Shown here: piece after piece, positions 1-64,000 of the stretch
How positions within the stretch are numbered: position 1 is the first letter of the stretch
How the letters are laid out: every line of letters begins with the position of its first letter
Origin: a virus
Taxonomy: Duplodnaviria; Caudoviricetes
Direction: 5' to 3' (one strand)
DNA length: 64,000 nucleotides
IMG/VR virus record: IMGVR_UViG_3300012952_003952
Span: 128,001-192,000 of that record
The notes under the pieces: generated by a model
What the model was told of the DNA's origin: nothing
Database searches by the model: none
What the model saw: the letters and a program-made list of their open reading frames with translations, nothing else
Position numbers and translations under genes: made by a program

Positions 1-1221
1 ATAAAGCAATATACTTCTAATGTAGAAAATAACGACATTAGTATTAATAACATAGACGCAAAACTTGAGAAAATAGAATCTATAAGAAAACAATTTCCAA
101 TCAAAGAACTGAAAGAAAGGCATGCGGCACAACTAGAGTTAGAAAAAACTCTTCTAGTCTTAGAAGGAAATTTAGATCAAGAAAATTCTAACTTAAAAAA
201 TAAGAAAGATTCTATTTCTTTATTAGATCAAGTTCCTTGTGGAGACAAGTTTCCAACTTGTAAGTTTATAAAGCGTTCTCACCAAGATAAAGATTCTCTG
301 TCAGAGCAAATAAATTCGATAGAAGAAATTTCTGAAAAAATAAAAGCAGCAAAAAAATCATTTGAAATTCTGCTTAAAGAAGATTTAAAATCTAAGATAG
401 ATAAATATCAGAGCTTATTAGAAAAAGAAAGTAATTTTAAAATTGAAAAATCTACTATCGAAGCGAAATCTAGAGAGTCAGAAAACGCTATTTCAAGAGT
501 TACGTCTCTTCTTGAAGCTTTAAAAACAGAATACAAAAATTCTAAAGGAAAAGTTGATAACTCAGAAAAATCTAACAAGATTAATTCTATAAAATTAGAG
601 CTCATGGATCTAGAAAGCAAAGCGAGAGATTTAGATGCTAAAAGAATGAGCACTAGCGAAACCATCGGCCTTACTACTTCAGAATTAGAAAATTTAAAAG
701 AAGAAAAAACTAATTATGAAAATCTTTTGATGGAATGGAGAATTTATGAATTGGTAATGAGTGGAGTAAACAAAAAAGGAATCCCGCTTCAGATTTTAAT
801 GACTCAACTTCCAAAAATTAATAAAGAAATAGCTAAAATTCTTCATGGTGTAGTAGAGTTTACTGTAGAGTTAGAAGCAGACCTAAATTCTAACTCGATG
901 GATGTGTTTATCAATTACGGAGATTCTAAAAGAATAATTGAGTGCGCTTCAGGGATGGAAAAAATGATATCCTCTATTGCTATTAGAGTAGCTTTAATTA
1001 ACGTATCCTCTTTACCAAAGTGCGACACGTTTATAATAGATGAGGGGTTTGGAGCTTTAGACGAAACGAATGTAGAATCTTGTAATAGACTTTTACAGTC
1101 TTTAAAGAAGTGGTTTAGGAACATAGTGGTCATTTCTCATGTAGACGCGGTAAAAGATAGTGTAGATACAATTTTAGACATATCTTCTAAAGGCATAGAT
1201 TCTTTGGTGGCCCATGATTGA
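1..1221 (+). CDS. SbcC/Rad50/gp46-like recombination ATPase, C-terminal part (5' end outside window)
   Basis: Frame is open from base 1 and in frame with track ORF 604..1221. Coiled coil with CGDKFPTC hook-like Cys pair, signature-like ASGMEK, Walker B FIIDEGFGALD, and VISH. Confidence 0.85.
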   Translation: MKQYTSNVENNDISINNIDAKLEKIESIRKQFPIKELKERHAAQLELEKTLLVLEGNLDQENSNLKNKKDSISLLDQVPCGDKFPTCKFIKRSHQDKDSLSEQINSIEEISEKIKAAKKSFEILLKEDLKSKIDKYQSLLEKESNFKIEKSTIEAKSRESENAISRVTSLLEALKTEYKNSKGKVDNSEKSNKINSIKLELMDLESKARDLDAKRMSTSETIGLTTSELENLKEEKTNYENLLMEWRIYELVMSGVNKKGIPLQILMTQLPKINKEIAKILHGVVEFTVELEADLNSNSMDVFINYGDSKRIIECASGMEKMISSIAIRVALINVSSLPKCDTFIIDEGFGALDETNVESCNRLLQSLKKWFRNIVVISHVDAVKDSVDTILDISSKGIDSLVAHD

Positions 1222-1477
1222 TATAACCTATATAGAAATAGTAGACAAAACTAATAAAGAAAATTTTGTTGATTTTGAGTGTCCTGTTTGCCTAACAGTT
1301 ATGAGAGACGGAAATGACTCTATGTTGATAGATAAATATGGCTGCTGTGCTCTATGTGTTGATGAAGTTGTTTGGCCAAATAAGCCAAGATGGGACCGCG
1401 GTTGGCGCCCTGGAAAAAGAAAGAAGGCACAGATGAGAAAAAAACGACTCGAACTGCCTAGTTATTATGTGTATTAA
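1214..1477 (+). CDS. small putative zinc-finger protein
   Basis: CPVC and CCALC Cys motifs, basic C-terminus; overlaps the upstream stop. Confidence 0.6.
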   Translation: MIDITYIEIVDKTNKENFVDFECPVCLTVMRDGNDSMLIDKYGCCALCVDEVVWPNKPRWDRGWRPGKRKKAQMRKKRLELPSYYVY

Positions 1478-1489
1478 AGAGGGTTAACA

Positions 1490-1861
1490 ATGCTTTCAAT
1501 TCAACAGACAAACATCCTTGGTCAAATTTTAGAGACCTCTTGGGGAAAAAGTAGTGATACTTATCAGTGCAAAGCCAATCTAGTCGGCGAAAACACTTTA
1601 AGAATAATGTATAGTACAGTAGTTTATTTAGCATCTGAAAGAGGTATGGAATCTCAAATACCTCCAGTTGCTGAAGAGGCAAATGCAATAATTTCTAATT
1701 TAATTTCAGACTGCAAAAAACAATATAAAGAAATTGCTGGCGAAGCCTTGACTTTAAAAGAAGTTTCGCTAAGAGATAACGTAGAACTTATTCAAGCATC
1801 TCAAGTAAACCCAAGAAGAGTAGTTCTCTATAGAAAATTTGCAGATTTTTCCATAGGCTAA
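1490..1861 (+). CDS. hypothetical protein
   Basis: 123-aa ORF with GAGGG upstream, packed between neighbours. Confidence 0.6.
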   Translation: MLSIQQTNILGQILETSWGKSSDTYQCKANLVGENTLRIMYSTVVYLASERGMESQIPPVAEEANAIISNLISDCKKQYKEIAGEALTLKEVSLRDNVELIQASQVNPRRVVLYRKFADFSIG

Positions 1862-1877
1862 TTAGTGATGGGTAATT

Positions 1878-3476
1878 ATGGCTCCGCAAAATAAAAAAAG
1901 ACAAGTCAATGAAATAATAAAATGCGGAAAAGACCCACTCTACTTTATAAACAGCTATGTGAAGATTCAGCATCCGCAAAGAGGTACGATACCCTTTAAA
2001 ACTTATTCTTTCCAAGACGATTGCATAGAAGAGTTTACTAAAAATAGGTTTAACGTAATTCTTAAATCTAGACAGTTGGGTTTGTCCACACTATCAGCTG
2101 CTTATGCTACTTGGTTAGCGCTTTTTTACAAAGACAAAAATGTCTTAATCATCGCGACAAAGCTTTCAGTTGCGATGAACTTTATCAAGAAAGTAAAAGT
2201 AGCTATTTCTCATTTGCCGCCATGGCTTATTTTACCAGAAATAGTTTCTAATAATAAGCAAAGCATAGAATTTAGTAATGGATCTCAAATAAAAGCCGTT
2301 CCAACTTCAGAAGATGCTGGTAGATCTGAAGCTCTGACTCTTTTGATAGTTGATGAGGCAGCTTTTGTTAGAAATTTTGATGATCTTTGGATGGGCCTTT
2401 ATCCTACTCTTTCTACTGGAGGTAGAGCTATTATCTTGTCTACTCCGAATGGAGTTGGTGGACAATATTATGACCTCTATATAAAGGCGGAATCTGGAGA
2501 AAATGAATTCAATCCAATAAAGCTTAAATGGGATGTCCACCCCGAAAGAGACGACGATTGGTTTGAGAAAGAAACAAAGAATTTAAGCGAAAAGCAAATT
2601 GCTCAAGAGCTCCTTTGCGACTTTGCGGCTTCTGGAGAAACTTTCTTGAAGTCTGAAGACATCGAATACCTAAGATATATGGTAAAATCTCCTATGGAGC
2701 GCTGGGGCCCTGAGATGGCATGTTGGCAATGGAAGTACCCCCTCGCAGAGCATCAATACGTAATTTCGGCTGACGTCTCAAGAGGAGATTCAAAAGATTA
2801 TTCTGCTTTTCACGTAATAGACACTACAGAGTCTGAAGTAGTTTGCGAATTTAAAGGTAAAATCCCGCCAGACCAATTTGGAGTTTTACTTACTGAAGCT
2901 GGAAAAAGATTTAACAATGCAGTGATCTGTCCAGAAAGCAATACATACGGCTACGCTGTCTTAGTAAAACTAAAAGAGCTTGGATACACAAATATTTATT
3001 TTGCTAAAGAAAAAGAAAAATACGACGTTATGTATGGAAATGGCAGTATAGGAAAAGCTGGATTTTCTACTCAGGGTAATAATCGCGGAAAAATTCTCAC
3101 ACGCTTAGAAGAAGTTTTAAGAAATAAGCAGATAAAAGTTTACTCTTCTAGATTTTATGAAGAAATGAAGACTTTTATTTGGAAAAGCAACAAAGCTCAG
3201 GCGATGAGAGACAAGAATGATGATCTAGTCATGGCCTTAGCTATTGGGGTTTGGCTTTATGACACTAGCGAATCTTTTAATAAACAAGCTGTAGATTTAA
3301 ATAAAGTAATGCTAGACGCTATGGGCTTTACTTCAAACGAGCCCAAAGGTGTTTTAGATCCTAAGCTTCGCACTGTTTCTCATTTGAATCCATTTAAGCC
3401 AGTTATTTTAGACGAAGCAGATGTTAAAGAAAATGAACCAGACAGTCCTATAAACTTTGGCTGGTTGCTGAAATAG
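1878..3476 (+). CDS. terminase large subunit (T4 gp17-like)
   Basis: LKSRQLGLST Walker A, LIVDEAAF Walker B, STPNG coupling motif, nuclease motifs ADVSRG and NDDLVMALA. Confidence 0.93.
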   Translation: MAPQNKKRQVNEIIKCGKDPLYFINSYVKIQHPQRGTIPFKTYSFQDDCIEEFTKNRFNVILKSRQLGLSTLSAAYATWLALFYKDKNVLIIATKLSVAMNFIKKVKVAISHLPPWLILPEIVSNNKQSIEFSNGSQIKAVPTSEDAGRSEALTLLIVDEAAFVRNFDDLWMGLYPTLSTGGRAIILSTPNGVGGQYYDLYIKAESGENEFNPIKLKWDVHPERDDDWFEKETKNLSEKQIAQELLCDFAASGETFLKSEDIEYLRYMVKSPMERWGPEMACWQWKYPLAEHQYVISADVSRGDSKDYSAFHVIDTTESEVVCEFKGKIPPDQFGVLLTEAGKRFNNAVICPESNTYGYAVLVKLKELGYTNIYFAKEKEKYDVMYGNGSIGKAGFSTQGNNRGKILTRLEEVLRNKQIKVYSSRFYEEMKTFIWKSNKAQAMRDKNDDLVMALAIGVWLYDTSESFNKQAVDLNKVMLDAMGFTSNEPKGVLDPKLRTVSHLNPFKPVILDEADVKENEPDSPINFGWLLK

Positions 3477-3497
3477 TTTATTCTGGATTAAAAATGA

Positions 3498-3504
3498 ATA
3501 TTTA
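3498..3504 (+). promoter_or_regulatory. ATANTTA putative late-promoter element (one of 13 placed copies; see findings)
   Basis: ATATTTA 21 nt before the portal ATG; the same heptamer precedes many structural genes. Confidence 0.5.
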
Positions 3505-3525
3505 TTTTATTGAAGAGATATAAAA

Positions 3526-5535
3526 ATGGCTGACAATTCTCCAAGTTTGTTTAGAAGACTATCCGCTCTATTTAGGGCCGGCCCATCTATTAAAAGAAAA
3601 GTTAGAGCTTTTGATGGTAAAAATGTAACAGCTCAAAGTTCTTTACAGCAGTTTAGAAAGTCGCATAGCGACATTTACACTAATACAATGAGCGCGTACG
3701 GCTCTTTTGATAGAATGGCAAGATATTCAGATTTTAGCGAGATGGAAGCCACTCCGGAGATAGCCTCTGCGCTCGACATATACGCAGAAGAAACAGCATC
3801 TGCAGACGACAAAGGAAATGTACTCCACATCTATTCTGAAAACAGAAAAATAAGAGAGTTACTCTTTACGTTATTTTATGATACTCTAAATTTAGATTTT
3901 AACTTGCCGATGTGGACAAGAAATCTTGTAAAATATGGAGACTTCTTTTTGTTTAATGACGTTTCTCCTGAATTTGGAGTCATTGCTTGTTACCCAATTC
4001 CAATATCTGAAATAGAAAGAGAAGAGGGATTTGATCCTGAGAATCCGGCAGCAGTTCAATTTCGTTGGATGACTCAGGGAAATCAAATTTTAGAAAATTG
4101 GCAAGTTTCTCACTTTAGGTTGCTTGGAAACGATTCTTTTTTGCCTTATGGATCAAGTGTTTTAGAGTCTGCTAGGAGAATTTGGAGACAGTTAATTCTG
4201 ATCGAAGATGCAATGCTAGTTTATAGAATTATTAGAGCTCCTGAAAGAAGGGTTTTTAAAATTGATGTAGGTAATATCCCGCCTGAAAGTGTTGCAGAAT
4301 ATTTGGAACAAGCTAAAACGTCTCTTAAGCGCGAGCCCGTAATTAATAAATCGGATGGCAGAGTAGATCTCAGATACAATCCACTTTCAGTAGATGAGGA
4401 TTACTTCATCCCTGTCCGAGGAGGTGATTCAGGGACGGATATAAGCTCTTTGGCTGGAGGTCAAAATACCAGCGCTATTGAAGATGTCGAATATATTCAG
4501 AAAAAACTTTTTGCTGCCCTTAAAATTCCAAAAGCTTATTTAGGTTATGACGAAGAAATAGGATCTAAAGCTACTTTAGCGCAAGAAGATATTAGATTTT
4601 CTAGAACTATTCAAAGAATTCAAAAGACTGTAATCTCTGAACTTAATAAGATTGCGATGATTCACTTGTATTCTCATGGATTTACTGGAGAAGATTTAGT
4701 AGACTTTGACTTAAAGCTTTCAAACCCTTCTAGCATTGCGCAACAGCAAAAACTAGAGCTAATCAATCAAAAATTCGAAATTGCTGGAAAAGTACCAGAA
4801 GGAATGCTCGACAAAGATTGGGTAAGAAAAAATGTGCTGGGTCTCACTGATGAAGAGATCAAGTTAGTTGAAGAAGGCAGAATTTCTGATAAGCTAAGAG
4901 ACGCAGAAGTCGAAGGCGCAGGGGCCGAGGGTGGCGGTGAAGAAGGCGGCGGCGGTGGAGAAGACGCTGGAGGAGACGAAGGCGGAGGATTATTTGCTGG
5001 TGACGCTATTGATGGTGACATCTTAGACGGAAACATGCTTCCGATAGGGATAGCTGCTCTACCCGAAGCCGACGGTTTAAACGAAGAAGATTTAGACGAA
5101 GAAGATGAAGAAGATGATGACGATATTGTCAAATTTTCTTTAAACGACGAAAATGGACCGGTAAAAGCAGATAACATGGTAAAAAATATCTGGAACGAAC
5201 CAATGAGGAAATCTAGAAGCTATAGTGCTGAAAGATTACACTCACCAGATTTTAAATCTATGACAGGTGTAGGGAGTTCTACGAGAAAAAGAGATTCAAT
5301 GAACAGCCCTTACGATTCTGAATTTTTTAAGAATCCATTCGGCGAAAATCTACACACAAAAGTTTCTACTCTTTTAGATAATAGAAAAAGAAATCCACCA
5401 AGAATGGACGCAAGTATGAAACATGTGATAAATAACCTCTCTAATCTTATAGATAATCATAGCGGGAATATTCTTTTAGAAGGAGAAGATCCCGATATAG
5501 AAATTGACTTAGATGAAGAGTCAAGCGAAGGATAA
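3526..5535 (+). CDS. portal protein (T4 gp20-like)
   Basis: EDAMLVYRIIRAPERRVFKIDVGN, EDYFIPVR and KKLFAALKIP are gp20-type motifs; follows the terminase. Confidence 0.92.
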   Translation: MADNSPSLFRRLSALFRAGPSIKRKVRAFDGKNVTAQSSLQQFRKSHSDIYTNTMSAYGSFDRMARYSDFSEMEATPEIASALDIYAEETASADDKGNVLHIYSENRKIRELLFTLFYDTLNLDFNLPMWTRNLVKYGDFFLFNDVSPEFGVIACYPIPISEIEREEGFDPENPAAVQFRWMTQGNQILENWQVSHFRLLGNDSFLPYGSSVLESARRIWRQLILIEDAMLVYRIIRAPERRVFKIDVGNIPPESVAEYLEQAKTSLKREPVINKSDGRVDLRYNPLSVDEDYFIPVRGGDSGTDISSLAGGQNTSAIEDVEYIQKKLFAALKIPKAYLGYDEEIGSKATLAQEDIRFSRTIQRIQKTVISELNKIAMIHLYSHGFTGEDLVDFDLKLSNPSSIAQQQKLELINQKFEIAGKVPEGMLDKDWVRKNVLGLTDEEIKLVEEGRISDKLRDAEVEGAGAEGGGEEGGGGGEDAGGDEGGGLFAGDAIDGDILDGNMLPIGIAALPEADGLNEEDLDEEDEEDDDDIVKFSLNDENGPVKADNMVKNIWNEPMRKSRSYSAERLHSPDFKSMTGVGSSTRKRDSMNSPYDSEFFKNPFGENLHTKVSTLLDNRKRNPPRMDASMKHVINNLSNLIDNHSGNILLEGEDPDIEIDLDEESSEG

Positions 5536-5536
5536 A

Positions 5537-6376
5537 ATGTCGAAACATAACAAGAAAAGAAATGTTGGAATTATCTATGAACAACTCCTTTCTTCTCTTT
5601 CTAAATCTTTAGTAGAAGGAAAAAGTGGAGAAGTTAAAATAGTAAAGGGTTTAATAGATAAACATTTCCGACCAGGCACTGAGCTCTACAAAGAGTTCAG
5701 GCTGTTTCAGGCGATGGTAAAAACCAATGTACCAAGAGAGTCTTTAGCAATAAAGATCTTAGAGGAAGCAAAGAAGGCTTCAAATAATCTAGATTCTAAA
5801 AAGTTGCAAATTGAAAAATCTTTATTAATAAAAGATATAAACCACAAGATAGCTGACGGAAATTTCTACAATCAAAGAGTAAACGAGTATAGAGACTTTG
5901 CAACAGTACAAGTTTTATTAAATCTTTGGAATAAGGGAGATTTATCTTCTTTAAAAACAATTTCTGAATATGAAGCTAAAGTTCAAGAAATGCTACTTTC
6001 TGAATCTAAGCAAGCCATATTAGAAAATGAGAAAACTTCTGAAATAAACAGTTTTACGGTTAAGATAATGCTAGAAAAATTCAATAAAAAATACGATGGC
6101 ACCCTAAATGAAGTTCAGGCAAAAATTATCAAAGAGTACGTGTTTTCTCCTAAGAGCGATCTACTCACTAATTTGCTAAAAGAAGTTAAACAAGATACTC
6201 TTAAAGAAATTGCCAACTTGCCAGAAAAACATAGCAATCAAATTCTCTGCGAAAAAGTAAACAACGTTAAGGGTCAAATATCTAGCTTAAAAGAATCAGT
6301 GCATGATGATGATAATATTTCTCGATTTTTATTGCTTTCTAAACTTTGCACAGAGCTTAAGGAGGAATCACCGTGA
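5537..6376 (+). CDS. hypothetical head-module protein
   Basis: Long helical ORF between portal and protease; ATG at 5537 directly after the portal stop. Confidence 0.65.
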   Translation: MSKHNKKRNVGIIYEQLLSSLSKSLVEGKSGEVKIVKGLIDKHFRPGTELYKEFRLFQAMVKTNVPRESLAIKILEEAKKASNNLDSKKLQIEKSLLIKDINHKIADGNFYNQRVNEYRDFATVQVLLNLWNKGDLSSLKTISEYEAKVQEMLLSESKQAILENEKTSEINSFTVKIMLEKFNKKYDGTLNEVQAKIIKEYVFSPKSDLLTNLLKEVKQDTLKEIANLPEKHSNQILCEKVNNVKGQISSLKESVHDDDNISRFLLLSKLCTELKEESP

Positions 6377-6984
6377 GCGATTCAAAATTACATTTATTGA
6401 CTAGTTGGACCCCGTTTGAATATACTCCAGACCAGATTCAAGAATCTAGAGACCAAAATGGCGGCAAGATTATGATGCGTGGTATTTTGCAAAAAGCTGA
6501 TACGCTTAATCAAAATGGCCGAGTATATCCTAGAGTTATACTAGATAGAGAAGTCCGAAATTATCAGAAATTCATTGCAGAAAATAGAGCGTTGGGAGAA
6601 TGTGACCACCCAGACTCTTCGGTGGTTGAACTCAAAAATGTTTCACATATTATCAGAGAAGCTCACATGGATGGAGATATCTGTTATGGTACGGTTGAAT
6701 TATTAGACACTCCTGCTGGAAAAATACTGCAAAGTTTAGTAGAGTCAGGTGTGACTTTAGGCATATCCTCACGAGGAGTGGGATCCACTAAGTCTGAAGG
6801 AGATCACCAAGTCGTCCAAGATGACTTTCAATTGATATGTTGGGATTTTGTCAGTGAGCCTTCTACCCCTGGAGCTTTTATGATGCGTGAAGGAGTGGAA
6901 GTCAGAAGGTCTGATCTAAATAAACATTTTAATAAAACAGACAGAATTGATAGAATATTTAACGATATTTTAGATTGGGAGTAA
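6373..6984 (+). CDS. prohead protease (T4 gp21-like)
   Basis: NQNGRVYP, GECDHP, GISSRGVGS and DFVSEPSTPGA motifs; GTG start with GGAGG upstream. Confidence 0.92.
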   Translation: MSDSKLHLLTSWTPFEYTPDQIQESRDQNGGKIMMRGILQKADTLNQNGRVYPRVILDREVRNYQKFIAENRALGECDHPDSSVVELKNVSHIIREAHMDGDICYGTVELLDTPAGKILQSLVESGVTLGISSRGVGSTKSEGDHQVVQDDFQLICWDFVSEPSTPGAFMMREGVEVRRSDLNKHFNKTDRIDRIFNDILDWE

Positions 6985-6987
6985 AAA

Positions 6988-7443
6988 ATGTCATACCAAA
7001 ACAGAACCGGCCCAGGTTGGAACTTCGCACCAGAGTATCAGAGCTCTGGTACGCCTTTCGTAACTTCTAGTAGAGATGGTTCAATTGCAACTGACTCAGT
7101 GTATACAGTTAAGTTCCCCACAGTTACAAGGTGGGTCCAAATTAGAAATACGGGGACTGGAAACTTAAAAGTAGGATTTACTTCTAACGGAGTGCAAGGA
7201 AAAGGCGGATCCGTTTCAGGTTCAGCAGCTGAACAAGCTGGTGACAATAGGAACTACTATATAATCCCCTCGGCTTCAAATTCAGATTCTTCTACAGTCC
7301 GCTGGGAGCTTCGTTGCGATAAATTATTTTTTCAAGCTAAAGACGCCGCAACAGGCTTTTCTGTAATAGCTGGACTTACTAATATTCGACCAGCTCAATT
7401 CTTCAAACTTACAGGATCGCAAGGATTCCAGGGAGTTGGATAA
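6988..7443 (+). CDS. hypothetical protein, possibly virion-associated
   Basis: 151-aa Gly/Ser-rich ORF coupled to the protease gene. Confidence 0.6.
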   Translation: MSYQNRTGPGWNFAPEYQSSGTPFVTSSRDGSIATDSVYTVKFPTVTRWVQIRNTGTGNLKVGFTSNGVQGKGGSVSGSAAEQAGDNRNYYIIPSASNSDSSTVRWELRCDKLFFQAKDAATGFSVIAGLTNIRPAQFFKLTGSQGFQGVG

Positions 7444-7865
7444 TGGCTAAAATTTCTAGAAACGCCCTGAAGGGTTTAGTAAAAGAATGTTTAGTAGAAA
7501 TACTCGCAGAAGGTTTGCTGGCTGAAGAAAAACCAGCGGCAAATAAAAAGAGTCTTAGAGAATCTGCTAATTCAAAAAGAAGAGCCCCTACGCGGCGACC
7601 TGCATTAGATCAGATAAGGATGGGAGAGCAAGACCGTCCGGTTGTTAATCCAACTCTGCCAGAAGTAAAAGATCCCATTATGGCTAGTATTTTTGCCGAT
7701 ACTGCGGCCAACACGTTCCAAGCCCAAGTTATGGCGGAGCAAAAAAGTTCAGTGGCTCAGAGGATGACCCACGGAGATGCTGCGACTAAAGCAATGGCCC
7801 AAAATGACCCAATGGATCTTTTTGATGGCGCAAATAATTGGGCAAAATTAGCGTTTGATACCTGA
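7443..7865 (+). CDS. hypothetical protein
   Basis: TAATG overlap with the previous gene; N-terminal LKGLVKECLVEILAE motif. Confidence 0.6.
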   Translation: MAKISRNALKGLVKECLVEILAEGLLAEEKPAANKKSLRESANSKRRAPTRRPALDQIRMGEQDRPVVNPTLPEVKDPIMASIFADTAANTFQAQVMAEQKSSVAQRMTHGDAATKAMAQNDPMDLFDGANNWAKLAFDT

Positions 7866-7923
7866 AAAAATCTCGAGTAGATGATAAGTAATATAGAACA
7901 ACCCCGTTCTAGGAGTTTTTAAA

Positions 7924-8217
7924 ATGTCAAGAAGAAACAGAAGTATAAAAAAGTTAACCCCATCTCTTCTCAAGAAGATGGTGCTGCAAGAGAGAAAGAG
8001 AATGAACGAAACTTCCGATCCTGTAGCAGCTGGTGTAGAAGATCCTGAAAAAGTAAAAGCCGAAGAAGTAGATGCTGATAAACTTGCGGGTAGTTTAGAA
8101 AAAGACTTAGACCACCTTAAGGCTCTTAAGATTCAAGAGACAAAAATACATCAGAAACTTAAGAAAATTAGGGAAGCTAAGCGAATTCTTGTAAAAAGAG
8201 TTGCAAAAAGAATCTAA
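7924..8217 (+). CDS. hypothetical protein
   Basis: AGGAG upstream; 97 aa, coiled-coil-like. Confidence 0.6.
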   Translation: MSRRNRSIKKLTPSLLKKMVLQERKRMNETSDPVAAGVEDPEKVKAEEVDADKLAGSLEKDLDHLKALKIQETKIHQKLKKIREAKRILVKRVAKRI

Positions 8218-8238
8218 TTTTATTAAGGAGTAATTTAA

Positions 8239-8763
8239 ATGCCTACGCACAAACAAGGAACCACCACTGCTATTCCAGGCGCTGGATATGGAACCGGTAC
8301 AGCAACAAGCCTCGGATCAGCGAACCACGGAGTTCAAGCTGCTAGCTTTCCAGGAAGCCCGCTTAACACAGTAGATCAGCTTACTGACGATGGAAGTTCT
8401 TCACCATCCAAAATGGCCGATTGGTACACCACAAATGTCTTGCAGGCAGTTATTAATGATGGTGGACATACTTTCGGTACCCAAGATATGGATTGGGGAA
8501 ATAACATTCCCGAGGGAGAAATTTCTAACGATGGTGGCGGCGCGCCGGCAAATGCCTTCGTTCCAAACACTGTTTCTCCAGGAGAGGGAAGTACAAACCC
8601 TGCAGATCAGCCTCCTGCTCCAGACGAAATAGCCAACATGGGACCTCACGATGTCTTCGGTACTGGAGTCGGCTCCTCATTGCCTGTGGCAGATTCATCT
8701 ACTACACAAAACACGGCAGCCATTGGAACCCTAGCTTCAGGTAAGTCTCCAGGCTCAGAGTAG
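8239..8763 (+). CDS. Gly/Pro/Thr-rich hypothetical protein
   Basis: AAGGAG upstream; 174 aa, low complexity. Confidence 0.6.
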   Translation: MPTHKQGTTTAIPGAGYGTGTATSLGSANHGVQAASFPGSPLNTVDQLTDDGSSSPSKMADWYTTNVLQAVINDGGHTFGTQDMDWGNNIPEGEISNDGGGAPANAFVPNTVSPGEGSTNPADQPPAPDEIANMGPHDVFGTGVGSSLPVADSSTTQNTAAIGTLASGKSPGSE

Positions 8764-8766
8764 TGA

Positions 8767-9339
8767 ATGCCCTTTAAGAGCTCAGGACTTGGCCATATAG
8801 CCACTTACGATGCGCGGGACGACCTCGGTTATGGTCGGATTCGCGCAAAGTTTGACTCACCTCGCAGCTTTATGCAATATGGAGAAATAGAGAGGGATCC
8901 TGAAGCTGAAGAATATGTTGACGACGATAGCTATGAAGCTATATTAACAAAAGTTTTGAATTACGATCCCGGTGATCCGTATGCCAAAAATAAAACAGAC
9001 CCATTCCACTTTGTAGATGGATCTACTAAAATATCTGAACTCTCTACCGCAAAGGGAATGGTACCATTTCCTAGAATGTATAAAAATAGAACAGGTTCAG
9101 GAACTGGTGGATCTGGAAAAGCTATAGCTCATGGTGGTCCCACAAATACTTTTAGGTCTATAACAAGGCCTACAGGGACAAAAAAAGGTTATTCTTCTGC
9201 ACCAGAGCCAATAGAAGTTTTACAAGACATAAACGGCCCCAAATATTCTTTAATGGATATTATTTTTGGGGATGAAGACTTAGAACACTTAGAGAGAATC
9301 CAAAATCAAGTATTTAAAATCCAAAATAGTCAAGAATAA
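8767..9339 (+). CDS. hypothetical protein
   Basis: 190-aa ORF starting 3 nt after the previous stop. Confidence 0.6.
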   Translation: MPFKSSGLGHIATYDARDDLGYGRIRAKFDSPRSFMQYGEIERDPEAEEYVDDDSYEAILTKVLNYDPGDPYAKNKTDPFHFVDGSTKISELSTAKGMVPFPRMYKNRTGSGTGGSGKAIAHGGPTNTFRSITRPTGTKKGYSSAPEPIEVLQDINGPKYSLMDIIFGDEDLEHLERIQNQVFKIQNSQE

Positions 9340-9434
9340 AGGAAATAATTTGGCACCCGCAGTTAAATCTTCCGTTTTGAGTGAATATTTACGATTATCA
9401 TAGTGATATTAGTTTCTTCTAATGAGAGAGGCAA

Positions 9435-11084
9435 ATGAGTAAAAATCTTTATAATGAAGCTATCGCAGAAGCGAAACAACTGCGCGAGATGGCGGAACAA
9501 AACGCAAAAAACAAAATAATCGAAGCAGTAACCCCTAGAATTAGAGCTCTTATCGAACAGCAACTTATGGATGATGTCGAAGAAGAGTCCGACTTAGTAG
9601 TTGGCGAAGAGGGTGTTGCTGAAGACGAAGAAATAGAAATTGCAGTTGCCGACATAACCCCCCTTGCTGCCCCGGCTCCAGAAGTAGAAGCCGCTCCAAA
9701 AGTTTCAATCACAGTACAAGGTGATTTAGAAATGGCGCTTGGAGAAGAAGACAGCGAAGAAGACGAGGATTTGATTTTAAGTCAAGAATCATTCTTACGC
9801 TTAGAGAATTTTTTGCACAATGTGTCAAAAACAAAAAGCTTTTCTGATAGAGTAGTTAGTCTTGCTAAAAGATTTAGCATGCTTAGAGAAGCTATCGATG
9901 GAGTAAATCTTAACAGGTGTACTTCCATTGAAAAACAGACGGCCATTATTTTTTATGGTCGTCTATTAGAGGAAGCTATTATATTATCTGATAATTTAAT
10001 ACTTATGAAAGAGTCCATTGACAATAGACTCGAATTACAATTAACTCAACTAATAAAGGAGATGAGCAATATGTCTAGAAGACGTGACGCAGCAGCTTTC
10101 AGGAGACTCTTTGAAGAGTTAACCAAGGATGAGGGTCTTGAGGAAGTGGGCATGTACGAACAAGAAGAAGAAGAAGTCGAAGTAGAGGACGAAGAGGTCG
10201 TAGACGATGTAGAAGTAGCCGCTGAGCCAGATGTGGATGCAGCTGAAGATGCATTATTGGACCTTGGAGCAGCTCTTGGTCTCGACGTCGAAGTCGAGCA
10301 AGCAGAAGAAGAAGTGGAAGTCGACGTAGAGGAAGAAGAAGAGATCACTCTTGAGGGTGAGCACGCAGATGAAACTGATGAAATGGACGAAGTCTATGAA
10401 ATCGATGAAGCGTCTCTCCGTCGTGAACTTCTTAAAATGAGAAGACTTCGTGAGCAAGAAGAGGGAAGAGCTGCTGAGGCAGATCCTGCACTTGCCCATG
10501 GCGGTGATGATGAAGGAGACGTTATTATTGATGTCGACGAAGATGCTTTATTAAATGCATTGGCTGATGAGCTTGGTGATCCAGGCGTTCCAGAGCCACA
10601 AGTAGAAGCATTCATTCGCCGTAGACTTCGCAGAGCTAGCCGACAGCTAGCAGAATCGCAGAGACGCAACAGAAGAGTTTCTCGTCGTAGATCGGCTAGA
10701 AGAACTTCAGCTCCTGCATCTAACAAAAGAGCCGTTATGGCTGAAAGAACTGTTTCTAAATTAAAGAAGCAGCTTAACGAAATGAATCTTTTTAACGCTA
10801 AGCTTCTATTTGCTAATAAGCTCATGCAGAATCGTGGGCTTTCAACGAAGCAGCAACGCGTAGTCGTCGAGGCACTCGACAAGGCACGCACAATCAGAGA
10901 GGCTAAACTCCTTTATAAGAGTCTTAGCGCATCTCTAAATCGAGGTTCCGGTAAGACTCTATCTGAGAGTCGATCTCGATTGCTCGCATCTTCATCCAAA
11001 TCAACCCGGTCAGGCGCGCCTGCCAAAAGTGGGAATGAGGTAGATCGTTGGGCAGTACTCGCCGGACTTGCTTCCAAAAAATAA
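9435..11084 (+). CDS. prohead core/scaffold protein (gp22-like)
   Basis: Very acidic coiled-coil protein with a basic C-terminal region, immediately upstream of the major capsid gene. Confidence 0.75.
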   Translation: MSKNLYNEAIAEAKQLREMAEQNAKNKIIEAVTPRIRALIEQQLMDDVEEESDLVVGEEGVAEDEEIEIAVADITPLAAPAPEVEAAPKVSITVQGDLEMALGEEDSEEDEDLILSQESFLRLENFLHNVSKTKSFSDRVVSLAKRFSMLREAIDGVNLNRCTSIEKQTAIIFYGRLLEEAIILSDNLILMKESIDNRLELQLTQLIKEMSNMSRRRDAAAFRRLFEELTKDEGLEEVGMYEQEEEEVEVEDEEVVDDVEVAAEPDVDAAEDALLDLGAALGLDVEVEQAEEEVEVDVEEEEEITLEGEHADETDEMDEVYEIDEASLRRELLKMRRLREQEEGRAAEADPALAHGGDDEGDVIIDVDEDALLNALADELGDPGVPEPQVEAFIRRRLRRASRQLAESQRRNRRVSRRRSARRTSAPASNKRAVMAERTVSKLKKQLNEMNLFNAKLLFANKLMQNRGLSTKQQRVVVEALDKARTIREAKLLYKSLSASLNRGSGKTLSESRSRLLASSSKSTRSGAPAKSGNEVDRWAVLAGLASKK

Positions 11085-11109
11085 TATAACAATATAAAGG
11101 AGATTTCAA

Positions 11110-13020
11110 ATGAGCAAGAAATTTACATTGGAGCAGTTAACCGAGGGTATTCGTCAACGTAACGTTGGATCGGGTAACAGTAGGTTAATTGAAAAGTGGT
11201 CTCGCACCGGTCTTCTCAGAGGACTTGAGGGCACTACTCGCGAAAACATGGCGGCACTGCTTGAAAATCAGGCATCCCAGGTTCTTCGTGAGGCTAACTC
11301 AATTTCCACCGGTGGTGGAAACTTAACTTCTTCTGGCGACCTCCGCGGTTTCCAGAACATAGCATTCCCAATCGTCCGTAGAGTTTTCGGCGGCTTGGTA
11401 GCTAATGAGCTTGTATCCGTACAGCCCATGAGCCTTCCATCAGGCCTCCTTTTCTATCTCGATTACACGTATGGAACTAATGTCGGTGGTGCAAATGCAC
11501 CTAAGGGTTCAACTTACGTCTCAGGAACTTCTATCTATAATGCACCTACAGGAAAGGGCGTTCGCTCCGGTTCTCTTGGAATCGGTGGACAGTACAACCT
11601 TGCAGGTTCTGGTTATTCCAGAGTCCACAAAGTTGCTACTAGTATCACTCTCCTCGCTTCTGGCGCGTTCATGGGAGACTCTACGTTCTCCGCAGGTGGT
11701 TCAGGCGCAAGACAAACTCAGCGTATGGTTGCTACTGGTTCTGACGGCAAGCTTCTACAGTTTGACGAGCAGATCTGTAGATTAATTGAAGATAACCCCA
11801 ACGCTGCTGGCGCTGGTGTTTTCAAAGCATACGTTGTTGATTTTGCTTCAGGCAAATTCGCAGATGCCGACACTAGTATGGTCAAAGACTTCGCTCTTAC
11901 ACCAGACGCAGGTGCTAACCCCACAATCCTCTCAAACACTCTGAAGTCAGAAGACGTTCAGGTCAGTGGTGATAACGTCCTTAACGTACGTCGTCTTAAC
12001 CAGTTAGGTAAGTGGAACAATGGTCAGTTCACCGCAGATCCTCTCGTAAAAGCTGGCGATTCTAACGCTGCGCTTCTATTGATTGTTTCTGGTGGTGGTG
12101 GCACTACTGATGCAACCGCTGAGCAGACTTATGACGTTGGTTATGTTCTTAGCCCAAGCTTGAATGCTGGATCTGATGGTGATACCCTTACGATTCCAAC
12201 TTTCGAGTCTAACTTTGCAACTACACCTTCTCCAGAGATCCCAGAGATCGATATCAAGGTAGAATCTATTGCGGTCACCGCGGTAACTCGTAAGCTTCGT
12301 GCTCGCTGGTCACCAGAACTCGCACAGGACCTAAACGCTTACCACAGCCTTGACGCTGAGGTTGAGCTTACTCAGATCCTTTCCGAGCAGATCGCACTTG
12401 AGCTTGACAGAGAAATTCTTAACGACCTTCTCACCCAAGCCAAGACCAACTTCTACTGGTCACGTGCACCTGGTAAGTTCATGAACAAGAGAAGTGGTAC
12501 TCTTATCACTCCCGGAGGCGCTGGTACTATTGGACCAAGCTTCACCGGTACTGTTCGCGAATGGTATGAGACGCTCGTTGAGACTATTATTGATGTTGCT
12601 AACGAAATTCACAGACTCACACTCCGTGGTTCAGCTAACTTCATCGTAGTTTCTCCAGACATCGCAACCATCCTCGAAGCATCCGTCCTCTACCGCCCAA
12701 GCTACAGCTTAGATGGTGATGGACAGGTCGGTACTCCAATGAGTATCGGAGCTGAGAAGGTTGGTACTCTAAGCAACCGCTTCACAGTCTACAAAGATCC
12801 TTACTTCCCACGGAACAAGGTACTTGTCGGATTCAAGGGTGGTAGCTACTTAGAGACTGGTTATGTCTATGCTCCATACGTACCGCTGATCGTTACGCCT
12901 ACTATCTTCGCTCCTGAGGACTTCACCCCAAGAAAGGGTGTTATGACTCGCTACGGCAAGAAGATGGTTCGTTCCGACTTCTACGGTACCGTTACTGTCG
13001 CAGACATGAACGTTATCTAA
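11110..13020 (+). CDS. major capsid protein, copy 1 (T4 gp23-like)
   Basis: LLENQ, FPIVRRVF, VSVQPMSLPSGLLFYL, RKLRARWSPELAQDL, EIL/LDREIL, YAPYVPL and GVMTRYG; AAGGAG RBS. Confidence 0.95.
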   Translation: MSKKFTLEQLTEGIRQRNVGSGNSRLIEKWSRTGLLRGLEGTTRENMAALLENQASQVLREANSISTGGGNLTSSGDLRGFQNIAFPIVRRVFGGLVANELVSVQPMSLPSGLLFYLDYTYGTNVGGANAPKGSTYVSGTSIYNAPTGKGVRSGSLGIGGQYNLAGSGYSRVHKVATSITLLASGAFMGDSTFSAGGSGARQTQRMVATGSDGKLLQFDEQICRLIEDNPNAAGAGVFKAYVVDFASGKFADADTSMVKDFALTPDAGANPTILSNTLKSEDVQVSGDNVLNVRRLNQLGKWNNGQFTADPLVKAGDSNAALLLIVSGGGGTTDATAEQTYDVGYVLSPSLNAGSDGDTLTIPTFESNFATTPSPEIPEIDIKVESIAVTAVTRKLRARWSPELAQDLNAYHSLDAEVELTQILSEQIALELDREILNDLLTQAKTNFYWSRAPGKFMNKRSGTLITPGGAGTIGPSFTGTVREWYETLVETIIDVANEIHRLTLRGSANFIVVSPDIATILEASVLYRPSYSLDGDGQVGTPMSIGAEKVGTLSNRFTVYKDPYFPRNKVLVGFKGGSYLETGYVYAPYVPLIVTPTIFAPEDFTPRKGVMTRYGKKMVRSDFYGTVTVADMNVI

Positions 13021-13035
13021 ACCCTAACAGTGATG

Positions 13036-13061
13036 GGGCGGTGCTCTAACGAGCACCGCTC
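13036..13061 (+). other. GC-rich RNA hairpin between the two capsid genes
   Basis: GCGGTGCTC-TAAC-GAGCACCGC perfect 9-bp stem (13038-13059), extendable with G-U and G-C pairs; no U-tract follows. Confidence 0.7.
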
Positions 13062-13081
13062 TTGATCGGAGAAAATATAAT

Positions 13082-14965
13082 ATGTCTAAAAAATTTACAT
13101 TAGAACAACTAACTGAAGGAATTCGCCAACGTAATGTTGGTAAAGGTAATTCTAAGTTAGTTGAAAAGTGGTCTCGTACTGGACTTCTTCGAGGTCTTGA
13201 AGGTACCACTCGCGAGAACATGGCTTCTCTTCTAGAAAACCAGGCGTCTCAAGTTCTCCGCGAAGCTAACTCAATCTCTACCGGTGGAGGAAACTTAACT
13301 TCTTCTGGTGATTTAAGAGGCTTTCAAAACATTGCGTTTCCAATCGTCCGTAGAGTCTTTGGTGGATTAGTTGCTAACGAACTAGTTTCAGTTCAGCCTA
13401 TGAGCCTTCCTTCTGGTCTGCTCTTCTATCTAGACTATACTTACGGCACAAACGTTGGCGGTAATGATGATGCTGGTGATGAAGCCACTTATCCTTCCGG
13501 AAGCTCTATTTATAACGCCCCAACTGGAAAGGGCATTCGCTCTGGCTCGTTAGGCATAGGTGGACAGTACAACCTTGCAGGTTCTGGTTACTCTAGAGTT
13601 CGCCAAGTTGCCAATACGATTACGATCATGGCTTCCGGCGCATACAACGGAGGATCAACTTTTACTGCTGCTAAGAGATTGGCTGCTACCGGTTCAGATG
13701 GTAAACTTCTTCAGTTTGATCCACAGATCTGTAGGTTGATTGAAGATAATCCCAACGCTGCTGGCGCTGGTGTTTTCACCGCAATGTTCATTGACTTAAA
13801 CTCTACGCAGTTTAGCAATGGTGATCTTAGTATGGTTAAGGATTTCTCTCTTATTCCTTCTGGAACAGGTGGTCTTAACTTCAATGAGATAGCTCAAACG
13901 CTGAAAGATGAAGATATTCAGATTTCTGGAAAGAGAGTTGTTAACGTACGTCGTCTTAATCAATTAGGAAAGTGGGATGGAAGTAACTTCACGCATGATC
14001 CTTTAGTTAAGGCTGGCGATTCTAACGCAGCTATATTGATGATCGTTTCTGGTACTCGAATCATGGCAGATGGTGCAGACATAAACTATGTCTTAGCTCC
14101 AGATTTAAATGCTGGATCTGATGGTGACACTCTTACCATTCCAACTTTTGAATCTGACTTCGCGGCTTCTCCATCTCCTGAAATTCCAGAGATTGATATT
14201 AAAGTTGAGTCAATCGCAGTTACTGCAGTTACTAGAAAGCTTCGTGCTCGCTGGTCACCAGAACTTGCTCAAGACTTGAATGCATATCACTCTTTAGATG
14301 CAGAAGTAGAGCTTACACAGATCCTATCTGAGCAGATCGCTCTTGAACTTGACCGTGAGATCCTTAATGATCTACTTACCCAAGCTAAGACTAACTTCTA
14401 TTGGTCAAGAGCTCCCGGTAAGTTCATGAACAAGAGAAGCGGAACCCTCATTACTCCTGGTGGTGCTGGAACTATTGGACCAAGCTTCACAGGAACAGTC
14501 AGAGAGTGGTACGAGACCCTTGTCGAGACCATTATCGATGTTGCTAATGAGATCCACCGCCTGACTCTTAGAGGTTCAGCTAACTTCATCGTAGTGTCTC
14601 CAGACATTGCAACTATCCTTGAAGCCTCAGTTCTTTATCGTCCAAGCTACAGCTTAGACGGTGATGGACAAGTCGGCAGCCCGATGAGCATTGGCGCTGA
14701 GAACGTAGGTACTCTTTCAAACCGTTTCACGGTTTATAAAGACCCATACTTCCCGCGCAACAAGGTTCTCGTCGGATTCAAGGGCGGAAGTTATCTTGAG
14801 ACTGGATATGTATACGCACCTTATGTACCACTTATTGTCACTCCAACAATCTTCGCACCAGAAGACTTCACACCTCGTAAGGGCGTGATGACTCGATATG
14901 GTAAGAAGATGGTTCGTTCCGACTTCTATGGTACAGTTACTGTCGCAGACATGAACGTTATTTAA
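13082..14965 (+). CDS. major capsid protein, copy 2 (T4 gp23-like)
   Basis: Same gp23 motifs as copy 1; GGAG RBS; different central region. Confidence 0.95.
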   Translation: MSKKFTLEQLTEGIRQRNVGKGNSKLVEKWSRTGLLRGLEGTTRENMASLLENQASQVLREANSISTGGGNLTSSGDLRGFQNIAFPIVRRVFGGLVANELVSVQPMSLPSGLLFYLDYTYGTNVGGNDDAGDEATYPSGSSIYNAPTGKGIRSGSLGIGGQYNLAGSGYSRVRQVANTITIMASGAYNGGSTFTAAKRLAATGSDGKLLQFDPQICRLIEDNPNAAGAGVFTAMFIDLNSTQFSNGDLSMVKDFSLIPSGTGGLNFNEIAQTLKDEDIQISGKRVVNVRRLNQLGKWDGSNFTHDPLVKAGDSNAAILMIVSGTRIMADGADINYVLAPDLNAGSDGDTLTIPTFESDFAASPSPEIPEIDIKVESIAVTAVTRKLRARWSPELAQDLNAYHSLDAEVELTQILSEQIALELDREILNDLLTQAKTNFYWSRAPGKFMNKRSGTLITPGGAGTIGPSFTGTVREWYETLVETIIDVANEIHRLTLRGSANFIVVSPDIATILEASVLYRPSYSLDGDGQVGSPMSIGAENVGTLSNRFTVYKDPYFPRNKVLVGFKGGSYLETGYVYAPYVPLIVTPTIFAPEDFTPRKGVMTRYGKKMVRSDFYGTVTVADMNVI

Positions 14966-14984
14966 TAATTACGTCAAATAATAT

Positions 14985-15020
14985 TGAGGCGGCGTTTTTG
15001 ACGCCGCCTCATTTGTTTTA
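14985..15020 (+). terminator. intrinsic terminator after the capsid genes
   Basis: TGAGGCGGCGT-TTTTG-ACGCCGCCTCA 11-bp stem followed by TTTGTTTT. Confidence 0.85.
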
Positions 15021-15069
15021 TTAAACGTTTAATAAAGCAAGTTATAATATAATCAAATTGGAGTTTATC

Positions 15070-15354
15070 ATGGATGATACTACTAAAAACACAAGAGCTC
15101 GCTCTAGAAAACCCGCAGTTAAAAAAGAAGTTTCAAACTCTGCAGACACTAAAGCGCTTGAAAAAGCAGTGGCGTCTCTTACTAACAGATGCGACGCTTT
15201 AGAAGCAAGGTGCGCTAAATTAGAGAACGCTAAAACACCAAAAGCTTCTGGAAGCAACGATATTTCTGAAGCTAGATGGGAGAGCCTTAAGCTATTTTTA
15301 GAAAAGAAGTTTGGCAGAGATTGGTTAAAGCGCACCGGTATGTGGGAACTTTAA
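15070..15354 (+). CDS. hypothetical protein
   Basis: GGAG RBS at 15060; TATAAT at 15043 upstream. Confidence 0.6.
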   Translation: MDDTTKNTRARSRKPAVKKEVSNSADTKALEKAVASLTNRCDALEARCAKLENAKTPKASGSNDISEARWESLKLFLEKKFGRDWLKRTGMWEL

Positions 15355-15492
15355 TTTTTTTGAAAAAAAATAAAGCTTTATCTAGACAAATTTATGTGAT
15401 TAATCACACGTAGAAATTTATTAGGGCAAAGTTTACGCTCGGTAACTATGGAAACTAGCTTAATAGTTAGTCATAGTTGCCGAGTTTTTTTT

Positions 15493-16683
15493 ATGTCATC
15501 ACAATTTTTTAAAACCTTAAAGCCTACTCCATTTGGATTCTTTGATGAAGAGCTAGCGTTTCAAAAAGAAGCGGATGCTATTGTCACTTATGTAAAGAGA
15601 AAATTAGGTGATGATATTTTGAGCGTGGAGCTTACTAAAAAGCAGATTTGGGCTTGCTTAGAAGAATCAACTCTAGAATATGGAGCCTTAGTAAATGAAT
15701 TTCAAACGAAATCTCAGCTAAGTAACGTGCTAGGAGCTTCTACTGGTTCTAATATTCAAGGAAAGTACGCGCACGAAACGCTAGACTTTATTTTAAGGCT
15801 AGCAGAGCCGTATGCTCAAGAAGGCGGATTTGGAGGGTCTTATAATACTTTGTCTGGCTCTATTAAACTAGAGAGCGGAAGACAAGATTATGACATGTAC
15901 GATGAGCTTAAAGATGAGAGTGGTAATTTAATTTTCTCTTCTAGCTTAAACGGGAACGGAGCGGGTAGAATGAAGATTATGGAAGTATTCCACTTCTCCC
16001 CTCAAGCAGCCTACAGATTTTTTGATACTACATCTGCAATAAACTATCTTAATAACGAATTTTCTTTTGAATCATTCACCCCCGAAACAGTATTTTATGT
16101 ACTTCCAGTATTTGAAGACGTTTTACGCGGCGGAATGATGGATATGTCTAATAGAGTAAGAAGATCTAATTTTTCTTATAGAACCCAAGGTACAAAAATT
16201 AGAATTTTCCCCACTCCAACTTTTGGCGATGGAAACGATGTCGCTGAGAAAAATAGAAAACTTTGGATAAGAGTTGGGTTTGGAAGCAATCCATTTGATC
16301 CAGCTTATAATGACGAAACTATCGATGGAGTCAGCGATTTTTCTAACATTCCTTATGATAATATAAAATATGAAAATATTAATAGCATGGGAAGGCACTG
16401 GATTAGAGAATATACCCTAGCTTCTTCCAAAGAGCTTTTAGGGTTGGTAAGATCTAAATTCTCTTCAGTTCCAATCCCAGGAGGAGATCTTCAGCTAGAT
16501 GGATCCACTTTAGTAACTCAAGGTAGAGAAGATAAAGATAAACTTAAGACAGACTTGAAAGAATTGTTAGATTCTTTAACTTATGATAAAATGCTTGAAG
16601 GAGAAGCAGGAAAAGCCGGTAATCTTCAAACCGTTCTTAAAACTGTTCCAATTCCTATGGGCAAAGCAATAGTGATAGGTTAA
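15493..16683 (+). CDS. neck/head-tail adaptor (gp13-like)
   Basis: YVKRKLGDDILSVELT near the N-terminus and KFSSVPIPGGDLQLDG near the C-terminus; position after the capsid genes. Confidence 0.7.
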   Translation: MSSQFFKTLKPTPFGFFDEELAFQKEADAIVTYVKRKLGDDILSVELTKKQIWACLEESTLEYGALVNEFQTKSQLSNVLGASTGSNIQGKYAHETLDFILRLAEPYAQEGGFGGSYNTLSGSIKLESGRQDYDMYDELKDESGNLIFSSSLNGNGAGRMKIMEVFHFSPQAAYRFFDTTSAINYLNNEFSFESFTPETVFYVLPVFEDVLRGGMMDMSNRVRRSNFSYRTQGTKIRIFPTPTFGDGNDVAEKNRKLWIRVGFGSNPFDPAYNDETIDGVSDFSNIPYDNIKYENINSMGRHWIREYTLASSKELLGLVRSKFSSVPIPGGDLQLDGSTLVTQGREDKDKLKTDLKELLDSLTYDKMLEGEAGKAGNLQTVLKTVPIPMGKAIVIG

Positions 16684-16690
16684 GGTTAGT

Positions 16691-17368
16691 ATGGCTCGCT
16701 TGTTTATAACTCCAAGAGAAATTGATCTAATCTCAGATATTAATAAGGAGATAGTCAAAGACGTTATCGGGCAAAGAGTCTACTATTACAAAGTTAGAGA
16801 AGAACTTTCTAACGTTCATGATGTTTACGAAGAGGCAATAGATAAGATATTCGACCCCCCTATAGACCTAGACGCAACAATTGAGTGGAATCAAGCTGAG
16901 ATAAGAACTAATCAATTCGGGTCTGAAGAATACAGCACTATTACGGTCTATGTGCAATATAGAGACATTTTAGATAAAGAAATAGACGTCGAAGAGGGAG
17001 ATTACGTAAGCTATGGAGACACTTTTTTCGAAATAGTCACGGCGGTCATTGATAGCACAATTTTCGGCGAAATAGAATATTCTACCGGGTATAAACTAAC
17101 ATGCAAACAAGCCAGAAAAGGCCTGATAGACAAAATTCCTCTTGGGCCTACTGATGAAGCTTACTCAGACGCTGATGCTGTAGAAAAAACGTTTGTCCAG
17201 CAGAGAGGATACACCGAAAACAAACTCGGTCCAACTGGAGACGTAAGAGCGCTTCAGCAACAAGGAAAATTGCAGCGTCCTCCGGAAGGGCCTGTTGAAG
17301 TTTCTCCAAAGGGAGACTCTAAAGGAATATCGTCAGCTTTTTATGGCGATGATGGAGAAGATTGCTGA
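16691..17368 (+). CDS. neck/head-completion protein (gp14-like)
   Basis: Position between gp13-like and gp15-like genes; EGDYVSYGDTFFEI motif. Confidence 0.55.
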   Translation: MARLFITPREIDLISDINKEIVKDVIGQRVYYYKVREELSNVHDVYEEAIDKIFDPPIDLDATIEWNQAEIRTNQFGSEEYSTITVYVQYRDILDKEIDVEEGDYVSYGDTFFEIVTAVIDSTIFGEIEYSTGYKLTCKQARKGLIDKIPLGPTDEAYSDADAVEKTFVQQRGYTENKLGPTGDVRALQQQGKLQRPPEGPVEVSPKGDSKGISSAFYGDDGEDC

Positions 17369-18642
17369 TGTCTACTAGAAAACAAACATCACCTAACTTT
17401 CTCCCCATGGGCGCAAGCATAGATTCAGAGCTTAACCTCCCGTCTTGCACTATTGAAGATGTCGATAGAGCGCTTTTTAATCTTTTTGATAAAGACTTAG
17501 ATTTAATTTATAAAGAAAAGAAAACAACTAGAAAAGTTCCAATTATTTTCGCAACTGGAGAAAGATTTGCAGTTCTCAGAAGAAAGCAGCCGCTTAGAGA
17601 TAAAGCTGGAGCAATTATTCTTCCGTTAATCTCTATTCAGAGGACTGGAATCGATCAAACCCCTTCAAAGGGAGCTGCTACAAACCAGAGTGCTCCTATC
17701 ACTATTAAGAAGAAGTTATCTCCTAGAGATTCTGCTTATCAACAGATTTTAAACAAAGAAAGATTACAAAATTCTGATGACAGAGCTACGCCTAATCACC
17801 AGCTAACCACTAAAGAAACAAAGGGCGGATTAGGGAGAGGTGCTGAGCCAGGAACGATTGCTACAAGAAGAAAAAGGCCAAACGAAAAATCTAATTTTAA
17901 GAATGGCAGACTAATATCTGATAGTATAGCAAACAACATATATGAGATCTATACCATGGAGCCTCCTAAGTATTATGTGGCAACCTACGAGATTACAGTA
18001 TGGGCACAATATACTCAGCAGATGAACGATCTTTTGACTGCTATTATGTCTTCTTATCATTCTTTTGGACAAAGGGTTTACAGAATAGAAACTGAAAAAG
18101 GCTACTTTTTCAGCGCATATTTTGCGTCAAGTATATCTACAAACAATAATTTTGATGATTTTACGGATAGTGAGAGAATAGTTAGAAATACGTTTACCGT
18201 AGAAGTTCCAGGTTATATCGTAAATCCTGATTATCCTGGATCCACTCCTACACACCGCAGATATATTTCTGCTCCATCTATAAGTTTTGATATGACTCAA
18301 GTGAACTCTGTTCCAGATAAAATTTTAGTTGAAGGAATCCCAAGTGGCAATCCAAATGACTACATATTGCAAGACGTAAAAACAAAAGATGATCCAGGTG
18401 TCGCAAGAGTGGCGGGTGGTAAAGCGGCAGTTCCAGGAAATTATTATAAAAATACTAGCGTGGGTGGTTCACAGGCTGGTAATACGCCATTAACGGTTAA
18501 GAGGGTAGAAATTGACCCTGTTACCGGGCAAACCATTAAAAAACAATTAACAATGACTACTAGAATCCAAAGAAAGGGTGAGACAGTTTATAAAGAATTG
18601 CTTACTCATGACTTAGGAGATTTAGTAATTGAACCAGAATGA
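17368..18642 (+). CDS. tail terminator/sheath stabiliser (gp15-like)
   Basis: TGATG overlap; KVPIIFATGER and LPLISIQRTG resemble gp15-type motifs; precedes the sheath genes. Confidence 0.6.
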   Translation: MSTRKQTSPNFLPMGASIDSELNLPSCTIEDVDRALFNLFDKDLDLIYKEKKTTRKVPIIFATGERFAVLRRKQPLRDKAGAIILPLISIQRTGIDQTPSKGAATNQSAPITIKKKLSPRDSAYQQILNKERLQNSDDRATPNHQLTTKETKGGLGRGAEPGTIATRRKRPNEKSNFKNGRLISDSIANNIYEIYTMEPPKYYVATYEITVWAQYTQQMNDLLTAIMSSYHSFGQRVYRIETEKGYFFSAYFASSISTNNNFDDFTDSERIVRNTFTVEVPGYIVNPDYPGSTPTHRRYISAPSISFDMTQVNSVPDKILVEGIPSGNPNDYILQDVKTKDDPGVARVAGGKAAVPGNYYKNTSVGGSQAGNTPLTVKRVEIDPVTGQTIKKQLTMTTRIQRKGETVYKELLTHDLGDLVIEPE

Positions 18643-18704
18643 GATTTTTGAGTTTGAAATGAATATTTATGAAAGACAGCAAATATGCTTGAGGAGAGAT
18701 TTAA

Positions 18705-21700
18705 ATGGCTGAACAGACCTTCCGTTCTCCAGGGTTTTTTGAACAAGAGATAGATCTTTCGCAGAGAGAGAAGGCTCCTAATGGTACCCCTGCAGGTATT
18801 ATTGGAACCGCTGAAAAAGGACCGGCCTTCGTGCCAGTTACCGTAGGTTCTTTTGCAGATTTCGAAACGAGATTTGGAACACTTGACTCAAACCGTTATG
18901 GTCCCTATGCAGTAAGAGAATATTTAAAAAATAAAGATGCAGTAACTTATCTTCGCGTTTTAGGCGCGGGATCTAATGATACCAGTGCAGAGATAAGCAA
19001 CACAGAAAATTATGGATATGTATCCAAAGCAGGATTCATAGTTTCCGGATCGGCCATCGGCGGATTCAAGGGAGACGTTACCCGAAATGACTTTAGAGAT
19101 AGGGGATACGTGCAATTCCTTTGCGCAAGACATTATCTTTCAGCCTCTGAAGCGAATGTTGGATATCCTATTTTCGATGATAATGATTCATTCCCAGATT
19201 TGAACAAAGCCGCGACTCGTAAAGACTCAACAAACGTAGTTAACTTAGTACGCGGAATGATTTTGCCAACAACTGGCTCTAGAGTCTTAGTTTGTGGATG
19301 GGATCATGAGCTTAAAGCAACTAGCGTCCCAAGAGCAGACGTCGCGTCACGAAATGACAACAAGACTTCTGCTGCCTACAACACCTTTAAGATAATAATT
19401 TCATCTTCTGCGGGTACAGGCTTTGCCAACGATGACAATTTACCGGGCTTGAGAATCTATAGTGCTTCTCTAGATCCAAATAACCAAAATTACATTGGAA
19501 AAGTTTTAAATACTGATCCATGGAAATTCCAAGAGAAGCAACACCTTCTTTGGGCTGATTTCCCCGTAGAGCACGAAGTCGCTCCAGTTTCAAATGTCAG
19601 CGGTTCGATTGGAATCAGTTCCGGATCTGCTGCTACTGCTACTGGAACAAACGCTGTCGATGAGCCGTGGAGAACTTCTTTTGGAAGATTTGACACTAGA
19701 TACCAAACACCACAAACGCCTGCGATTATATCACAGCCTTTCGGTAACCTCGAGTATGACTTGTTCCACTTTGAGTCTTTGTCTGATGGTGCATATGCAA
19801 ACTCTAAACTGAAAGTGTCTATTGCCAATGTCCGGGCCTCTACTGATGAATCTAACCCATACGGAACATTCGAAGTTCAGCTTAGAAAATTCGATGACAC
19901 CGACATGGCTAGAGAGATCGTAGAGCAGTATCCAGAATGTACTCTAGATCCAAATGATGATCGCTTCATCGGCCGCCAAATTGGAGATAAGAAAGTTTAT
20001 TTCGACTTTGATGCAGACGATCCAGAAGAGCGCAGGCTCGTAATGGGCGGAAAATATCCAAATGTATCTGCGAACATTAGAGTAGTAATAAATGACGCAG
20101 TCTACAGAGGCGATGTACCAAAAGAATCTGTTCCATTCGGTTTCCGTGGAATTCCAGTCTTAAAGACCACTGATAGTTTTACAGATCTTTCTGATAAGCT
20201 TATCACTGGCTGGGAAGGCGATGATATTGGATCTTCTGGAACTAGAACAGCTCTAGTCACCGGTGATCATGGTAGTGGTTCTTGGGGACACGGTCTTACT
20301 GGATCTATCCTTCCACCACTTCCCTACAGGTTCAAGTGCACTAGAGGACTAGTAAAAGCTTCTCCAAGCTTCTCCGGAGAGCCTGGCAAGAATGAAAGAG
20401 CAGACTCAAGACTATATTGGGGCTCAATGCCCACAAGAGTACCACTGACAGGATCAGTTACTTCCGCCTGCTTAGACGCAAACGTTGGAAGTACGGTAAA
20501 CGAACTCGTTAGAGGTTATACTACCTTCCAGGGTATCGTGAAACTAGATAACTTAGTTACTGGCTCCGGTGCAGATGCTTTCAATAACAATAAGTTCACG
20601 CTAGCAAGAGTGGCACTTTACAATACTGAAACTAACCTAAGCAAAATCACGGGTTCTGCTGCAGAGCATATGTTAGATGCCGCTTATATAAGAAATGGAA
20701 TCTATAGTGCCACTGATTATACCATCAGCGATGGTGTCCGGGCTGGAAGGTTGACGTTGGCGACTCTAGTTAACTCTAGTTCTATTAAGTTCAATCGATT
20801 CCAAGATTATGCTAAGTTTACTATGCCATTCTTCGGTGGATTCGACGGGTTAAACGTTCTAGACAAAGATAGTGCTTTAATGAACGACCGTTCAGCTTCT
20901 ACTGATCCTAAGGGATTAGCTGGAGACGATCCTCCCGGAGGAGGCCTCGGACTGGCAAACACTGAAAATGGTGGAATGTCCGGAAGAGATAGACAAAACA
21001 ACGCAGTTTTCTCTTACAGAAAAGCTGTTGAAATAATGACTGATCCAATGATTGTTAACACTAACATCTTGGCCGTTCCAGGCATTAGAGATCCATACAT
21101 CACAGACTTAGCTTCAGATAGAACAAGAGATTATTCTATGGCTATATACCTCATGGATATTCAACACTACGACGAAGATGAAAACAGACTCTATAATTCT
21201 GATTCTGCAAAGAGAGATGTTAGAGAAACTGCTGAGCAGTTCGAAAGCCGTAGAGTTAATAACAACTATGTCGCTACATACTTCCCAGATGTTTATATTG
21301 ATGATCCAATCAACAATAGATCTGTACAAGTTCCATCTTCCGTAGTTGCTCTTGGAGCTTTGGGTTACAACGATACTGTTTCTTATCCTTGGTTCGCACC
21401 TGCTGGATTCAACAGAGGCGCGCTAGATAATGTTAGAAACACAGTTGTAAGACTAACGGCTGGAGACCGAGACGAGTTGTATGACGCTAGAATTAATCCA
21501 ATTGCGAACTTCCCAAGTGGCGGATTCGTTATCTTTGGACAAAAGACACTACAACTCGCGAAAAGCGCTCTAGACAGAGTAAACGTTCGCAGAATGTTGC
21601 TGGAAGTCAAGAGACTCGTTGTACAAGTCGCAGATCGACTGCTCTTCGAGCCGAATACACCAGCCACAAGAGCTAAGTTTACTTCGCAAGTAGCACCAAT

Positions 21701-21887
21701 CCTTGCTTTAGTGCAATCTCAAGCAGGTATAGAAAAATTCGCGGTTGTTATGGATGACACCAATAATACAGCGGAAGATATTGAATCAAATAGACTAAAT
21801 GGTAGAATCGTCGTCGTACCTACGAGATCTATCGAATTCATCGCTATCGACTTTATCATCACAAATAGTGGCGTGTTGTTCTTGTAG
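18705..21887 (+). CDS. tail sheath protein 1
   Basis: N-terminal SPGFFEQEIDLS; C-terminal WFAPAGFNRG, RINPI, FGQKTLQ, DRVNVRR, FEPN and IEFIAIDF. Confidence 0.92.
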   Translation: MAEQTFRSPGFFEQEIDLSQREKAPNGTPAGIIGTAEKGPAFVPVTVGSFADFETRFGTLDSNRYGPYAVREYLKNKDAVTYLRVLGAGSNDTSAEISNTENYGYVSKAGFIVSGSAIGGFKGDVTRNDFRDRGYVQFLCARHYLSASEANVGYPIFDDNDSFPDLNKAATRKDSTNVVNLVRGMILPTTGSRVLVCGWDHELKATSVPRADVASRNDNKTSAAYNTFKIIISSSAGTGFANDDNLPGLRIYSASLDPNNQNYIGKVLNTDPWKFQEKQHLLWADFPVEHEVAPVSNVSGSIGISSGSAATATGTNAVDEPWRTSFGRFDTRYQTPQTPAIISQPFGNLEYDLFHFESLSDGAYANSKLKVSIANVRASTDESNPYGTFEVQLRKFDDTDMAREIVEQYPECTLDPNDDRFIGRQIGDKKVYFDFDADDPEERRLVMGGKYPNVSANIRVVINDAVYRGDVPKESVPFGFRGIPVLKTTDSFTDLSDKLITGWEGDDIGSSGTRTALVTGDHGSGSWGHGLTGSILPPLPYRFKCTRGLVKASPSFSGEPGKNERADSRLYWGSMPTRVPLTGSVTSACLDANVGSTVNELVRGYTTFQGIVKLDNLVTGSGADAFNNNKFTLARVALYNTETNLSKITGSAAEHMLDAAYIRNGIYSATDYTISDGVRAGRLTLATLVNSSSIKFNRFQDYAKFTMPFFGGFDGLNVLDKDSALMNDRSASTDPKGLAGDDPPGGGLGLANTENGGMSGRDRQNNAVFSYRKAVEIMTDPMIVNTNILAVPGIRDPYITDLASDRTRDYSMAIYLMDIQHYDEDENRLYNSDSAKRDVRETAEQFESRRVNNNYVATYFPDVYIDDPINNRSVQVPSSVVALGALGYNDTVSYPWFAPAGFNRGALDNVRNTVVRLTAGDRDELYDARINPIANFPSGGFVIFGQKTLQLAKSALDRVNVRRMLLEVKRLVVQVADRLLFEPNTPATRAKFTSQVAPILALVQSQAGIEKFAVVMDDTNNTAEDIESNRLNGRIVVVPTRSIEFIAIDFIITNSGVLFL

Positions 21888-21928
21888 TGAATAATTACTG
21901 GTAATAGAAATTTTAGGAGCATAAATAA

Positions 21929-24900
21929 ATGGCTGAATTAACTTTTAAAAGTCCAGGGGTATCAACTAGGGAGATAGATCTTTCTGGTCCCACTTCGGTT
22001 GCACCCCAGGGAACCCCAGCAGGAATAATCGCTACAGCGAACCAAGGACCTGCCTTCGTTCCTGTAACTGTGGCGACTTATCAAGACTTCGTTGCTACTT
22101 TTGGACAGTCAAACGGTGAAATGTTTGGTCCGCTAGCAATGAATGAGAGGATGAGAAACGCAAAAGCGGGAACCTATTTAAGGGTTCTTGGTGTAGGAGA
22201 CGGTAAAAAGAGGCTTACTTCTGATTCTACCGACGCAGCTGGAGCCAACATCTATGCGGGAGCAGTTAAAAATGCTGGCTTCATTGTTGGCCAAAAGCAG
22301 GTTAACGACAAAGGTAGCTTAGCAACCAACCCGTTCGCATATGATTACGGCTTGTCAGGCGCAACCTACATGTTGGGATGTTTGATGTCAGAATCTAACG
22401 GTTCTTCAATCTTCTCAGATGCGGGATTACAGCATAAGACGAAAGCTCATAAAAACGCTGGATCAAAAGCGATCCCAATTTTGCGAGCTGTAGTGATGGT
22501 AGCATCTGGAGTTACTATTGGTCTATCTGGAAACCTTGATGGAAATCTCAACACGGTAGTGACAGCTTCTACTGCTGGATCTACTGGAATATTCTCTGCA
22601 TCTGCAGATGGAGGATACAGTTGGGGAGAAATCGATGTGCAATCGGCAAACCATTATAACTTTATAATGTTGTTGAATGGCCATAAGAGTACAGCCCAGT
22701 ATCCCAACACGATTACCGCTTCCATGTCACCATGGAGTCCATCCTATTTTACTAACGTGTTCAACACAGACCCAACGAAGATCCAAGATGCTGGTTACTG
22801 TATGTATGCCCACTATGACATCGCTCCTACCATGGCGGTTGTTACAGGCTCTGGTATCGTTTCGACGACTCACTGGTCTGGATCATACTCAGCTCAAAAT
22901 ACTGAGCCGGCTATATTCGCTTTCACGTCTTCTATGGGCCCTAACGCCGGAAGCACCACGAAGCCAAACTATGAAAACTTTAGTGACAGGTTCCGTACAG
23001 CGAAAAGCCCTTGGGTTGTATCTCAACAGTACGGTGGCCAAAACAGAGACTTGTTTAAACTGCATTGTCTAGATGATGGCGCTTATCCAAATACACTCAC
23101 AAAAATCTCGATTAGTAACTACAAGAAAGCAGAAAAAGATACTGATTATGGTACTTTCGACCTGATGGTAAGAGCGTTTGGAGATACGGACAGCGAGCCT
23201 GAAATTCTTGAATCTTATATGGGAGTAGATCTCAACCCAGGATCTGACAACTATATCGCTCGTCGAATTGGCGATATTCATCGATATTTTGACTTCGACC
23301 ATGCTGCTGCTAGCCAAAAACTTGTAGTGGAGGGAACACACCCGAATATGAGCAAGTACGTTAGAGTTCAAATGCACGGAGAGCTAGAAGCTGGAAACAT
23401 TTCAACCACAGCTCTTCCAGTTGGATACAGAGGTCCTCACCACTTAGTTACTTCTGGTTCGAGTATTTTCAATGGAGGGTATCCCAACCATCCGACCGTT
23501 ACCGGATCTAATGCAGATAGCGGTTTTCATCACGTGAAAGCTAAAAACTCGATTATCGGTGAAACTGCTATTGCTGCAATGGTAGAACCTCCAATTCCGT
23601 ACAGACTCTGCATCTCTAACAATAAAGGAGACAAGAGGACTGCTAACTCAAGCTACTATTGGGGAGTTCAATTTACTAAACAGGACAAACTTTACAACAA
23701 TGATAGTAACTCAAGCAGGATTCTTGATCCCTCTTTAGCTTCTTACACTAAATACTATCCAGTGTTTGCCACTGGCCAGCGCTCTGTTTCGGTTGGAGAC
23801 AACGCTGGAACAGTAGACAGCTCAGGTACTGTTCTAGATTCAGACAAGTTCAATAATAACCTTTTCACTCTAGAAAAAGTACAAGTTCATACCAAGTCGG
23901 CATCTGAAGATAAGGTTGATTCTAAAGAGTGGGCTTTCGCAGTTTATCGAAGAAACGGCGTCTTGTCTTCTTCGCTGATGAAATCTGACGGAACATATAC
24001 CCAGGGAAGATTCTTAAATGTATCTAAAGACTTTGGAGATATTGCTTCTCGTAAGTACATGAAATTCACATTCTTCATGCAGGGAGGATTCGATGGAGTC
24101 AACATCTTTAACAAAGATAAAGCACAGCTCCTAAATGCTGCCGCAATGAGAGAGATGGATGATGAAAGCCAAGGATTTTCATCCGGTCCAACTGTTGCAA
24201 CTTATAGAAAAGCAATCGACGTTATGTCCGAAAAATCAGACTCAGACATTATGCTCTTAGCGATTCCAGGTATTCGTGAAACGAACATTACTGACCACGC
24301 GATAGATCAGACTGAAGCTAGATTCGATGCCATGTATATCATGGATATCGAAGAGAGAGATACCCTGAACAACAAGGTTACTGGATCTGTAGAGGTTGTT
24401 GGAGTAAACAACACTATTACAGACTTCAAATCTAGAAATCTAGATAGTTCTTTCGCGGCGGCCTATTTCCCTGACACATATATTACAGATCCACACACCA
24501 ACACTATCGTTCGCTGTCCACCATCTGTATCAGTCATTGGAGCTATGTCTCTAAACGATAAGGTTGCATTCCCATGGTATGCACCAGCTGGTTTCACTCG
24601 AGGAGCTCTGTCTTCAACTCTCTACTCTCACGTTAAACTAAGTAGAGCTAACTTAGACACCATTTATGATGGAGACGTTAATCCGATCACAGCATTCCCA
24701 ACTTCAGATGGAGTTGTAGTCTTTGGTCAGAAAACTCTGCTTCAAGCAGCTAGCGCACTCGATAGAGTTAATGTTAGAAGGCTTTTGATTGACATTCGTA
24801 GAAAAGTCAGAAAAATTGCCGATACGTTCCTATTTGAACCTAACCGAGCAGATACTTTAGCTAGATTCTCAGCTTCAGTTAGTCCAGTACTCACCAGAAT

Positions 24901-25072
24901 TCAACAGCAACAAGGGCTTGATAAGTTCAAGGTGCTGATTGATACCACCACCACTACGCAAGCGGATGTAGAAAATAATACCATTAGAGGAAAAATATTC
25001 TTACAGCCAACCCGCAGTGTTGAATTCATCTCATTAGATTTCGTTGTTACAAATAATGGAACAGAGATTTAA
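21929..25072 (+). CDS. tail sheath protein 2
   Basis: SPGVSTREIDLS, WYAPAGFTRG, FGQKTL, DRVNVRRL, FEPN and VEFISLDF. Confidence 0.92.
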   Translation: MAELTFKSPGVSTREIDLSGPTSVAPQGTPAGIIATANQGPAFVPVTVATYQDFVATFGQSNGEMFGPLAMNERMRNAKAGTYLRVLGVGDGKKRLTSDSTDAAGANIYAGAVKNAGFIVGQKQVNDKGSLATNPFAYDYGLSGATYMLGCLMSESNGSSIFSDAGLQHKTKAHKNAGSKAIPILRAVVMVASGVTIGLSGNLDGNLNTVVTASTAGSTGIFSASADGGYSWGEIDVQSANHYNFIMLLNGHKSTAQYPNTITASMSPWSPSYFTNVFNTDPTKIQDAGYCMYAHYDIAPTMAVVTGSGIVSTTHWSGSYSAQNTEPAIFAFTSSMGPNAGSTTKPNYENFSDRFRTAKSPWVVSQQYGGQNRDLFKLHCLDDGAYPNTLTKISISNYKKAEKDTDYGTFDLMVRAFGDTDSEPEILESYMGVDLNPGSDNYIARRIGDIHRYFDFDHAAASQKLVVEGTHPNMSKYVRVQMHGELEAGNISTTALPVGYRGPHHLVTSGSSIFNGGYPNHPTVTGSNADSGFHHVKAKNSIIGETAIAAMVEPPIPYRLCISNNKGDKRTANSSYYWGVQFTKQDKLYNNDSNSSRILDPSLASYTKYYPVFATGQRSVSVGDNAGTVDSSGTVLDSDKFNNNLFTLEKVQVHTKSASEDKVDSKEWAFAVYRRNGVLSSSLMKSDGTYTQGRFLNVSKDFGDIASRKYMKFTFFMQGGFDGVNIFNKDKAQLLNAAAMREMDDESQGFSSGPTVATYRKAIDVMSEKSDSDIMLLAIPGIRETNITDHAIDQTEARFDAMYIMDIEERDTLNNKVTGSVEVVGVNNTITDFKSRNLDSSFAAAYFPDTYITDPHTNTIVRCPPSVSVIGAMSLNDKVAFPWYAPAGFTRGALSSTLYSHVKLSRANLDTIYDGDVNPITAFPTSDGVVVFGQKTLLQAASALDRVNVRRLLIDIRRKVRKIADTFLFEPNRADTLARFSASVSPVLTRIQQQQGLDKFKVLIDTTTTTQADVENNTIRGKIFLQPTRSVEFISLDFVVTNNGTEI

Positions 25073-25112
25073 TTTGCTTAATACTTATATTATACCTTAA
25101 GGAGAAAAGAAA

Positions 25113-25601
25113 ATGGCAGAAACTCTCGCAGTTCAAGATATGCTTCCAAACAAATTTGAGCCTAAAAGAAAATTTAGATGGATATTTGCTATCGAAGGAA
25201 TTGATGCTTTCCTAATGAAAACAGCATCTCGACCAAATGTTACTATTTCTGAACAAGAAATGCACTTTATCAACTCACGTCGATATCTTGCTGGAAAACT
25301 AAATTACGATGCAATAAGCGTAACTCTGTACGATCCAATCGCACCTTCTGGAGCTCAGCAGGTAATGGAATGGGTACGTACTCACTCAGAAACAGTCTCT
25401 GGCCGTTCTGGTTACGCAGATTTCTACAAGAGAGATTGCCAGCTTAAAATGCTGGATCCAGTAGGAACAGTTGTTGAACTTTGGGATCTTAAAGGTTGCT
25501 TTTTAACTAACGCAAACTTCAATGATCTAGATTATGGCGCTGAAGATCCAACCGAAATCGCGTTGACGATTCGATTCGATAATTGCGTACTTCAATACTG
25601 A
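25113..25601 (+). CDS. tail tube protein (gp19-like)
   Basis: 162 aa directly after the sheath genes; LAGKLNYDAISVTLYDP ... IALTIRFD pattern. Confidence 0.85.
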   Translation: MAETLAVQDMLPNKFEPKRKFRWIFAIEGIDAFLMKTASRPNVTISEQEMHFINSRRYLAGKLNYDAISVTLYDPIAPSGAQQVMEWVRTHSETVSGRSGYADFYKRDCQLKMLDPVGTVVELWDLKGCFLTNANFNDLDYGAEDPTEIALTIRFDNCVLQY

Positions 25602-25640
25602 TATTTTATCCATTTTCTTTTTAGTTTTGAACTGTATCAG

Positions 25641-25673
25641 CAGCCCCGTTTAAATACGGGGCTGTTTTATTTT
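25641..25673 (+). terminator. intrinsic terminator after tail tube
   Basis: CAGCCCCGT-TTAAAT-ACGGGGCTG followed by TTTTATTTT. Confidence 0.85.
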
Positions 25674-25729
25674 ACAAGCTAGAAAAATGGTAAAAATTAT
25701 AATTAAGATATCGCTTTCTAGGAGAATAA

Positions 25730-26596
25730 ATGTCTGATCAAGATAGAGCAAAAAGAAATGAAGTTTTTGGATCTTCAAATAATCCTTCTGGCCACGCTCC
25801 AGGGATCCCAAGTCGAAACGTAATGCGTGATGACTTTGGCTTTGATATTCCAGTAGATACCGTGCCTCTTCCATCAAAGGGAATAGTCTATCCAGTGGAT
25901 TCTCCAATGCATGGAAAAGAAACAGTTCAAATTAGAGCGATGACCGCAAGAGAAGAAGATATTCTGACTTCTAGAGCTCTCATTAAAAATGGTACCGTTA
26001 TTTCAGAACTTCTGAAGTCTTGTATTGTAGATGAGGGTTGGGATCCTATGGCTATGCTTACTGGAGATAGAAATGCTCTGATGACGGCTCTGAGAATTAC
26101 TGGCTATGGATCTGATTATAAGGTTGAAGTCAATTGTCCTGCTTGCGGAGAAAGATCAAAACAAGAATTTGACTTAACTTCACTTCCAATTAAAAGTTTG
26201 GAAATCGAGCCTGTTGCCTTGGGCTCGAATTTGTTTGAAGTAGAATTACCTATCACAAAAAAGAAAGCAAGGTTTAGATTTTTAGACGGCCACGCAGAGC
26301 AAGAAATATCTACAATTTCTGAAAGAAGAAAGAAGTCAGGTCAAAGGACCGATAATTTGGTTACTACAAGACTTCAGTATTCATTGATGCAAGTAGGTAA
26401 TATTACTGATAAATCTAAAATTAATCTTTTTATTAAAAATATGCCAGCTAAAGACTCTCTTTTTCTTAGAAGATACATTGATAAGAATGAGCCTGGAATA
26501 GAGATGAAAGGTTGGGTGGATTGTCCCGCCTGTTTCGAGACATCGGAGGTCAAGATGCCGCTTGGTGCGTCGTTTTTTTGGCCTGACACCGAGTGA
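25730..26596 (+). CDS. baseplate hub/tail assembly chaperone (T4 gp26-like)
   Basis: LPSKG, IRAMTAREEDIL, two CPAC motifs, C-terminal FFWP. Confidence 0.75.
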   Translation: MSDQDRAKRNEVFGSSNNPSGHAPGIPSRNVMRDDFGFDIPVDTVPLPSKGIVYPVDSPMHGKETVQIRAMTAREEDILTSRALIKNGTVISELLKSCIVDEGWDPMAMLTGDRNALMTALRITGYGSDYKVEVNCPACGERSKQEFDLTSLPIKSLEIEPVALGSNLFEVELPITKKKARFRFLDGHAEQEISTISERRKKSGQRTDNLVTTRLQYSLMQVGNITDKSKINLFIKNMPAKDSLFLRRYIDKNEPGIEMKGWVDCPACFETSEVKMPLGASFFWPDTE

Positions 26597-26831
26597 TAAA
26601 GAGATATTTTTAGAACACACTTTCTTATTGATGTATTATGCTGGGTTTGACTACTTAGCGTGCTATAATATGCCTATATGGCAAAGAGTGTGGTTTATTG
26701 AAAGAATAAACAAAGAAATAAAGAGATCTAACGGTCAATCTCACGCTGCCCACCAGAACGATCAAGGCACTAGAGAGATGATGGGTAGAGCGAGAAATCA
26801 AGTTCCGTCTAACTTAAGAAGATTTACGTGA
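26562..26831 (+). CDS. gp51-like hub-assembly ORF, probably reached by frameshift from the upstream gene
   Basis: LMYY..FDY...YNMPIWQRVWFI resembles gp51-like proteins; overlaps the gp26-like 3' end in the +1 frame; no ATG near its start. Confidence 0.6.
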   Translation: MVRRFFGLTPSDKEIFLEHTFLLMYYAGFDYLACYNMPIWQRVWFIERINKEIKRSNGQSHAAHQNDQGTREMMGRARNQVPSNLRRFT

Positions 26832-26859
26832 GGGTAATATTTATATCCAGAGGTGCAGT

Positions 26860-27120
26860 ATGTCTAATGAAAATAAAGATGGAGAAAAGAAACTTTTCGC
26901 TTCGTCTGCCGCATATATTTTAGGTCTCGGCCCAGTACAAAAGATAAAAGGTTCTGTAGTTCAAATAGAGTCATATCAAAAAGTGTTGTTGGCCTCAAGA
27001 GTTCTTTTCGAAGCTCTTAAAAATAACGAATCTTCTGAAAAGATATTTTCTTTAATCCAAGAAAAGAAAGATAGAGCTAAAGAGCTATATCTTCACACTG
27101 GATTACGCTGGCCATTTTAG
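26860..27120 (+). CDS. hypothetical protein
   Basis: GAGGT RBS and ATATTTA motif upstream. Confidence 0.6.
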   Translation: MSNENKDGEKKLFASSAAYILGLGPVQKIKGSVVQIESYQKVLLASRVLFEALKNNESSEKIFSLIQEKKDRAKELYLHTGLRWPF

Positions 27121-27203
27121 TTTTCTGACTGGACAGAATTAATAACGCAAACTTCTGTTAGAGATATTTAATACATAGGTAAACAATATCTTCGGGAAAA
27201 TAA

Positions 27204-30200
27204 GTGGCTACTGAAAAAGAATTACAAGCTCAGCTGAATATTCAGACTCAAATAAACAAAATGCTCCAAAAGCGAGCTGGTTTATTGAAAGGTGTCACGT
27301 CTGAAATAAGCGCCCAAGTCTCTATGGCGCAAGAGTTGTGTAAAGCTTTAGACTGCGAAGACCTCGACGGTATGAAAGAGCGTATGGAGGGTTTTGGCGA
27401 AGCTCTTAAACAAGCTAGAGAGGGTGCCGAAGGTGCTTCTTCTGCCACAGACCAGCTCGGAGACGCAGCAAAAAAATCAGCTAAGTCTGCAAAAAGTTTA
27501 GGCAGCGAATTAGCTGATCTATCTCCTAAAGCTGTAGCCGCAGCTTCTGCTATAGACGCTATTGGAGGAGTGAAAAATACGCTTAGCTCTGTATGGGATA
27601 CTGTCACCGGGCTCGGTAGTTCTTTAATGAATATAGGCGGATCTATATTGGGAGCTGTGTCTTCTGGAATTGGATTCTTGGCAAACGCATCAATGCAGGC
27701 AGGAAACGCTAATGTAGGTTTTGCCAATGCGATGAATAAGCTTAATGGAACCTTTGGAGAAGCGAGTGCCCAAGCTAACAATGTAAATGCTGCGTTTAAC
27801 AATCTTAAATCAGGTGGAGACGCAATGTCCCAGGCGGGGGTGAGCTTAAGGGATATTTATGGCGCCGGGCCAGATGGCCTAGCTGCTGCAATGGAAGATA
27901 TTACAGCGCTAGCTGAAGAAATGGGTACTGAATTTAATAAGCTCGGTGATGATTTTGCAAAAAATACCGGCTTATACATGAACGCATATAAAGGTTTAGG
28001 CCTCACCGGCGAAGCTATAAGCGAAATAAATAGAAGAGCTCGCTCCGAAGGAAGAGACGCTTCAGATTATCTTGCCGAACAAGCAAGATCAGTAACCATG
28101 CTATCTAGGAAATATGGACTATCTGCTAAACAGATTGGTAAAAATTTAGATGAAATGGCGAAAGACTATGAAACTTTCGGTGGATTGAGCCAAACTGAAA
28201 TGGCGGCTACTGCTGCATTCGCTGCAAAACTTGGGGTAGAGATGAAAGCTCTCCAAGGCATCACAGCTAAAACCGACGACTTTGAAGGCGCGGCCCAAGC
28301 AGCCTCAGAATTAGCTGCTTCTTTCGGTATGACCGTTGACGCTATGGAAATGATGTCTGCAGATCCTGCTGAAAAAGCTGAGATGGTCAGGCAAGCTTTC
28401 TTAGAGACTGGAAAATCTTTCGAAGACATGAGCCGCCAAGAAAAAGCTAGAATGGCTGAAATAACTGGAATGGGCGGAAAAGACCTTGCAGGGTTGTTCG
28501 ATCCAGCAAATGCAGATATAGGTTTAGATGAAATGCAAGCTGCAGCTGAAGATGCTGCAGATGGCGCCATCACTCAAGAAGAAGCTAATATGCACCTAGC
28601 TAAATCTATCACCAAGCTCACCGAAGCTTTTGGCGGTATGACCCAAGTTGGAGGTCCCTTTGATGCGTTTTTACAAGGCATCACCCAAGGTATCATGAAG
28701 TCTCCACAGATGCAAAAGATTCTTGAGAACTTCCGCGAAGTCTTAATGATTATCTTTGACGCTGGTAAACAGATTGGTAAACTCTTTATGGAGCTGTTTC
28801 CAGGCATGGACCAATTTGCTACTGGCTTAGGAGAGCTGCTTAATCCAGAACAGTGGCGCGCCGCAATGGGCGAAGTGGTAGATGCTTTTAGAGACTTCTT
28901 TAATCTTTTAGAGTCTGATCCTGAGCAAGCTATGGAGAATTTGATAGATAAGATTAAAGAGATCTTTGGTAATTTCTTCGGCGGCAATGAAGGCGCAAGC
29001 ATGATGCAAGAAGGCTTCGCGAAAATGTGGTCCGCGATCAAAGCAATCACTGGCTTCTTGGCTAAGAAACTTGCAGAAGTAATGTATGACGTAATTGTAG
29101 AGCTAGTTAAGACGCCAGAATTTAAAAAGGGTATGGCGATTCTCGGAGCCGCAATTACGGCTAAAACAGCTCTTGGATTAATATTAGGCGCAGCTAAAGC
29201 AGTTATTGCTGCTAAGCTTAAAGACATGCTGATGAAAAAATTCGCGCCTGGCTTAGCTGATGGAGCGAAACAAGCTGGCGAAGCAGCTGGCGACGCTGCA
29301 GGCGAAGGAATGTCTGAAGGCGTAGAACAACAAAAATCCATAATAGAAACGCTCAGAGATATAAAACAATCGGATATAACAAAAGCTTTTAAGATCGGCC
29401 TGTATTTAGTTGGCTTCGTTATGATAGCTATGGTTGGATTAGCTACAGCGTTTATGGTAGTTTCTAAAATTATTAGTGTACTCAGCCCGCAAGAGCTAGC
29501 TCAAGGGATCGTAGGTCTCGGAGCTGCGCTAGCTGCAACATACGTCATGATTAGACTGGCTAAAATGATGAAAGAAGCCGATATTCTTAAAGCTGGCATT
29601 GGAATGCTGGCTGCCGGCCTCATGTTCAAGATAAGCGGCAAAATGTACGCAGAGGGGCTTAGAGATATACACAGTATCTTAGAAGGTATTGATCTCATGA
29701 GAATGGTTGAAGTCATGGGTATGCTGGGAATGGCACTCTTGGCCACTTGGGGAATGATACTTTTGGGTTCATTATTGGTAGCTGATGGCGGAATGATGAT
29801 GGCTATGACTACTCTTGGTATGCTCGCAGCTGGTCTAATGTTTATGGTTACCGCACCAATATTTGGGTTAGGGTTAGTAACATTACATGATATCATGGAT
29901 GGTATTGATCTTATGAGAATGATAGAAGTCATGGGTATGTTAGGCATGGCTCTATTAGCTACATGGGGAATGATAGCAGTTGGAGCGATGCTGGGAACTG
30001 CCTTGGTTCCAATAGCTCTTGCTGTTCTTGGGTCTATTGCTGCTGGAGGATTATTTGGCGTAATGGCTGAACACATGGGCAATTCCCTAGTTCTTTTCTA
30101 CCAGACGATGTCTGGAGTAGATGGACAAAGATTATCTATCTTAATGGGAAATCTTATCGTAGCTCTCGGTGCAGTGCTCTTGTTTTTACCAGTCGCTGCC

Positions 30201-31982
30201 GCCTTTGGTTTAATGTTAGCTCTTCAGCCATTTGGCGGAGCTGGAATAAAATTAATAAAAGCAGGCTTTGGAGTGCTTGGTGAATTTGCTGAATCAATGG
30301 TCAATGCTATGGCTCCAGCCCTGATATTAATTGCAAATATGCCACTTGGAGATCCAAAACAACTCTTTTTGAAAATCATGGCTATTGTAGCGTTGCTTCA
30401 GACTGTCCATTCTTTTAGTGGGGTAGCGATAGCCTTGGCTGGGCTAGAGTTAATAAATCAAGAAATGGGTGGAGACTCAGGCACTATAATGGAAGGTGCA
30501 GCTAAGTTCATGGACTCTATGATGGGCGGCTTGTCTGAAATGATTCAAGCAATGACTCTGCTCACCGCCCTTATAAGATTAGAAGACATTCCTAAACTAG
30601 AAGCTATTGGAGCAATAATAGGAGCTATTGCAAGCGTAATACAAGCGATTCAGCCTCCTCCTGGTTTATTAGAGGCGATGAAACCCTCGACAACCATAAG
30701 TTGGAGAGGCGTAAGCACCCAGGCTGCACCAGTTGGAGCTATATTAAAATCATACTCTGAAGCAGTTACTGGAATGATGAAGTCGATGACCACTCTACTT
30801 CCTCCATTTTTCCAAGCCATCATGACCGTAGATTTAGGAGACGATCCAGAAAAAGCTAAAATAAAGATGGAGGCTATATCAGGCGTGATCAAAGCTATTG
30901 GACAGTTTGCTAAAGATATAGGCGAAATATCTGCTATGATCATGTGCATGAACTATGAACAGCAAAGTTGGGCATTCGGTGGGCCAAAAATGGCTGATAC
31001 TATTAGGGAGTTTAATAAATCTTTAAGGGTGATCATGAAAGCTGTTAGAGATTACATGCCAGCGCTATTAGAAAGTGTAATCGAAGCAGCTAAAAATATT
31101 GATGGCTCAGAAAAATCTATAAAGAAAATGGAAGTAGTCTCTATGGCTATTTCAGCAATTGGACAATTTGCTTCTGGCATTGGAGCTATGTCTGATCTAG
31201 TTCCCCAAGACGATAGCTGGAATCCGTTTGCAGATAAACCAGATCGTCTGGGCGAAATGACAAAAATGATAACTGGAATTGTAACTAGCGTCAAAGATAC
31301 GCTTCCTGGTCTCGTCACCGCACTACTTTCAGTAAACGTGCAGTCTGGCGCTGGAGAGAAATTAGACATAATAAGTCGAGTAATAGATGAGATGTCTCAT
31401 TTCACTAGTACGCTCGGAGGCATGGCTGGAGAGATGGAAGATCCAGCCGGCTTTGCAGAGTGGAAGACAAAATTGGCTTCAGTAATGGGTACCATTATAC
31501 AGTTGATCGACCCAACGATATTTAACTCAGAATTACCTGAAGGTCAAGCTAGTCTAAAACAAGTAGTGGAAGCCCTGGGAACCATGACAGGCCTCGAAGC
31601 TGCTGCAACAAACATGGAAAATATGGCTACTTTCATGACGCATCTTGCGACTTTTGGACAAAAGATGGAAGTAGTTGGCCAGATGATGATGGATTTTACA
31701 GCTGACTCCGTTGCCGAAAGTGTTGGAGCGGCTATTACTGCATATAATCAGACTGGAATAGAGTTGGCTAGAATTCGCCATTTTGATATAAACGCTGTCA
31801 TGGAAGACGTTGGCACCGCTCTCTCAGTTAGAAGGCAACAGGTTACAGTAGAAGATAACGGTATTAGTATTGTAATGAACCTTAATGTTACTATGGAAGC
31901 TGATGATGTGGCTAACGTATTAGTAGATAAAAACCTTGTAGTGGCTGGAACAGCGCTAGAAGGTCAAGGTGACGTAAACTAA
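27204..31982 (+). CDS. tape measure protein
   Basis: 1592 aa, Ala/Gly/Met-rich and helical, hydrophobic middle, internal repeat; follows tube and chaperone genes. Confidence 0.85.
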   Translation: MATEKELQAQLNIQTQINKMLQKRAGLLKGVTSEISAQVSMAQELCKALDCEDLDGMKERMEGFGEALKQAREGAEGASSATDQLGDAAKKSAKSAKSLGSELADLSPKAVAAASAIDAIGGVKNTLSSVWDTVTGLGSSLMNIGGSILGAVSSGIGFLANASMQAGNANVGFANAMNKLNGTFGEASAQANNVNAAFNNLKSGGDAMSQAGVSLRDIYGAGPDGLAAAMEDITALAEEMGTEFNKLGDDFAKNTGLYMNAYKGLGLTGEAISEINRRARSEGRDASDYLAEQARSVTMLSRKYGLSAKQIGKNLDEMAKDYETFGGLSQTEMAATAAFAAKLGVEMKALQGITAKTDDFEGAAQAASELAASFGMTVDAMEMMSADPAEKAEMVRQAFLETGKSFEDMSRQEKARMAEITGMGGKDLAGLFDPANADIGLDEMQAAAEDAADGAITQEEANMHLAKSITKLTEAFGGMTQVGGPFDAFLQGITQGIMKSPQMQKILENFREVLMIIFDAGKQIGKLFMELFPGMDQFATGLGELLNPEQWRAAMGEVVDAFRDFFNLLESDPEQAMENLIDKIKEIFGNFFGGNEGASMMQEGFAKMWSAIKAITGFLAKKLAEVMYDVIVELVKTPEFKKGMAILGAAITAKTALGLILGAAKAVIAAKLKDMLMKKFAPGLADGAKQAGEAAGDAAGEGMSEGVEQQKSIIETLRDIKQSDITKAFKIGLYLVGFVMIAMVGLATAFMVVSKIISVLSPQELAQGIVGLGAALAATYVMIRLAKMMKEADILKAGIGMLAAGLMFKISGKMYAEGLRDIHSILEGIDLMRMVEVMGMLGMALLATWGMILLGSLLVADGGMMMAMTTLGMLAAGLMFMVTAPIFGLGLVTLHDIMDGIDLMRMIEVMGMLGMALLATWGMIAVGAMLGTALVPIALAVLGSIAAGGLFGVMAEHMGNSLVLFYQTMSGVDGQRLSILMGNLIVALGAVLLFLPVAAAFGLMLALQPFGGAGIKLIKAGFGVLGEFAESMVNAMAPALILIANMPLGDPKQLFLKIMAIVALLQTVHSFSGVAIALAGLELINQEMGGDSGTIMEGAAKFMDSMMGGLSEMIQAMTLLTALIRLEDIPKLEAIGAIIGAIASVIQAIQPPPGLLEAMKPSTTISWRGVSTQAAPVGAILKSYSEAVTGMMKSMTTLLPPFFQAIMTVDLGDDPEKAKIKMEAISGVIKAIGQFAKDIGEISAMIMCMNYEQQSWAFGGPKMADTIREFNKSLRVIMKAVRDYMPALLESVIEAAKNIDGSEKSIKKMEVVSMAISAIGQFASGIGAMSDLVPQDDSWNPFADKPDRLGEMTKMITGIVTSVKDTLPGLVTALLSVNVQSGAGEKLDIISRVIDEMSHFTSTLGGMAGEMEDPAGFAEWKTKLASVMGTIIQLIDPTIFNSELPEGQASLKQVVEALGTMTGLEAAATNMENMATFMTHLATFGQKMEVVGQMMMDFTADSVAESVGAAITAYNQTGIELARIRHFDINAVMEDVGTALSVRRQQVTVEDNGISIVMNLNVTMEADDVANVLVDKNLVVAGTALEGQGDVN

Positions 31983-31994
31983 GGAGAGATAAAA

Positions 31995-32273
31995 ATGTCC
32001 GATAAAAAAGTAGAATTTTCAGAAGAAGCTTATACAGAAATACCCGAAGTGCCCCTTTATGATGTCCACGGCACCCTAGAAGATAATCCAGCTTATGCAC
32101 ACATGTTGGAACAGGTGCCTGAAGACAAAAGGGCCGAGGTGATAGCTGACGTAAAAAAGCAAACAGATGTCTGGCAAAAAGTGTTCGATCACCTTCATGA
32201 AACCCTGCAAGATCCAGCAGCTAGAGAAAAATTTAGAGATTTGCTAAAAGAGAAAGTGAAAAATAGTATTTGA
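31995..32273 (+). CDS. hypothetical protein
   Basis: AAGGAG RBS; 92 aa. Confidence 0.6.
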   Translation: MSDKKVEFSEEAYTEIPEVPLYDVHGTLEDNPAYAHMLEQVPEDKRAEVIADVKKQTDVWQKVFDHLHETLQDPAAREKFRDLLKEKVKNSI

Positions 32274-32298
32274 TACTATTTAATCTAAGAGGATCTAC

Positions 32299-35200
32299 AT
32301 GAGCATTAAAAAAACAGAATTAGAAGATTTGATAGAGGCCGGGACAACCGAAGCTTCTTATTCTCCTGAGGGAACTAATGCTGATGGAACTGTAAATGTC
32401 AATCTCCCAGACGATATTAGGGCGATAGGATACGAAGATCCCCCTAAAAAGACACTAGGAGACTGGCTCGCAGATCAAACTGAGAAAAACGAATATGGAC
32501 CTAGCGGTGGGCTTACCGTTGCTTCGAAAATGCAAGGCGCTACAGAGCCACCGCCAATAAACACCGCCGGCGATGATTCTGGAGCAAGAGTTTTTTTTAA
32601 TGACGTTTTAGAAGATGCTGCGTCTTATTTTGAAGGCATAAGCAAGGGAGGAACTCCAGACACCCGGACTGGAGGAACTTTTGATTCAGCTGATCTCTTA
32701 GACCTTTTAGACAAAAATGACGGATCAAGTGGAAATACTCTTCTCGGAGATATTCCAGGAGACGCTTTAAATACTGCTGGAACGCAAGACTACGGAGACA
32801 GCAGTAATAACCCTGTCAAAGAAAAAATATCGAGCGTATTAAAATATAACAGGTTTAGTCCCGGTGGCTCTTCTCCATACATTCAAGACCAACAGTACTC
32901 GAAGGGCCCGTGGTCAGAACAAAAGACTTTTGGAGAATATAAAGACGATGGTAAAACTCCAACTCTCCAAGAATTAGCAAAAGTCGGCTTATCACTAATG
33001 CTCAGAGCAACAGGAGATAATACTGACCCCGATAGTGCGAACTCTACAAAAGCGATTGGCCAAGGAATCGATGTACAGCTAGCTTTAGCGAAGACTAAAC
33101 AAACTGAGCTCAATGTCAGCGCAGTATCTTCAGATGTTATGGGATTAAGCAACACCGGTTTAAATAATACTACGATGTATACTGCTGGAATTCGGAGAAA
33201 AGGGTCTAAAACAGAACCTCTTGAAGCCGAACACGCAAAGTCTTGGGGACAACTTAACAGTTACTTAGAGCCTTGGGGCGGACCGCTACCTATCGCCATG
33301 ATAGTGCTGGCCGTTTTAGCCGCCCTAGCAACTCTTGTAGCTGGAGTAGTTATTGGTCTCCTTTTAGACTTAATATTCTTACTGTTTCCTGCTGGCGAAG
33401 AAGAAATGCCTGGCGAAGTTTTTCCAATGGGCGCTGCTCCTGGAAAGAAAGACTTTGGAACTAACAACATTGGCGCCAAAATTTTAGCTTATTTGGGAAT
33501 ACCGAAACTGCGCTCAGGAAAAGCGTTCTTCTTGTGTATGGCTGTGGGTGTACTAAGATTCTACAGCAGGCTTTTAGGCACTAGCGCCAGTTATTATGTC
33601 GTGGTATCTCGTGCAGCTATTAGAGATATTAGTCAAATTTCCGATTCTATGAAAGATGCTGATTTCAGCAACCCTGTTAGTTTTATAGAGAGCTTGTTTT
33701 TGATTATAGATGCATTTGCCACTTCTACTACTTTCCAGTTTTTAAATACAATGGCTAAATTGGGAGATATCGTCATGCTGTCTGGTGGTCTTTTTGGCGG
33801 AGGAGATCTAATTTTATCTCCCTATCCGGAAGGAAAAAATTCTGATTTGACAGCTCCCGATATATACAATTTGCACACAAAATCTAGAACTCTCGTTGCT
33901 GGACAAGAAAATGATGATACTAGAATGTCTTGGAGGTTTGGAGCTTTGCCTTCTGCGTATTTGATGCCAAACGGATTTGATAGTTTAGTAAAGAGAAAGA
34001 AGTGGGCAGGACTTCAAATGTCTAGAGGGTTTACTCGAGGCGAAGCACTTGACGGAGCAAACCACCCAGGTGGATACGAGAAAGTAAAAGCACATGTTGC
34101 CGGCGCACGGATGGACACAGCAGATAGAATGGAGCTTGAAGACATTTTAGATGCTTCTTACATGCCGTTTTATTTCCACGACCTTAGAACAAACGAAATT
34201 ATATCCTTCCACGCATTTTTAGCTTCCGTCACCGATGGCTTTAGTCCGAAATGGAAAGAAGAAGAAGGGTTTGGGAGAATGGACCCTGTTCAAATATACC
34301 AAAAAACTACAAGAAAAATTGGTCTGAGCTTTTATGTAGCTGCAACTTCAAAAGAAGACTTTGACGAAATGTGGTTTGCTGTTAACCGCTTAATTTCCAT
34401 GACATACCCTCAGTGGAGCCGCGGTGTACAGAGAAAAGATGCGGCTGGAAACACGTTTATTCAACCATTTTCTCAAATGCCAACTGCATCTCCAGTTATA
34501 AGAATGCGCTTGGGAGAGCTTTTTAAATCCAACTATTCAAAAATGAGCTTAGAAAGGTTGTTTGGTCTCGCAACTGATATGTTTATGTTGACCGTCGATA
34601 CCGGCGAAGCCAACGCAGAAATTAGAGAAAAAATGCTCCTGGCTCGAGACACCGCGATCGCTGACTTAGCTAACGCAGAACTCGGACCCCCGCCAGCTTC
34701 AGAAATGATAGCTGTTCTTGGAGCCATTGCAGCAGGCTTAACCCCATCTCCAAGCCAAGGATACCTCCCCGGCATGCCTGTAGCTATTAACCCAGCAATT
34801 GGAGCTAAATATCCGTACTGTAAAGCCACTGGAGTCCCCGGCCAATATAGTAAAGCTTTAAGAAGATTTACCGCTACTTCAGCAGGCCCAATTGAGGGAG
34901 GAATCATAGGGTATAACATGAAGCCACTTATCGATCTTGGAGATGATGATGAGAAAAAAGCTAAGAAAGCTAAAAGAATGCAAAAGAGGCAGTCTATCAG
35001 ATACGTCTTTAAGCCGGCTTCTCCAGATTTTCCTCTTCCTGATGGAATGGAAGGAATTATTGTAGACCACTCAGCAATTAAAAGTGCACAAGGTTCATGG
35101 ATAAGAGCTTACATATGGAAATGCATAACAGATGCATTCGCTGCTGGCCCTACTTTACCGTTGCCTACCCCTATTCCCTCAGTCGGAAATGCGCAAATTC

Positions 35201-35634
35201 CAGATGGCGCAGAATGGTTTTACGCTCAAGAAGTTAGCGATTGGTTTTCAGCAGAAAATAATGCAATTGTTAGATCTTTTGAATCTGCTGGAGGTCAAGG
35301 CCTTGCAGGAGTAATCAATGCTTTAGATTTTGATTATGGAATCGAAAAAACAACTTGGGAGACTATGCCTGGTTCTAGAGCTCCGCAAGCTATAAAAGTA
35401 ACTTTAGGATTTGCTCCAATTCACGATATACCGCTCGGCCTAGATGCAGATGGCACAATGAGAGCTGTGGCTATTCCAGCTGGAGACCTGGTAAGACAAC
35501 TCTTCGGGGATCCATCACGAGAATATGGTGATGAAGAGTATTTTTTCCGCCAAGCTCAAGCCGCCAGAGGTTTTGGTCAGCCGCTTGACGAGGGAGAAGA
35601 GCAAGACTCACCACCGCCACCACCGGGTAGTTGA
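32299..35634 (+). CDS. large baseplate protein with tube-like (tube-initiator-type) domain
   Basis: PFYFHDLRTNEIISFHAFL...W....FGRMDPVQIYQKTTRKIGLSF pattern; sits between tape measure and a LysM-like gene. Confidence 0.55.
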   Translation: MSIKKTELEDLIEAGTTEASYSPEGTNADGTVNVNLPDDIRAIGYEDPPKKTLGDWLADQTEKNEYGPSGGLTVASKMQGATEPPPINTAGDDSGARVFFNDVLEDAASYFEGISKGGTPDTRTGGTFDSADLLDLLDKNDGSSGNTLLGDIPGDALNTAGTQDYGDSSNNPVKEKISSVLKYNRFSPGGSSPYIQDQQYSKGPWSEQKTFGEYKDDGKTPTLQELAKVGLSLMLRATGDNTDPDSANSTKAIGQGIDVQLALAKTKQTELNVSAVSSDVMGLSNTGLNNTTMYTAGIRRKGSKTEPLEAEHAKSWGQLNSYLEPWGGPLPIAMIVLAVLAALATLVAGVVIGLLLDLIFLLFPAGEEEMPGEVFPMGAAPGKKDFGTNNIGAKILAYLGIPKLRSGKAFFLCMAVGVLRFYSRLLGTSASYYVVVSRAAIRDISQISDSMKDADFSNPVSFIESLFLIIDAFATSTTFQFLNTMAKLGDIVMLSGGLFGGGDLILSPYPEGKNSDLTAPDIYNLHTKSRTLVAGQENDDTRMSWRFGALPSAYLMPNGFDSLVKRKKWAGLQMSRGFTRGEALDGANHPGGYEKVKAHVAGARMDTADRMELEDILDASYMPFYFHDLRTNEIISFHAFLASVTDGFSPKWKEEEGFGRMDPVQIYQKTTRKIGLSFYVAATSKEDFDEMWFAVNRLISMTYPQWSRGVQRKDAAGNTFIQPFSQMPTASPVIRMRLGELFKSNYSKMSLERLFGLATDMFMLTVDTGEANAEIREKMLLARDTAIADLANAELGPPPASEMIAVLGAIAAGLTPSPSQGYLPGMPVAINPAIGAKYPYCKATGVPGQYSKALRRFTATSAGPIEGGIIGYNMKPLIDLGDDDEKKAKKAKRMQKRQSIRYVFKPASPDFPLPDGMEGIIVDHSAIKSAQGSWIRAYIWKCITDAFAAGPTLPLPTPIPSVGNAQIPDGAEWFYAQEVSDWFSAENNAIVRSFESAGGQGLAGVINALDFDYGIEKTTWETMPGSRAPQAIKVTLGFAPIHDIPLGLDADGTMRAVAIPAGDLVRQLFGDPSREYGDEEYFFRQAQAARGFGQPLDEGEEQDSPPPPPGS

Positions 35635-35648
35635 TATGGAGAAATTTT

Positions 35649-35936
35649 ATGAAACGCTATAGTAGATCTAACACCGTCAAGGGAGGAAGGCAGTATGGAA
35701 CTTCTAGAGGTGCGACTGCCATATATTATGCTGCTAAATCAGGTGGTATTACTTGCACTAGAAGAGTTACTAAAGAGGGAGACAGGCTAGATATTATAGC
35801 AGGACAACTGTGGGGTGACGCCACACTATGGTGGGTAATTGCTGCGTGTTCAGGAATTGGATGGGGCCCGCAAATACCACCTGCAGTAGTTTTAAAAATT
35901 CCAATAAATATAGATGATATCCAGCTCTACGTGTAG
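35649..35936 (+). CDS. LysM-like baseplate protein (gp53/tail X-like)
   Basis: EGDRLDIIAGQLWGDATLWWVIA...LKIP; GGAG RBS at 35638. Confidence 0.75.
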   Translation: MKRYSRSNTVKGGRQYGTSRGATAIYYAAKSGGITCTRRVTKEGDRLDIIAGQLWGDATLWWVIAACSGIGWGPQIPPAVVLKIPINIDDIQLYV

Positions 35937-35942
35937 GAATTT

Positions 35943-38900
35943 ATGAAGCAACAAGAACTCATAGAAGAAGCATGCGCTGAAATTGGAAAATTCTTTGGGT
36001 CTATTACTAAAGATAGATTTATAGCAATGATCCTTGAGCTTAGCCCTCAATACGATGAAGAGTCTGGAAGAGTTGTGTTTCACGACTTAAATTCAGAAGT
36101 CGCTAAATCTGTCATTAATATGACAGACGGAGGGCTGTATGCTTATGAAATATGCGGCATGCCTGCTTTGAATGATGCGGATGCCACAAGCAAAAAACTC
36201 GTTCAAGATGCTTTTCAAGTAGTTTGTAAAGATGATATTACAGAAGATTATGCTGAAATTAGGCACACCGGTGTTCCCATGGCAACTATGTTGGGAGATC
36301 TTGGCACAGGCGTAAATCAAAATCTACCTCCAACAAGAGATAAACCAGCATTATCAATAATGCAAGTGCGTCCAGTGCAATTAAATTTTGGAAATAGAGA
36401 TACTGGAGCTTTAGAAATATTCTTAAACGCGATTCCTGCCTTAGAGTGGAGTCGCTCAGTACCATATTTGTCTGCAGAAGTTATAACGCCAGGAGACGCA
36501 GTTCAATCGGGAAGAATTCAAAAAGCTGGCTTGATGAGATTCCTTTTAGGAACTGCAGAAGTAGTAGAGGGTAGTACTGATCACTCCCTAGCATCTGCAG
36601 TTTCTGCTGAAATAGCTGGTATGAATTTTGAAGCCGCAATCGATGCACAGCTTCAAAATGAGGCTGCTGCTGCAGGCGCAGCCGAAGGCGCACCCCCAAC
36701 AGAAGATGTAGAGCCTAAAACATATTCTTCTGCTGGAATGGAAATCTTTACTGCTCCGCAGACTTTAGTGAATGCTGATGAAAACTATGTCAGCTATGAA
36801 TCGATGGCGTACTCAGCGGATGCTATGAGAGCCGAAATCGAAGCCATTGGATCTGCTGCAGGAATAGACACCACAGAGATTTTGGAGCAATTGATATTGC
36901 CCGGAGAACCTGGATCTAATCGACCTGCTCCAATTATTGATAAAATGCGGCCATTTATGAGCTTAAACAGCGTTGAGATAAGCGTTAAGCCAACTCGCGG
37001 AATGATGGCGCACAAATCTGCAAAGATGAAAATAACGCTTCACGATAGATCTAGATTGGGAGAAATAGCAGAATTTGTTAAGCCATCCAGTTTCGGCCAA
37101 ACAGAAATAATGCTGGAGTATGGATGGTCCCACCCTGATGGTACCGTGGGAGGCAACAACAGTTTCGGCAAGCTTATTAATGCGATGAGAGTAAAAGAAA
37201 AATTTGGTGTCTATAATACTCAGTATAGTTTTGATGAAGCTGGCCAAGTCAAGATAACACTAGATTTAGTCACAAAAGGCGCCGCTCATCTTAATATCAG
37301 TGACATAGGAATGTCTGGAGCAGTAGCAGCAAAATGGTACGCGATAGAGAAATTAATAGAAAAAATTAGAGATGTCAGAAGAGATGTTCTTTCTGATGAA
37401 GGGATGAGAGACGTTATAGGAATGAGCGTAATTTCATCTTTAAGCCCAACAAATCTTTCAGACGCTTTTGATGGAGAAAAACTTCAAGAGCTAAACAGTT
37501 TTATTTCGAATAGTCTTCATTCCGAAAATGAAGACCTTGCTTCTTTAGCTGGTTACATGGACACTCTTAAAGATGACGTAAATAGCTTCAATACAACCAT
37601 TGGCGCAGTTATTAAGTCTAAGACTGATCGCTGTTTGGGTGAAGGAGACCCATTTTTAACTAGCCGGTCTGACACCGACATGCTCGGCTTTTGGGCTAAA
37701 GCTGGCCAAAGTGGAATTCAAGTTTCTGATAGCCCTAGCAGGAGGCGACCCAGGGGAACAAAATGGTGCTCTTTTGCTAAGCTCATGTCTATCTTTGTAG
37801 GCCTTCCAATTGCTGAATCTGGAAGGTTTGAAGAAGTTCAAATGATATTTTACGCTTTTAACGACTCTTGCAGCTATCTTCATAATTTAAATATCGGATC
37901 TCTGCCAATAGAAATGACCGGCGATAATGGATTTGAAAAACTTTTTAAAGCGTATCAAGAAGAGAAAATTCAAGTATCTCCAGCCCGTTTTTTGTCTTTT
38001 GTGAACAGAGAGTTTATAAGCAATCAAGCTGCTGCGCCATACGGTTTTTCTAAGCTTTATTCTAGAGACGACGAAGGCAATGTAGAAATGAGAGACTCTG
38101 CAAAAAATAATCCTGGTAGCACTAAATCTTTCAAAGATTCTGTTCTAGAAGATGCTTATGGGCCAGGCACCGATATGAAATTTAAACTTCCTCGAGTTCA
38201 AATGTACATGGAGGCTGTGCCTCACCAAAAAGCTTCTCCAGAATCTTCAGCTGCTGGTCAGCCATGGGCTCCTGGGATGGCGAACACTGTTTTGCGATTG
38301 CATTTTTTCGACAGCGTAGCCACAAAATATGCTGGCGTTTCTGATTTAATTAGAATTTCTAGAAATAGCTCTATGGGAGCTATGAGTTCTGTACTTCGAG
38401 ATATAACAGCGGTAGAAGATGGAGACATGTCTCAACACGCCGCAGCTTTTAATGACGTAATTACTCAAGCAGTAGAAATGAAGCTTATAGAAGAAACTAC
38501 GGCATCTGATGGAAATAAATACTTTAGGATGATAGGCGGAGTACCAAGACTAAAACAATTTGTCAAAAAAGCTATGCCCTCTCTCATGTATGGAGCTCAA
38601 AATTCTTCGGCTCTTTCTGTTAGTGCCGACTCTATGCATAACTCTAAAGATACCACTGTTCATATGTTGCGCTCATCAAGAAACTCAAGCTCAGATGCTA
38701 ATGCTCCAGGCGAACAAGATCGAGGCCTTCCTCTCCGTATGATGCCAATGAAACTAAAAGTCAAATGTTTCGGGTGTCCGCTTATCTCACATGGCCAGCA
38801 GATTTTTGTAGATTTAGGAACTGGAACAACGGTGGATAACATCTACGCAGTGAATGGATTGCAACATAGTTTTTCGCCTGGAGAGTTTAAGACTTCTTTT

Positions 38901-39008
38901 GAGATGGTTCCGTTTGGAGATGCTTATGGCTCTTACGAATCTTTAGATAACTTAATATCTCAAGCTTCAGGTATAATATCAGCAGCTCAAGCTGGCGGTA
39001 ATTCTTAA
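35943..39008 (+). CDS. putative baseplate hub protein
   Basis: 1021 aa after the LysM gene; C-terminal GCPLISHGQQIFVDLGTGT...YAVNGLQHSFSPGEFKTSF resembles hub (gp27/late-control-D-like) C-termini. Confidence 0.5.
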   Translation: MKQQELIEEACAEIGKFFGSITKDRFIAMILELSPQYDEESGRVVFHDLNSEVAKSVINMTDGGLYAYEICGMPALNDADATSKKLVQDAFQVVCKDDITEDYAEIRHTGVPMATMLGDLGTGVNQNLPPTRDKPALSIMQVRPVQLNFGNRDTGALEIFLNAIPALEWSRSVPYLSAEVITPGDAVQSGRIQKAGLMRFLLGTAEVVEGSTDHSLASAVSAEIAGMNFEAAIDAQLQNEAAAAGAAEGAPPTEDVEPKTYSSAGMEIFTAPQTLVNADENYVSYESMAYSADAMRAEIEAIGSAAGIDTTEILEQLILPGEPGSNRPAPIIDKMRPFMSLNSVEISVKPTRGMMAHKSAKMKITLHDRSRLGEIAEFVKPSSFGQTEIMLEYGWSHPDGTVGGNNSFGKLINAMRVKEKFGVYNTQYSFDEAGQVKITLDLVTKGAAHLNISDIGMSGAVAAKWYAIEKLIEKIRDVRRDVLSDEGMRDVIGMSVISSLSPTNLSDAFDGEKLQELNSFISNSLHSENEDLASLAGYMDTLKDDVNSFNTTIGAVIKSKTDRCLGEGDPFLTSRSDTDMLGFWAKAGQSGIQVSDSPSRRRPRGTKWCSFAKLMSIFVGLPIAESGRFEEVQMIFYAFNDSCSYLHNLNIGSLPIEMTGDNGFEKLFKAYQEEKIQVSPARFLSFVNREFISNQAAAPYGFSKLYSRDDEGNVEMRDSAKNNPGSTKSFKDSVLEDAYGPGTDMKFKLPRVQMYMEAVPHQKASPESSAAGQPWAPGMANTVLRLHFFDSVATKYAGVSDLIRISRNSSMGAMSSVLRDITAVEDGDMSQHAAAFNDVITQAVEMKLIEETTASDGNKYFRMIGGVPRLKQFVKKAMPSLMYGAQNSSALSVSADSMHNSKDTTVHMLRSSRNSSSDANAPGEQDRGLPLRMMPMKLKVKCFGCPLISHGQQIFVDLGTGTTVDNIYAVNGLQHSFSPGEFKTSFEMVPFGDAYGSYESLDNLISQASGIISAAQAGGNS

Positions 39009-39049
39009 TACGGCTAACCAATTAGTGGTTTTTAGTTAGATTATTACTA

Positions 39050-40249
39050 ATGAACCTCTTAATAGATGCAAGAAATTTTGGAAAATCAAGCCACCTTGCT
39101 TTTGATGGCCAAAATTATTTTTGGACTGAAACTATAGACGAGAGTTCTGTAGTTTTATGTGGAGACCCTGAAAAAGAGTACTCTATAGAACATATTTGTA
39201 AGCTTTTAGACATGGAGTGTCCTTCGATACTGGACGAAAACCAAAAGCAATCTCTTTTAGAACTTGGAGTCAAAACTCGTAACCATCCTGCCATAATGAT
39301 TCAAAGGCCAGAAGACTTTAAAGCTAATTTAAAAAGAATCACAGAATGGGCTTCTGAAGTATACGAAGTTTTAGATGAGTATTCCTATTTAAACACTTTT
39401 AAGAAAGAGCTGAAGTTATTACGTGGCATGAGAGAGGCTATCTTTGATTCCGTCTCTTTTAATCGCTGGCTTTTAGGTAAAAAAATAGACAAAAAGGTTA
39501 AAAATTCTTTTTCTACTAACAGATTTGGCTATCTTCAAAGAGTAGTATATAATAATCATTCTACGAGAACTGGAAGAATAGTAACGGAATCAGGACCCCA
39601 ACTGCTAACAACTCAAAAAGAAGTTAGAAGCTTTTTAAAATCTAGATACAGAGGCGGAAAAATAATTCAATTAGATTTTGTGTCTTTAGAGCCGAGAGTT
39701 GCGCTGTCCGCCGCAGGAAATAATTCGCAAAAAGATGTTTACGAAATGTTTAATGAAAATTACTTTTCTAATTCTTTAAAACGCTCTCAAATTAAAAAGC
39801 TAGTGCTGTGTGCTCTGTATGGAGCGGGAATCAGGACTTTGAAGAAAATATTGCCTGAAAACGTTAATCCAAAAGAAGCTGTGAAATATATCAGAGATTC
39901 GATGAATTTTAATGATGTAGTAAATTTAAAAAAAGAAGAGCTAGAAAAAAATTCTTTTATGAGTAATATTTTTGGTAGAAATATCGTTCCATCTTCCGAT
40001 AGAGACTCTATTATATTTAACAATTGGGTACAGTCTTCTGCGGTCGATGTTTCTTTAGTAGGATTTCAAAATTTAGTAGAAAAATTGAGGTCTGAAAAGT
40101 TAGATTTTGAACCGCTTTTTTTAATTCATGATGCTCTAATAATAGATGCTAGTCCAGATATGGTGAAAAGAATAGAAAAAGATTCCAATATATCTATTTT
40201 TATTAAAGAATTAGGCCACTTTCCTCTTTCGGTGGAATACCTGAGTTAA
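39050..40249 (+). CDS. minimal family-A DNA polymerase domain
   Basis: TRTGRI, motif A QLDFVSLEPR, motif B RSQIKKLVLCALYG, NNWVQSSAVD, motif C LIHDALI. Confidence 0.75.
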   Translation: MNLLIDARNFGKSSHLAFDGQNYFWTETIDESSVVLCGDPEKEYSIEHICKLLDMECPSILDENQKQSLLELGVKTRNHPAIMIQRPEDFKANLKRITEWASEVYEVLDEYSYLNTFKKELKLLRGMREAIFDSVSFNRWLLGKKIDKKVKNSFSTNRFGYLQRVVYNNHSTRTGRIVTESGPQLLTTQKEVRSFLKSRYRGGKIIQLDFVSLEPRVALSAAGNNSQKDVYEMFNENYFSNSLKRSQIKKLVLCALYGAGIRTLKKILPENVNPKEAVKYIRDSMNFNDVVNLKKEELEKNSFMSNIFGRNIVPSSDRDSIIFNNWVQSSAVDVSLVGFQNLVEKLRSEKLDFEPLFLIHDALIIDASPDMVKRIEKDSNISIFIKELGHFPLSVEYLS

Positions 40250-40277
40250 GATTGATATTTATTCTAAAGGTGCATCG

Positions 40278-41036
40278 ATGAATGAAAAACAGATTCGCAA
40301 TTATATTCGAAAGATTATAAAAGAGCAAAATGAAGAAGAGCCCCAAACGACGCAAAAGCGTGGTAAGGGTAGATATAAAAAAGAAATTGAAGATGTGGGC
40401 AGAGTCCCTCCTGGCGAATTAATGCAGAGGCTAGGCGCAAAAAAGGGCGTTGGAGATTCTGATATTAAAAAATTGACGAGCTTTTTAGATTCTGCCACTG
40501 GTGGAATCGAAGCTATGAAAATAGTTTATGATTCTCCTAAAGAAAAACAAGACTCACACGGCCGGTATGGCGCAGAAATTCCTCTAAGCAGTATTAAAGG
40601 CGCAGGAGGAACAATTCCACCAAGAGATGGTAGAAGATATATAGAATATACGATGGCTGCAGGTAAAGATTCCGGTTTCGTAGACACTGCTCCTTTTATG
40701 GTAGAAATTTTTGGAAACGGCATTCTAGTATATTTTTCCGACAAGCCCTATATGTGGAATAGAGCACCTCAAAAGAAGAAATCTACCAACGAATCTGCTG
40801 TAGATGAAGAGTTACTTGGAGAGCCAGATGAGTCTAACGAAGACGAAAGAGAAGACGCTGAAAAAGATGAATACAGCGTCTCTGCAAATGTTGCAGGCGT
40901 AGTAACTCCACTAGGAACAGGCCCAACGGGTGGAAAGGGAAAAGAAGACAAGAACAATGATCCGCGCAAAAGAGCGATCGACGCCAACGAAAGAGCATTT
41001 GGTGGTGGGAAAGTCTATTCTCCAAAGAAGAAATAA
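40278..41036 (+). CDS. hypothetical protein, possibly a virion internal protein
   Basis: N-terminal IRNYIRKIIKE motif; ATATTTA upstream. Confidence 0.55.
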   Translation: MNEKQIRNYIRKIIKEQNEEEPQTTQKRGKGRYKKEIEDVGRVPPGELMQRLGAKKGVGDSDIKKLTSFLDSATGGIEAMKIVYDSPKEKQDSHGRYGAEIPLSSIKGAGGTIPPRDGRRYIEYTMAAGKDSGFVDTAPFMVEIFGNGILVYFSDKPYMWNRAPQKKKSTNESAVDEELLGEPDESNEDEREDAEKDEYSVSANVAGVVTPLGTGPTGGKGKEDKNNDPRKRAIDANERAFGGGKVYSPKKK

Positions 41037-41074
41037 GTTGTAGCTCAGTCTTATACCTATTAATATAGGTCTTA

Positions 41075-41527
41075 GTGAGCAATATGAAAAAAACATCTAG
41101 ATTTGTTGCAGGCGACTTAATAGCAGTGTTCGGCGCAGAATCTGGAAAAGAGGGCAAAAAAGCCGAAACCGTTTCTCTCTGTAAAGTTATTTCAGTAGGC
41201 GAAAAAGACCTCATCGTAGAAGAAAAAGATACTCCCTCTTATTCTTCTCGCAAACCTTATTATATAGTGCCTAAGTCTATTTGTCATAAACTTGCAATGG
41301 ACCCTGACACAGTAACAAGCGCTTCTCTTATGATTCCAAAAATCGGAGATCTTGTTCTCTCTTACGTAAAAGAAGTGTTTAAAAATGAAGATCCTGTTGA
41401 AATAACTGGAATTTTGTATAAAATAACGTATAAGCTTGGAAGACCCTTGACAGCGACTTTACTTATGGGTAGCACAGAAATGAAAGAAGTACCCTTTTCA
41501 AGTTTAATGGTTTTGCAAACAAATTAA
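41075..41527 (+). CDS. hypothetical protein
   Basis: 150-aa ORF filling the gap; beta-rich SH3-like appearance (weak). Confidence 0.55.
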   Translation: MSNMKKTSRFVAGDLIAVFGAESGKEGKKAETVSLCKVISVGEKDLIVEEKDTPSYSSRKPYYIVPKSICHKLAMDPDTVTSASLMIPKIGDLVLSYVKEVFKNEDPVEITGILYKITYKLGRPLTATLLMGSTEMKEVPFSSLMVLQTN

Positions 41528-41625
41528 TTTGAACAACTCACTATAAAGTTATAAATTTATTATGTGGTTATCTACCACACTACAAACTAAAAATTTGCAC
41601 ATTTAAACATTTAAAGGAGTAAAAA

Positions 41626-42444
41626 ATGGCAATTGATCTCGACGCAATTCGCAAGAAGCTAAACCAGCTTTCTGGCAACAATTCAAAGCGCAACTCTATG
41701 TGGCGACCACAAGAAGGAGAAGAACACACTGTTCGAATTCTTGCTTTTTCTGATAATGATGGACAGCCTTTCAAGGAGCGCTGGTTCTATTATAACATTG
41801 GAAATAATCCAGGACTTCTAGCTCCACACCAATTTGGTCAGCCAGACCCAATTCAAGAATTGATTAATACGCTTCGTAATGACGGAACTAAGGAATCATA
41901 CGAGCTGGCTAAGAAGCTATATCCTAAGATGCGAGCATACGCTCCAGTTATCGTTCGTGGTGAAGAGAGCCAAGGTGTTCGTCTTTGGTCTTTCGGAAAG
42001 ACGGTCTATCAATCTCTTCTTAACTTGATGCTTGATGATGAAGTTGGAGATATTACTGATCCCACAACCGGCCGCGATATTAAGGTAACTTGCACAAAGC
42101 CTCCAGGTCGTATGTGGGCTACTACTGAAGTCCGGCCTCGGATGAGCACTACAGATCTTGCCGAAGATGCAAAACAAGCTAAGGCATGGCTTGACAGCAT
42201 TCCAGATATCGATGAAATGTATACTTGCAAGAGTTATGATGAGCTAGAAAATATTGTTAACGCATGGCTAAATGGTGATGAATCAGATGATTCGAATTCG
42301 AACAACTTCGGTCAGACTCGAGGAGGTTCAACTCAAGATAGCTCTACCGCTACCACAAAGGATACCTCGACCGACAATGCGAAGATGGCAGAAAAGTATG
42401 CAAGTCTAGATGATGCATTTGCAGACATCGAAAAAGATTTTTAA
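41626..42444 (+). CDS. single-stranded DNA-binding protein (gp32-like)
   Basis: VRLWSFGKTVYQ, DITDPTTGRDI, acidic C-terminal tail; AAGGAG RBS. Confidence 0.8.
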   Translation: MAIDLDAIRKKLNQLSGNNSKRNSMWRPQEGEEHTVRILAFSDNDGQPFKERWFYYNIGNNPGLLAPHQFGQPDPIQELINTLRNDGTKESYELAKKLYPKMRAYAPVIVRGEESQGVRLWSFGKTVYQSLLNLMLDDEVGDITDPTTGRDIKVTCTKPPGRMWATTEVRPRMSTTDLAEDAKQAKAWLDSIPDIDEMYTCKSYDELENIVNAWLNGDESDDSNSNNFGQTRGGSTQDSSTATTKDTSTDNAKMAEKYASLDDAFADIEKDF

Positions 42445-42472
42445 GATTTAAATTTCTAAAAGCTTTCATTTT

Positions 42473-42501
42473 GAGGCGTCACTAAGTGGCGCCTCTTTTT
42501 T
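42473..42501 (+). terminator. intrinsic terminator after SSB
   Basis: GAGGCGTCAC-TAA-GTGGCGCCTC (one G-U pair) followed by TTTTTT. Confidence 0.8.
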
Positions 42502-42530
42502 ATGAACATCGCATGGTTTAGTTTTATATT
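42502..42530 (+). promoter_or_regulatory. sigma70-like promoter for recA operon
   Basis: ATGAAC-N17-TATATT immediately after the SSB terminator. Confidence 0.55.
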
Positions 42531-42548
42531 AGATTAGGAGATTAATAG

Positions 42549-43739
42549 ATGGGAAAAAGTACAAAAAACAAAAATTCTGATGATTTTACAAGCGATCTAA
42601 TAAAGCAACTTAATAAAGAACACGGTTCCAAAGTGGCTTATAACTTAGAGAACGATGAATCACCAACGCACATCAAAAGGTGGATCAGCACAGGTTGCAG
42701 ACAGTTAGATTATATTGTTTCTAATCGTGCAAACGGTGGATTACCAGAAGGTAGAATTATAGAAATTTTTGGACCACCCTCAATTGGAAAGTCACACATT
42801 GCTATTCAGATAGCCCGAACTACTCAGCAGATGGGCGGCATTGTGGTCTATATAGATACTGAGAATGCCACATCTGTAGAAAATCTAGGGCTTCTAGGAG
42901 TTGATATTTCTAAGAGGTTTGTCTATGTTGATACCCACATGACTGAAGAAGTTCTTTCTATAGCGGAGTCAACAATTCTTAAAGCTAGAGCAATGGAAAA
43001 AGATGTTCCAATTACTATTATTTGGGATTCAGTCGCTGCTTCTTCTCCAAAGGCTGAGCTCGATGGAACTTATGAACAAAACTCTATAGGCCTTCAAGCC
43101 CGAGCAATTTCTAAAGGAATGCGTAAAATAACTGGCGTAATTGGCCAAACTAACGCTTTATTCGTAATACTTAACCAAATTCGAACTAAGATCGGAGTTA
43201 TGTATGGAGATCCTACTACTACACCCGGGGGTAAGGCAATCCCTTTTCACTCATCTGTACGAATCAAGTTGGGAGCAGGACAACAGATCCAAAACAAAGA
43301 CTAAGAAGTCATCGGTATTAATGTTTCTGCTAAAACTATCAAGAATAAAGTAGCCCCACCTTTTAGGTCAGCAAATTTTGAGATCCATTTCGGTAAAGGC
43401 GTCTATGAACATGAGCAAGTTTTTGATCTTTTGAGAAAACATGGCCCCGAAGTAGTAGAAGGTAAAGAAATTGCGATTTCTGGAGCAGGCGCTTGGAAAA
43501 ACTTAACAGTTACGGATGTATCTACTGGTGAAATTATAGCTGAGAAAAAGTTTTATAAAGCTGATTTTGGCAGCGTTTGGAAAGATGAGCAATATGAACC
43601 TTATATTGAAAGTTTACTTGAACAATGTCTAGTAAAGACTTTAAGAGATCCTGATTCTATGGATATCGATACTGAGTCTTTTGAAGAAGTAAGAGCACTA
43701 GCTATGGAAGCTGATCTGCTATTGGATTCGGATGAATAA
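42549..43739 (+). pseudogene. recA: RecA/UvsX recombinase interrupted by one in-frame TAA (43302-43304)
   Basis: GRIIEIFGPPSIGKS, YIDTE, WDSVAA, LQARAISKGMRK, ILNQIR and TTPGGKAIPF; after the TAA the same frame continues EVIGINVSAKTIKNKVAPPFR to 43739. Confidence 0.85.
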
Positions 43740-44694
43740 AAAAGAGAGACCGATAGTTTTTATTGACGCATTAAATTTTTTCATGCGCCACTTTACTGTA
43801 AATCCCTCTGTGGGGATGAACGGCCAACATGTGGGAGGGTCTCTAGGTTTTTTAAGAGGGCTTGGTTATTTAGCCGATCTACTCAATCCGGAATGTGTAT
43901 ACGTTATTTGGGAGGGCGGCGGATCTCCAAGAAGAAGAAGTATTTACCCGGACTACAAGAAGAATAAGCGCCCCGTAAAATTAAACAGGTTTTATGAGGG
44001 AGATATTCCAAACACAGTAGAAAATAGAAACTACCAAGTAAATCTAATTGTGAATCTTTTAAAAAGGTCTGGTATAAAACAAGTCTATACTTCGGATTGC
44101 GAAGCAGATGATGTAATAGGCTATGTTTGTAAGAGAGAGTTCCCAAACAAGAAAAAAGTCATAATATCTTCGGACAAAGATTATTATCAGTTGTTAGAAG
44201 ACAAAAACATAAGAATTTGGTCTCCCGGTCAAAAAGATTTTGTCACTTCAGAAAAAATATTAAAAAAATTTGGTGTCACTGCTGCCAATTTTTGCCTATG
44301 CCGCTGCTTTACAGGAGATGGCTCTGACGGAATCCCAGGAATAAAAGGTGTTGGCTTTCGTTCTCTAGCCAAACGTTTTCCTGATCTGGCATCTTCTGGA
44401 TCGATGGATGTGGAAGAAATACTTAGTCTAAGTAAGGCACGAGCAACTAACAGCAAGCTTCAAATTTATCAAAATATCGGTAAGGATGAAGATGCTGTGA
44501 GGAGGAATTGGAAGCTGATGTACCTAGACACTTCCAATCTATCGTTCAACCAAACACAAAAAATAAAAAGTCAACTGGAATCCGAGATTCCAAAAATAAA
44601 TAAAATGGATTTTATGAGAATTATTCTAAAAGAAGGAATACAAGATTTCGACGTAGAAAAATTCTTCATGAGTATGAAAGCAATGAGTTATTAG
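43732..44694 (+). CDS. 5'-3' exonuclease/flap endonuclease (Pol I N-terminal or T4 RNase H-like)
   Basis: IDALN, YKKNKR, EADDVIG, SSDKDYYQL and GDGSDGIPGIKGVG. Confidence 0.9.
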   Translation: MNKKERPIVFIDALNFFMRHFTVNPSVGMNGQHVGGSLGFLRGLGYLADLLNPECVYVIWEGGGSPRRRSIYPDYKKNKRPVKLNRFYEGDIPNTVENRNYQVNLIVNLLKRSGIKQVYTSDCEADDVIGYVCKREFPNKKKVIISSDKDYYQLLEDKNIRIWSPGQKDFVTSEKILKKFGVTAANFCLCRCFTGDGSDGIPGIKGVGFRSLAKRFPDLASSGSMDVEEILSLSKARATNSKLQIYQNIGKDEDAVRRNWKLMYLDTSNLSFNQTQKIKSQLESEIPKINKMDFMRIILKEGIQDFDVEKFFMSMKAMSY

Positions 44695-44702
44695 GAGTAG
44701 CC

Positions 44703-46103
44703 GTGTCAGAAGTTTATGACGTATCCCCATCATCAGGGGCACCGTATTTTTCAAAGTATGGAAAGAACTTTCAAGAGAAGATTTTCCAAGGTTTGTTAAC
44801 CGATCACAGATGGGCATCTCAAATGATTGAGATTATGCATCCTGATTTTTTCGAACTTAGATATTTAACGTATCTTTCAGAGAAATATTTTAACTACTTC
44901 ACAAACTATAATGCTTTCCCAACACCGCAACTTCTTATCACCATTGTAAAAGAAGACCTGTCAGAATCTGGAGACATTCTCTTAAAAGAACAAGTTGTAG
45001 ATTTTCTTCACAGACTTAAGTCTAATCCAGATTTGGGAGACCAAAACTACGTAAAAGATAAAGCGTTAGACTTTTGCAAGTGCCAAGTTTTTAAAGAAGC
45101 TTTAGACAAGGCAGTAGATCTTATTTCTACTGAAAAGTTTGAGTCTGTTGTTGGTTTAATGAAAGAAGCGGTGTCTGTTGGCATGCCAGCTAGTTTAGGA
45201 CACGATTTCTTTGAAGATATGGATTCTCGTTTTGTTAAAAACACTAGAATTGTAATTCCCACCGGGCTTCCAAGATTAGACGCTCACGATATCTTAAGAG
45301 GAGGCCTCGGCCGAGGAGAGATTGGCGTTATAACTGCCAACACTGGAGTTGGTAAATCTCACTGGCTTGTAGAAATGGGGGCTAATGCAATGAGAGCTGG
45401 CAAAAATGTTGTTCATTACACATTTGAATTGTCAGAAGAGGCGGTTGGCTTAAGATATGATTCGAATCTTTGCGACATCGCCAACAACGACGTGGTAAAC
45501 CACAAAGAAGAAGTTCAAGATTTTTATAAAGAAAACGAAATGGGAAAACTTATAATAAAAGAGTACCCAACAGGCTCAGCTAGCATCGTAACAATTAAGA
45601 ATCATTTAGACAAACTTCTTCTTAAAAACTTTAAGCCGAATATTATCATTGTAGATTATGCTGATATTATGAGATCAACAAGATCTTTTGACTCTTTGAG
45701 GCACGAATTGAAATTGGTTTATGAAGAATTAAGAAATATGGCTATGGAACTCAATATTCCAATTTGGACAGCTTCTCAAGCTAATAGAGACTCTGCGAAT
45801 TCTGATATAGTTGGACTCGAAAACATGTCAGAAGCTTATGGCAAAGCCATGGTCGCCGATTTAGTAGTTTCTATCTCTAGAAAAGCCACTGAAAAAGCAG
45901 GTGGAACAGGCCGTCTTTTTATAGCAAAAAATAGAGCAGGTAGAGACGGTCTTCTTTTTCCTATTTCAATCGACACAGCAAAATCGAAGTTTCAAATCTT
46001 AGATGAAAATTCACTAACTTTAAATGAAGCTGTTCAACAAGATAAAAATGAAATTAAAGACCAACTACGTGAAAAGTGGGCGGAAGTAAGAAGGTTGCAA
46101 TAA
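44703..46103 (+). CDS. replicative DNA helicase (DnaB/gp41-like)
   Basis: TANTGVGKS Walker A, FELSE, IIVDYADIM, WTASQANR and KNRAGRDG. Confidence 0.9.
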   Translation: MSEVYDVSPSSGAPYFSKYGKNFQEKIFQGLLTDHRWASQMIEIMHPDFFELRYLTYLSEKYFNYFTNYNAFPTPQLLITIVKEDLSESGDILLKEQVVDFLHRLKSNPDLGDQNYVKDKALDFCKCQVFKEALDKAVDLISTEKFESVVGLMKEAVSVGMPASLGHDFFEDMDSRFVKNTRIVIPTGLPRLDAHDILRGGLGRGEIGVITANTGVGKSHWLVEMGANAMRAGKNVVHYTFELSEEAVGLRYDSNLCDIANNDVVNHKEEVQDFYKENEMGKLIIKEYPTGSASIVTIKNHLDKLLLKNFKPNIIIVDYADIMRSTRSFDSLRHELKLVYEELRNMAMELNIPIWTASQANRDSANSDIVGLENMSEAYGKAMVADLVVSISRKATEKAGGTGRLFIAKNRAGRDGLLFPISIDTAKSKFQILDENSLTLNEAVQQDKNEIKDQLREKWAEVRRLQ

Positions 46104-46104
46104 C

Positions 46105-48549
46105 ATGAAAGAAAAATACGAAAAGGACAAAGTTTTAGAAGAAACCAACACTTATTTCAACGGAGACGAACTAGCAACTAGTGCGATAGTCAATAAATAT
46201 CTTCTCAGAGACTCAGAAGGAAATTTTCTTGAATCTAATCCAGATCAGATGCACCGCAGGTTAGCTTCTGAATTTGCTAGAATAGAAAAAAAATATAATG
46301 GCTCTAGATCTCTTGACGAAGAGCAAATCTATAATTTATTCAAGAATTTCGAACAAATAATACCTCAGGGTTCTCCAATGTTCGGAATTGGAAATGAGCA
46401 CGCAGTAGTCAGCCTTTCCAACTGTGTGGTTGTAGATTCTCCAAAAGACGATATAAGCTCGATATTAAATCGAGGAAAAGATTTAGCCAACCTTTTTAAA
46501 AGACGCTGTGGAGTGGGAATAGATATATCTACACTCCGACCAGAAGGAGCTTCAGTATCTAATTCTGCTAGGACGACTACAGGAGCTTGGAGCTTTGCAG
46601 ATTTTTATAGCTATGTTTGCAGGATGATCGGCCAAAATGGTCGTCGTGGAGCACTGATGATAACCATCGATGTTCGCCATCCAGACATTGCAAGCTTTGT
46701 TACGATGAAAAAAGATCTCACCAAGGTGACCGGCGCAAATGTTTCTGTAAAAATCACTAATGACTTCATGAGAGCAGTAGAAAGCGGAGAGAAGTTTACT
46801 TTACAGTGGCCAATAGATTCTACTGACCCTTGTGTTTCTGAAGAAATAGACGCAGGAGAGCTTTGGAAATTAATAGTCGAATCTGCTACTGAAACAGCAG
46901 AGCCCGGTTTAATGATGTGGGACAATATAATAGAAGATTTACCCGCAGAGTCTTATAGCGATGTAGGGTTTAAGACGATTACTACTAATCCCTGTGGAGA
47001 AATTCCTTTAAGTGCTTATGATTCATGCCGCCTCATAGCCATCAATCTTACAAGCTATGTTGAAAACTCTTTTGAGAAAAATGCATCTTTTAACTTTGAA
47101 AAATTCAACATGGCAGCTCGATATGCGATGCGGTTAAGCGATAACTTGATAGATTTAGAAGCTGAGAAGCTGCAAGCGATACTAGAAAAAGTAGATACTG
47201 AAGATGAAAAAATTCTTTGGAATAAGCTTTTAGATGCTTGCTTAAATGGAAGAAGAACCGGATTAGGCACCCTCGGCTTAGGTGACACTTTAGTAAAATT
47301 AGGAATAACATACGGCTCTGAAGAATCTATTGAAATGATAGAAAAAATATACGAATCTTTAAAGATTTCTGCGTATACAGAAAGCGTAATTTTAGCTGAA
47401 GAGCGCGGTCCCTTTAAGGTCTGGGATTGGGAAAAAGAAAAAGATAACGCCTTTATTAAAAGGCTTCCAGAGAATTTAAAAGCAGCAATCAAGAAGCACG
47501 GCCGAAGAAACATCGCGTGTTTGACAAATGCCCCAACCGGAACATGCTCAATCGCAGCTCAAACATCGAGCGGCATCGAGCCAATTTTTAGATTAAGCTA
47601 TACTCGAAGAAAAAAGATTAATTCAGACGAAGAAGAAAAGCCTGATTTTGTTGATAATTTAGGTGATAAGTGGAAAGAGTTCGAAATATATCATCATGCG
47701 CTTCAAGAATATTGGGATGCTAGAGGATCTAGCGACATAGAGTCTTTGCCTGAATGTTTTATTACTTCAGACGAAATTGATTGGGTAAAAAGAATAGAAG
47801 TTCAAGCAGCTATCCAGAGACATATCGATCACTCTATTAGCAGTACTATTAATCTACCCTCGGATACATCTCCTGACGTAGTTGATGTTCTATACAGAAA
47901 AGCTTGGAAAAATGGACTGAAGGGCGTCACCGTTTATGTTGATGGTTCTCGAACTGGAGTCTTGGTTACTAAAAAAGAAGAGAATTCAGAAAAGAAATAC
48001 AAATCTGCTCCAAAAAGAGCAGAATTACTAGAATGCGATATTCATAGAGCTTCAATAACAGGCGAAGATTGGACAATTTTAGTAGGTTTAAGCGAAGGCC
48101 AACCCTATGAAATATTTGGTGGTTTATCTGAATATGTGGAGATCCCCAAGAAGCACACTTCTGGAAAAATTAGAAAAAGATCTAGAAAGTCTGTTAACTC
48201 TAAATACGATTTAATAGTAGGAACTAATGGAGATGAATTCGTTATAAAAGATATAGTGTCAGTGTTTAGGAATCCCAACCACACTGCTTTTACTAGGACT
48301 ATTTCTCTGTCTATGCGCCACGGAGTACCGGTTCAATATTTAGTAGAACAACTTCAAAAAGACAAAGAAGCCGATTTATTTTCTTTTAGTAAAGTTATAG
48401 CAAGAGTAATGAAAAAATACATTAAAGACGGAACAAAAGTGAGCAACGGAGTAATAGACTGCAATTGTGAAAACCAAGAACATTGTAAGGTAGTCTATCA
48501 AGAGGGCTGCGCTACGTGTTTAACTTGCGGATATGCTAAATGCGGGTGA
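46105..48549 (+). CDS. nrdJ: class II (adenosylcobalamin-dependent) ribonucleotide reductase
   Basis: SLSNC, RRGALM, NPCGEIPL, APTGT, TSSGIEP, GLKGVTVY, C-terminal CATCLTCG; no beta-subunit gene adjacent. Confidence 0.85.
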   Translation: MKEKYEKDKVLEETNTYFNGDELATSAIVNKYLLRDSEGNFLESNPDQMHRRLASEFARIEKKYNGSRSLDEEQIYNLFKNFEQIIPQGSPMFGIGNEHAVVSLSNCVVVDSPKDDISSILNRGKDLANLFKRRCGVGIDISTLRPEGASVSNSARTTTGAWSFADFYSYVCRMIGQNGRRGALMITIDVRHPDIASFVTMKKDLTKVTGANVSVKITNDFMRAVESGEKFTLQWPIDSTDPCVSEEIDAGELWKLIVESATETAEPGLMMWDNIIEDLPAESYSDVGFKTITTNPCGEIPLSAYDSCRLIAINLTSYVENSFEKNASFNFEKFNMAARYAMRLSDNLIDLEAEKLQAILEKVDTEDEKILWNKLLDACLNGRRTGLGTLGLGDTLVKLGITYGSEESIEMIEKIYESLKISAYTESVILAEERGPFKVWDWEKEKDNAFIKRLPENLKAAIKKHGRRNIACLTNAPTGTCSIAAQTSSGIEPIFRLSYTRRKKINSDEEEKPDFVDNLGDKWKEFEIYHHALQEYWDARGSSDIESLPECFITSDEIDWVKRIEVQAAIQRHIDHSISSTINLPSDTSPDVVDVLYRKAWKNGLKGVTVYVDGSRTGVLVTKKEENSEKKYKSAPKRAELLECDIHRASITGEDWTILVGLSEGQPYEIFGGLSEYVEIPKKHTSGKIRKRSRKSVNSKYDLIVGTNGDEFVIKDIVSVFRNPNHTAFTRTISLSMRHGVPVQYLVEQLQKDKEADLFSFSKVIARVMKKYIKDGTKVSNGVIDCNCENQEHCKVVYQEGCATCLTCGYAKCG

Positions 48550-48574
48550 TACTTAGATAAACGTAGGGAGAAAA

Positions 48575-48961
48575 ATGGCTTATTCTGATAAAGTTATTGA
48601 CCACTTTGAGGATCCACAAAATATGGGATCTCTAGATAAAAAAGACCCATCTGTAGGAACTGGATTAGTCGGTGCCCCAGCATGTGGCGACGTAATGAGA
48701 CTTCAGTTAAAGATTAGCGATAGTGGAATTATAGAAGAAGCCAAATTTAAAACTTTCGGCTGCGGATCTGCTATTGCTTCTAGCTCTCTCATAACAACTA
48801 TGGTTAAGGGAAAAACTGTTGAAGATGCTGAAAAAATTTCTAATGCTGATGTCGCCAAAGAGTTGTCTCTCCCTCCAGTAAAAATCCACTGTTCAGTATT
48901 GGCAGAAGACGCTATTAAAGCCGCTATTAAAAATTATAGAGAAAAAAATGACGAAAGATGA
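48575..48961 (+). CDS. iscU: Fe-S cluster scaffold IscU
   Basis: MAYSDKVIDHF, GAPACGDVMRLQ, FKTFGCGSAIASSS and LPPVKIHCSVLAEDAIKAA. Confidence 0.95.
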   Translation: MAYSDKVIDHFEDPQNMGSLDKKDPSVGTGLVGAPACGDVMRLQLKISDSGIIEEAKFKTFGCGSAIASSSLITTMVKGKTVEDAEKISNADVAKELSLPPVKIHCSVLAEDAIKAAIKNYREKNDER

Positions 48962-49220
48962 AATACAGAATTTTATAGATGAAGAAATTAATCCACTCCT
49001 CCAAGACCATGGCGGATTTATTTCTATTTACGATTTCGATCAAAGTAGTAAATCTTTAAAGATACAAATGGGTGGAGGCTGCCAAGGTTGCGCAGGTTCT
49101 AAAATGACTCTGAGAAGAGGGGTCGAGAATCATCTTAGAGAAAATTTTCCAGACATGGGAGAAATCGAAGATGTTACCGATCACCTAGCTGGAGAAAACC
49201 CATATTATGAGAAGGAGTAA
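48948..49220 (+). CDS. NifU/Nfu C-terminal-domain Fe-S carrier
   Basis: INPLLQDHGG and GGCQGC (CxxC), then TLRRGVE. Confidence 0.85.
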   Translation: MTKDEIQNFIDEEINPLLQDHGGFISIYDFDQSSKSLKIQMGGGCQGCAGSKMTLRRGVENHLRENFPDMGEIEDVTDHLAGENPYYEKE

Positions 49221-49223
49221 AAA

Positions 49224-49550
49224 TTGCCTATAACAATTACAGAAAAAGCAAAAGAAAAAATTTCTTCTCTCCTTGCGCAACGCCAAACTCCTGACCACTA
49301 TTTAAAAATTGGGCTTCAAGGCGGAGGCTGTTCAGGATTCAAATATAATTATGATTTTGTTCTAGAGCCAGAAGACAAAGACAAAGTTTTTCAGTTTGAA
49401 AACATTAAAATTTGCATAGACAAAAAATCTTATTTATTTCTCAATGGGGTAGAAATAGATTATGAAGAAGACCTTTTTAAATCTGGTCTTGTATTCAATG
49501 CTCCCTCTGCGAAGAGAACGTGTGGGTGCGGAGAATCGGTAGCTTTTTAG
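49224..49550 (+). CDS. iscA: A-type Fe-S carrier (IscA/SufA/ErpA family)
   Basis: ITITEKA, GGCSGFKY and CGCGES; TTG start with AAGGAG RBS. Confidence 0.9.
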   Translation: MPITITEKAKEKISSLLAQRQTPDHYLKIGLQGGGCSGFKYNYDFVLEPEDKDKVFQFENIKICIDKKSYLFLNGVEIDYEEDLFKSGLVFNAPSAKRTCGCGESVAF

Positions 49551-49558
49551 GAAAAAAT

Positions 49559-50161
49559 ATGAAATGGACTACAAATATATCGCCGTTAGTTAAAGAGTTT
49601 GAACTTAGAAAAAACCCAATAATAATACGCGTAAATAAATTCGACGAAGAATCTGCTAGAAAATTCAGCCAAGAAATAGCGCAAGCCCACAACACTGGGC
49701 AAAAGATAGTTCCAGTCGTGATAGATTCATATGGCGGCCAAGTTTACAGTTTGATGGCTATGATAAGCGACATACAGAATTCAGAAATACCAGTTGCTAC
49801 GATTGTAGAAGGAAAAGCCATGTCTTGTGGAGCAATACTTTTTTCTTTTGGTGCCGAAGGGTATCGTTTTATGGACAAAAATGCAACAGTGATGATACAC
49901 GATGTTTCTTCTATGGACATGGGAAAAGTGGAAGAGTTAAAAGCAGGAGCAGCTGAAGCAGACCGACTAAACAGCATAGTTTATACAATGATGGCTCAAA
50001 ACTGTGGCAAGAAAGACGATTATTTTATGGAAATAGTCTACACGAAGAAACACGCTGATTGGTTTCTAGATGCTAACGAATGTAAGACTCATAATCTAGC
50101 TAATCACTTAAGAGTCCCAAAGCTCAACATTAAAATTGATGTTGACATAGATTTTGAGTAG
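49559..50161 (+). CDS. ClpP-like serine protease
   Basis: IDSYGG, AMSCGA (Ser), MIHD (His), DWFLDANE; ATG at 49559. Confidence 0.8.
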   Translation: MKWTTNISPLVKEFELRKNPIIIRVNKFDEESARKFSQEIAQAHNTGQKIVPVVIDSYGGQVYSLMAMISDIQNSEIPVATIVEGKAMSCGAILFSFGAEGYRFMDKNATVMIHDVSSMDMGKVEELKAGAAEADRLNSIVYTMMAQNCGKKDDYFMEIVYTKKHADWFLDANECKTHNLANHLRVPKLNIKIDVDIDFE

Positions 50162-50170
50162 GTTTCTAAA

Positions 50171-51106
50171 ATGGCTATCGATAAAGTCTTCTACAACAAG
50201 AGCTCTTCAGACTCTCTCGGTTGGGAACCAAACTGGTTTGGCGCTAAATATCACGACGAAGATTTAGTAAAAGCAATCCGATCTTGGCAAAAAGCAAGAG
50301 GCCTAACAGCAGATGGCTTGTGTGGCCCCTCTACTTATAGGAGAATTTGGACAGAAAGAGATGCCGAAATAGGGAATCATGTTAAATATAACCACAACCA
50401 CAGTGGCGACTCTTTCATAATTCATAACAGTAAACCAATTTTGATAGAATGGGATAAAGTAGTTTTGTGGTCAGATAGTGGTGGGTTAAAAATGAAGCCT
50501 GGCACTTATTATGATTACGCAGGTAAAAAAGATAGAAAACCAACTCATTTCGTTAACCATTGGGACGTGTGTTTAAGTTCTGAGTCATGTGTAAAAGTTT
50601 TAAACAGGAGAGGCGTCTCAGTTCATTTTTGCATCGACAATGACGGCACCATTTACCAAATTTTAGATACTCAGCATGGCGCTTGGCACGCGGGGAATGT
50701 CTATGGTAATAAGCACGGCATTGGCGTTGAGATCAGCAATGCATATTACACAAAATACCAGGATTGGTACTCTAGAAACGGTTTTGGCGAGCGGCCAATT
50801 CAAGAAAACGGATACGTTCATGGCAGAACTTTAGACCCCTTTACTGATTTCTACCCTGTCCAAATAGAAGCTCTTAAAGCTCTTTGGAAAGCTTGCCACG
50901 TTGGTATGGAAATACCGTTAGAATATCCAAAAAATTCTAGTGGGCATATTGAAACTGGGGTTCATAAAGATGTCGCAAAAGGTAGGTTTTCTGGATTTTG
51001 TAATCACTATAATTTCACGAGAAATAAAATAGATTGCGCTGGTTTAGATCTTCCAACCCTTTTGGAAGAAGTAAAAAACACGCCAATGTACTGTTTGGAT
51101 AAATAA
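50171..51106 (+). CDS. peptidoglycan-binding domain plus N-acetylmuramoyl-L-alanine amidase (endolysin candidate)
   Basis: WQKARGLTADGLCGPST PG-binding motif; NHWD, SVHFCID, AWHAG, IGVEI and late H..KID amidase motifs. Confidence 0.85.
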   Translation: MAIDKVFYNKSSSDSLGWEPNWFGAKYHDEDLVKAIRSWQKARGLTADGLCGPSTYRRIWTERDAEIGNHVKYNHNHSGDSFIIHNSKPILIEWDKVVLWSDSGGLKMKPGTYYDYAGKKDRKPTHFVNHWDVCLSSESCVKVLNRRGVSVHFCIDNDGTIYQILDTQHGAWHAGNVYGNKHGIGVEISNAYYTKYQDWYSRNGFGERPIQENGYVHGRTLDPFTDFYPVQIEALKALWKACHVGMEIPLEYPKNSSGHIETGVHKDVAKGRFSGFCNHYNFTRNKIDCAGLDLPTLLEEVKNTPMYCLDK

Positions 51107-51107
51107 G

Positions 51108-51572
51108 ATGATTAATAATCGCTGGAGAACCATGAATTTAATATCTACCCACTTGTGTAAAACAAGCGACGTTGGATTTCATGGTAATTTGTTTGGCGGC
51201 CAACTTTTAGCTTGGCTAGATGAAGCCGGAGCTGCTCTTTCCGCAGAGTTTACCGAAACCGGAAAAGTAGTAACAAAACATATTTCAGAAGTTAATTTTC
51301 AGAGTCCAGTTCGGCCAGGCCAACTTATTAAAGTTTATGGAAAAATAATGAAAGTTGGAAACACTTCTTTGACTATTGAAGTGGAAGCCAGAAGACATAG
51401 TATTTATAACGGAACTCAAAAGCCAGTTTGTAAGTGCCAGATGGTTTTTGTGAGAATTGACGGAGATGGAGAAGCTGTTCCTATTCCTCCACACATTCAC
51501 AAAAAATTTAAAAGACCGATAGAGAGAAGCAAGGTTTCTAACCATGATAAATCTTCTAATTCAGAAAATTAA
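51108..51572 (+). CDS. hotdog-fold acyl-CoA thioesterase (YciA-like)
   Basis: DVGFHGNLFGGQLLAWLDEAG, VNFQSPVRPG and VFVRID; true start may be 51132. Confidence 0.8.
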   Translation: MINNRWRTMNLISTHLCKTSDVGFHGNLFGGQLLAWLDEAGAALSAEFTETGKVVTKHISEVNFQSPVRPGQLIKVYGKIMKVGNTSLTIEVEARRHSIYNGTQKPVCKCQMVFVRIDGDGEAVPIPPHIHKKFKRPIERSKVSNHDKSSNSEN

Positions 51573-51735
51573 AAAAATTTTTAAAAAAAAATCTAATAAC
51601 ACCGAAAACCACCCACAGAGTAACTTAGACGGCATAGTTGATCTTGAGAGTTTTCTGAAGTACCGCTTAAAATTTAACCCAGAAAGCAAAAAATACCAAA
51701 AAGTGTTAGAGTACTCCGAAGAAGATCTAAATTAG
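51544..51735 (+). CDS. small hypothetical protein
   Basis: 63-aa ORF filling the gap; no motifs. Confidence 0.35.
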   Translation: MINLLIQKIKKIFKKKSNNTENHPQSNLDGIVDLESFLKYRLKFNPESKKYQKVLEYSEEDLN

Positions 51736-51783
51736 GCTCCAATCTTTATATTTAAGAAATGTCAGTACTTCTTGGTTGGTTTA

Positions 51784-52020
51784 ATGAGCAGTGATTCTCC
51801 ATGCAGCGTTCAAGATTCTATTTTAAAGCTTAGGTCTTTAAGAGAAAAGCTTTGTAAAAACGATGTTCAGTGGAAAAAAGCTTTTGAAGTAAGAGATCAC
51901 GTAATAAGCAGCCTCGAAGCTCTTCAGTGTAAGCTTGAAGATAAAGATACGCCTAAAGCAGAATGCGCTATAGAGCTAAGAAGAATATTAAGATATTTTG
52001 AGGATAACAATAATGTCTAG
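51784..52020 (+). CDS. hypothetical protein
   Basis: ATG at 51784 in frame with the track ORF; ATATTTA upstream. Confidence 0.5.
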   Translation: MSSDSPCSVQDSILKLRSLREKLCKNDVQWKKAFEVRDHVISSLEALQCKLEDKDTPKAECAIELRRILRYFEDNNNV

Positions 52021-52333
52021 TGGTGCCGACTGGAATGAATATTCAAGGTTGGTTTTAAACCAACTAGAAACCTTGGCGAATAGTATCCAGTCTTTAAATT
52101 CTGAGATTCAGGAGCTTAAGCAAGAGATTGCTAGAATGAGAGAGCGGGAAGACCGGGTTGACGAGCTTCGAGCCTGGAAAGAGAAAGTAGACGAAGTCGC
52201 TTCCCCAACTCAGCTCGGCACAGCCTTGAAAGAAGTCGACGAACTTAAACAATTTAAGACAAAAGCGATTACCATATTTGCAGTAGTTCAATTTGCGATG
52301 GGCGCCATAGTTTTTGCGATGAGATTTATGTAA
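52013..52333 (+). CDS. coiled-coil protein with C-terminal transmembrane helix
   Basis: GAGG RBS; heptad region, then AITIFAVVQFAMGAIVFAM. Confidence 0.6.
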   Translation: MSSGADWNEYSRLVLNQLETLANSIQSLNSEIQELKQEIARMREREDRVDELRAWKEKVDEVASPTQLGTALKEVDELKQFKTKAITIFAVVQFAMGAIVFAMRFM

Positions 52334-52356
52334 ATTAGCTTTTTTTGTGTTATATT
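52328..52356 (+). promoter_or_regulatory. sigma70-like extended -10 promoter for glycosylase pair
   Basis: ATGTAA-N17-TATATT with TG at the extended position; ATG lies 7 nt after the -10 box. Confidence 0.55.
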
Positions 52357-52362
52357 TTTAAC

Positions 52363-52788
52363 ATGAAGAAATGGAATCCACCAAAATCACCATGGAATCT
52401 TGTGCAAGAGCCATATTTCGGTGATGAATGGAAAATTCTTATATGCTGTCTGTTATTGAATCTTACGACTCACAAGCAAGTTAGAAAAATTTTAGACGAG
52501 TTATTTGAGAAATACCCTAATCCAAAATCTATGTGTTTGGCTGAAGAAGAAGATTTAAAAGATTTGCTTAGTTCTCTTGGTTTAGTTAACAAGAGAGCAA
52601 AAACGCTTATTCGGTTCTCTCATGAATACCTTACCAAAGATTGGAAGACGGCTAAAGATTTGTACGGCTGCGGAAAATATGCTGATGATGCATGGCATAT
52701 TTTTTGTGTCGGAGATTGGCAAAGCGTTGAGCCAAAAGATCACGCATTAAACTATTATCATGACTTTTTGAGGGAGAATTATGCCTGA
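52363..52788 (+). CDS. MBD4-like HhH mismatch (G:T/G:U) DNA glycosylase, catalytic domain only
   Basis: KKWNPPKSPWNLVQE, WKILICCLLLNLT, LGLVNKRAKTL and LYGCGKYADDAWHIFCVGDWQSVEPKDHALNYYHDFL. Confidence 0.85.
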   Translation: MKKWNPPKSPWNLVQEPYFGDEWKILICCLLLNLTTHKQVRKILDELFEKYPNPKSMCLAEEEDLKDLLSSLGLVNKRAKTLIRFSHEYLTKDWKTAKDLYGCGKYADDAWHIFCVGDWQSVEPKDHALNYYHDFLRENYA

Positions 52789-53587
52789 AGGCCCAGAATG
52801 CAGAAGAATTGCAGAGTCGCTTGCAAAAGAAGTTTCTAATAAGACCATCGTGGGTATAGACATCCTCGGAGGCAGGTATACTAAGAAAGAACCATCAGGT
52901 TTATCAGATTTAATTTCTGATCTACCGATTGCCGTTGCTGGGGTAGGTGTTCATGGAAAGTTTATTTATTGGATTCTTTCTAAAGAACATTCGCTCTGGA
53001 ACACTCTTGGAATGAGTGGACATTGGTCTGGTGAAGAGCAAAAACATTCTAGAATAAAAATCAGGTTTTCTGATAAAACGCATGTTTACTTTAATGACAC
53101 TAGAAATTTTGGAACAATTAAATTAGTAAAGGGAAAATCAGAGCTTATAAAAAAGCTTAAATCTCTTGGTCCAGATATGCTCTCAGAAGACGTTGATAAT
53201 ATAACATTTTTGTCTGCGCTTAGAAAGAAAAATAAACACAATATATGCAAAGTTCTTATGGACCAAAGCGTCATCGCTGGCGTAGGAAATTATGTAAAAG
53301 CTGAAGCATTGTGGTTAGCTAAAATTAATCCAGCTTCTAACGTTCAAGATTTAGAAGACTACCAGTTAATAGATCTTAATGAGTCTATTAAAAGTGTTTT
53401 AAGAGCTTCTTACGAAAGCGGAGGAGCTACTATTAAGTCATATAAAAACTTTGATGGTGAAATTGGGGATTACTCTTCTCGGTTTCTTGTTTATAATCAG
53501 AAAACAGACCCCCACGGAAACGAAGTGGTAAAGTTTCAAACCCCAGACGGTAGAACAACTCACTGGGTGCCAGAAGTTCAAATTTAG
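52781..53587 (+). CDS. Fpg/Nei-family DNA glycosylase
   Basis: N-terminal MPEGPE, HGKFIY, LGMSG, FNDTRNFG, H2TH LMDQSVIAGVGNYVKAEALW. Confidence 0.9.
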   Translation: MPEGPECRRIAESLAKEVSNKTIVGIDILGGRYTKKEPSGLSDLISDLPIAVAGVGVHGKFIYWILSKEHSLWNTLGMSGHWSGEEQKHSRIKIRFSDKTHVYFNDTRNFGTIKLVKGKSELIKKLKSLGPDMLSEDVDNITFLSALRKKNKHNICKVLMDQSVIAGVGNYVKAEALWLAKINPASNVQDLEDYQLIDLNESIKSVLRASYESGGATIKSYKNFDGEIGDYSSRFLVYNQKTDPHGNEVVKFQTPDGRTTHWVPEVQI

Positions 53588-53595
53588 GAGAAAAA

Positions 53596-53877
53596 ATGAG
53601 CGAAGAAACAACATACAAAATGACAGATCATTCTATTGCCCACGTGGCGAAATTAATTCAGGTTGCTATGCTAACTGGAACAGACATAGTAGATCATTTG
53701 CGCTCTGTAGAGTTTACACTCGATGAAAACGGAGGGCTAACCCCATCTTCAGCAACTCTTTCGTCTCTAGGTTCAGAAATTGAATCTATGTTTACAGACC
53801 TTGAAAATGAGGCAAGTAATCAAAATGACATTAGCTTCGAAACTCCTAATCAGAAAACAACTATTTTTGAAGTATAG
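53596..53877 (+). CDS. hypothetical protein
   Basis: AGGAG RBS; 93 aa. Confidence 0.6.
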   Translation: MSEETTYKMTDHSIAHVAKLIQVAMLTGTDIVDHLRSVEFTLDENGGLTPSSATLSSLGSEIESMFTDLENEASNQNDISFETPNQKTTIFEV

Positions 53878-53915
53878 AGATTTTTCAGTGATACTTACTA
53901 ACAAGGTATCGCTAA

Positions 53916-54731
53916 ATGAAAGCTACAAATATCAGAGAAAAAATAAAGCTCAACAAAAAATATACCGAGCTTAATTATTGGAAGAGTATCTTTGAAGATA
54001 CCCAAGAGCTTTTTCATGCGTACGACATAGAATTAGCAGACTTTGTAAACCAAGTATCTAATATAGTCAACGAAAATGAAGCTTCGAGTGTAGAAATTTG
54101 TGATGAAGAAAATTTGGTAAAGTTTGAAGAGCAAAAACAAGATAACCAACATCAAAATTCTTACGAAGAAACTCGAAGCGAAGAATCTTTAGAGCATGAT
54201 TTAGAAAACAAAAAAGCTCCAGATTGGATGAAAAAAGCTTTTAAAGCTATTGCGCTAAAAACGCACCCTGATAAAGTTCTTTATAGAGATGATCTCTCTG
54301 AAAAAGAAAAAGAACACCTGGTAAAAACTTACTCTAGAGCTGCTGATGCAGTAGCTTCTTTAAGCGGAATTTCGCTTATAGAAATAGCCCAATCTTTAGG
54401 AATAGAGCTAGACCTAAGCCCGAAACAGCAGATTTTAATGCTGGAAAACAAGATAGAAAAAATAAAAAAAGAAGTCCAAAACCATCAACAGATGATTTCT
54501 TGGTCTTGGGGTGAAAATGAGGGTAATATAGAAATTAGAGCTAATTTGTTTCTTCACGTTTTAAGCCATTTAAAAATAGAGCCCATCCCGATAGAAAAAC
54601 TCAAAAGCATGATTGAAAAATTCGAAAAGGGCGATAATTTAGTTGAAAAAACTGACAGCCGAGATAAAATATTAAAAAGAAAGGTTGGTCAAAGACCAGC
54701 TCCTGGTATAGGCAGGATGAGGAAAAAATGA
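53916..54731 (+). CDS. J-domain-containing protein
   Basis: KKAFKAIALKTHPDK (helix II plus HPD) in the middle of the protein. Confidence 0.7.
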   Translation: MKATNIREKIKLNKKYTELNYWKSIFEDTQELFHAYDIELADFVNQVSNIVNENEASSVEICDEENLVKFEEQKQDNQHQNSYEETRSEESLEHDLENKKAPDWMKKAFKAIALKTHPDKVLYRDDLSEKEKEHLVKTYSRAADAVASLSGISLIEIAQSLGIELDLSPKQQILMLENKIEKIKKEVQNHQQMISWSWGENEGNIEIRANLFLHVLSHLKIEPIPIEKLKSMIEKFEKGDNLVEKTDSRDKILKRKVGQRPAPGIGRMRKK

Positions 54732-54964
54732 AAATCGGTTCTCTTATAGTGTTTGAAGAAGAAGCTCAAGGATATGATCTAGTTCAAAAGCAGGGCAATC
54801 TTTTTAGAAATGATCTAATAAGAATAAACACTGGAACCTGTGGAATAGTTTGCAAGCTTTACGACTACCCATCTACTAACATGACACTGGCAGAGATACT
54901 AATTGGAAACAAGCTTGTTTGTGACGTTAATTTAAATAAGCACGAATACAAGCTTATAAATTAA
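54728..54964 (+). CDS. hypothetical protein
   Basis: ATGA overlap with the previous gene; 78 aa. Confidence 0.5.
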   Translation: MKIGSLIVFEEEAQGYDLVQKQGNLFRNDLIRINTGTCGIVCKLYDYPSTNMTLAEILIGNKLVCDVNLNKHEYKLIN

Positions 54965-55695
54965 AAACATTCTCTTGCAATTGAAACAGATCCGCTTGGA
55001 GAAGCTTGAAAAGTTCTTATTTTGACATGCGGATAATAGTCTTTGCATAAATCTGCAACAGCGTCGATATTGCCAGAATTGTCATCATAAAAATACACTT
55101 CATCTGGATCATATTGGTCTATGTAAGATTTCATTATGCTTGCTTTAGCGCTAGGGTTCCCTCCCATATCACCAGCAGTATGAATGTCTCCACTAGAAAT
55201 GCTTAATCCTTGAGAATTTAGAAATTGAGAAATGTCTTCTCTGTTCGTAGCTTTTACAGAGTTTCCCCTAAGAGAATCTAGATCTTGGTTACCAGATCTT
55301 GCTGTTATGATTATCACTAAAGAGCTAGGGCTACTCTGCGCGCTTTTAGCTATATTCAATATATTTTCTATTGGAGAAGTAGAATCAATGTTTACGCCGG
55401 CAGTTTCTGAAAAATCGAAAACATCTTCTAGCTCATTAGAAGAAAGGTAATCTAAATCTTTTCTTGCTTTTTGCTCATAGTGCGCAAAGTCTTCTGATGA
55501 AAACCAAACTATTTCATTTTCAGTGCCTTTATTCTCTACAGAGTTAAAATCTAGTGAATTGTCTAATATCCAATTCATGAATTCTGGATCAGCTTTTCCG
55601 CTTGGTTTATTTCTCCTAACTCCGATCAGATTATCAGTTATAGCTAGCGTATCATCAAAATCAAACGCGAATATTTTTTTAATTTTTGAAGCCAT
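54961..55695 (-). CDS. HAD-superfamily hydrolase
   Basis: FAFDFDDTL (motif I), IITARS (II), K (III), FYDDNSGN (IV); ATG at 55695 with AAGGA upstream. Confidence 0.8.
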   Translation of the reverse strand: MASKIKKIFAFDFDDTLAITDNLIGVRRNKPSGKADPEFMNWILDNSLDFNSVENKGTENEIVWFSSEDFAHYEQKARKDLDYLSSNELEDVFDFSETAGVNIDSTSPIENILNIAKSAQSSPSSLVIIITARSGNQDLDSLRGNSVKATNREDISQFLNSQGLSISSGDIHTAGDMGGNPSAKASIMKSYIDQYDPDEVYFYDDNSGNIDAVADLCKDYYPHVKIRTFQASPSGSVSIARECF

Positions 55696-55752
55696 GTACA
55701 ATTTCCTTATGCAAAATATAAGTATTATAGTATTATCTAACAAGAGACTCTA

Positions 55753-56049
55753 ATGAATCCTTTAAGACTTTTTATAAGAGAAATTTTAAAAGAACAAGTA
55801 GTCGGGTATACACCGCCGCAAAAAGATTCTAGCGGAGATGACGACGCCGACTTTTTAGCTTATGGAGACATGTCAAGTCCAGCGCCTGCAAATCCTTCCG
55901 AAACCGAAGATCCAGAAGACGAAGAGCAGCTTCAGACGCAACTTCAGACTACTAATAAGCAACGCCAAAAAGATTTAGATTCAGGTGATGCTACGGCTGC
56001 TAATTACGACGGTAGGGTACTTCAAAAACTTCAAAAAACTACAGGATAG
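55753..56049 (+). CDS. acidic hypothetical protein
   Basis: N-terminal LRLFIREILKE motif; 98 aa. Confidence 0.55.
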   Translation: MNPLRLFIREILKEQVVGYTPPQKDSSGDDDADFLAYGDMSSPAPANPSETEDPEDEEQLQTQLQTTNKQRQKDLDSGDATAANYDGRVLQKLQKTTG

Positions 56050-56051
56050 TT

Positions 56052-56080
56052 GTGAAAAACTAAGCTTACTTTGATATAAT
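56052..56080 (+). promoter_or_regulatory. sigma70-like promoter for dnaE
   Basis: GTGAAA-N17-TATAAT. Confidence 0.6.
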
Positions 56081-56100
56081 AAACTATCAAAGGTAGGTTT

Positions 56101-59100
56101 ATGAAAACACCCAGCAAGTTTTTTGGTTTACACGCGCATTCTGGCTTTTCTATTTTCGATGGGCTAGGTTATCCGCAAGAACATATTGATTTTTGTAGAG
56201 AGAATGGACTAGACGGATGGTCCATGACTGACCATGGTCACATGAACGGCTTTGGTCACGCTTATTTGCACACGGAAAAGCTAAATAAAGCAGGCGGTAA
56301 TTTTAAGTTAATCCCCGGCTGCGAGATGTATGTTCATCCAGATTTAGACGTGTGGAAGCTAGATTACGAAATCAATAAAACAGCTAAAAAAGGAGACAAA
56401 GAAGCTTTAGCTATTTTAAAAAAGCAGAGAGAAGCAATTCAAACTCCTCTTCTCGCTTTTGTAGATGAGCATGACGAAACTTTAAACGTTGGCCTAGAAG
56501 GCGCTTCTTTGACCGTTGAAAACGAAGAAGAAACTAAATCAGGAAAGTTTTATGATCCGATCAAGCGTCGTCACCATCTAGTGGTTTTACCAAAAACTTC
56601 CGAGGGATTGCAAAGGTTGTTCCACTTAGTTTCTCGAGGTTACACAGAGGGATTCTATAGATTTCCAAGAGTAGACTATAAGATGCTTAAAGAAGCCGCT
56701 AAGGGTGGCCATCTAATGGTATCGACAGCTTGTATCGGTGGACCGTTAGCCTATGACGTGTTCCAACCGCTGCAAGAAACCAATTTTGAAGATCTCATTC
56801 CTTCACTTTTTGATGACGAATCTTTAAGAAATAAAATTCTTTCTAAGTTTGAATATTCTTATGACCAGCTAGCGGATGCCGTTGGAGAAGAAAATGTAAT
56901 GCTGGAATTGCAGTTTAATAAACTCCCAGCGCAGCACTTAGTAAACAAAGCTATATTAGAATTCGCTAGAACGCGATCTTTAACAGATCAACTTATTGTT
57001 ACTTGCGATTCTCATTATGCTTCTCCTGACCACTGGAAAGAGAGAGAGCTTTATAAAAAGCTCGGGTGGCTAAACTATCAAAGCTTTAATCCAGATAATT
57101 TGCCCAAATCTAAAGAAGACTTAAAGTGCGAACTGTACCCTAAGAATGCAAAACAGGTTTGGGAATCATATCTTGAAACGACAGAAGGCCACGATTTTTA
57201 TGAAGATTCAGAAATATTTGACGCTATAGAAAGAACACATGATGTTGCTCACGAGATGATTGGAGAAATTCACCCTGATCGTAAAATGAAATTACCTTCT
57301 TATGTAGTTCCTAAAGGCCAAACAGCGAATAAAGCTCTTTTAGAAGCAGCTAAAGCTGGATTAATCAAGCGAGGACTAGCAAATCAACCAGAATATGTCG
57401 ACAGGATGAAGACAGAGCTTAAAGTTATTTTTGATAAAAATTTCTCTGAGTATTTCTTAACCATGAAAGCAATTATTGATCTTGCTCGCGAGAAAATGCT
57501 AGCTGGACCAGGCCGCGGATCTGGAGCAGGGTCTCTAGTGAATTACGCCCTTTATATTACTGACATAGATCCAGTGGAATATGGGCTCTTATTTGAGCGG
57601 TTCATGTCTCCAGAGCGAACCGAAATGCCGGATATCGACACCGATATCGCAGACCGAGATGAACTCATTAAAATTCTTAGAGAGAATTTTGGTAACAAAA
57701 ATGTGATTCCGATCTCAAATTACAATACTTTCAAGATCAAAAGTCTTCTTAAAGATGTTTCTAGATTTTATGGGATTGAATTCTCAGAAGTAAATAAGAC
57801 TCTAGCTTCTCTAGAAAGAGATGTTGCTCAAGGAAGAAAAGCAGACGGCGTGGACGCAGCTTTTGATATTAGTTTTGAAGAAGCCAAGAAGTATTCTACT
57901 AAAGTTAGTGATTATCTAGAAAAATATCCTCAAATTGCAGACCCTATCAATGTGCTTTACAAGCAAAATAAAGCACTTGGCCGACACGCTGGTGGTGTCA
58001 TTGTTTCTGAAAAAATAGAAGAAAGAATGCCTTTGATTGTGGCTCGTGGCGAAATGCAAACTCCTTGGGTCGAGGGAATGAACTACAAGCACCTTGAAGA
58101 GTTTGGTTGGATTAAGTTTGATCTCCTCGGCCTAGAAACTCTTAGAATTATCGAAAGAACAATTTCTCTTGTTTTACAAAAATCAGGGGTGGAGAACCCA
58201 ACGTTCGACCAGGTGGTAGATTGGTACAATGAAAATATTGCCCCAAACGTAATTGACTTCAACGATAGCAAAGTTTACAAAAACGTATATCACTCTGGAA
58301 GGTGGGCTGGTATTTTTCAGTGCACTCAAAGAGGTGCGCAAGCTCTATTTAAAAGAGCTAAGCCAGAATCAGTAGTAGATTTAGCTACTCTTACTTCTAT
58401 TTATCGTCCTGGTCCACTTTCTGCAAAAGTAGATAAGCTTTACATTAAAGCCAAAAACAATCCGCAGAATGTTTTTTATGGTCACCCTTTAATCGAACAA
58501 GTTCTAAATTCAACTTATGGAATGATTATCTTCCAAGAGCAAGTAATGGAACTTTGCCATGTCGTAGCCGGTTTTCCAAAAGCAGAATGTAATAAGCTTA
58601 GAAAGATGATGAAGCCGGTTGGGTCTGGTAACGAAAATGTAAAGAAGGCTGCAGCTCTAAAGAATAAATTCGTAGAAGGAGCTTCGCAAAATGGAGTAGA
58701 TAAAAATATAGCTAGCGAGCTTTACGATAGAATCTTGTATTTCAGTGGCTATGGTTTCAATAAGTCTCACGCTGTTTCTTACGCAGTTAATTCTTACCAC
58801 TGCGCTTGGCTTATGACTTACTACGAGCAAGAATGGATTCAAGCTTATTTAGAAGCTTGTTCTGGTAACCCTAAAAAGCTTTCTAAAGCCCTAAGCGAAG
58901 TAAAAGCTTTAGGATACAACATTGTTCCCATCGATATCAATAAAGCTGGTAAAGCTTGGAGTTGCGTAGACGACAATTCTTTGATGCCGTCTTTTCTCTC
59001 TTGTAAAGGCGTTGGCGAAGCTGCTGTAGAAGAAATCTTAGAGCAGAGACCTTACTCTTCTATTGAAGATTTGTTTTGGGATGAAGAAGGAAAGTGGAAG

Positions 59101-59700
59101 CATGCAAAATTCAATAAAAGAGCTATTGAATCTTTAATCAAGATTAGAGCTTTTGATTCTCTTGATTGTGTGGGTCCAGACAAAACTTTCCAAAGTTATT
59201 CTCACATGCACACTGTACTCATGGAAAACTTTAATGATATCAGGAAGAGAACCAAGAAAGATCCTTATCGCGGCAAGAATAACTTTATTAAAGCTTTAGT
59301 AGAATCTCCTCGTTCTGAAGAGTGGTCTTTCGATGCGTTGATGAACTTTGAAGAAGAGTTGTTGGGAACTATTAACGTAGAAGCTCTTCTTCCGAAAAAA
59401 TTCGTGAAGAAGATGACCGAAAAGAATATCCATTCTTTAGACGATCATAACGGAAGAGAGTTTTATTGGTTCGTTTTGACTAAAGCTATACCTAAGCTTA
59501 CAAAAAACAAGAAGCCATACCTTCTTTTAAATGGAATAGCTTCAACTGGAAGGGTCCATAGAATGTTTTGCTGGGGAGTTCCTAAAGATGCTGACCTTCC
59601 GCCGTTTACTTTTTGTATAGCCGAAGTAGACAAAAACGACTTTGGGATGTCTACTAAGTGGAACAGAATTAAAAAATTTAGCTTTAATGATTTAGCTTAA
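56101..59700 (+). CDS. dnaE: DNA polymerase III alpha subunit (family C)
   Basis: PHP motifs HAHS..S..DG, TDHG, GCEMY, CDSHY; GPGRGSGAGSL, FERF, MPDIDTD, GRHAGG, KFDLLGL, YRPGP and FNKSHA. Confidence 0.95.
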   Translation: MKTPSKFFGLHAHSGFSIFDGLGYPQEHIDFCRENGLDGWSMTDHGHMNGFGHAYLHTEKLNKAGGNFKLIPGCEMYVHPDLDVWKLDYEINKTAKKGDKEALAILKKQREAIQTPLLAFVDEHDETLNVGLEGASLTVENEEETKSGKFYDPIKRRHHLVVLPKTSEGLQRLFHLVSRGYTEGFYRFPRVDYKMLKEAAKGGHLMVSTACIGGPLAYDVFQPLQETNFEDLIPSLFDDESLRNKILSKFEYSYDQLADAVGEENVMLELQFNKLPAQHLVNKAILEFARTRSLTDQLIVTCDSHYASPDHWKERELYKKLGWLNYQSFNPDNLPKSKEDLKCELYPKNAKQVWESYLETTEGHDFYEDSEIFDAIERTHDVAHEMIGEIHPDRKMKLPSYVVPKGQTANKALLEAAKAGLIKRGLANQPEYVDRMKTELKVIFDKNFSEYFLTMKAIIDLAREKMLAGPGRGSGAGSLVNYALYITDIDPVEYGLLFERFMSPERTEMPDIDTDIADRDELIKILRENFGNKNVIPISNYNTFKIKSLLKDVSRFYGIEFSEVNKTLASLERDVAQGRKADGVDAAFDISFEEAKKYSTKVSDYLEKYPQIADPINVLYKQNKALGRHAGGVIVSEKIEERMPLIVARGEMQTPWVEGMNYKHLEEFGWIKFDLLGLETLRIIERTISLVLQKSGVENPTFDQVVDWYNENIAPNVIDFNDSKVYKNVYHSGRWAGIFQCTQRGAQALFKRAKPESVVDLATLTSIYRPGPLSAKVDKLYIKAKNNPQNVFYGHPLIEQVLNSTYGMIIFQEQVMELCHVVAGFPKAECNKLRKMMKPVGSGNENVKKAAALKNKFVEGASQNGVDKNIASELYDRILYFSGYGFNKSHAVSYAVNSYHCAWLMTYYEQEWIQAYLEACSGNPKKLSKALSEVKALGYNIVPIDINKAGKAWSCVDDNSLMPSFLSCKGVGEAAVEEILEQRPYSSIEDLFWDEEGKWKHAKFNKRAIESLIKIRAFDSLDCVGPDKTFQSYSHMHTVLMENFNDIRKRTKKDPYRGKNNFIKALVESPRSEEWSFDALMNFEEELLGTINVEALLPKKFVKKMTEKNIHSLDDHNGREFYWFVLTKAIPKLTKNKKPYLLLNGIASTGRVHRMFCWGVPKDADLPPFTFCIAEVDKNDFGMSTKWNRIKKFSFNDLA

Positions 59701-59701
59701 T

Positions 59702-59729
59702 TTGTAAATCTAGCGAAAGAGGATATTAT
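59702..59729 (+). promoter_or_regulatory. sigma70-like promoter for nucleotide-modification operon
   Basis: TTGTAA-N16-TATTAT; ATG lies 7 nt after the -10 box. Confidence 0.5.
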
Positions 59730-59735
59730 TACTAC

Positions 59736-60584
59736 ATGAATTCGAAATACAAAAATTTAAATCAAGCCTTTGTAGAAGAGTTAGTCGATTGCCACAAGAA
59801 CGGCGTAGAAGTTGAATCTCGTGGCTTCGTACAAAAAGAAAAACTTTTCTCTTCTTTTATAATTCAAGATCCCACCGATTTGCGAATTGATGTCCCAGCT
59901 AGAAAGTTCAATGAAGACTATGCAATTTTAGAATGGCTTTGGTACCTAAACTCTGACTCTAGAATAAAGACTATCGGTAAATTTGCAGATATTTGGAACA
60001 AGATTGCAGATTCGCAAGGGGTCGTTGAGTCTAACTATGGCTCTTATTTAAAGCCGTGCTGGTATGACTTAGTAGATGAGCTTATATCTGATAGAGATAC
60101 CCGTAGAGCAACTTGCGTAATTAATCAGCCATACCATAGGTTCAAAAACCCAAAAGACTATCCTTGTACGCACTATATTCACTTTTTTATCAGAGAAGAA
60201 GCTCTTCACATGGGCGTATATATGCGGTCTAATGATGCAGTTTTTGGTTTTTGTAACGACGTTTTCACCTTTGCGTTGTTTCAACAGCTTATGCTAAATG
60301 AACTAAACGCTCGCGGTGGTAAACTTTCATTAGGAACATACTACCACTCGGCTGGAAGCTTTCACGTATACGATAGACATTATTCTATGATGGAAAAGAT
60401 AGCTGAAAATTATTTTGTGAAAGCTAGAAGAAATGGGTATCCAACCGACTTAAAGAAAATAGTGCTAGATCCCAATTTAACCTGGCCGAAAATGGAAAAC
60501 TACACGTCTTTTTTCAATGAAGACTTAGACAAAGAAGAAGTTTTAAATACAATTAAAAAGACTAAGGAAATTATATTCAAATGA
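59736..60584 (+). CDS. thymidylate-synthase-fold enzyme, dCMP hydroxymethylase-like (T4 gp42 type)
   Basis: DTRRA, DYPCT catalytic Cys, MRSNDAVFGFCNDV with Asp at the base-specificity position, YYHSAGSFHVY. Confidence 0.8.
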   Translation: MNSKYKNLNQAFVEELVDCHKNGVEVESRGFVQKEKLFSSFIIQDPTDLRIDVPARKFNEDYAILEWLWYLNSDSRIKTIGKFADIWNKIADSQGVVESNYGSYLKPCWYDLVDELISDRDTRRATCVINQPYHRFKNPKDYPCTHYIHFFIREEALHMGVYMRSNDAVFGFCNDVFTFALFQQLMLNELNARGGKLSLGTYYHSAGSFHVYDRHYSMMEKIAENYFVKARRNGYPTDLKKIVLDPNLTWPKMENYTSFFNEDLDKEEVLNTIKKTKEIIFK

Positions 60585-60862
60585 ATATTCTAAAAAAAGC
60601 AAATGAGATAATCAATGAAAGATCTGAAGAAAAAGAGCGCCAATACGGCCCAATGGGTGAAGGCCTTGAAAGAGCTGCGATGATTGCTTCTGGAATAACG
60701 GGTAAAGATTTAACAGCAGACGATATTTTTGCATGCCTCATCGGCCTTAAATTTTCTAGACATTCGTATAACTACAAAGAAGATAATTTTCTAGATGCTG
60801 CTGCTTATTTGGGAGCGTGGAACAATTACCAACAGGAGAAATTAAAAAGTGAAGATAAGTAA
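60581..60862 (+). CDS. DUF6378-like small all-alpha protein (possible nucleotide pyrophosphatase)
   Basis: RQYG ... LIGLKFSR ... DNFLDAAAY pattern; ATGA overlap. Confidence 0.55.
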   Translation: MNILKKANEIINERSEEKERQYGPMGEGLERAAMIASGITGKDLTADDIFACLIGLKFSRHSYNYKEDNFLDAAAYLGAWNNYQQEKLKSEDK

Positions 60863-61283
60863 AGTAAGGGCAGTTAAAACACCGCAAAGGGGGACTCCAG
60901 AGTCAGCTGGAATTGATTTTTTCGTGCCAGAGGGAATGATAGCTAAATTATCGCCTGGAGACTCTTGCTTGATGCCAAGCGGAATCAAAGCCAATGTTCC
61001 ATCTGGCCATGCATTAATAGCGTTTAATAAGAGTGGAGTAGCAGTTAAGAAATCTCTTCACGTTGGGGCATGCGTCGTAGACGAAGATTATCAGGGCGAA
61101 ATTCACCTTAATTTAATCAATGTTGGCTCGAGCGTTGCAGAGATAAAATCTGGAGAAAAAATAGTCCAATTTATTTTACTTCCTGTTTTTTATGACACAA
61201 TTGAAGAAGTAGAATTGGAAAACCTTTACGAAGACGAAACTGTTCGAGGTGAAGGTGGTTTTGGTAGCACGGGAGTAGAATAG
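60849..61283 (+). CDS. dut: trimeric dUTPase
   Basis: AGIDF, KSGVA, VVDEDYQGEI, IVQFIL and RGEGGFGSTG. Confidence 0.92.
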   Translation: MKISKVRAVKTPQRGTPESAGIDFFVPEGMIAKLSPGDSCLMPSGIKANVPSGHALIAFNKSGVAVKKSLHVGACVVDEDYQGEIHLNLINVGSSVAEIKSGEKIVQFILLPVFYDTIEEVELENLYEDETVRGEGGFGSTGVE

Positions 61284-62353
61284 TGGATTATTTTGTAGAT
61301 TATGAAATTCCTAAAAACTTTAAGATAGGGATCGACGGACTAGAGAGAAACATTCCGGCTAGAAAACACAGCCACAATGCTGCCTGGGTTCATCTCTACA
61401 AAAATATGCTACAATCTGCTGGCTGGAGTGATGTACACGTCTTAGGCAATCATGACACTTACGAAGGTTATGATGCTATGATATTTTATCCAGGAATTGC
61501 TTACGCTGGAACGATTAACTTCTTTTTTGGAGTTGACGACAATGTAGTTAGAAGGTTCTCCAGAATTCAAGATTTTGAAGGTCCGACTTTTATTTTAAAT
61601 CATGAAATGCCGCTCATTGGAGCGACGATCAGCAAAAGACTGCACAATAAATCGACAAGCTCGAAAATTGGAAATCTTAAACTGAGCTTATTAGATGATA
61701 TTTGCAAATCTACTCGCAGAATAGATTATGTTGAAAGATCAACAAAGCTTTGCTTTGGAGACAGTCATTGTTTTTCTGCTTATCTTCCAGGGTATTCTGT
61801 TTGCCGAAATGACGGGCTCACTCTTTTTTCTACGCTTCGCGATGGAGTAAAAGAGACCATTGAAGAAAAATATGGAGCTTCTGTTGAAAATTTGACTCAT
61901 CTTACTTTTTATATGGGCAATATTGATATAAGGCACCACTTGATGCGCCAAGAAAATCCATATGAAAAAATCCACGCTATGACTATCGAGCTTTCACACC
62001 AGCTTAAAAAACTTGATATACCAAACATTGAACTAGTTCACGCACTGCCTATCGAAAATATTTCTAGAAAACTTCCTAAAACTGGATATTATAAGAAGAC
62101 TCCATATTTCGGAACTTGGGAAGAAAGAACAAAATTAGTCAATACATTCAATGCCGCTGTAGATAGAATTTGTATAGAAAACAAATGGAATTCTTTCCAC
62201 TGGCCAGCTAAATTTTTAAATGATTCTGGTGAATTAGACTTTGAATATATGGAGCGCCCTAAAAGCGTACACTTAAGCCCGCTTTCTTATAGGTGGGACC
62301 TTTTTGAAAATCAATTAAATTTATTGCATAGTAATCAAAACAACGGAGAATAA
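61283..62353 (+). CDS. two-domain unknown: glucosyltransferase-N-like plus SGNH-like
   Basis: C-terminal FGDSH, GNIDIRHH and SVHL (SGNH-type blocks); N-terminal KIGI..YDAMI..INFFFG recalls T4 beta-glucosyltransferase. Confidence 0.5.
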   Translation: MDYFVDYEIPKNFKIGIDGLERNIPARKHSHNAAWVHLYKNMLQSAGWSDVHVLGNHDTYEGYDAMIFYPGIAYAGTINFFFGVDDNVVRRFSRIQDFEGPTFILNHEMPLIGATISKRLHNKSTSSKIGNLKLSLLDDICKSTRRIDYVERSTKLCFGDSHCFSAYLPGYSVCRNDGLTLFSTLRDGVKETIEEKYGASVENLTHLTFYMGNIDIRHHLMRQENPYEKIHAMTIELSHQLKKLDIPNIELVHALPIENISRKLPKTGYYKKTPYFGTWEERTKLVNTFNAAVDRICIENKWNSFHWPAKFLNDSGELDFEYMERPKSVHLSPLSYRWDLFENQLNLLHSNQNNGE

Positions 62354-62354
62354 T

Positions 62355-63545
62355 ATGCCAAAAAACAAGTCAATTAGAGTTGCAATCGTCGGAGTCGGAA
62401 ATTGTGCTAATTCCTTTTACCAGGGCTTAACGTATTATGCGGGGTACACCGCTGGACAAGAGCGCGATGGAGTGATGAAGAGCCGAATCGGAGGATATTC
62501 GGTAGCTGATCTCGAGGTTGTAGCAGCATTCGACGTTGATAAACGAAAAGTTGGAAAGTGTTTTAGAGAAGCTATGCTAGCCAAACCAAACTGTACTCCA
62601 AGCTATGAGGCAAATGTTCCTGACGGTCCCGTAGTTCAAATGGGCCCAATCATGGACGGTGTTCCAAATTTGATGGCTAATTATTCTGATGAAGAAGCGT
62701 TTAGAACTGCTGATTTAGAACCAGTAGATGTGGCTCAAGTGTTATTAGACCGCAAAGTGGATATTCTTATCAACTATCTTCCTGTTGGTTCTCAGAAGGC
62801 CACCGAGTGGTATGCAGAACAGTGCCTTAAGACTGGAGTTTCTCTTCTTAACTGTATTCCAGTTTTTATTGCTTCTAATCCAGTTTGGGAGCAAAAGTTT
62901 ATTGATGCTGGAATTCCACTCGTTGGCGATGACATGAAATCTCAATTTGGGGCCTCTATTATGTCTCAAATGCTTCAAGAACTAGCTTTTGCTCGAGGTC
63001 TAAATGTTAAAGCTCACATTCAGCGAAATGTCGGTGGCAATACTGATTTCTTGAACATGGTAGATCAATCTCGGCTGAAATACAAGAAAGTTTCAAAGGA
63101 GAATGTAATTCGATCTCAACACGTAATTCGTGGTGTAGACCCCGAAGAATCTTTCCTCCATGCTGGGCCGTCTGAATATATTCGCTACTATGGAGATAAC
63201 AAGGTCGCAAACTTCCGAATTGAAATGGAGGGATTCCTTGGTGCCCCAGTTATTTTAGACGCGCAGCTTTCTGTAATTGACTCTCCTAACTCTGGAGGCG
63301 TTGTAATCGACGCCGCTCGGTATCTAAAAGTCGCCAGAGAGATGGGCATTGTAGGGGCTCTCAGAGGTCCGTCTGCTTTTACTCAGAAGACTCCGCCTCA
63401 ACAGCTTATGTTTAGTGAAACTCTTTATGAATGCGACGCTCTTTCTGATAGGAGGCTCACTCGATTTACTAAGCGCCAAACAGAAAAATACAGCGCTGAA
63501 GAGCTTTACCTATCGTGTCCAGCAGGAAACAAGGAAGTAGATTAA
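62355..63545 (+). CDS. ino1: myo-inositol-1-phosphate synthase
   Basis: VAIVGVGNCA, AAFDVDKRKVG, NYLPVGS, NCIPVFIAS, GDDMKSQFGAS, NVGGNTDFLNM, GPSEYI and DSPNSGGVVIDA. Confidence 0.95.
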   Translation: MPKNKSIRVAIVGVGNCANSFYQGLTYYAGYTAGQERDGVMKSRIGGYSVADLEVVAAFDVDKRKVGKCFREAMLAKPNCTPSYEANVPDGPVVQMGPIMDGVPNLMANYSDEEAFRTADLEPVDVAQVLLDRKVDILINYLPVGSQKATEWYAEQCLKTGVSLLNCIPVFIASNPVWEQKFIDAGIPLVGDDMKSQFGASIMSQMLQELAFARGLNVKAHIQRNVGGNTDFLNMVDQSRLKYKKVSKENVIRSQHVIRGVDPEESFLHAGPSEYIRYYGDNKVANFRIEMEGFLGAPVILDAQLSVIDSPNSGGVVIDAARYLKVAREMGIVGALRGPSAFTQKTPPQQLMFSETLYECDALSDRRLTRFTKRQTEKYSAEELYLSCPAGNKEVD

Positions 63546-64000
63546 TGGCTAAATTGCATGAGCAAAAAGGAAAACTTTTTAATCCAGACTCTGAAGATTT
63601 TGAAGAGTGTGTAATAAAGTTTAACGGAAGGAATGGGTTTTGGTACAGACCAGGCACTTTTGATTTAAATTCTATAAGAGAGTGCAGAGACAATTATAGC
63701 GATATTGACACTTGCGGGAAAACAGTTTTAGATTTAGGAGCCAACATTGGAGGATTTTCAAGAATGGCTCTAGAAAAAGGAGCTAAAAAAGTAATAGCTT
63801 TAGAGCCATGCCCTCATAATTTTCAAATTTTAGAGATCAATGCCCCAAATGCAGAATGTCTAAATGCTGCAGTTTGCGAAAGCAAGGTAAAAGAAGTAGT
63901 TTTTCATTATGCTGGATCTAAAAGAAACTCAGTGTCGTCTTCTACTCTTAAAAGAAGAAATGCTTCTGGAGTATCTATTGCAGTACCAGGATTATCATTT
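63545..64000 (+). CDS. FkbM-like SAM-dependent methyltransferase (3' end outside window; absent from ORF track)
   Basis: TAATG overlap with ino1; open to the window end: MAKLHEQK...KTVLDLGANIGGFSRMALEKGAKKVIALEPCPHNFQIL...LNAAV. Confidence 0.8.
   Translation, partial: MAKLHEQKGKLFNPDSEDFEECVIKFNGRNGFWYRPGTFDLNSIRECRDNYSDIDTCGKTVLDLGANIGGFSRMALEKGAKKVIALEPCPHNFQILEINAPNAECLNAAVCESKVKEVVFHYAGSKRNSVSSSTLKRRNASGVSIAVPGLSF

Follow-up and report, generated by a model that had tools for sequence, protein, structure and literature searches.

Why would a tailed phage keep two full-length major capsid genes side by side, and how might both of their products be used in the shell? A tailed-phage shell is taken to consist of one major capsid protein, T4 gp24 being the classic exception. 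The window, i.e., the whole 64,000-nt stretch of DNA that was analysed, comes from an uncultured marine T4-like jumbo phage; the same tandem occurs in three or more related lineages.

Two Gp23-family capsid genes in the head module

The genes and domain regions considered here are the following:
9435..11084, + strand: probable scaffolding protein in the position of T4 gp22, 549 aa, acidic, directly 5' of c1
11110..13020, + strand: c1, Gp23-family major capsid gene, 636 aa, read as the ancestral-type copy
11485..12180, + strand: region of the c1 E-loop insertion domain, c1 type, residues 126-357
13082..14965, + strand: c2, Gp23-family major capsid gene, 627 aa, read as the derived copy
13457..14125, + strand: region of the c2 E-loop insertion domain, c2 type, residues 126-348

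The first-pass annotation had proposed two full major capsid genes in tandem, and both open reading frames were found to be intact. Each matched Pfam Gp23 (PF07068; E~1e-75, 256 bits each, with a curated cut-off of 24.4 bits) and PHROG 138, 'major head protein' (E~1e-70). The A1 profile matched the T4 gp23 chains 5vf3, 6uzc, 8t9r and 8gmo (E~1e-34) over residues 316-607, with a second matching stretch at residues 73-196. PHROG matches around the pair revealed a head module in the order TerL, portal, head maturation protease (6373-6984), adaptor and sheath, in which c2 is a Gp23 paralogue lying directly downstream of c1, 61 nt after its end. G000 contained c1 and c2 as its only Gp23-family loci, with no third. 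The 9435..11084 ORF had no match in Pfam or PHROG; its position is occupied by ORFs of 552-580 aa in relatives, and synteny with the portal and protease upstream suggests that it is probably the scaffolding protein. No cultured relative closer than about 47% identity was found.

The overall identity of c1 and c2 is 85% (BLASTP). The near-identical ends reported from the first reading were recovered, with 4 changes in residues 1-125 (96.8% identical) and 5 in residues 358-636 (98.2% identical); residues 1-125 are collinear, with invariant L-x-E motifs at 50-52 and 59-61 in both proteins. The many synonymous changes described there were found as well, and the quoted 5' ends were correct. Residues 126-357 are about 66% identical and contain four indels. 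This middle part had been called a diverged, swapped insertion; the divergence, with indels, was borne out, but the swap was not, as the two versions are homologous and represent the same domain. The c1 insert is 74% identical to that of its c1 orthologue in L003. GC3 is unlike between the copies, 0.44 for c1 and 0.35 for c2.

A single duplication and two stable insert types

The copy number in relatives was examined as the first-pass annotation had suggested. At least four lineages, represented by independent samples and assemblers, have the tandem pair (the window; the one species of L003, L004, L005, L009, L010 and L089; L007 and L008 with a 106-kb JGI contig; L090, L091 and L098), and one copy only was found in the sister lineage L006 and in 36 loci that are more distant and have complete flanks. 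The maximum-likelihood tree had the form (L006,(c1 sequences,(c2 clade))), in which the c2 clade comprised four lineages with a support of 100, and the clade joining c2, c1 and the single-copy L006 had a support of 99-100. The c2 clade was also obtained from the insert only (support 100/99), where a clade of the window's own c1 and c2 was rejected (p-AU 1e-7). The pair arose by a single duplication after the split from the single-copy sister lineage, and this old tandem has been retained in every sampled member of the sub-clade of uncultured marine T4-like jumbo phages in which it arose.

The inserts formed clean c1 and c2 orthologue groups, and all c2 orthologues share type-diagnostic residues and indels (LNSTQ-FSNGD, FTHDPL and a shorter SGT loop). 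The stem branch of the c2 insert after the duplication was 0.29 versus about 0.07. The sequences show that c1 carries the ancestral-type insert and c2 a derived type, which diverged fast after the duplication and was conserved from then on.

The c1/c2 differences fall at the positions most variable across the whole family, and the middle part is the hypervariable insertion domain in the E-loop that belongs to this family itself. In AF2 models the c1 insert had a pLDDT of 80-90 over about residues 170-350 and the c2 insert one of 80-94; in the full models of both proteins the core stayed below 50, probably owing to an alignment shallow in diversity. The best Foldseek match of the AF2 model, with this core pLDDT below 50, was the T4 head entry 7vrt (E=0.066), and one 523-aa viral protein in BFVD matched the AF2 model at E=5e-13. 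Residues 170-350 gave nothing above noise against the PDB (Foldseek), VIA-align wide and BFVD (best Z 4.5), and the Atlas relatives of the insertion domain were other Gp23-family proteins only (TM 0.64). A new fold for this domain was considered and dropped, as the structure searches give no evidence of one.

Purifying selection and gene conversion

Nei-Gojobori comparison of c1 with c2 gave pS 0.81 and pN 0.039 for the N-terminal part, 0.60 and 0.24 for the middle part, and 0.74 and 0.029 for the C-terminal part. Omega was about 0.01-0.02 in the core and about 0.1-0.25 in the insert, the latter both between the paralogues and between the orthologues of each type, and both frames were intact in every lineage with an omega of about 0.05. 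Purifying selection on both copies, as first proposed, agrees with these per-region values; an omega far under 1, whatever the region and for orthologues of either type, indicates that c1 and c2 are both functional.

Among the identical core residues of c1 and c2, 163 of 383 use the same codon, where shuffling of the synonymous codons gives an expectation of 156.9 +/- 8.1 (z = 0.75). The silent sites are therefore saturated, and not diverged beyond chance. Selection for nucleotide divergence as a block to recombination between the tandem copies was rejected as a candidate, because the same-codon count equals the expectation and does not fall below it.

An alignment of 62 homologues with 68-89% identity to c1 has more than 250 invariant columns; the likeness of the c1 and c2 cores is partly a family-wide property. 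No type-diagnostic site was found in about 400 core positions, compared with 6-12 in the insert (three or four genomes), and 'same genome' sites in the core numbered 4-6. In the core tree, paralogues from one genome tended to fall together, and forcing a c2 clade on it cost 25.8 lnL (p-AU 0.06). Together with bootstrap values of 64-69, this p-AU points modestly to concerted evolution of the core. The L003 pair contains identical runs of 56, 53, 48 and 44 nt (P<0.0005), and the pair in the window contains one of 32 nt (P=0.03); in L007, three lineage-specific residues are common to both copies, with identical codons. Gene conversion contributes to the core identity, its tracts being clear in a relative. 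The shell-forming HK97 core and the N-terminal propeptide region, free of type-specific differences, are kept matched by extreme family-wide purifying selection plus occasional short gene-conversion tracts. Gene conversion alone can yield matched cores without selection for co-assembly.

Organization and probable transcription of the pair

Two further elements were found around c2:
13035..13062, + strand: intercistronic hairpin, 12-bp, G+C-rich, without a U-tract, conserved
14985..15021, + strand: intrinsic terminator after c2, a 12-bp stem plus TTTGTTTTAT

The hairpin (MFE -24.2 kcal/mol, z = -5.1) is present in all lineages, with 3 of its 12 pairs kept through double changes, and is similar to the stem of the MCP terminator in single-copy relatives, where a U-tract is present. 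It is followed by GGAG at 13068-13071 and then by the c2 start. The 61-nt spacer contains nothing besides this hairpin and a ribosome-binding site; no promoter-like, invertible or switchable sequence was found in it. The T4 late promoter TATAAATA had 3 matches in the window versus 4.9 expected, none of them upstream of the pair, and a sigma-70-type promoter scan found nothing relevant. In L003 and L007, too, c2 is followed by this terminator, which in L006 and L093 stands after the single MCP gene.

The first-pass annotation had asked whether 13020-13082 might join two strains. An exact 629-nt contig in X1, the probable source run, bridges this junction, as do contigs of 791 and 774 nt (98.5% identity) that another, independent study obtained in two RNA libraries, and with the tandem in at least four lineages a chimera is ruled out. 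Contigs from the RNA libraries cover both genes and the junction; contigs as such cannot prove transcription, transcript ends or levels. The RNA-library strain differs from the window by 7.7% in the c2 insert, compared with 1.5-3.4% in its flanks, and the c1 insert differs by more than 8%. The stretch without RNA-library cover at the 92% threshold (11669-12170) means only a strain difference there. The depth of these contigs was similar over c1 and c2 and lower past the terminator. Because contig depth cannot rank genes, it was not used as evidence of expression level.

The terminator found only after c2, the content of the spacer and the junction contigs are consistent with two paralogous shell proteins encoded in one operon. 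c1 and c2 would be read as one late transcript starting upstream of c1, which would pass the terminator-derived hairpin lacking a U-tract and end at the terminator after c2. The fraction C/(C+T) at NNY codons was 0.67 for c1, the strongest codon bias in the window, and 0.52 for c2, compared with 0.47-0.50 for the sheath genes, 0.33 for the portal and a background of 0.38. In each of the three complete pairs, c1 had a higher bias than c2 (p=0.017, 0.26 and 0.0004), suggesting that c1 may be the more abundant of the two, codon bias being only a proxy for expression.

Use of the two proteins in the capsid

The matched shell-building parts and the two stable insert types suggest a capsid of two interchangeable bricks. 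Our best reading, to which we give a probability of about 0.5, is that c1 and c2 co-assemble in one shell, c1 as the major, ancestral-type subunit and c2 as a derived surface variant. Both proteins would enter one prohead lattice as interchangeable subunits, and the capsid would thereby display two kinds of insertion domain. That this is a true two-component HK97 lattice, in which selection for lattice compatibility and gene conversion match the cores and the surface domains are kept apart, is a tentative proposal that we place somewhat short of even odds.

The main alternative is that c2 is a young analogue of gp24, specialising either for the eleven pentameric vertices or for the neighbouring hexamers, where an altered insertion domain would suit the sharper curvature. 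The order portal, protease, scaffold, g23, X, neck, sheath is that of T4, with gene 24 as X. T4 gp23 and gp24 are likewise a Gp23-family HK97-fold pair from a capsid-gene duplication, with the second gene immediately downstream in the head block, and gp24 is thought to derive from a duplication of gp23 (PMC9958956). The single-copy relatives have no gp24 homologue beside the MCP gene, and G000 lacks any further Gp23-family gene. The weaker codon bias of c2 in all lineages, a hairpin before c2 that may attenuate read-through, and the long stem branch of the c2 insert, as expected for a new function, also fit, and the insertion domain, at the capsomer periphery, could alone steer c2 to special lattice positions. 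However, the T4 proteins share only about 20% identity throughout (PMC9958956); the first reading, too, had set the present pair apart from them as being diverged over their whole length. They have unlike propeptides (10 residues in gp24, 65 in gp23) and A domains tuned to hexamers or pentamers, the gp24-bypass mutations lying in the A domain (PMC9958956). In c1 and c2, by contrast, the difference is confined to the E-loop insertion domain, with 97-98% identity in the core and at the N-terminus. The T4 hexamer/pentamer choice maps to the A domain, and the A and P domains of c1 and c2 have no type-diagnostic residue; c2 lacks the diverged, pentamer-adapted core A and P domains of a gp24-type protein. 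Nor does it seem to have a short propeptide, to judge from the matching residues 1-125. In codon bias c2 equals the tail sheath genes and clearly surpasses the portal gene, which is a higher level than a 55-copy protein would be expected to show. We consider a gp24-like role unlikely, while taking it seriously.

A second alternative is that c1 and c2 replace each other by host, condition or infection stage, so that particles are mainly of one type and the surface is a form of bet-hedging. The two proteins do differ where the family and close strains vary most, as under diversifying surface pressure. However, the spacer has no promoter-like or switchable element, the single terminator lies after c2, and both genes occur in the same RNA-library contig sets, with one contig across the junction; alternation appears improbable. 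Capture of c2 by recombination from a diverged co-infecting relative, instead of duplication in place, is more improbable still. It would fit the GC3 difference noted above and the silent sites of the window's c1 and c2, randomised like those of the most distant family members (z=0.75 versus 2.5-4.9), but the c2 clade is nested within the clade of c1 and single-copy L006, no free-standing c2-type MCP was seen among the 120 homologues listed or about 160 loci, and the hairpin between the genes seems to be copied from the capsid gene's own terminator.

At words that c1 and c2 share, short joints of low depth connect the two genes (11576>13572 and 12815>14804); they were rejected as deletion variants and are treated as graph artefacts, because their sides span just 20-23 nt within words common to both genes. 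That the tandem is an assembly artefact of two co-occurring strains, or that one copy is decaying, as the metagenomic origin and these joints might suggest, is refuted by the same arrangement in more than ten contigs (JGI, ENA, TARA and GenBank-style records) from different assemblers, by the bridging contigs, by orthology that holds per copy, and by the intact frames under low omega.

Related systems and implications

For co-assembly of c1 and c2, the nearest demonstrated model is the Family 2B encapsulin pair Sl-Enc1/Sl-Enc2 of Streptomyces lydicus, two paralogous HK97-fold shell proteins of one operon that form mixed shells of variable composition (PMC11071501; Dutcher, Andreas and Giessen 2024). 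Co-assembly was shown there for a T=1-type bacterial nanocompartment without DNA packaging, scaffold or protease, so that the comparison is an analogy only. A full-text literature search found no description of tandem MCP genes with near-identical cores in tailed phages, and the 'moraphage' paper (PMC12619734) does not mention tandem MCP genes.

Several capsid paralogues also occur in the large capsids of giant viruses of eukaryotes (chloroviruses and mimiviruses, for example), some of them at special lattice positions. Those proteins have the double jelly-roll and not the HK97 fold, are diverged throughout, and are usually dispersed in the genome.

If the two-component lattice is true, the genome would encode a capsid surface of two types, something seemingly undescribed for tailed phages. 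The pair offers a natural experiment on which HK97 parts need to match (core and propeptide) and which are free to differ (the E-loop insertion domain), and it is a good viral example of region-specific concerted evolution. Capsid engineers are pointed to a site that tolerates a different domain of about 200 residues with the lattice otherwise unchanged. The T4 gp24 exception is so old that the steps toward gp24 are no longer legible; c1 and c2 may represent either an early, readable stage of a gp24-like path or another solution, in which interchangeable bricks present different outer faces.

Tandem capsid genes in the head block

Two capsid genes, c1 and c2, lie in tandem on either side of a 61-nt spacer.

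11110-13020, + strand: c1, intact ORF, 636 aa
13035-13062: G+C-rich hairpin in the spacer, 12 bp, -24 kcal/mol, z=-5.1
13082-14965, + strand: c2, intact ORF, 627 aa

Each gene matches Pfam Gp23 (PF07068; 256 bits) and PHROG 138 'major head protein', and the family profile matches solved T4 gp23 structures (E~1e-34). The surrounding head and tail block is in T4-type order: large terminase, portal, prohead protease, an acidic 549-aa protein in the scaffold position, c1 and c2, neck adaptor and tail sheath. The window covers bases 128001-192000 of its source IMG/VR record (241,978 bp; completeness 57% by CheckV). c1 and c2 are the only Gp23-family loci in that record, and identity to the nearest cultured phage is not above about 47%.

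The tail sheath genes are also in tandem (18705-21887 and 21929-25072, + strand; 1060 and 1047 aa). Their products are 34% identical over the full length, and each matches tail-sheath PHROGs 23 and 10581. Both main lattice-forming virion proteins are thus duplicated in this phage, the sheath duplication being much older than that of the capsid. Two single-copy relatives that are more distant have a further 357-aa gene, located between the major capsid protein (MCP) block and the neck gene (L092 3084-4157; L093 6226-7299); that of L093 has a faint Pfam Tubulin match, and the window has no such gene at that place.

Overall, c1 and c2 are 85% identical (BLASTP). Four differences were found in residues 1-125 and five in residues 358-636, which together form the core, whereas identity falls to 66%, with four indels, over residues 126-357. 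The first-pass annotation had described two full genes with a near-identical core and a diverged, "swapped" middle; all of this stands except the swap, as the middle is one homologous domain. By the Nei-Gojobori method, pS and pN were 0.81 and 0.039 in the N-terminal part, 0.60 and 0.24 in the middle, and 0.74 and 0.029 in the C-terminal part. Purifying selection thus acts on both copies throughout and is extreme in the core, as the annotation had supposed.

Synonymous-codon shuffling at the 383 identical core residues of the window's pair served as a test for selection against recombination between the repeats. No excess silent divergence was found: 163 of the 383 residues use the same codon, against 156.9 ± 8.1 after shuffling (z=0.75). 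Such selection is therefore rejected; the silent sites are simply saturated.

Recurrence of the tandem and the junction

The tandem is present in the species of L003, L004, L005, L009, L010 and L089 (632 and 629 or 630 aa), in L007, L008 and a 106-kb JGI contig (635 and 629 aa), and in L090, L091 and L098 (TARA and GenBank-style records), on contigs from many samples and various assemblers. An exact 629-nt contig from the probable source run bridges 12960-13588, and contigs of 791 and 774 nt from two RNA libraries made in a separate, independent study bridge 12787-13577 at 98.5% identity; a second strain, close to that of the window, also has the junction. These libraries cover both genes, in contigs that cannot prove transcription. 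The junction-spanning contigs and the recurrence in relatives contradict the strain chimera that the annotation had considered, and it is hardly credible that an artefact or the decay of one copy explains the tandem.

Low-depth contig joints that skip about 1990 nt connect equivalent places of c1 and c2 (11576 to 13572 in the probable source run; 12815 to 14804 in RNA-library run X3). They are probably graph artefacts, because the joint sides are just 20-23 nt, inside shared words; rare single-gene c1/c2 hybrids arising through unequal crossover would give the same picture. A close strain in RNA-library runs X2 and X3 is 96.6-98.5% identical to the window in the flanks of both genes and 92.3% in the c2 insert, and its c1 insert falls under the 92% threshold (window 11614-12350 and 13579-14256). 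The insertion domains therefore evolve faster than the remainder, even between near-identical strains.

Origin of the second copy

Tandem lineages have two MCP genes; the sister lineage L006 (84% identical) has one, as do 36 more distant loci counted for having sufficient flank on both sides. The maximum-likelihood tree has the form (L006,(c1 of the window, c1 of L003,(c2 of four lineages))), its support values being 99-100, which indicates a single duplication within the lineage rather than distant capture. Because c2 is nested within the lineage holding c1 and L006, its capture from another phage is very improbable. In the insert-only tree the c2 clade had support 100/99, and a clade of the window's c1 and c2 was rejected (p-AU 1e-7). 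The c2 stem is long (0.29) and c1 lies near L006, which makes c2 the derived copy. Insert orthologues gave pN 0.17 and pS 0.63-0.72; both insert types were conserved once the initial c2 burst had ended.

A shared core and two insert types

No residue separates c1 from c2 in about 400 core positions, whereas 6-12 insert sites do so, together with type-specific indels. At four to six core sites, the two paralogues within a genome group together, apart from the copies of other genomes. The core tree pairs the two copies of the window (69/41) and of L003 (64/77) with weak support, and forcing a c2 clade on it cost 25.8 lnL (p-AU 0.06). Between the two L003 copies, stretches of 56, 53, 48 and 44 nt are identical (P<0.0005) and there is a same-codon excess (z=8.8); both copies of L007 carry the lineage-specific T551, I571 and I573 in the same codons. 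Only faint conversion traces were seen in the window's pair, namely a 32-nt run (P=0.03) and near-identical last 60 nt. At least some of the within-genome grouping is thus due to gene conversion. Ser24, for which c1 uses AGT and c2 TCT, is Arg (AGA) in relatives, a single anecdote that hints at parallel change. An alignment of 62 homologues with 68-89% identity to c1 has over 250 invariant columns, almost all of them in the core, and the positions differing between c1 and c2 are family-variable ones. Much of the c1/c2 identity is thus also a property of the whole family.

By sequence position, the insert matches the 'E-loop insertion domain', the region in which gp23 homologues vary most (PMC4621102). 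AF2 models from the 62-sequence alignments were poor in both cores (pLDDT <50) and confident in both insertion domains (pLDDT 80-94 over about residues 170-350). The insertion domain had no clear PDB match (best Z 4.5), and likeness in Atlas was confined to other Gp23-family proteins (TM 0.64). All four c2 orthologues (window, L003, L007, L090) conserve an N-S-T sequon in the motif [DQ]-[LM]-N-S-T-Q (window c2 residues 238-244, about 13793-13813), at a place occupied by S-G-K or S-A-K in c1 and L006; that the c2 insert might be a glycosylation target is pure speculation.

Spacer hairpin and expression

The spacer runs from the hairpin through GGAG to the c2 start, and neither a U-tract nor a promoter-like site was found in its 61 nt. 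The hairpin is kept in all lineages, with three pairs maintained via double changes. A very similar GGGCGGC stem with a long U-tract closes the MCP gene of single-copy relatives, and c2 in every tandem genome ends with a GGGCGGC-type stem and long U-tract. On the simplest reading, the duplicated unit would be the gene with its own terminator, and the inner copy would then have lost its U-tract, allowing read-through into c2.

Codon bias was measured as C over T at NNY codons.

C-bias at NNY codons in the window
c1: 0.67 (window maximum; equals single-copy L006)
c2: 0.52
Sheath genes: 0.47-0.50
Portal: 0.33
Background: 0.38

Each of the three complete pairs shows a higher bias in c1 than in c2 (p=0.017, 0.26 and 0.0004). 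We therefore take c1 to be the major form and c2 to be abundant but less so.

An A/T-rich ATATAAT-like word precedes c1 (11085-11100) and the gene after c2 (15040-15056), 15-30 nt upstream of ribosome-binding sites, and occupies the same place downstream of the MCP terminator in L003, L006 and L007. It may be a late-promoter element of the clade. The T4 late consensus TATAAATA was not enriched in a scan of the window.

A proposed shell of two capsid proteins

The pair is a real, old, clade-wide tandem with both copies constrained; its insert is divided into two stable types, and its core stays indistinguishable, partly through gene conversion. Gp23-family head-gene paralogy as such is known (T4 23/24). 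We found no paper on tailed phages that reports tandem major capsid genes whose cores match while their inserts are distinct. We infer, with a probability of about 0.5, that c1 and c2 would be co-transcribed and that both proteins would co-assemble.

The main rival, a doubtful but serious one, is that c2 is a young analogue of T4 gp24. It occupies exactly the gene 24 position, and a duplicate of gp23 is regarded as the ancestor of gp24 (PMC9958956). However, in T4 the hexamer/pentamer choice resides in the A domain and the gp24 propeptide is short (PMC9958956), whereas no type-specific difference occurs in the A and P domains or the N-terminal 125 residues of c1 and c2. For a protein needed in 55 copies, the codon bias of c2 also seems too strong. 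That c1 and c2 are used as alternatives is unlikely.

Co-assembly of this kind has its closest demonstrated parallel in the two-component Family 2B encapsulin, in which two HK97-fold paralogues make mixed shells (PMC11071501). The two phage proteins would be interchangeable subunits of one shell, which would display two insert types, and c1 would be the more numerous subunit.

Follow-up and report, generated by a model that had tools for sequence, protein, structure and literature searches.

A stand-alone MBD4-family DNA glycosylase in a marine jumbo phage predicted to carry modified cytosine

The locus and its genomic setting

The stretch of DNA analysed here, referred to as the window, comprises 64 kb (bases 128,001-192,000) of a 241,978-bp single-contig virus record. 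The record derives from an uncultured marine jumbo phage, has a CheckV completeness of 57%, and includes T4-like head and tail genes as well as genes for DnaE, RecA, a helicase and a ribonucleotide reductase. On the forward strand, positions 52363-52788 encode a stand-alone HhH-GPD DNA glycosylase of 141 amino acids, which sequence search, fold model and residue alignment assign to the MBD4 family. The open reading frame starts with ATG, its stop overlaps the next gene, and one contig from the probable source run spans the gene without any difference, while contigs from an independent 2024 study span parts of it with one difference each. The open reading frame is a real gene. A promoter-like motif on the same strand, TGTAAA ... 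TG-n-TATATT (52329-52356), was found by eye and is absent from the consensus scan list. It ends 6 bases 5' of the ATG, a proximity that suggests a leaderless transcript. Similar motifs were seen by eye in front of the gene in several relatives, and one in contig L087 also precedes an unrelated gene that takes the place of the MBD4-like gene.

The adjoining gene (52781-53587, forward strand), whose start overlaps the MBD4-like stop by 8 bases, encodes an Fpg/Nei-family glycosylase/AP lyase. Its closest solved structure is mimivirus Nei1 (3a45, E 3e-46, compared with 8e-26 for bacterial Fpg), and it is the probable partner that would cut the abasic site left by the MBD4-like protein. Further downstream, 7 kb 3' of the MBD4-like gene and beyond DnaE, lies a thymidylate-synthase (TS) homologue (59736-60584, forward strand) closest to MilA and T4 gp42. 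The combination of Asp at ThyA position 177, an acidic residue at 143 and a conserved Asp169 is the signature of dCMP hydroxymethylases (PMC13326640). With Asp at all three positions the TS homologue carries this signature, and it is the predicted source of modified cytosine in this phage. It is followed by a modification module that begins with DUF6378, dUTPase, a phrog_17781-like protein, inositol-1-phosphate synthase and an FkbM methyltransferase (60581-64000, forward strand) and continues past the window end with HAD, a PF18723 protein, a C5 cytosine methyltransferase, an epimerase, thymidine kinase and dCMP deaminase. The phage thus probably builds its DNA with modified cytosine. Dinucleotide and 4-mer biases showed no clear methylation footprint. 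The MBD4-like gene itself lies outside this operon. The first-pass annotation had taken it as independent support for cytosine modification; that support is moderate and indirect, and the direct sequence evidence is the dCMP-hydroxymethylase-type enzyme.

The C5 methyltransferase within the module (G000:C1:194134-195312; L083:4135-5310), in a genome predicted to carry hydroxymethylcytosine (hmC), has its best cultured matches in Pseudoalteromonas phage XG4 and the methylases of TIM5-like cyanophages. Neither an ATP ligase nor an Nfo-type AP endonuclease was found in the 57%-complete record. Elsewhere, the phage carries two tandem, closely similar major capsid protein genes (window 11110-13020 and 13082-14965; phrog_138 was checked for the first), IscU, NfuA-like, IscA and ClpP-like genes 3' of ribonucleotide reductase (window 48575-50161), and ~33 kb of glycosyltransferase and nucleotide-sugar genes (G000:C1:43397-76174). 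An MKITKRQL-like motif starts many short genes at 9-17 kb and 230-232 kb of the genome.

Family membership and active site

In agreement with the first-pass annotation, which had described a stand-alone glycosylase collinear with the catalytic domain of eukaryotic MBD4, the mouse and human MBD4 glycosylase domains align gap-free with phage residues 2-140 (E 2.4e-44). The next-best families in the same search are MIG (2.4e-5) and EndoIII (1.6e-3). The AlphaFold model (pLDDT 95.5) superimposes on 16 MBD4 chains with TM scores of 0.93-0.95, an rmsd of ~1 Å and ~50% identity, compared with TM scores of 0.67 for MIG, ~0.63 for MutY and at most 0.68 for Nth, MutY and MIG taken together; the nth model scores the protein at 40 bits, with a cut-off of 211.7. 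Proteins of the Nth/MutY/MIG type have a two-domain HhH fold of more than 200 residues with an Fe-S cluster, whereas the phage protein consists of one short HhH domain, collinear with the catalytic domain of MBD4. The lack of an Fe-S motif and of a methyl-binding domain, likewise noted from the sequence alone, was borne out: a CX6CX2CX5C motif was not found in the 141 residues, the open reading frame is too short for a methyl-CpG-binding domain, and the upstream gene is unrelated to one. Y106 stands in place of the lyase Lys of the HhH motif, which together with the missing Fe-S cluster marks a monofunctional enzyme. A search among longer proteins for fused forms, in itself weak evidence, returned only eukaryotic MBD4s and one 288-residue protein without the catalytic C-terminus.

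The tree places the jumbo-phage protein in a viral clade of 17 rows, supported at 97/87, and not within animal MBD4, so that sequence, fold and tree all separate it from ordinary Nth, MutY and MIG. A single viral clade was not rejected by the AU test (p-AU 0.72), which does not establish one; the deep branches of these trees, which have no Nth/MutY root, are not settled, and the trees do not give a direction of transfer. By fold, pocket and catalytic residue the protein is a member of the MBD4 glycosylase family, outside the animal subfamily.

Phage positions correspond to human MBD4 numbers minus 434. The human residues L447, V448, Q449, L466, N467, L506, L508, R512, Y540, D543, D560 and H561 are all retained, and the pocket that reads T or U is intact (L13, V14, Q15, L32 and Y106 for L447, V448, Q449, L466 and Y540). 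The catalytic Asp560 corresponds to D126 in the motif PKDHAL. The first-pass annotation was right that this residue is kept but placed it in GKYADD, which contains Y540 and D543. Asp560 is present in 184 of 185 phage and metagenome sequences, and Q449, N467, T469, R512, Y540 and D560 are essentially invariant in the same set (n = 185). MBD4 excises T and 5hmU opposite G using residues that the phage family retains (PMC3479182, PMC3458566).

Three positions, overlooked in the first-pass annotation, are changed: L34, H37 and A128 stand for human R468, G471 and K562. All 93 animal sequences have Arg or Lys at 468 and none of the phage or metagenome sequences does; across the phage sequences this position is Leu, Gln, Met or Cys, position 471 is Arg or His, and position 562 is mostly Ala, in place of the Gly and Lys of animal MBD4. 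The phage proteins hence have neither the R/K finger at 468, nor Gly471 with Lys562, nor the N-terminal methyl-CpG-binding domain of the animal subfamily. The human MBD4 variants R468L and R468Q have no or almost no activity left (PMC12073362), and the mouse variant K536A, equivalent to human K562A, is 5-10 times slower (PMC3458566). In the mouse enzyme this Lys contacts the hydroxyl of hydroxymethyluracil (hmU) and the Gly is 4 Å from the C5 methyl (PMC3458566). In MBD4 the opposite G is read mainly via the backbone carbonyls of 468 and 506 (PMC3479182). With these three substitutions T:G activity of the phage enzyme is not to be assumed, and since Leu stands here in place of the arginine finger on which T:G excision by human MBD4 depends, the substrate can be inferred but not read off the alignment. 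R468 is also missing from some plant-type MBD4 homologues, and therefore a wedge of another kind is feasible.

Purifying selection on the phage genes is strong, with dN/dS values of ~0.03-0.07 for the four gene pairs with estimable dS and dN values of 0.04-0.2 against a dS of 0.85 to saturated. We take the protein to be probably active, with its wedge and C5 edge remodelled. A basic side chain at 471 may make up for the lost charges, and G471H/R together with K562A at the C5 edge would either offset the loss of R468 or accommodate 5-substituents.

Carriers, neighbours and gene loss

Short relatives of the protein number at least 370 in metagenomes, viral contigs gave 117 matches, and the best non-phage relatives are eukaryotic MBD4/MBD4L proteins. 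A first scan of 185,579 prokaryote genomes (GTDB) gave none, and a looser pattern scan gave nine contigs of metagenome-assembled genomes (MAGs), which are mostly phage-like. A single MBD4-like gene, of the S-TIM54-like subfamily, was seen in an apparently bacterial neighbourhood, that of Ca. Actinomarina (L172:4986-5375). A plasmid search gave no match. Viral structure predictions gave a single strong match, the HhH-GPD protein with MBD4 fold of Clostera anastomosis granulovirus A (BFVD U5KBB0; TM 0.91, 34% identity). To our knowledge, eukaryotic MBD4 has almost no bacterial or archaeal counterpart. A search of full texts available without subscription returned no paper on an MBD4-like gene in a phage.

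Of 50,697 cultured-phage records, 14 contain the family, and these represent nine phages: eight of the Xp12 group and the cyanophage S-TIM54. All nine have a dCMP-type (Asp177) TS homologue, Asp177 having been read directly in Xp12, Donnerlittchen and S-TIM54 and assigned in the others by 78-99% identity to the Xp12 enzyme; the background of such TS types is at least ~815 cultured records (~1.6%), not all of them checked residue by residue. In Xp12, 5mC replaces all C (bioRxiv 10.1101/2024.12.05.627091). Its MBD4-like gene lies directly 5' of the pyrophosphatase, TS, deaminase and DHFR genes, and nine related contigs show the same order, with the MBD4-like gene directly before the modification genes. 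S-TIM54 has, besides its Asp177 TS, a C5 methyltransferase, one of the best cultured matches to that of the jumbo phage. The S-TIM54 gene annotated as ThyA (L161:20398-21240) may be a dCMP methylase, because it has Asp at 177 and ThyX is encoded in the same genome. In four contigs of an unrelated phage (L186-type) the MBD4-like gene directly precedes the same DUF6378-phrog17781-MIPS (inositol) module as that of the jumbo phage.

An Asp177-type TS homologue is likewise present in 11 of 11 metagenomic viral records that are at least 70% complete and carry the gene, a count that is not independent, as most of these records form one clade whose carriers and non-carriers all have the Asp177 TS; the association is strengthened by the carriers from independent, unrelated phage groups. 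The homologues are of three kinds, namely gp42-like, a second glycosyltransferase-linked type, and a kinase-fused miniature. Three genomes (G023, G020 and G025) that had appeared to be carriers without a TS were found to encode the last kind. In this arrangement (L150:14511-15488, L145:751-1722 and L158-L160) the TS after DnaE is replaced by a fusion of a nucleotide kinase with a miniature TS-like domain; these domains have Asp177, and one has Asn at 169, a 5-hydroxy-dCMP signature. In three phage-like contigs from MAGs (L170, L173 and L174) a distant MBD4-like gene was seen by eye near QueD/FolE/QueE-like (7-deazaguanine) genes. A proposed association of His or Asn at 471 with the inositol module held in the nearest clade only: a His-type relative has no such module beside its TS, and a module-linked distant protein has Tyr/Ile at that position.

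The link between the gene and modified cytosine is one-way: carriers have an Asp177 TS, but the converse fails. A complete 293-kb relative (G002), whose DnaE is 92% identical and which shares the operon, carries an unrelated gene at this site and lacks the MBD4-like gene throughout its genome, and nearly all cultured phages with a gp42-type enzyme are without it. The expected co-occurrence with cytosine-modification genes therefore holds for every adequately complete carrier, all of which have an N177D-type homologue, but not for G002 and most gp42 phages. In two contigs the gene is an internally deleted remnant. The slot before Nei is a swappable cassette (L087:5837-6664, L108:5020-5841, L107:6564-6643 and L124), which in relatives holds a sulfotransferase-like or glycosyltransferase-like gene (by eye) or an MBD4-like remnant, or is empty. 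Nei is kept where the MBD4-like gene is lost, and the MBD4-like gene is tightly coupled to Nei in many relatives. The MBD4-like gene is accessory and dispensable.

At synonymous transition sites, the carrier was richer in C/G than its non-carrier sister in five of six pairs (0.56, 0.56, 0.52, 0.87 and 0.89), while the sixth pair, with an MBD4-like remnant, gave 0.40. Control pairs scatter between 0.39 and 0.61, a range into which three of the five positive pairs fall. Transversions contribute to both of the large effects, and only one genome is proven to be without the gene; as a repair footprint the C/G excess is weak and only suggestive.

Possible functions and comparison with known systems

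Given the observed family, fold, pocket, purifying selection and gene context, the protein is probably an optional repair enzyme that acts on deaminated modified cytosine where it faces G. As a predicted active, monofunctional glycosylase it would act as an anti-mutator for a genome with 5-substituted cytosine. Judging by the active-site residues of its TS homologue, the phage would make hm-dCMP and probably decorate hmC further, and it also has the C5 methyltransferase. Deamination of the modified cytosine would then yield hmU, decorated hmU, T or U opposite G. The flipped base would enter the pocket that reads the uracil edge (V14, Q15 and Y106), D126 would cut the glycosidic bond, the abasic site would be opened by the co-transcribed Nei lyase or a host AP endonuclease, and polymerase and ligase would put the modified C back. 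Repair of deaminated modified cytosines, as originally proposed, is thus favoured by family and co-occurrence, and weakened by the gene being optional and outside the operon, at a distance of 7 kb, and by the Leu in place of the arginine finger. The R468 and K562 changes that cripple the mammalian enzyme both occur in the phage family, and the distant subfamily near 7-deazaguanine genes likewise speaks against repair of modified cytosine.

Two other functions are each improbable, to a similar degree. The protein could be a generic U:G glycosylase in place of uracil-DNA glycosylase (UDG), forming with Nei a base-excision kit for a long-lived marine virion that is unrelated to modification. No UDG-family gene was found in this genome or in four others, the coupling to Nei is tight and the gene stands outside the operon, and plant MBD4L prefers U over T (PMC6728418). 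However, this leaves unexplained that cultured carriers are found only among phages with a dCMP-type TS and that in Xp12 and L186-type phages the gene lies within modification clusters; if every C carries a substituent, deamination cannot yield plain U:G, and Nei is retained when the MBD4-like gene is lost. A shift in specificity has about the same low probability. Without the G-sensing Arg the enzyme might remove 5-substituted uracil whatever its partner, for instance hmU wrongly incorporated opposite A when hm-dCTP pools deaminate, or solely a bulky decorated form. The three family-wide changes are indeed all at the wedge and the C5 edge, where Gly and Lys make the contacts described above, and a dCMP deaminase adjoins the hydroxymethylase module. 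Against this, the backbone carbonyls that mainly read the opposite G are kept, a partner-blind enzyme would destroy normal T:A pairs in the 5mC phage Xp12, and the same changes are found with different modification chemistries. That the protein has no repair role for the phage, and instead binds lesions with little or no activity or serves as a weapon in the breakdown of host DNA, is very unlikely, since in spite of the two crippling substitutions and a promoter-like motif that suggests early expression, the catalytic Asp, Tyr and Gln do not vary, purifying selection is strong and the pocket suits uracil-type bases, which are rare in host DNA.

Beyond repair of deaminated modified cytosine as such, it is conceivable, though rather doubtful, that C-modifying phages maintain their own MBD4 subfamily, with the wedge and C5 edge rebuilt (Arg468 lost, Arg/His471, Ala562), that excises deaminated sugar- or inositol-bearing cytosine derivatives handled by no known glycosylase, and that this viral pool is also the source of eukaryotic MBD4, an origin with which the tree is compatible but which it does not show. 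New in this analysis are the correct placement of the catalytic Asp, the change at three residues, the test cases among cultured phages and the finding that co-occurrence runs one way. One answer to how C-replacing phages cope with cytosine deamination is offered by an MBD4 family restricted to phages that modify C; we know of no such gene in T4-like phages. Xp12 gp61 gives the repair idea a test case in a cultured phage whose DNA is known to contain 5mC, and the natural R468L, K562A and G471R variants test the current model of T:G sensing by MBD4. A small stand-alone T:G/hmU:G glycosylase could also serve as a sequencing reagent. That the family occurs in viruses and eukaryotes but scarcely in prokaryotes is relevant to where MBD4 came from.

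Of the known systems, the mammalian MBD4/MED1 glycosylase domain (PDB 1NGN, 4E9E, 4DK9, 4EW0 and 6VJW) is the closest, with a gap-free alignment, ~50% identity and a TM score of 0.94. Both are one-domain HhH proteins without Fe-S and have the same pocket, the L506/L508 wedge and D560, whereas the phage-encoded protein is without the methyl-binding domain and N-terminal extension and has Leu, His and Ala for R468, G471 and K562. AtMBD4L and the plant and algal MBD4-like proteins also have no methyl-binding domain (PMC6728418). Some of them are, like the phage protein, without R468, and a few algal proteins, in clusters with Phaeocystis and Prasinoderma members, show the phage-type Arg471/Ala562 pattern; however, these proteins have long N-terminal extensions, mostly keep Gly471 and fall on separate tree branches. 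MIG (PDB 1KEA; viral example APSV1 gp40, near a DNA methyltransferase) is a T:G glycosylase that shares a mobile element with a gene for cytosine methylation, and thus follows the same logic of a glycosylase alongside a cytosine-modification gene, but it is an Nth-like two-domain protein of ~220 residues with an Fe-S cluster and matches the phage protein only at E 2e-5 and TM 0.67. Xp12 gp61 (YP_010738946.1) and S-TIM54 UYE97365.1 are uncharacterised MBD4-family genes of cultured phages with a dCMP-type TS, and belong to distant, long-branch subfamilies relative to the jumbo-phage protein. Unlike the jumbo-phage gene, Xp12 gp61 has Trp at 471, keeps Lys562 and lies inside the modification cluster.

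Follow-up and report, generated by a model that had tools for sequence, protein, structure and literature searches.

Two inositol genes between predicted 5-hydroxymethylcytosine enzymes of a marine jumbo phage point to a possible, so far undescribed DNA base bearing inositol

The window analysed here is a stretch of 64,000 nucleotides from an uncultured marine T4-like jumbo phage (positions 128,001 to 192,000 of the record IMGVR_UViG_3300012952_003952), and a row of genes runs on its plus strand from position 59736 to the window end (Table 1). The ORF and family searches bore out the six genes found there, together with their families and overlapping junctions, as described in an earlier sequence-only reading: ATGA, a 14-nt overlap, TAGTG, a 1-nt gap and TAATG follow one another along the row. 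The last junction requires that the FkbM gene starts at the ATG at 63545, which is equipped with an AAGGAAG-like ribosome-binding site. The row is longer than six genes and belongs to a block of some 11 kb that the window cuts short; the FkbM gene ends 261 nt beyond the window at record position 192261, and at least nine further co-directional genes lie past base 64000. The single promoter claimed for the row could not be established, because the sigma-70 matches in the region (21) were about as many as in shuffled sequences (19.7 +/- 5.0) and the PolIII-alpha gene lies only 35 nt upstream.

Table 1. Features of the gene row. Positions are those of the window; those marked G000 are those of the record (window position + 128000).
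Feature	Position	Strand	Basis or remark
Sigma-70-like match TTGTAA-16-TATTAT	59702..59729	+	9/12 consensus positions; located between PolIII-alpha and the TS-fold gene (35 nt)
TS-fold enzyme, 282 aa, predicted gp42-type dCMP 5-hydroxymethylase	59736..60584	+	PF00303
DUF6378 protein, 93 aa	60581..60862	+	PF19905
Trimeric dUTPase, 144 aa	60849..61283	+	PF00692, TIGR00576
Two-domain SGNH/GDSL-fold protein, 356 aa	61283..62353	+	Structure model; no Pfam family
myo-Inositol-1-phosphate (inositol-3-phosphate) synthase homologue (MIPS, ino1), 396 aa	62355..63545	+	PF01658
FkbM-family methyltransferase, 238-248 aa, 5' part in window	start 63515/63545, to 64000	+	TIGR01444, PF05050
HAD phosphatase	G000 192271-192687	co-directional	HAD motifs, phrog_415
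Helical aGPT-Pplase/AADT-like protein, C-terminal winged helix, 484 aa	G000 192680-194134	co-directional	PF18723, structure model
C5-DNA-methylase-like	G000 194134-195312	co-directional	ORF and family search
GalE-like SDR	G000 195297-196283	co-directional	ORF and family search
Thymidine kinase	G000 196268-196837	co-directional	ORF and family search
Cupin	G000 196895-197323	co-directional	ORF and family search
DHH phosphoesterase	G000 197324-198223	co-directional	ORF and family search
dCMP deaminase	G000 198210-198614	co-directional	ORF and family search

The TS-fold enzyme matched PF00303 (Thymidylat_synt) at 1.2e-17 and remained far under all NCBIfam TS equivalog cut-offs (48 bits versus 327 and above). 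Its closest solved relatives are the CMP hydroxymethylase MilA (6e-23) and T4 gp42 (2.4e-20), and its nearest phage relatives are also hydroxymethylases. In the alignment, C144 corresponds to the catalytic cysteine (T4 C148, ThyA C146), D141 to T4 D145 and ThyA L143, D167 to ThyA D169, and D175 to T4 D179 and ThyA N177; entries 6l18 and 6a9a, both D179N mutants, confirmed the last column, and all four residues were kept in 8 of 8 relatives. An Asp replacing ThyA N177 confers dCMP preference and cytosine specificity (PMC13326640); in the published diagnostics, an acidic residue at ThyA L143 marks dCMP hydroxymethylases, and D169N is the mark of 5-hydroxy-dCMP synthases. The four residues give the signature of a dCMP hydroxymethylase and not that of a TS or a 5-hydroxy-dCMP synthase, and the enzyme is predicted from its sequence, as had been proposed, to be of the gp42 type and to make 5-hydroxymethyl-dCMP. 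It is very improbable that the gene is a thymidylate synthase of ordinary nucleotide metabolism, with unrelated auxiliary genes as neighbours and unmodified phage DNA. Indeed, neither the record nor the complete 293-kb relative contains a second TS-fold gene or a ThyX, and the dUTPase, thymidine kinase and dCMP deaminase of the row are standard dTMP-supply genes; but the low TS score, the hydroxymethylase relatives, the Asp, instead of Asn or Leu, at both positions defining TS chemistry, and the winged-helix protein of the row, which resembles DNA-base transferases, all speak against it.

The dUTPase matched PF00692 at 1.1e-21 and passed the TIGR00576 ('dut') cut-off of 102.55 with 105.1 bits. 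The DUF6378 protein matched PF19905 at 1.4e-12, and its gene adjoins that of the SGNH protein in every relative; this applies also to L049, which lacks MIPS and in which the DUF6378 protein is 67% identical. No recognisable gp56-type dCTPase was found, and this, together with the C5-DNA-methylase-like gene in the row, argues against full replacement of cytosine.

The 356-aa protein had been described as a transferase-like unknown, and the structure matches in Foldseek and VIA identified it as an SGNH-fold enzyme instead. It belongs to a family of more than 700 members without a Pfam model, and its AF2 model (pLDDT 89.6) is composed of an N-terminal alpha/beta domain (residues 1-145) and an SGNH/GDSL-fold catalytic domain (residues 150-335). 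Foldseek matched the model to GDSL esterases and acyltransferases of the PDB (1.5e-4 and below) and to SGNH clusters of AFDB (8.5e-9), and the VIA Z score reached 13.2, with the O-acetyltransferases PatB and OatA among the matches. The SGNH catalytic residues S161 (FGDSHS), G178, N213 (GNID) and H330 show no variation among 35 homologues. In the Aeromonas phages 44RR2.8t and 31, this protein and the helical protein are one polypeptide. The Aeromonas T4-like phages 44RR and 31 carry the cytosine-replacement set of gp42, gp56, alc and denB and no glucosyltransferase (PMC2993671).

Past base 64000, where a kinase, nucleotidyltransferase or glycosyltransferase was to be sought, we found instead the HAD phosphatase and the helical protein, which resembles the amino-acid:DNA transferases (aGPT-Pplase/AADT). 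The helical protein belongs to PF18723 (29.5 bits versus a cut-off of 25; 28.3 bits in the genome scan), which is present in most of its homologues, and the Atlas clusters with PF18723 bear the name 'Pplase clade 1'. Its top structural match outside the winged helix is the 5-PmdU glycinyltransferase gp46 of PaMx11, which has a two-lobed helical fold (8z2m; VIA Z 9.5, rmsd 4.7 A, 232 of 287 residues); the Z score lies in the range (below about 13) where chance matches between helical proteins occur. The Foldseek search of the model against the PDB gave no match, and the C-terminal winged helix was recognised with Z 10.8. A kinase function, as in the Pfam label '5-hmdU DNA kinase, helical domain', was rejected: the model is all-alpha, and a conserved Walker A motif is missing, the GFIVDGKS stretch showing no conservation beyond G64 among the homologues. 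Neither the record nor its complete 293-kb relative yielded an HMUDK_HMUD1 or Ploopntkinase3 base kinase, so the established activation step is absent; PF18748 gave no match here or in any of five relatives, one of them a complete genome.

The sole Pfam family and the best structural match of the helical protein come from thymidine-hypermodification enzymes, and the row encodes a dCMP deaminase and a dUTPase. The modified base might thus be a thymine derivative, if the deaminase turned 5-hydroxymethyl-dCMP to 5-hydroxymethyl-dUMP or the TS-fold enzyme took dUMP, and if the helical transferase acted on 5hmU as in ViI, M6, PaMx11 and PhiW-14. We consider this improbable, since the Asp at ThyA-N177 associated with dCMP preference is kept in every relative (PMC13326640), the thymidine kinase of the row suggests a need for ordinary dTMP, the 5-hmdU DNA kinase was not found, and the SGNH-helical fusion occurs in the Aeromonas T4-like phages with the cytosine-replacement set. 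The dCMP-hydroxymethylase signature and the conserved synteny support the view of the block as a DNA-hypermodification cluster, and cytosine is most likely the base that it hypermodifies in the phage DNA.

The inositol-phosphate synthase matched PF01658 (Inos-1-P_synth) at 4.1e-22 over profile positions 1-107 of 107, and M. tuberculosis Ino1 (1gr0) at 9.3e-88 over residues 5-351. TIGR03450 was matched at 5.9e-98, but the 328 bits are under the equivalog cut-off of 638, a score that would lend confidence to glucose-6-phosphate as the substrate. Because of this, and because a five-membered-cyclitol-phosphate synthase was also matched (6k96, 2e-49), the product could possibly be another cyclitol. 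The HAD phosphatase is a capless protein of 138 aa with the motifs DIDGV (DxDGV), ITGRS, K and FEDD kept in 22 homologues; it matched phrog_415 (polynucleotide kinase/phosphatase) at 1.1e-9 and Pfam only at E 0.2. The full FkbM gene scored 85.9 bits against TIGR01444 (cut-off 37.7) and 1.3e-14 against PF05050. FkbM is absent from the ino1-keeping relatives L019, L055 and L057, and phages that lack ino1 have it beside the core or joined to it in one protein; in P0193 the fusion is with the helical protein. For these reasons FkbM belongs to an inositol-independent core, and the idea of an O-methyl-inositol is weakened and not favoured.

The order TS - DUF6378 - dUTPase - SGNH - MIPS - HAD - helical is kept in relatives at 44-49% identity, and the same order from TS to helical is also found on a PolB backbone instead of PolIII. 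Thus ino1 stays with the gp42-like and 356-aa genes in relatives of as little as 44-48% identity, which is the opposite of the non-co-occurrence that the sequence-only reading had named as a refutation. Among the viral loci, MIPS is always accompanied by the HAD phosphatase, and in 40 of 43 the pair lies within 4 ORFs of DNA-base-modification genes. These contexts are of three unrelated kinds: the present cluster, TET/JBP clusters (Tet_JBP, ADDT-like c2, Ploopntkinase3 and TAGT) and 7-deazaguanine clusters (FolE, QueC, QueE and DpdA-like). In view of this proximity, an inositol adduct on cytosine is plausible as a candidate only, and we give slightly less than even weight to inositol ending up on the phage DNA. 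On the other hand, the core of DUF6378, SGNH, helical and FkbM genes is widespread without MIPS, as in L049 and Aeromonas 44RR, fusions to the helical domain occur for SGNH as well as for FkbM, and no kinase, nucleotidyltransferase or glycosyltransferase for inositol was found. The MIPS-HAD pair is self-contained, and as the 7-deazaguanine clusters hold no hydroxymethyl group to displace, its association with modification genes may mean something other than supply of a nucleophile. The 5hmC may then be hypermodified with another adduct, for example as acyloxymethyl- or methoxymethyl-cytosine by the SGNH, FkbM and helical proteins, and MIPS-HAD may be a mobile auxiliary metabolic cassette in a variable DNA-metabolism region, used for virion glycans, to make a compatible solute or to redirect the glucose-6-phosphate of the host. 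This appears rather unlikely, because the pair lies beside DNA-acting modification enzymes in nearly all loci and not in glycan or envelope islands, and because it is held exactly between the SGNH and helical genes, which other phages fuse, across the above divergence and on two polymerase backbones. A two-gene inositol kit between two predicted 5-hydroxymethylcytosine enzymes may thus signify a so far undescribed DNA base bearing inositol; in the literature searched, no description of inositol on DNA was found.

In the pathway that we propose, the gp42-type enzyme would make 5-hydroxymethyl-dCMP, the dUTPase, dCMP deaminase and thymidine kinase would tune the pyrimidine pools, and replication would put 5hmC into the DNA. 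The SGNH-fold esterase/acyltransferase and the helical protein, the winged-helix tail of which may bind DNA, would act on the hydroxymethyl group of 5hmC in the polymer. The attached group would be supplied by MIPS and the minimal HAD phosphatase, and myo-inositol or its 1-phosphate would be the oxygen nucleophile, like serine in phage ViI, with the phosphate lost either before or after the transfer. As no hydroxymethyl-base kinase is present, the activating step is left to a guess, i.e., that SGNH-catalysed O-acylation substitutes for phosphorylation. FkbM would act within the core pathway and not on inositol specifically.

In mycothiol synthesis (MshA/MshA2) and in the pairing of phosphatidylinositol-phosphate synthase with a phosphatase, inositol-1-phosphate is conjugated first and then dephosphorylated. 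The present cluster likewise pairs an Ino1-type synthase, closest to that of M. tuberculosis, with a phosphatase, but the acceptor would be DNA and the phosphatase is a capless HAD like the phosphatase domain of polynucleotide kinase, not an IMPase. The arabinosyl-5-hydroxycytosine clusters of RB69 and DLP3 also combine a TS homologue with in-cluster synthesis of the attached group (PMC13326640), whereas their TS homologues carry D169N and make 5-hydroxy-dCMP, the present enzyme keeping D167, and their transfer is by GT-B glycosyltransferases with UDP-arabinose. As compared to the hmC glucosylation of T4 (gp42, gp56, gp1 and alpha/beta-glucosyltransferases), the cluster has in common the four signature residues of a gp42-type dCMP hydroxymethylase, and its modified base would be expected to receive a post-replicative decoration against restriction. 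It has no recognisable gp56-type dCTPase and no glycosyltransferase or NDP-sugar logic within 13 kb, and decoration is proposed to be the work of the SGNH and aGPT-Pplase-like proteins. The T-even logic first suggested for it, with an NDP-sugar and a glycosyltransferase, is not applicable. A closer parallel is the pathway of thymidine hypermodification in ViI, M6, PaMx11, SP10 and PhiW-14, which comprises a TS-family hydroxymethylase, a 5-hmdU DNA kinase, an aGPT-Pplase/AADT transferase and tailoring enzymes (PMC5889632, PMC8989533, PMC11472151). In ViI a hydroxyl nucleophile, serine, is ether-linked to the activated hydroxymethyl base, and in M6 and PaMx11 the adduct-tailoring genes lie between core genes (PMC5889632, PMC8989533). 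Similarly, the present cluster has a TS-family enzyme for a hydroxymethyl pyrimidine nucleotide, a helical aGPT-Pplase-superfamily protein predicted to work on the hydroxymethyl group after replication, and adduct-making genes between core genes. It differs in that its predicted base is cytosine, it has no P-loop base kinase, its constant partner is an SGNH-fold enzyme, its helical protein is of the PF18723 clade with a winged helix, and its supply genes lead to a cyclitol and not to an amino acid or polyamine.

The record from which the window is taken (bases 128001-192000) is 241,978 bp long and estimated to be 57% complete, and a near relative is a complete genome of 293,409 bp with terminal repeats. 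The contigs of the relatives belong to Tara Oceans and further aquatic metagenomes, and megablast with the region as query gave no match among GenBank phages. The sequence-only reading had described a candidate six-gene operon, expressed from one promoter, for a possible inositol-bearing hypermodified cytosine. All six ORFs are present on the + strand where they had been placed, encoding a TS-fold enzyme, a DUF6378 protein, a dUTPase, a 356-aa protein, an inositol-1-phosphate synthase (MIPS) and an FkbM methyltransferase; the junctions (ATGA, a 14-nt overlap, TAGTG, a 1-nt gap and TAATG) were borne out by the sequence, and the Pfam, PHROG and NCBIfam assignments concur with the family calls. 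The single promoter is not supported, as its match to the sigma-70 consensus is only 9/12 and such matches are no commoner in the region than in shuffled sequence. The row starts 35 nt after the PolIII-alpha gene and runs well past base 64000 of the window, where the rest of FkbM is followed by a 138-aa HAD-like protein and then by a 484-aa protein, here called the helical protein, with HMUDK_hel (PF18723) as its sole Pfam family. Next in order are a C5-DNA-methylase-like gene, a GalE-like SDR, a thymidine kinase, a cupin, a DHH phosphoesterase and a dCMP deaminase. The sequence-only reading had proposed a look beyond the window for a kinase, nucleotidyltransferase or glycosyltransferase; the next 13 kb contain no glycosyltransferase or nucleotidyltransferase, and the record contains no known base kinase. 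The C5-methylase-like gene is retained in PolIII-type relatives and missing in two contigs (L019 and L055), and its presence in the row suggests that not all cytosines are replaced, or that the gene has another role.

Positions of the features in the window, in the whole record (G000) and in the compared contigs (L-numbers)
Feature	Sequence	Coordinates	Also at	Description
DNA polymerase III alpha subunit	window	56101-59700		full-length, bacterial type, with PHP, NTPase, finger and HhH domains; PolB at the corresponding place in Tara contig L055
HAD-like protein	G000	192271-192687		138 aa
Helical protein	G000	192680-194134		484 aa
C5-cytosine DNA-methylase-like gene	G000	194134-195312	L002 7135-8313	overlaps the end of the helical gene
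Small cupin, phrog_7851 ('cysteine dioxygenase')	G000	196895-197323	L006 4031-4480 (Cr30 gp128)	just past the window
Fe/Mn superoxide dismutase C-terminal domain (9.6e-14)	G000	201020-201706	L002 14021-14707	228-aa protein, a few genes downstream of the cluster
Cassette swap	L013	12340-14625		inside the block, among close relatives
Cassette swaps	L016	11903-12622 and 14526-16261		inside the block, among close relatives
44RR2.8t ORF234c and ORF233c	L007	5375-9355		SGLT-type sodium/solute symporter gene directly upstream of the 795-aa fusion gene
Variant cluster lacking MIPS	L049	6945-11709		FkbM - DUF6378 - SGNH - two small ORFs - 409-aa helical-like - weak PALP (PLP-dependent) enzyme - dUTPase_2-like - PolB

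The nearest solved structures to the TS-fold enzyme are those of the CMP hydroxymethylase MilA and of the T4 dCMP hydroxymethylase gp42, and its nearest phage relatives are gp42 homologues. It scores far under all NCBIfam TS equivalogs. The HMMER alignment to T4 gp42 pairs C144 with C148, D141 with D145, D167 with D171 and D175 with D179, the last column being marked by D179N mutant structure entries, and these four residues are kept in eight relatives with identity down to 44%. A 2026 NAR paper connected dCMP preference with Asp at the position of ThyA N177, found that an acidic residue at ThyA L143 accompanies hydroxymethyl rather than methyl products, and described D169N as the mark of 5-hydroxy-dCMP synthases (PMC13326640). 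Judged from the aligned residues, the enzyme fits the hydroxymethylase pattern. It is the sole TS-fold gene of both the record and the complete relative; genome searches found ThyX in neither of them and detected no gp56-type dUTPase_2 in the present genome.

MIPS matches Ino1 of M. tuberculosis at 9e-88. The exact cyclitol is uncertain because the protein falls under the NCBIfam equivalog cut-off and also matches five-membered-cyclitol-phosphate synthase. MIPS is followed by the 138-aa protein in about 35 of the 43 loci, counting viral loci together with cultured phages; this protein shows the complete set of four HAD motifs and is similar to the polynucleotide kinase phosphatase domain. The proposed linkage of MIPS to the gp42-like and 356-aa genes stands, since the order TS - DUF6378 - dUTPase - 356-aa (SGNH) - MIPS - HAD - helical is retained at 44-49% identity, also where PolB replaces PolIII. 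The MIPS-HAD pair of the window lineage lies between the SGNH and helical genes; in the window's sub-lineage, MIPS and HAD are separated by an inserted FkbM (contigs L019, L055 and L057 lack it). Among close relatives, the helical gene of L013, L014 and L017 is just 24-32% identical, with flanking genes 70-90% identical, and L016 carries additional ORFs at two places, after FkbM and before HAD, and again between the helical and C5-methylase-like genes.

The ORFs around all 43 MIPS loci were clustered into families and their representatives annotated. A base-modification marker lies within four ORFs of MIPS in 40 of the loci, the exceptions being Ralstonia phage RP13 and two contigs, of which one is short and the other has MIPS at its edge. 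Besides the cluster of the window, two contexts were found. In about 22 loci, including Caulobacter phage Cr30, the order is Tet_JBP - ADDT/aGPT-Pplase-like protein of about 400 aa - MIPS - HAD - (sometimes a TET-associated glycosyltransferase) - Ploopntkinase3. The other context, that of 7-deazaguanine, comprises eight loci, among them that of Stenotrophomonas phage Mendera, with the order FolE - DpdA/TGT-like - MIPS - HAD - QueC - QueE. Cultured phages with MIPS-HAD also include Stenotrophomonas phages Moby, IME-SM1 and YB07, and RP13. Searching the present genome by tblastn for the TET, kinase3, TAGT and Que genes and for the MIPS-neighbour family c2 gave zero matches, and profile comparison among the neighbour families c2, c28/c106, SGNH, c31, c40 and helical detected no relation except that of c28 with c106. 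The phrog_7851 cupin of Cr30 is encoded a few genes from its TET/MIPS cluster, and it may be a further component common to that cluster and the window row.

The 356-aa protein belongs to a family of more than 700 members that lacks a Pfam model, and a Pfam search with E up to 10 returned nothing. Its alignment-based AlphaFold model (pLDDT 89.6) pairs an alpha/beta domain at the N-terminus with an SGNH/GDSL domain at the C-terminus, the SGNH fold being backed by Foldseek and by VIA (Z up to 13.2), with the peptidoglycan O-acetyltransferases PatB and OatA among the VIA matches. The protein is probably an active esterase or acyltransferase because Ser161, Gly178, Asn213 and His330 do not vary among 35 homologues. 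In the model of the helical protein (pLDDT 87.5), residues 1-375 are entirely alpha-helical, and after them come a disordered linker and, at 412-484, a winged helix. A kinase identity, taken from the Pfam name, was rejected on this model, and the Walker-A-like stretch GFIVDGKS is unconserved. Foldseek against the PDB gave no match under E 0.27. Only the exhaustive VIA search brought up the best match outside the winged helix, the 5-phosphomethyl-dU glycinyltransferase PaMx11 gp46 (8z2m), at a Z of 9.5 over 232 residues that is not decisive for a helical protein; the next match was the queuine-salvage DUF2419. Atlas clusters with PF18723 bear the name aGPT-Pplase clade 1, and we read the modelled protein as a putative member of the aGPT-Pplase / amino-acid:DNA-transferase superfamily. 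PF18724 (ADDT) has no match in this genome, and the base kinases HMUDK_HMUD1 and Ploopntkinase3 were found in neither the record nor the complete relative. Complex prediction of the SGNH protein with helical residues 1-380 scored 0.00, which gives no verdict and speaks neither for nor against a complex.

The SGNH and helical parts form a single 795-aa protein in PHROG 17781 and in Aeromonas phages 44RR2.8t and 31, whose gp42 has the same residue signature as the TS-fold enzyme of the window. These two phages have the T4-type dCTPase gp56 and no glucosyltransferase, and whether they decorate their 5-hydroxymethylcytosine (hmC) is a question that dates from 2010 (PMC2993671). The symporter encoded beside the fusion gene of 44RR2.8t could import the group attached to hmC, replacing synthesis by MIPS-HAD. 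In P0193, a JGI metagenome protein of 720 aa, an FkbM methyltransferase domain is naturally fused with a helical PF18723-type domain; the helical module is thus found with three different catalytic domains, SGNH, FkbM and a kinase, the last implied by the Pfam name. The MIPS-less cluster of L049, a 177-kb ENA marine metagenome scaffold of a more distant phage, may produce another adduct, one derived from an amino acid. Its 409-aa protein gave no match to the helical-protein profile in hhalign, and the link between the two comes from Atlas features only. From the SGNH-helical fusion phages, P0193 and L049, the core is therefore DUF6378, SGNH and the helical protein, often with FkbM, while the accessory genes vary.

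The MIPS-HAD pair recurs beside DNA-acting base-modifying enzymes and sits between two genes that are fused in other phages, which favours a DNA-related fate of its cyclitol. We tentatively propose, as a possibility that falls short of being probable, that phages decorate DNA bases with a cyclitol, either myo-inositol or one closely related to it, with MIPS-HAD as a portable cassette supplying the adduct to three or more unrelated chemistries of base modification (those of gp42-derived 5hmC, of TET/JBP-derived hydroxymethyl pyrimidines and of 7-deazaguanines), and with activation of the hydroxymethyl group in the window lineage by the SGNH-fold acyltransferase and the aGPT-Pplase-like protein, not by a kinase. 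The alternative that MIPS-HAD is a co-located auxiliary cassette keeps substantial weight, because a simple scheme of hydroxymethyl displacement is at odds with the 7-deazaguanine context and the core works without MIPS elsewhere. In phage ViI, an aGPT-Pplase joins a serine hydroxyl to phosphorylated 5hmU (PMC5889632, PMC8989533). If cyclitol attachment follows this analogy, an inositol hydroxyl could take the place of an activated leaving group at the 5-methylene, and the small open HAD enzyme could remove the phosphate from inositol-1-phosphate while it is free, or from the product once it is linked to DNA. Activation is the weak point of the scheme because no known base kinase is present, and acyl activation by the SGNH enzyme is a suggested candidate for this step.

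The inositol question is directly testable, since cultured phages carry MIPS-HAD or the SGNH-helical fusion. The core genes, with the large SGNH family among them, are abundant in marine metagenomes, so an unrecognised modification may be present in a considerable fraction of the phage DNA in the ocean, which would affect its sequencing and enzymatic handling. Our full-text literature search returned no report of a cyclitol-bearing base or of inositol linked with DNA modification. Inositol on DNA, if true, would point to a new transferase/activation chemistry with an SGNH enzyme in place of a base kinase, and would offer phages a new escape route from restriction enzymes and modification-dependent nucleases. 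The known hypermodifications of phage DNA carry sugars, amino acids, polyamines or small groups; beside these, inositol-bearing bases would add a chemical class not yet seen in natural DNA, and the proposed scheme would give hypermodified pyrimidines a second route, one that needs no kinase.

Follow-up and report, generated by a model that had tools for sequence, protein, structure and literature searches.

A gene of an uncultured marine giant phage probably encodes a folate-dependent deoxycytidylate 5-hydroxymethyltransferase, that is, a 5-hydroxymethyl-dCMP (5hm-dCMP) synthase of the T4 gp42 type (EC 2.1.2.8). Judging from the predicted protein, we put the probability of this reading at roughly 80%. 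The gene lies in a stretch of 64,000 nucleotides (the window), which comprises bases 128001-192000 of an IMG/VR virus record of 241,978 bp with an estimated completeness of 57%. An earlier note on this DNA had proposed a thymidylate synthase (TS)-fold enzyme that acts on C5 of dCMP, as a hydroxymethylase, methylase or hydroxylase, and is not a thymidylate synthase. All of our tests support that proposal and narrow it to a hydroxymethylase, because the protein has an Asp (Asp141) at the site of E. coli ThyA Leu143, carries the motif S99-x-Y101, keeps Asp167 and has no ThyA-type C-terminus. Since the protein is only ~27% identical to T4 gp42 and ~24% identical to the CMP hydroxymethylase MilA, the basis of this assignment is its signature residues rather than orthology. 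We infer the substrate, the product and the fate of that product from the fold, residues, clade and synteny that we observed. The features discussed are collected in Table 1.

Table 1. Features of the TS-fold gene and its two downstream partners, in coordinates of the window
Feature	Position	Strand	Basis
TS-fold enzyme gene, 282 aa; predicted 5-hydroxymethyl-dCMP synthase (dCMP hydroxymethylase)	59736..60584	+	ORF, PF00303, PDB matches, AF2 model
S99-N100-Y101, Ser-x-Tyr half of the hydroxymethylation signature (T4 S94-x-Y96)	60030..60038	+	
R123-R124, predicted phosphate-binding arginines from the partner subunit (ThyA R126'/R127'); MilA has Lys at the first	60102..60107	+	PMC5175136
D141-Y-P-C144, predicted water-activating Asp three residues N-terminal of the catalytic Cys (T4 D145-x-x-C148; ThyA L143...C146)	60156..60167	+	
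R164-S165-N166-D167; Ser165 is of the deoxyribose type (MilA Ala176), Asp167 is kept (Asn in 5-hydroxy-dCMP synthases)	60225..60236	+	PMC5175136, PMC13326640
Codon of Asp175, predicted cytosine-specificity residue (ThyA Asn177, T4 Asp179, MilA Asp186)	60258..60260	+	Alignments; 261/262 homologues
C-terminal helical extension, residues ~213-282, in place of the folate-closing C-terminus of ThyA; resembles the extra helical region of MilA	60372..60581	+	AF2 secondary structure, alignment, PMC5175136
DUF6378 gene, 93 aa; ATGA overlap with the stop of the TS-fold gene (translationally coupled)	60581..60862	+	
Trimeric-type dUTPase gene, 144 aa; third of the triplet	60849..61283	+	PF00692 at 1.1e-21

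The gene and its superfamily

The open reading frame is intact and begins with ATG. The gene for a DnaE-type Pol III alpha subunit (1199 aa) stops 36 nt before this start, and a Shine-Dalgarno-like sequence, AAAGAGGA, lies ~12 nt 5' of the ATG; a promoter scan gave nothing exceeding shuffled controls. The encoded protein is a member of the PF00303 superfamily (thymidylate synthase / dCMP hydroxymethylase), matching the Pfam profile with an E-value of 1.2e-17 (64.4 bits, cut-off 24.3). The PHROGs that it matches are labeled 'thymidylate synthase'. When PDB sequences were searched, the top match was MilA (6e-23), followed by T4 dCMP hydroxymethylase (dCH, the product of gene 42; 2e-20), while the best genuine thymidylate synthase scored 1e-11 and most scored ~1e-5. 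Residues C144, E66, R29, R123, R124, R164, H210 and Y212 correspond to ThyA C146, E58, R21, R126, R127, R166, H207 and Y209, and the catalytic Cys nucleophile, the general-acid Glu, the phosphate-binding Arg residues and the His and Tyr that bind the 3'-OH are all present.

Asp at the specificity site predicts cytosine as the substrate base

The sequence YMRSNDAVFGFCNDV, which begins at residue 162 of the query, aligns in MAFFT without gaps to YQRSCDVFLGLPFNI of E. coli ThyA and to NMRSNDVVFGFRNDY of T4 gp42. As the earlier note had claimed, this alignment places Asp (Asp175) on ThyA Asn177. Asp occupies this site in 261 of the 262 homologues, the remaining one having a gap, and is invariant in an alignment of 64 sequences (A2). 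With this conservation and the strength of the matches to PF00303, MilA and T4 dCH, the alignment of Asp175 is not a product of chance.

The same note had stated that an Asn-to-Asp change at this site switches TS enzymes from dUMP to dCMP, and the literature bears this out (PMC13326640, PMC5175136, PMC8670742). Of all sites, 147 and 177 show the strongest association with cytosine-modified contigs in metaviromes (PMC8670742). The rule held in every control that we compared: Asn stands at 177 in all four dUMP hydroxymethylases and both thymidylate synthases, and Asp in T4 gp42, RB69 gp48 and the enzymes of Xanthomonas phage XP12 and Pseudomonas phage PaMx74. Three motifs had also been attributed to T4 gp42; RSNDVVFGFRND and MCT are indeed found there, but the third, DTRR, is the query's own motif and reads DSRR in T4.

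Diagnostic residues point to a hydroxymethyl product

Four sites, 143, 147, 169 and 177 in E. coli ThyA numbering, separate the products of characterized TS-fold enzymes (Table 2). The Leu143 site parts methyl from hydroxymethyl products, with hydroxymethylases having Asp or Glu (PMC13326640, PMC6400193). The full hydroxymethylation signature combines Ser-x-Tyr with an acidic residue, Asp or Glu, three positions ahead of the catalytic Cys (PMC6400193). The query carries both halves, D141-Y-P-C144 and S99-N-Y101, and both are invariant in A2; the Asp and Cys of D-x-x-C are present in 262/262 homologues.

Table 2. Residues at the four diagnostic sites (E. coli ThyA numbering)
Enzyme	Product	143/147/169/177
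E. coli ThyA, RB69 td	dTMP	L/H/D/N
SPO1 gp29, M6, ViI, phiW-14	5hm-dUMP	D/N/D/N
T4 gp42	5hm-dCMP	D/T/D/D
RB69 gp48	5ho-dCMP	E/T/N/D
XP12, PaMx74	5m-dCMP	N/P/D/D
Query	5hm-dCMP (predicted)	D/T/D/D

The resemblance to T4 gp42 (structures 1B5D, 1B5E and 6A9A in the PDB) extends well past these four sites. Besides the TS fold, the D-x-x-C and S-x-Y motifs, the Asp at the specificity site and the lack of a ThyA lid, the two proteins share an identical 16-site active-site string, EWYRRDCTRSNDGDHY. Of the substrate, water and cofactor residues of T4 dCH described in PMC6400193, 19/24 are identical in the query, compared with 11/24 in E. coli ThyA. The genes are alike in setting too, each lying beside replication and nucleotide-metabolism genes of a large phage. 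Differences are found at the cofactor site, where four T4 contacts are altered in the query (K28S, R59L, S144K, R177C), and at the position of ThyA Arg21, where the query keeps Arg whereas T4 uses the nearby Lys28. A helical C-terminal extension of ~60 residues is present in the query but not in T4, and the partners differ, being DUF6378 and a trimeric dUTPase in the query and gp56 and gp1 in T4.

TS homologues can have unexpected chemistry, as the flavin-dependent hydroxylation described in PMC13326640 cautions. An enzyme that makes 5-hydroxy-dCMP with the help of flavin, like RB69 gp48 and DLP3 gp80, would agree with the Asp177, acidic 143 and Thr147 that the query shares with RB69 gp48, and this chemistry occurs across diverse IMG/VR TS homologues (PMC13326640). 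The mark of these synthases is Asp169Asn (PMC13326640), however, and the query has Asp (Asp167) at this site, as do 261 of the 262 homologues, with a gap in one and Asn in none. The query also has Gly171 and Tyr212 where RB69 gp48 has Val and Phe, and the two proteins are 19% identical. We regard 5-hydroxy-dCMP as the least probable of the products considered.

Fold and C-terminus

An AF2 model of the query, built with 64 homologues in the input, has a mean pLDDT of 97.5 and matches ~400 TS-family PDB chains in Foldseek at E<=1e-3. Structures of MilA come first, with TMq 0.78-0.80 for ligand-bound chains and a match of ~302 columns; an Elizabethkingia thymidylate synthase follows, and then T4 dCH (TMq 0.65) amid many thymidylate synthases. 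The C-terminus of the query is helical and has no alignment to the ThyA terminus ...HPGIKAPVAI, and the ThyA C-terminal lid is missing. The XP12 and PaMx74 synthases do align there; these enzymes must perform hydride transfer.

MilA, the CMP 5-hydroxymethylase of Streptomyces rimofaciens (PDB 5B6D, 5B6E, 5JNH), is thus the best match of the query in both sequence and fold (TMq up to 0.80), and it shares Asp at 177 and 143 and an extra C-terminal helical region. These likenesses would agree with a CMP hydroxymethylase of the MilA type. The CMP preference of MilA depends on Ala176 and Lys133, however, and the A176S/K133R double mutant abolishes CMP use (PMC5175136). At these two positions, where Ala176 and Lys133' of MilA favor ribose, the query has Ser165 and Arg123, as do the deoxy enzymes (T4 Ser169 and Arg123'). 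MilA also serves bacterial antibiotic biosynthesis and not phage DNA synthesis. A canonical thymidylate synthase would make sense of the fact that the only PF00303 gene in the 242 kb of the record co-occurs there with genes for dUTPase, thymidine kinase and dCMP deaminase, but four sites of the query are unlike ThyA (Asp141 at 143, Thr145 at 147, Asp175 at 177 and Ile at Trp83) and the lid is gone. For an undescribed C5 chemistry, positive evidence is absent. Taken jointly, these three possibilities are unlikely.

Phylogeny

We built a maximum-likelihood tree of 69 rows, rooted on ThyA. XP12 and PaMx74 form the first branch (99*), followed by a single clade of all enzymes of the Asp143 type (99*). 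Within this clade the four dUMP hydroxymethylases (hmU enzymes) form a separate group (96*) that excludes the query, which joins T4 gp42 in a large group of Asp177 enzymes (SH-aLRT 81). The query's own subclade comprises 21 rows (95*) and is without a characterized reference. The phylogeny with ThyA, gp42 and dUMP hydroxymethylases that the earlier note had suggested as a check thus places the query with T4 gp42 and apart from ThyA and the hmU clade. Support along the backbone is weak, and the branches leading to T4 and RB69 gp48 are long, so that the tree is consistent with the assignment to a hydroxymethylase but is not decisive.

Conserved partners and a variable cassette

Using tblastn with the neighboring proteins of the window, we compared synteny across 80 related IMG/VR loci; neighboring genes are described here by their Pfam matches and their pattern of co-occurrence. 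The most constant partner of the TS-fold enzyme is DUF6378, found in 40/80 loci, with dUTPase in 35/80. In the close clade dUTPase directly follows DUF6378, and the three genes form a near-constant triplet. The AF2 model of DUF6378 (pLDDT 84) is a small helical protein that has no PDB match in Foldseek at E<=0.001. VIA-align gave generic helical-hairpin matches (Z<=6.3), with a putative NTP pyrophosphohydrolase at Z 4.9, a score within the noise. These comparisons, made to see whether DUF6378 might be a dCTPase related to MazG, spoke neither for nor against that idea. In the literature, DUF6378 is found in annotation mentions and nothing beyond.

A homologue of dCMP deaminase is encoded in 34/80 related loci. 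In the majority of the more distant loci its gene comes immediately behind the TS gene, and in the query genome, where the protein has 134 aa, it lies 9.6 kb downstream of the TS-fold gene. We count this linkage in favor of the hydroxymethylase reading. Metagenomic enzymes of the Asp177 type show a comparable association: the NEB deaminase screen (bioRxiv 10.1101/2024.12.05.627091) reports linkage of such TS genes to dCMP deaminase in 70% of cytosine-modified contigs versus 6% of unmodified ones. Those enzymes, known from that screen and from MetaGPA (PMC8670742), also resemble ours in the rule by which they are recognized and in their IMG/VR and metavirome sources. They differ in that the enzymes tested were mostly makers of 5mdCMP, along with a pairing to a 5hmC carbamoyltransferase, and the portions of the two studies that we consulted hold no mention of the query's clade of marine jumbo phages with DUF6378-dUTPase partners.

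Downstream of dUTPase, the query genome carries a cassette encoding a 356-aa protein, which has no match among PDB sequences, a homologue of inositol-1-phosphate synthase, an FkbM methyltransferase, a 138-aa ORF, a PF18723 protein and a PF00145-like protein. The cassette is found in 6-9 of the 80 loci and is absent from close relatives, such as locus L027, where dUTPase is followed immediately by DHH and deaminase genes. What is conserved is therefore the predicted base-making module, and the candidate decoration cassette is an optional insert. To our knowledge, the PF18723 family (5-hmdU DNA kinase helical domain) has so far been tied to 5-hmdU and not to hmC, and we count its presence against the hydroxymethyl-dCMP reading.

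This protein is one of the observations that would be expected if the enzyme were a dUMP hydroxymethylase serving thymidine-type hypermodification, as in SPO1, ViI, M6 and phiW-14: dUMP would come from the dUTPase encoded two genes downstream, and 5-hmdU in DNA would be acted on by the PF18723 protein, whose gene belongs to the same run. The query moreover shares with these hmU enzymes the hydroxymethylation Asp (at site 143), the lack of a hydride-transfer lid and a long helical C-terminal extension. All four, however, have Asn at both 177 and 147, where the query and 254 of the 262 homologues have Asp and Thr, and all have one extra residue ahead of site 177 that is missing from the query. 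Together with the exclusion of the query from their clade, these differences make dUMP a highly improbable substrate.

Pathway enzymes in the 242 kb

An hmC pathway requires dNMP kinase and dCTPase activities. No match to a dNMP kinase (DNMK PF21448, Thymidylate_kin PF02223) or to a dCTPase of the MazG/PRA-PH type (PF01503) was found in the 242 kb of this 57%-complete record. When all ORFs of the genome were searched by phmmer with proteins of known phages, the deaminase, hit by XP12 cd, was the sole match, and T4 gp1, RB69 gp56, the RB69 TMK-like protein, T4 beta-gt and XP12 DHFR were unmatched. The missing kinase and dCTPase weaken the assignment without refuting it, since the record covers only part of the genome and some of what is needed might come from dUTPase or DUF6378. 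The TS-fold gene is the only PF00303 match in the same 242 kb, and Pfam searches there gave no hit to ThyX or DHFR; the lack of DHFR agrees with a hydroxymethylase that regenerates THF.

DHFR bears on whether the enzyme could instead be a dCMP methyltransferase, that is, a 5-methyl-dCMP synthase like those of XP12 and PaMx74, which carries out a TS-like reductive methylation and releases DHF. The genes for both of those synthases are flanked by DHFR, unlike the query's. The query does share Asp at 177 with them, and its gene block includes a dCMP deaminase, as in XP12. Yet at site 143 the query has Asp where XP12 and PaMx74 have Asn, and in T4 dCH the corresponding change, D145N, yields an inactive enzyme in which formation of 5hm-dCMP is abolished (PMC6400193). 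XP12 and PaMx74 also retain a ThyA-like C-terminus and Pro147, both of which the query is without, and they form a separate clade. A methylated product is accordingly very unlikely.

Proposed mechanism

If the assignment to a dCMP hydroxymethylase is correct, homology to T4 dCH would predict a homodimer in which Cys144 attacks C6 of dCMP, with Asp175 orienting and protonating the cytosine ring and Glu66 opening 5,10-methylene-THF. Once THF departs, a water molecule activated by Asp141 and positioned by Ser99 and Tyr101 would add to the exocyclic methylene. The reaction would yield 5-hydroxymethyl-dCMP and THF without transferring hydride or forming DHF. After phosphorylation of the product, the DnaE-type polymerase of the phage would incorporate it to give hmC DNA, which the variable downstream cassette may decorate further in the query phage and some of its relatives.

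Implications

Both this type of enzyme and the residue rule by which it is recognized are already published, and the rule is routinely applied to IMG/VR contigs, so the assignment, if correct, is an ordinary one. What it adds is context, namely a large clade of uncultured marine phages with contigs up to about 300 kb. We predict that phages of this clade replace or supplement cytosine with 5-hydroxymethylcytosine, which would affect restriction, the preparation of sequencing libraries and methylation-aware sequencing of the phage DNA. DUF6378, an uncharacterized and translationally coupled partner, now stands beside an enzyme of predicted function. The TS-fold gene is also the premise for claims about the neighboring candidate hypermodification cassette, and an hmU, 5mC or 5hoC product would change those claims.

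More tentatively, abundant marine jumbo phages without cultured representatives may use hm-dCMP as the starting point of a DNA hypermodification not described before, although we think this doubtful. Here the cassette between the dUTPase and the DHH/deaminase genes, whose PF00145-like member is a relative of C5-methylases, might decorate hmC, or the deaminase homologue might convert some of the hm-dC nucleotides to hm-dU. Were the deaminase branch true, a single TS-fold enzyme of the Asp type would feed both hmC and hmU branches, and this would account for a member of the '5-hmdU kinase' family occurring beside a cytosine-directed enzyme.

Distribution of relatives

A megablast of the 14-kb region against cultured phages gave no match, and the cultured relatives of the DnaE and TS proteins are distant (<=38% identity), so that no cultured phage of known DNA chemistry can serve as a proxy. 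Among metagenomes, a deep search recovered 2794 representatives at E<=1e-10. There are hundreds of marine metagenomic relatives, of which the best 120 listed are 51-80% identical to the query; they derive from Tara, JGI and ENA data and lie on contigs of up to 305 kb. Some of these relatives have been mis-binned into bacterial MAGs.

A conserved partner gene and an optional cassette

The most constant neighbour of the TS-fold gene encodes a DUF6378 protein, which is present in 40 of the 80 related loci (L020-L099) and whose ATGA overlap with the TS-fold gene translationally couples the two. The DUF6378 protein is strongly conserved, with R14, E17, K18, R20, Y22, G23, K57, S59, R60, D68, L71, D72 and Y76 invariant. 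Its AF2 model is helical, and comparison with the PDB gave no informative match. The PHROGs label for this protein, ‘phosphofructokinase’, looks spurious. Among cultured phages, homologues occur only in those of Mycobacterium and Tsukamurella.

Further downstream, between the dUTPase gene and the DHH/dCMP-deaminase genes, lies a candidate hypermodification cassette encoding a 356-aa protein, an Ino1 homologue, an FkbM methyltransferase, a 138-aa ORF, a PF18723 protein and a PF00145-like protein. This cassette is an optional insertion: we found it in 6-9 of the 80 related loci, and some close relatives, such as loci L027 and L022, lack it. At the head of the gene run that includes the PF18723 protein stands a TS homologue of the Asp177 (cytosine) type. 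This pairing is unusual, because the TS homologues of all four hmU phages compared (SPO1, M6, ViI and phiW-14) are Asn-type.

Features of the record and of the control phage loci (L005, a stretch of the same record running past the window end; L007, XP12; L008, PaMx74)
Feature	Location	Genome position	Strand	Remarks
DnaE-type Pol III alpha gene	window 56101-59700		+	PHP, NTPase, finger, HhH domains
DUF6378 gene	window 60581-60862		+	93 aa; ATGA overlap with TS-fold gene
Candidate hypermodification cassette	window 61283-64000 and L005:3283-9312			
PF18723 protein	L005:6680-8134	192680-194134		5-hmdU DNA kinase helical domain
dCMP-deaminase homologue	L005:12210-12614	198210-198614		short, 134 aa
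Superoxide dismutase-like ORF	L005:15020-15706	201020-201706		228 aa; PF02777, 9.6e-14
XP12 TS-deaminase-DHFR run	L007:44377-46195			
PaMx74 TS-deaminase-DHFR run	L008:39165-41392			

Nucleotide metabolism genes

The 241,978-bp record, an estimated 57% of the genome, encodes a dUTPase, a thymidine kinase, a dCMP-deaminase homologue and the predicted hydroxymethylase. Within it we detected no DNMK, thymidylate kinase, PRA-PH/MazG, DHFR or ThyX, and no gene accounting for either the kinase or the dCTPase step of the presumed hmC pathway. The dCMP-deaminase homologue, which may act on dCMP or on hm-dC nucleotides, is encoded 9.6 kb downstream of the TS-fold gene; 34/80 related loci (in the range L046-L090) have such a homologue no more than about 1 kb away from the Asp-type TS. 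The 5-methyl-dCMP synthases of XP12 and PaMx74 both have Asn at the ThyA-143 site, Pro at 147 and a retained ThyA-like C-terminus, and each sits in a TS-deaminase-DHFR run. Taken together, these features may be a signature separating 5mC from 5hmC makers.

Other genes of the record

Directly upstream of the TS-fold gene is a full-length DnaE-type Pol III alpha gene. Its product is only ~30% identical to its best cultured-phage relatives, so the phage collection contains no cultured representative of this lineage. Elsewhere, one ORF matches the Fe/Mn superoxide dismutase C-terminal domain, an unusual gene to find in a phage.
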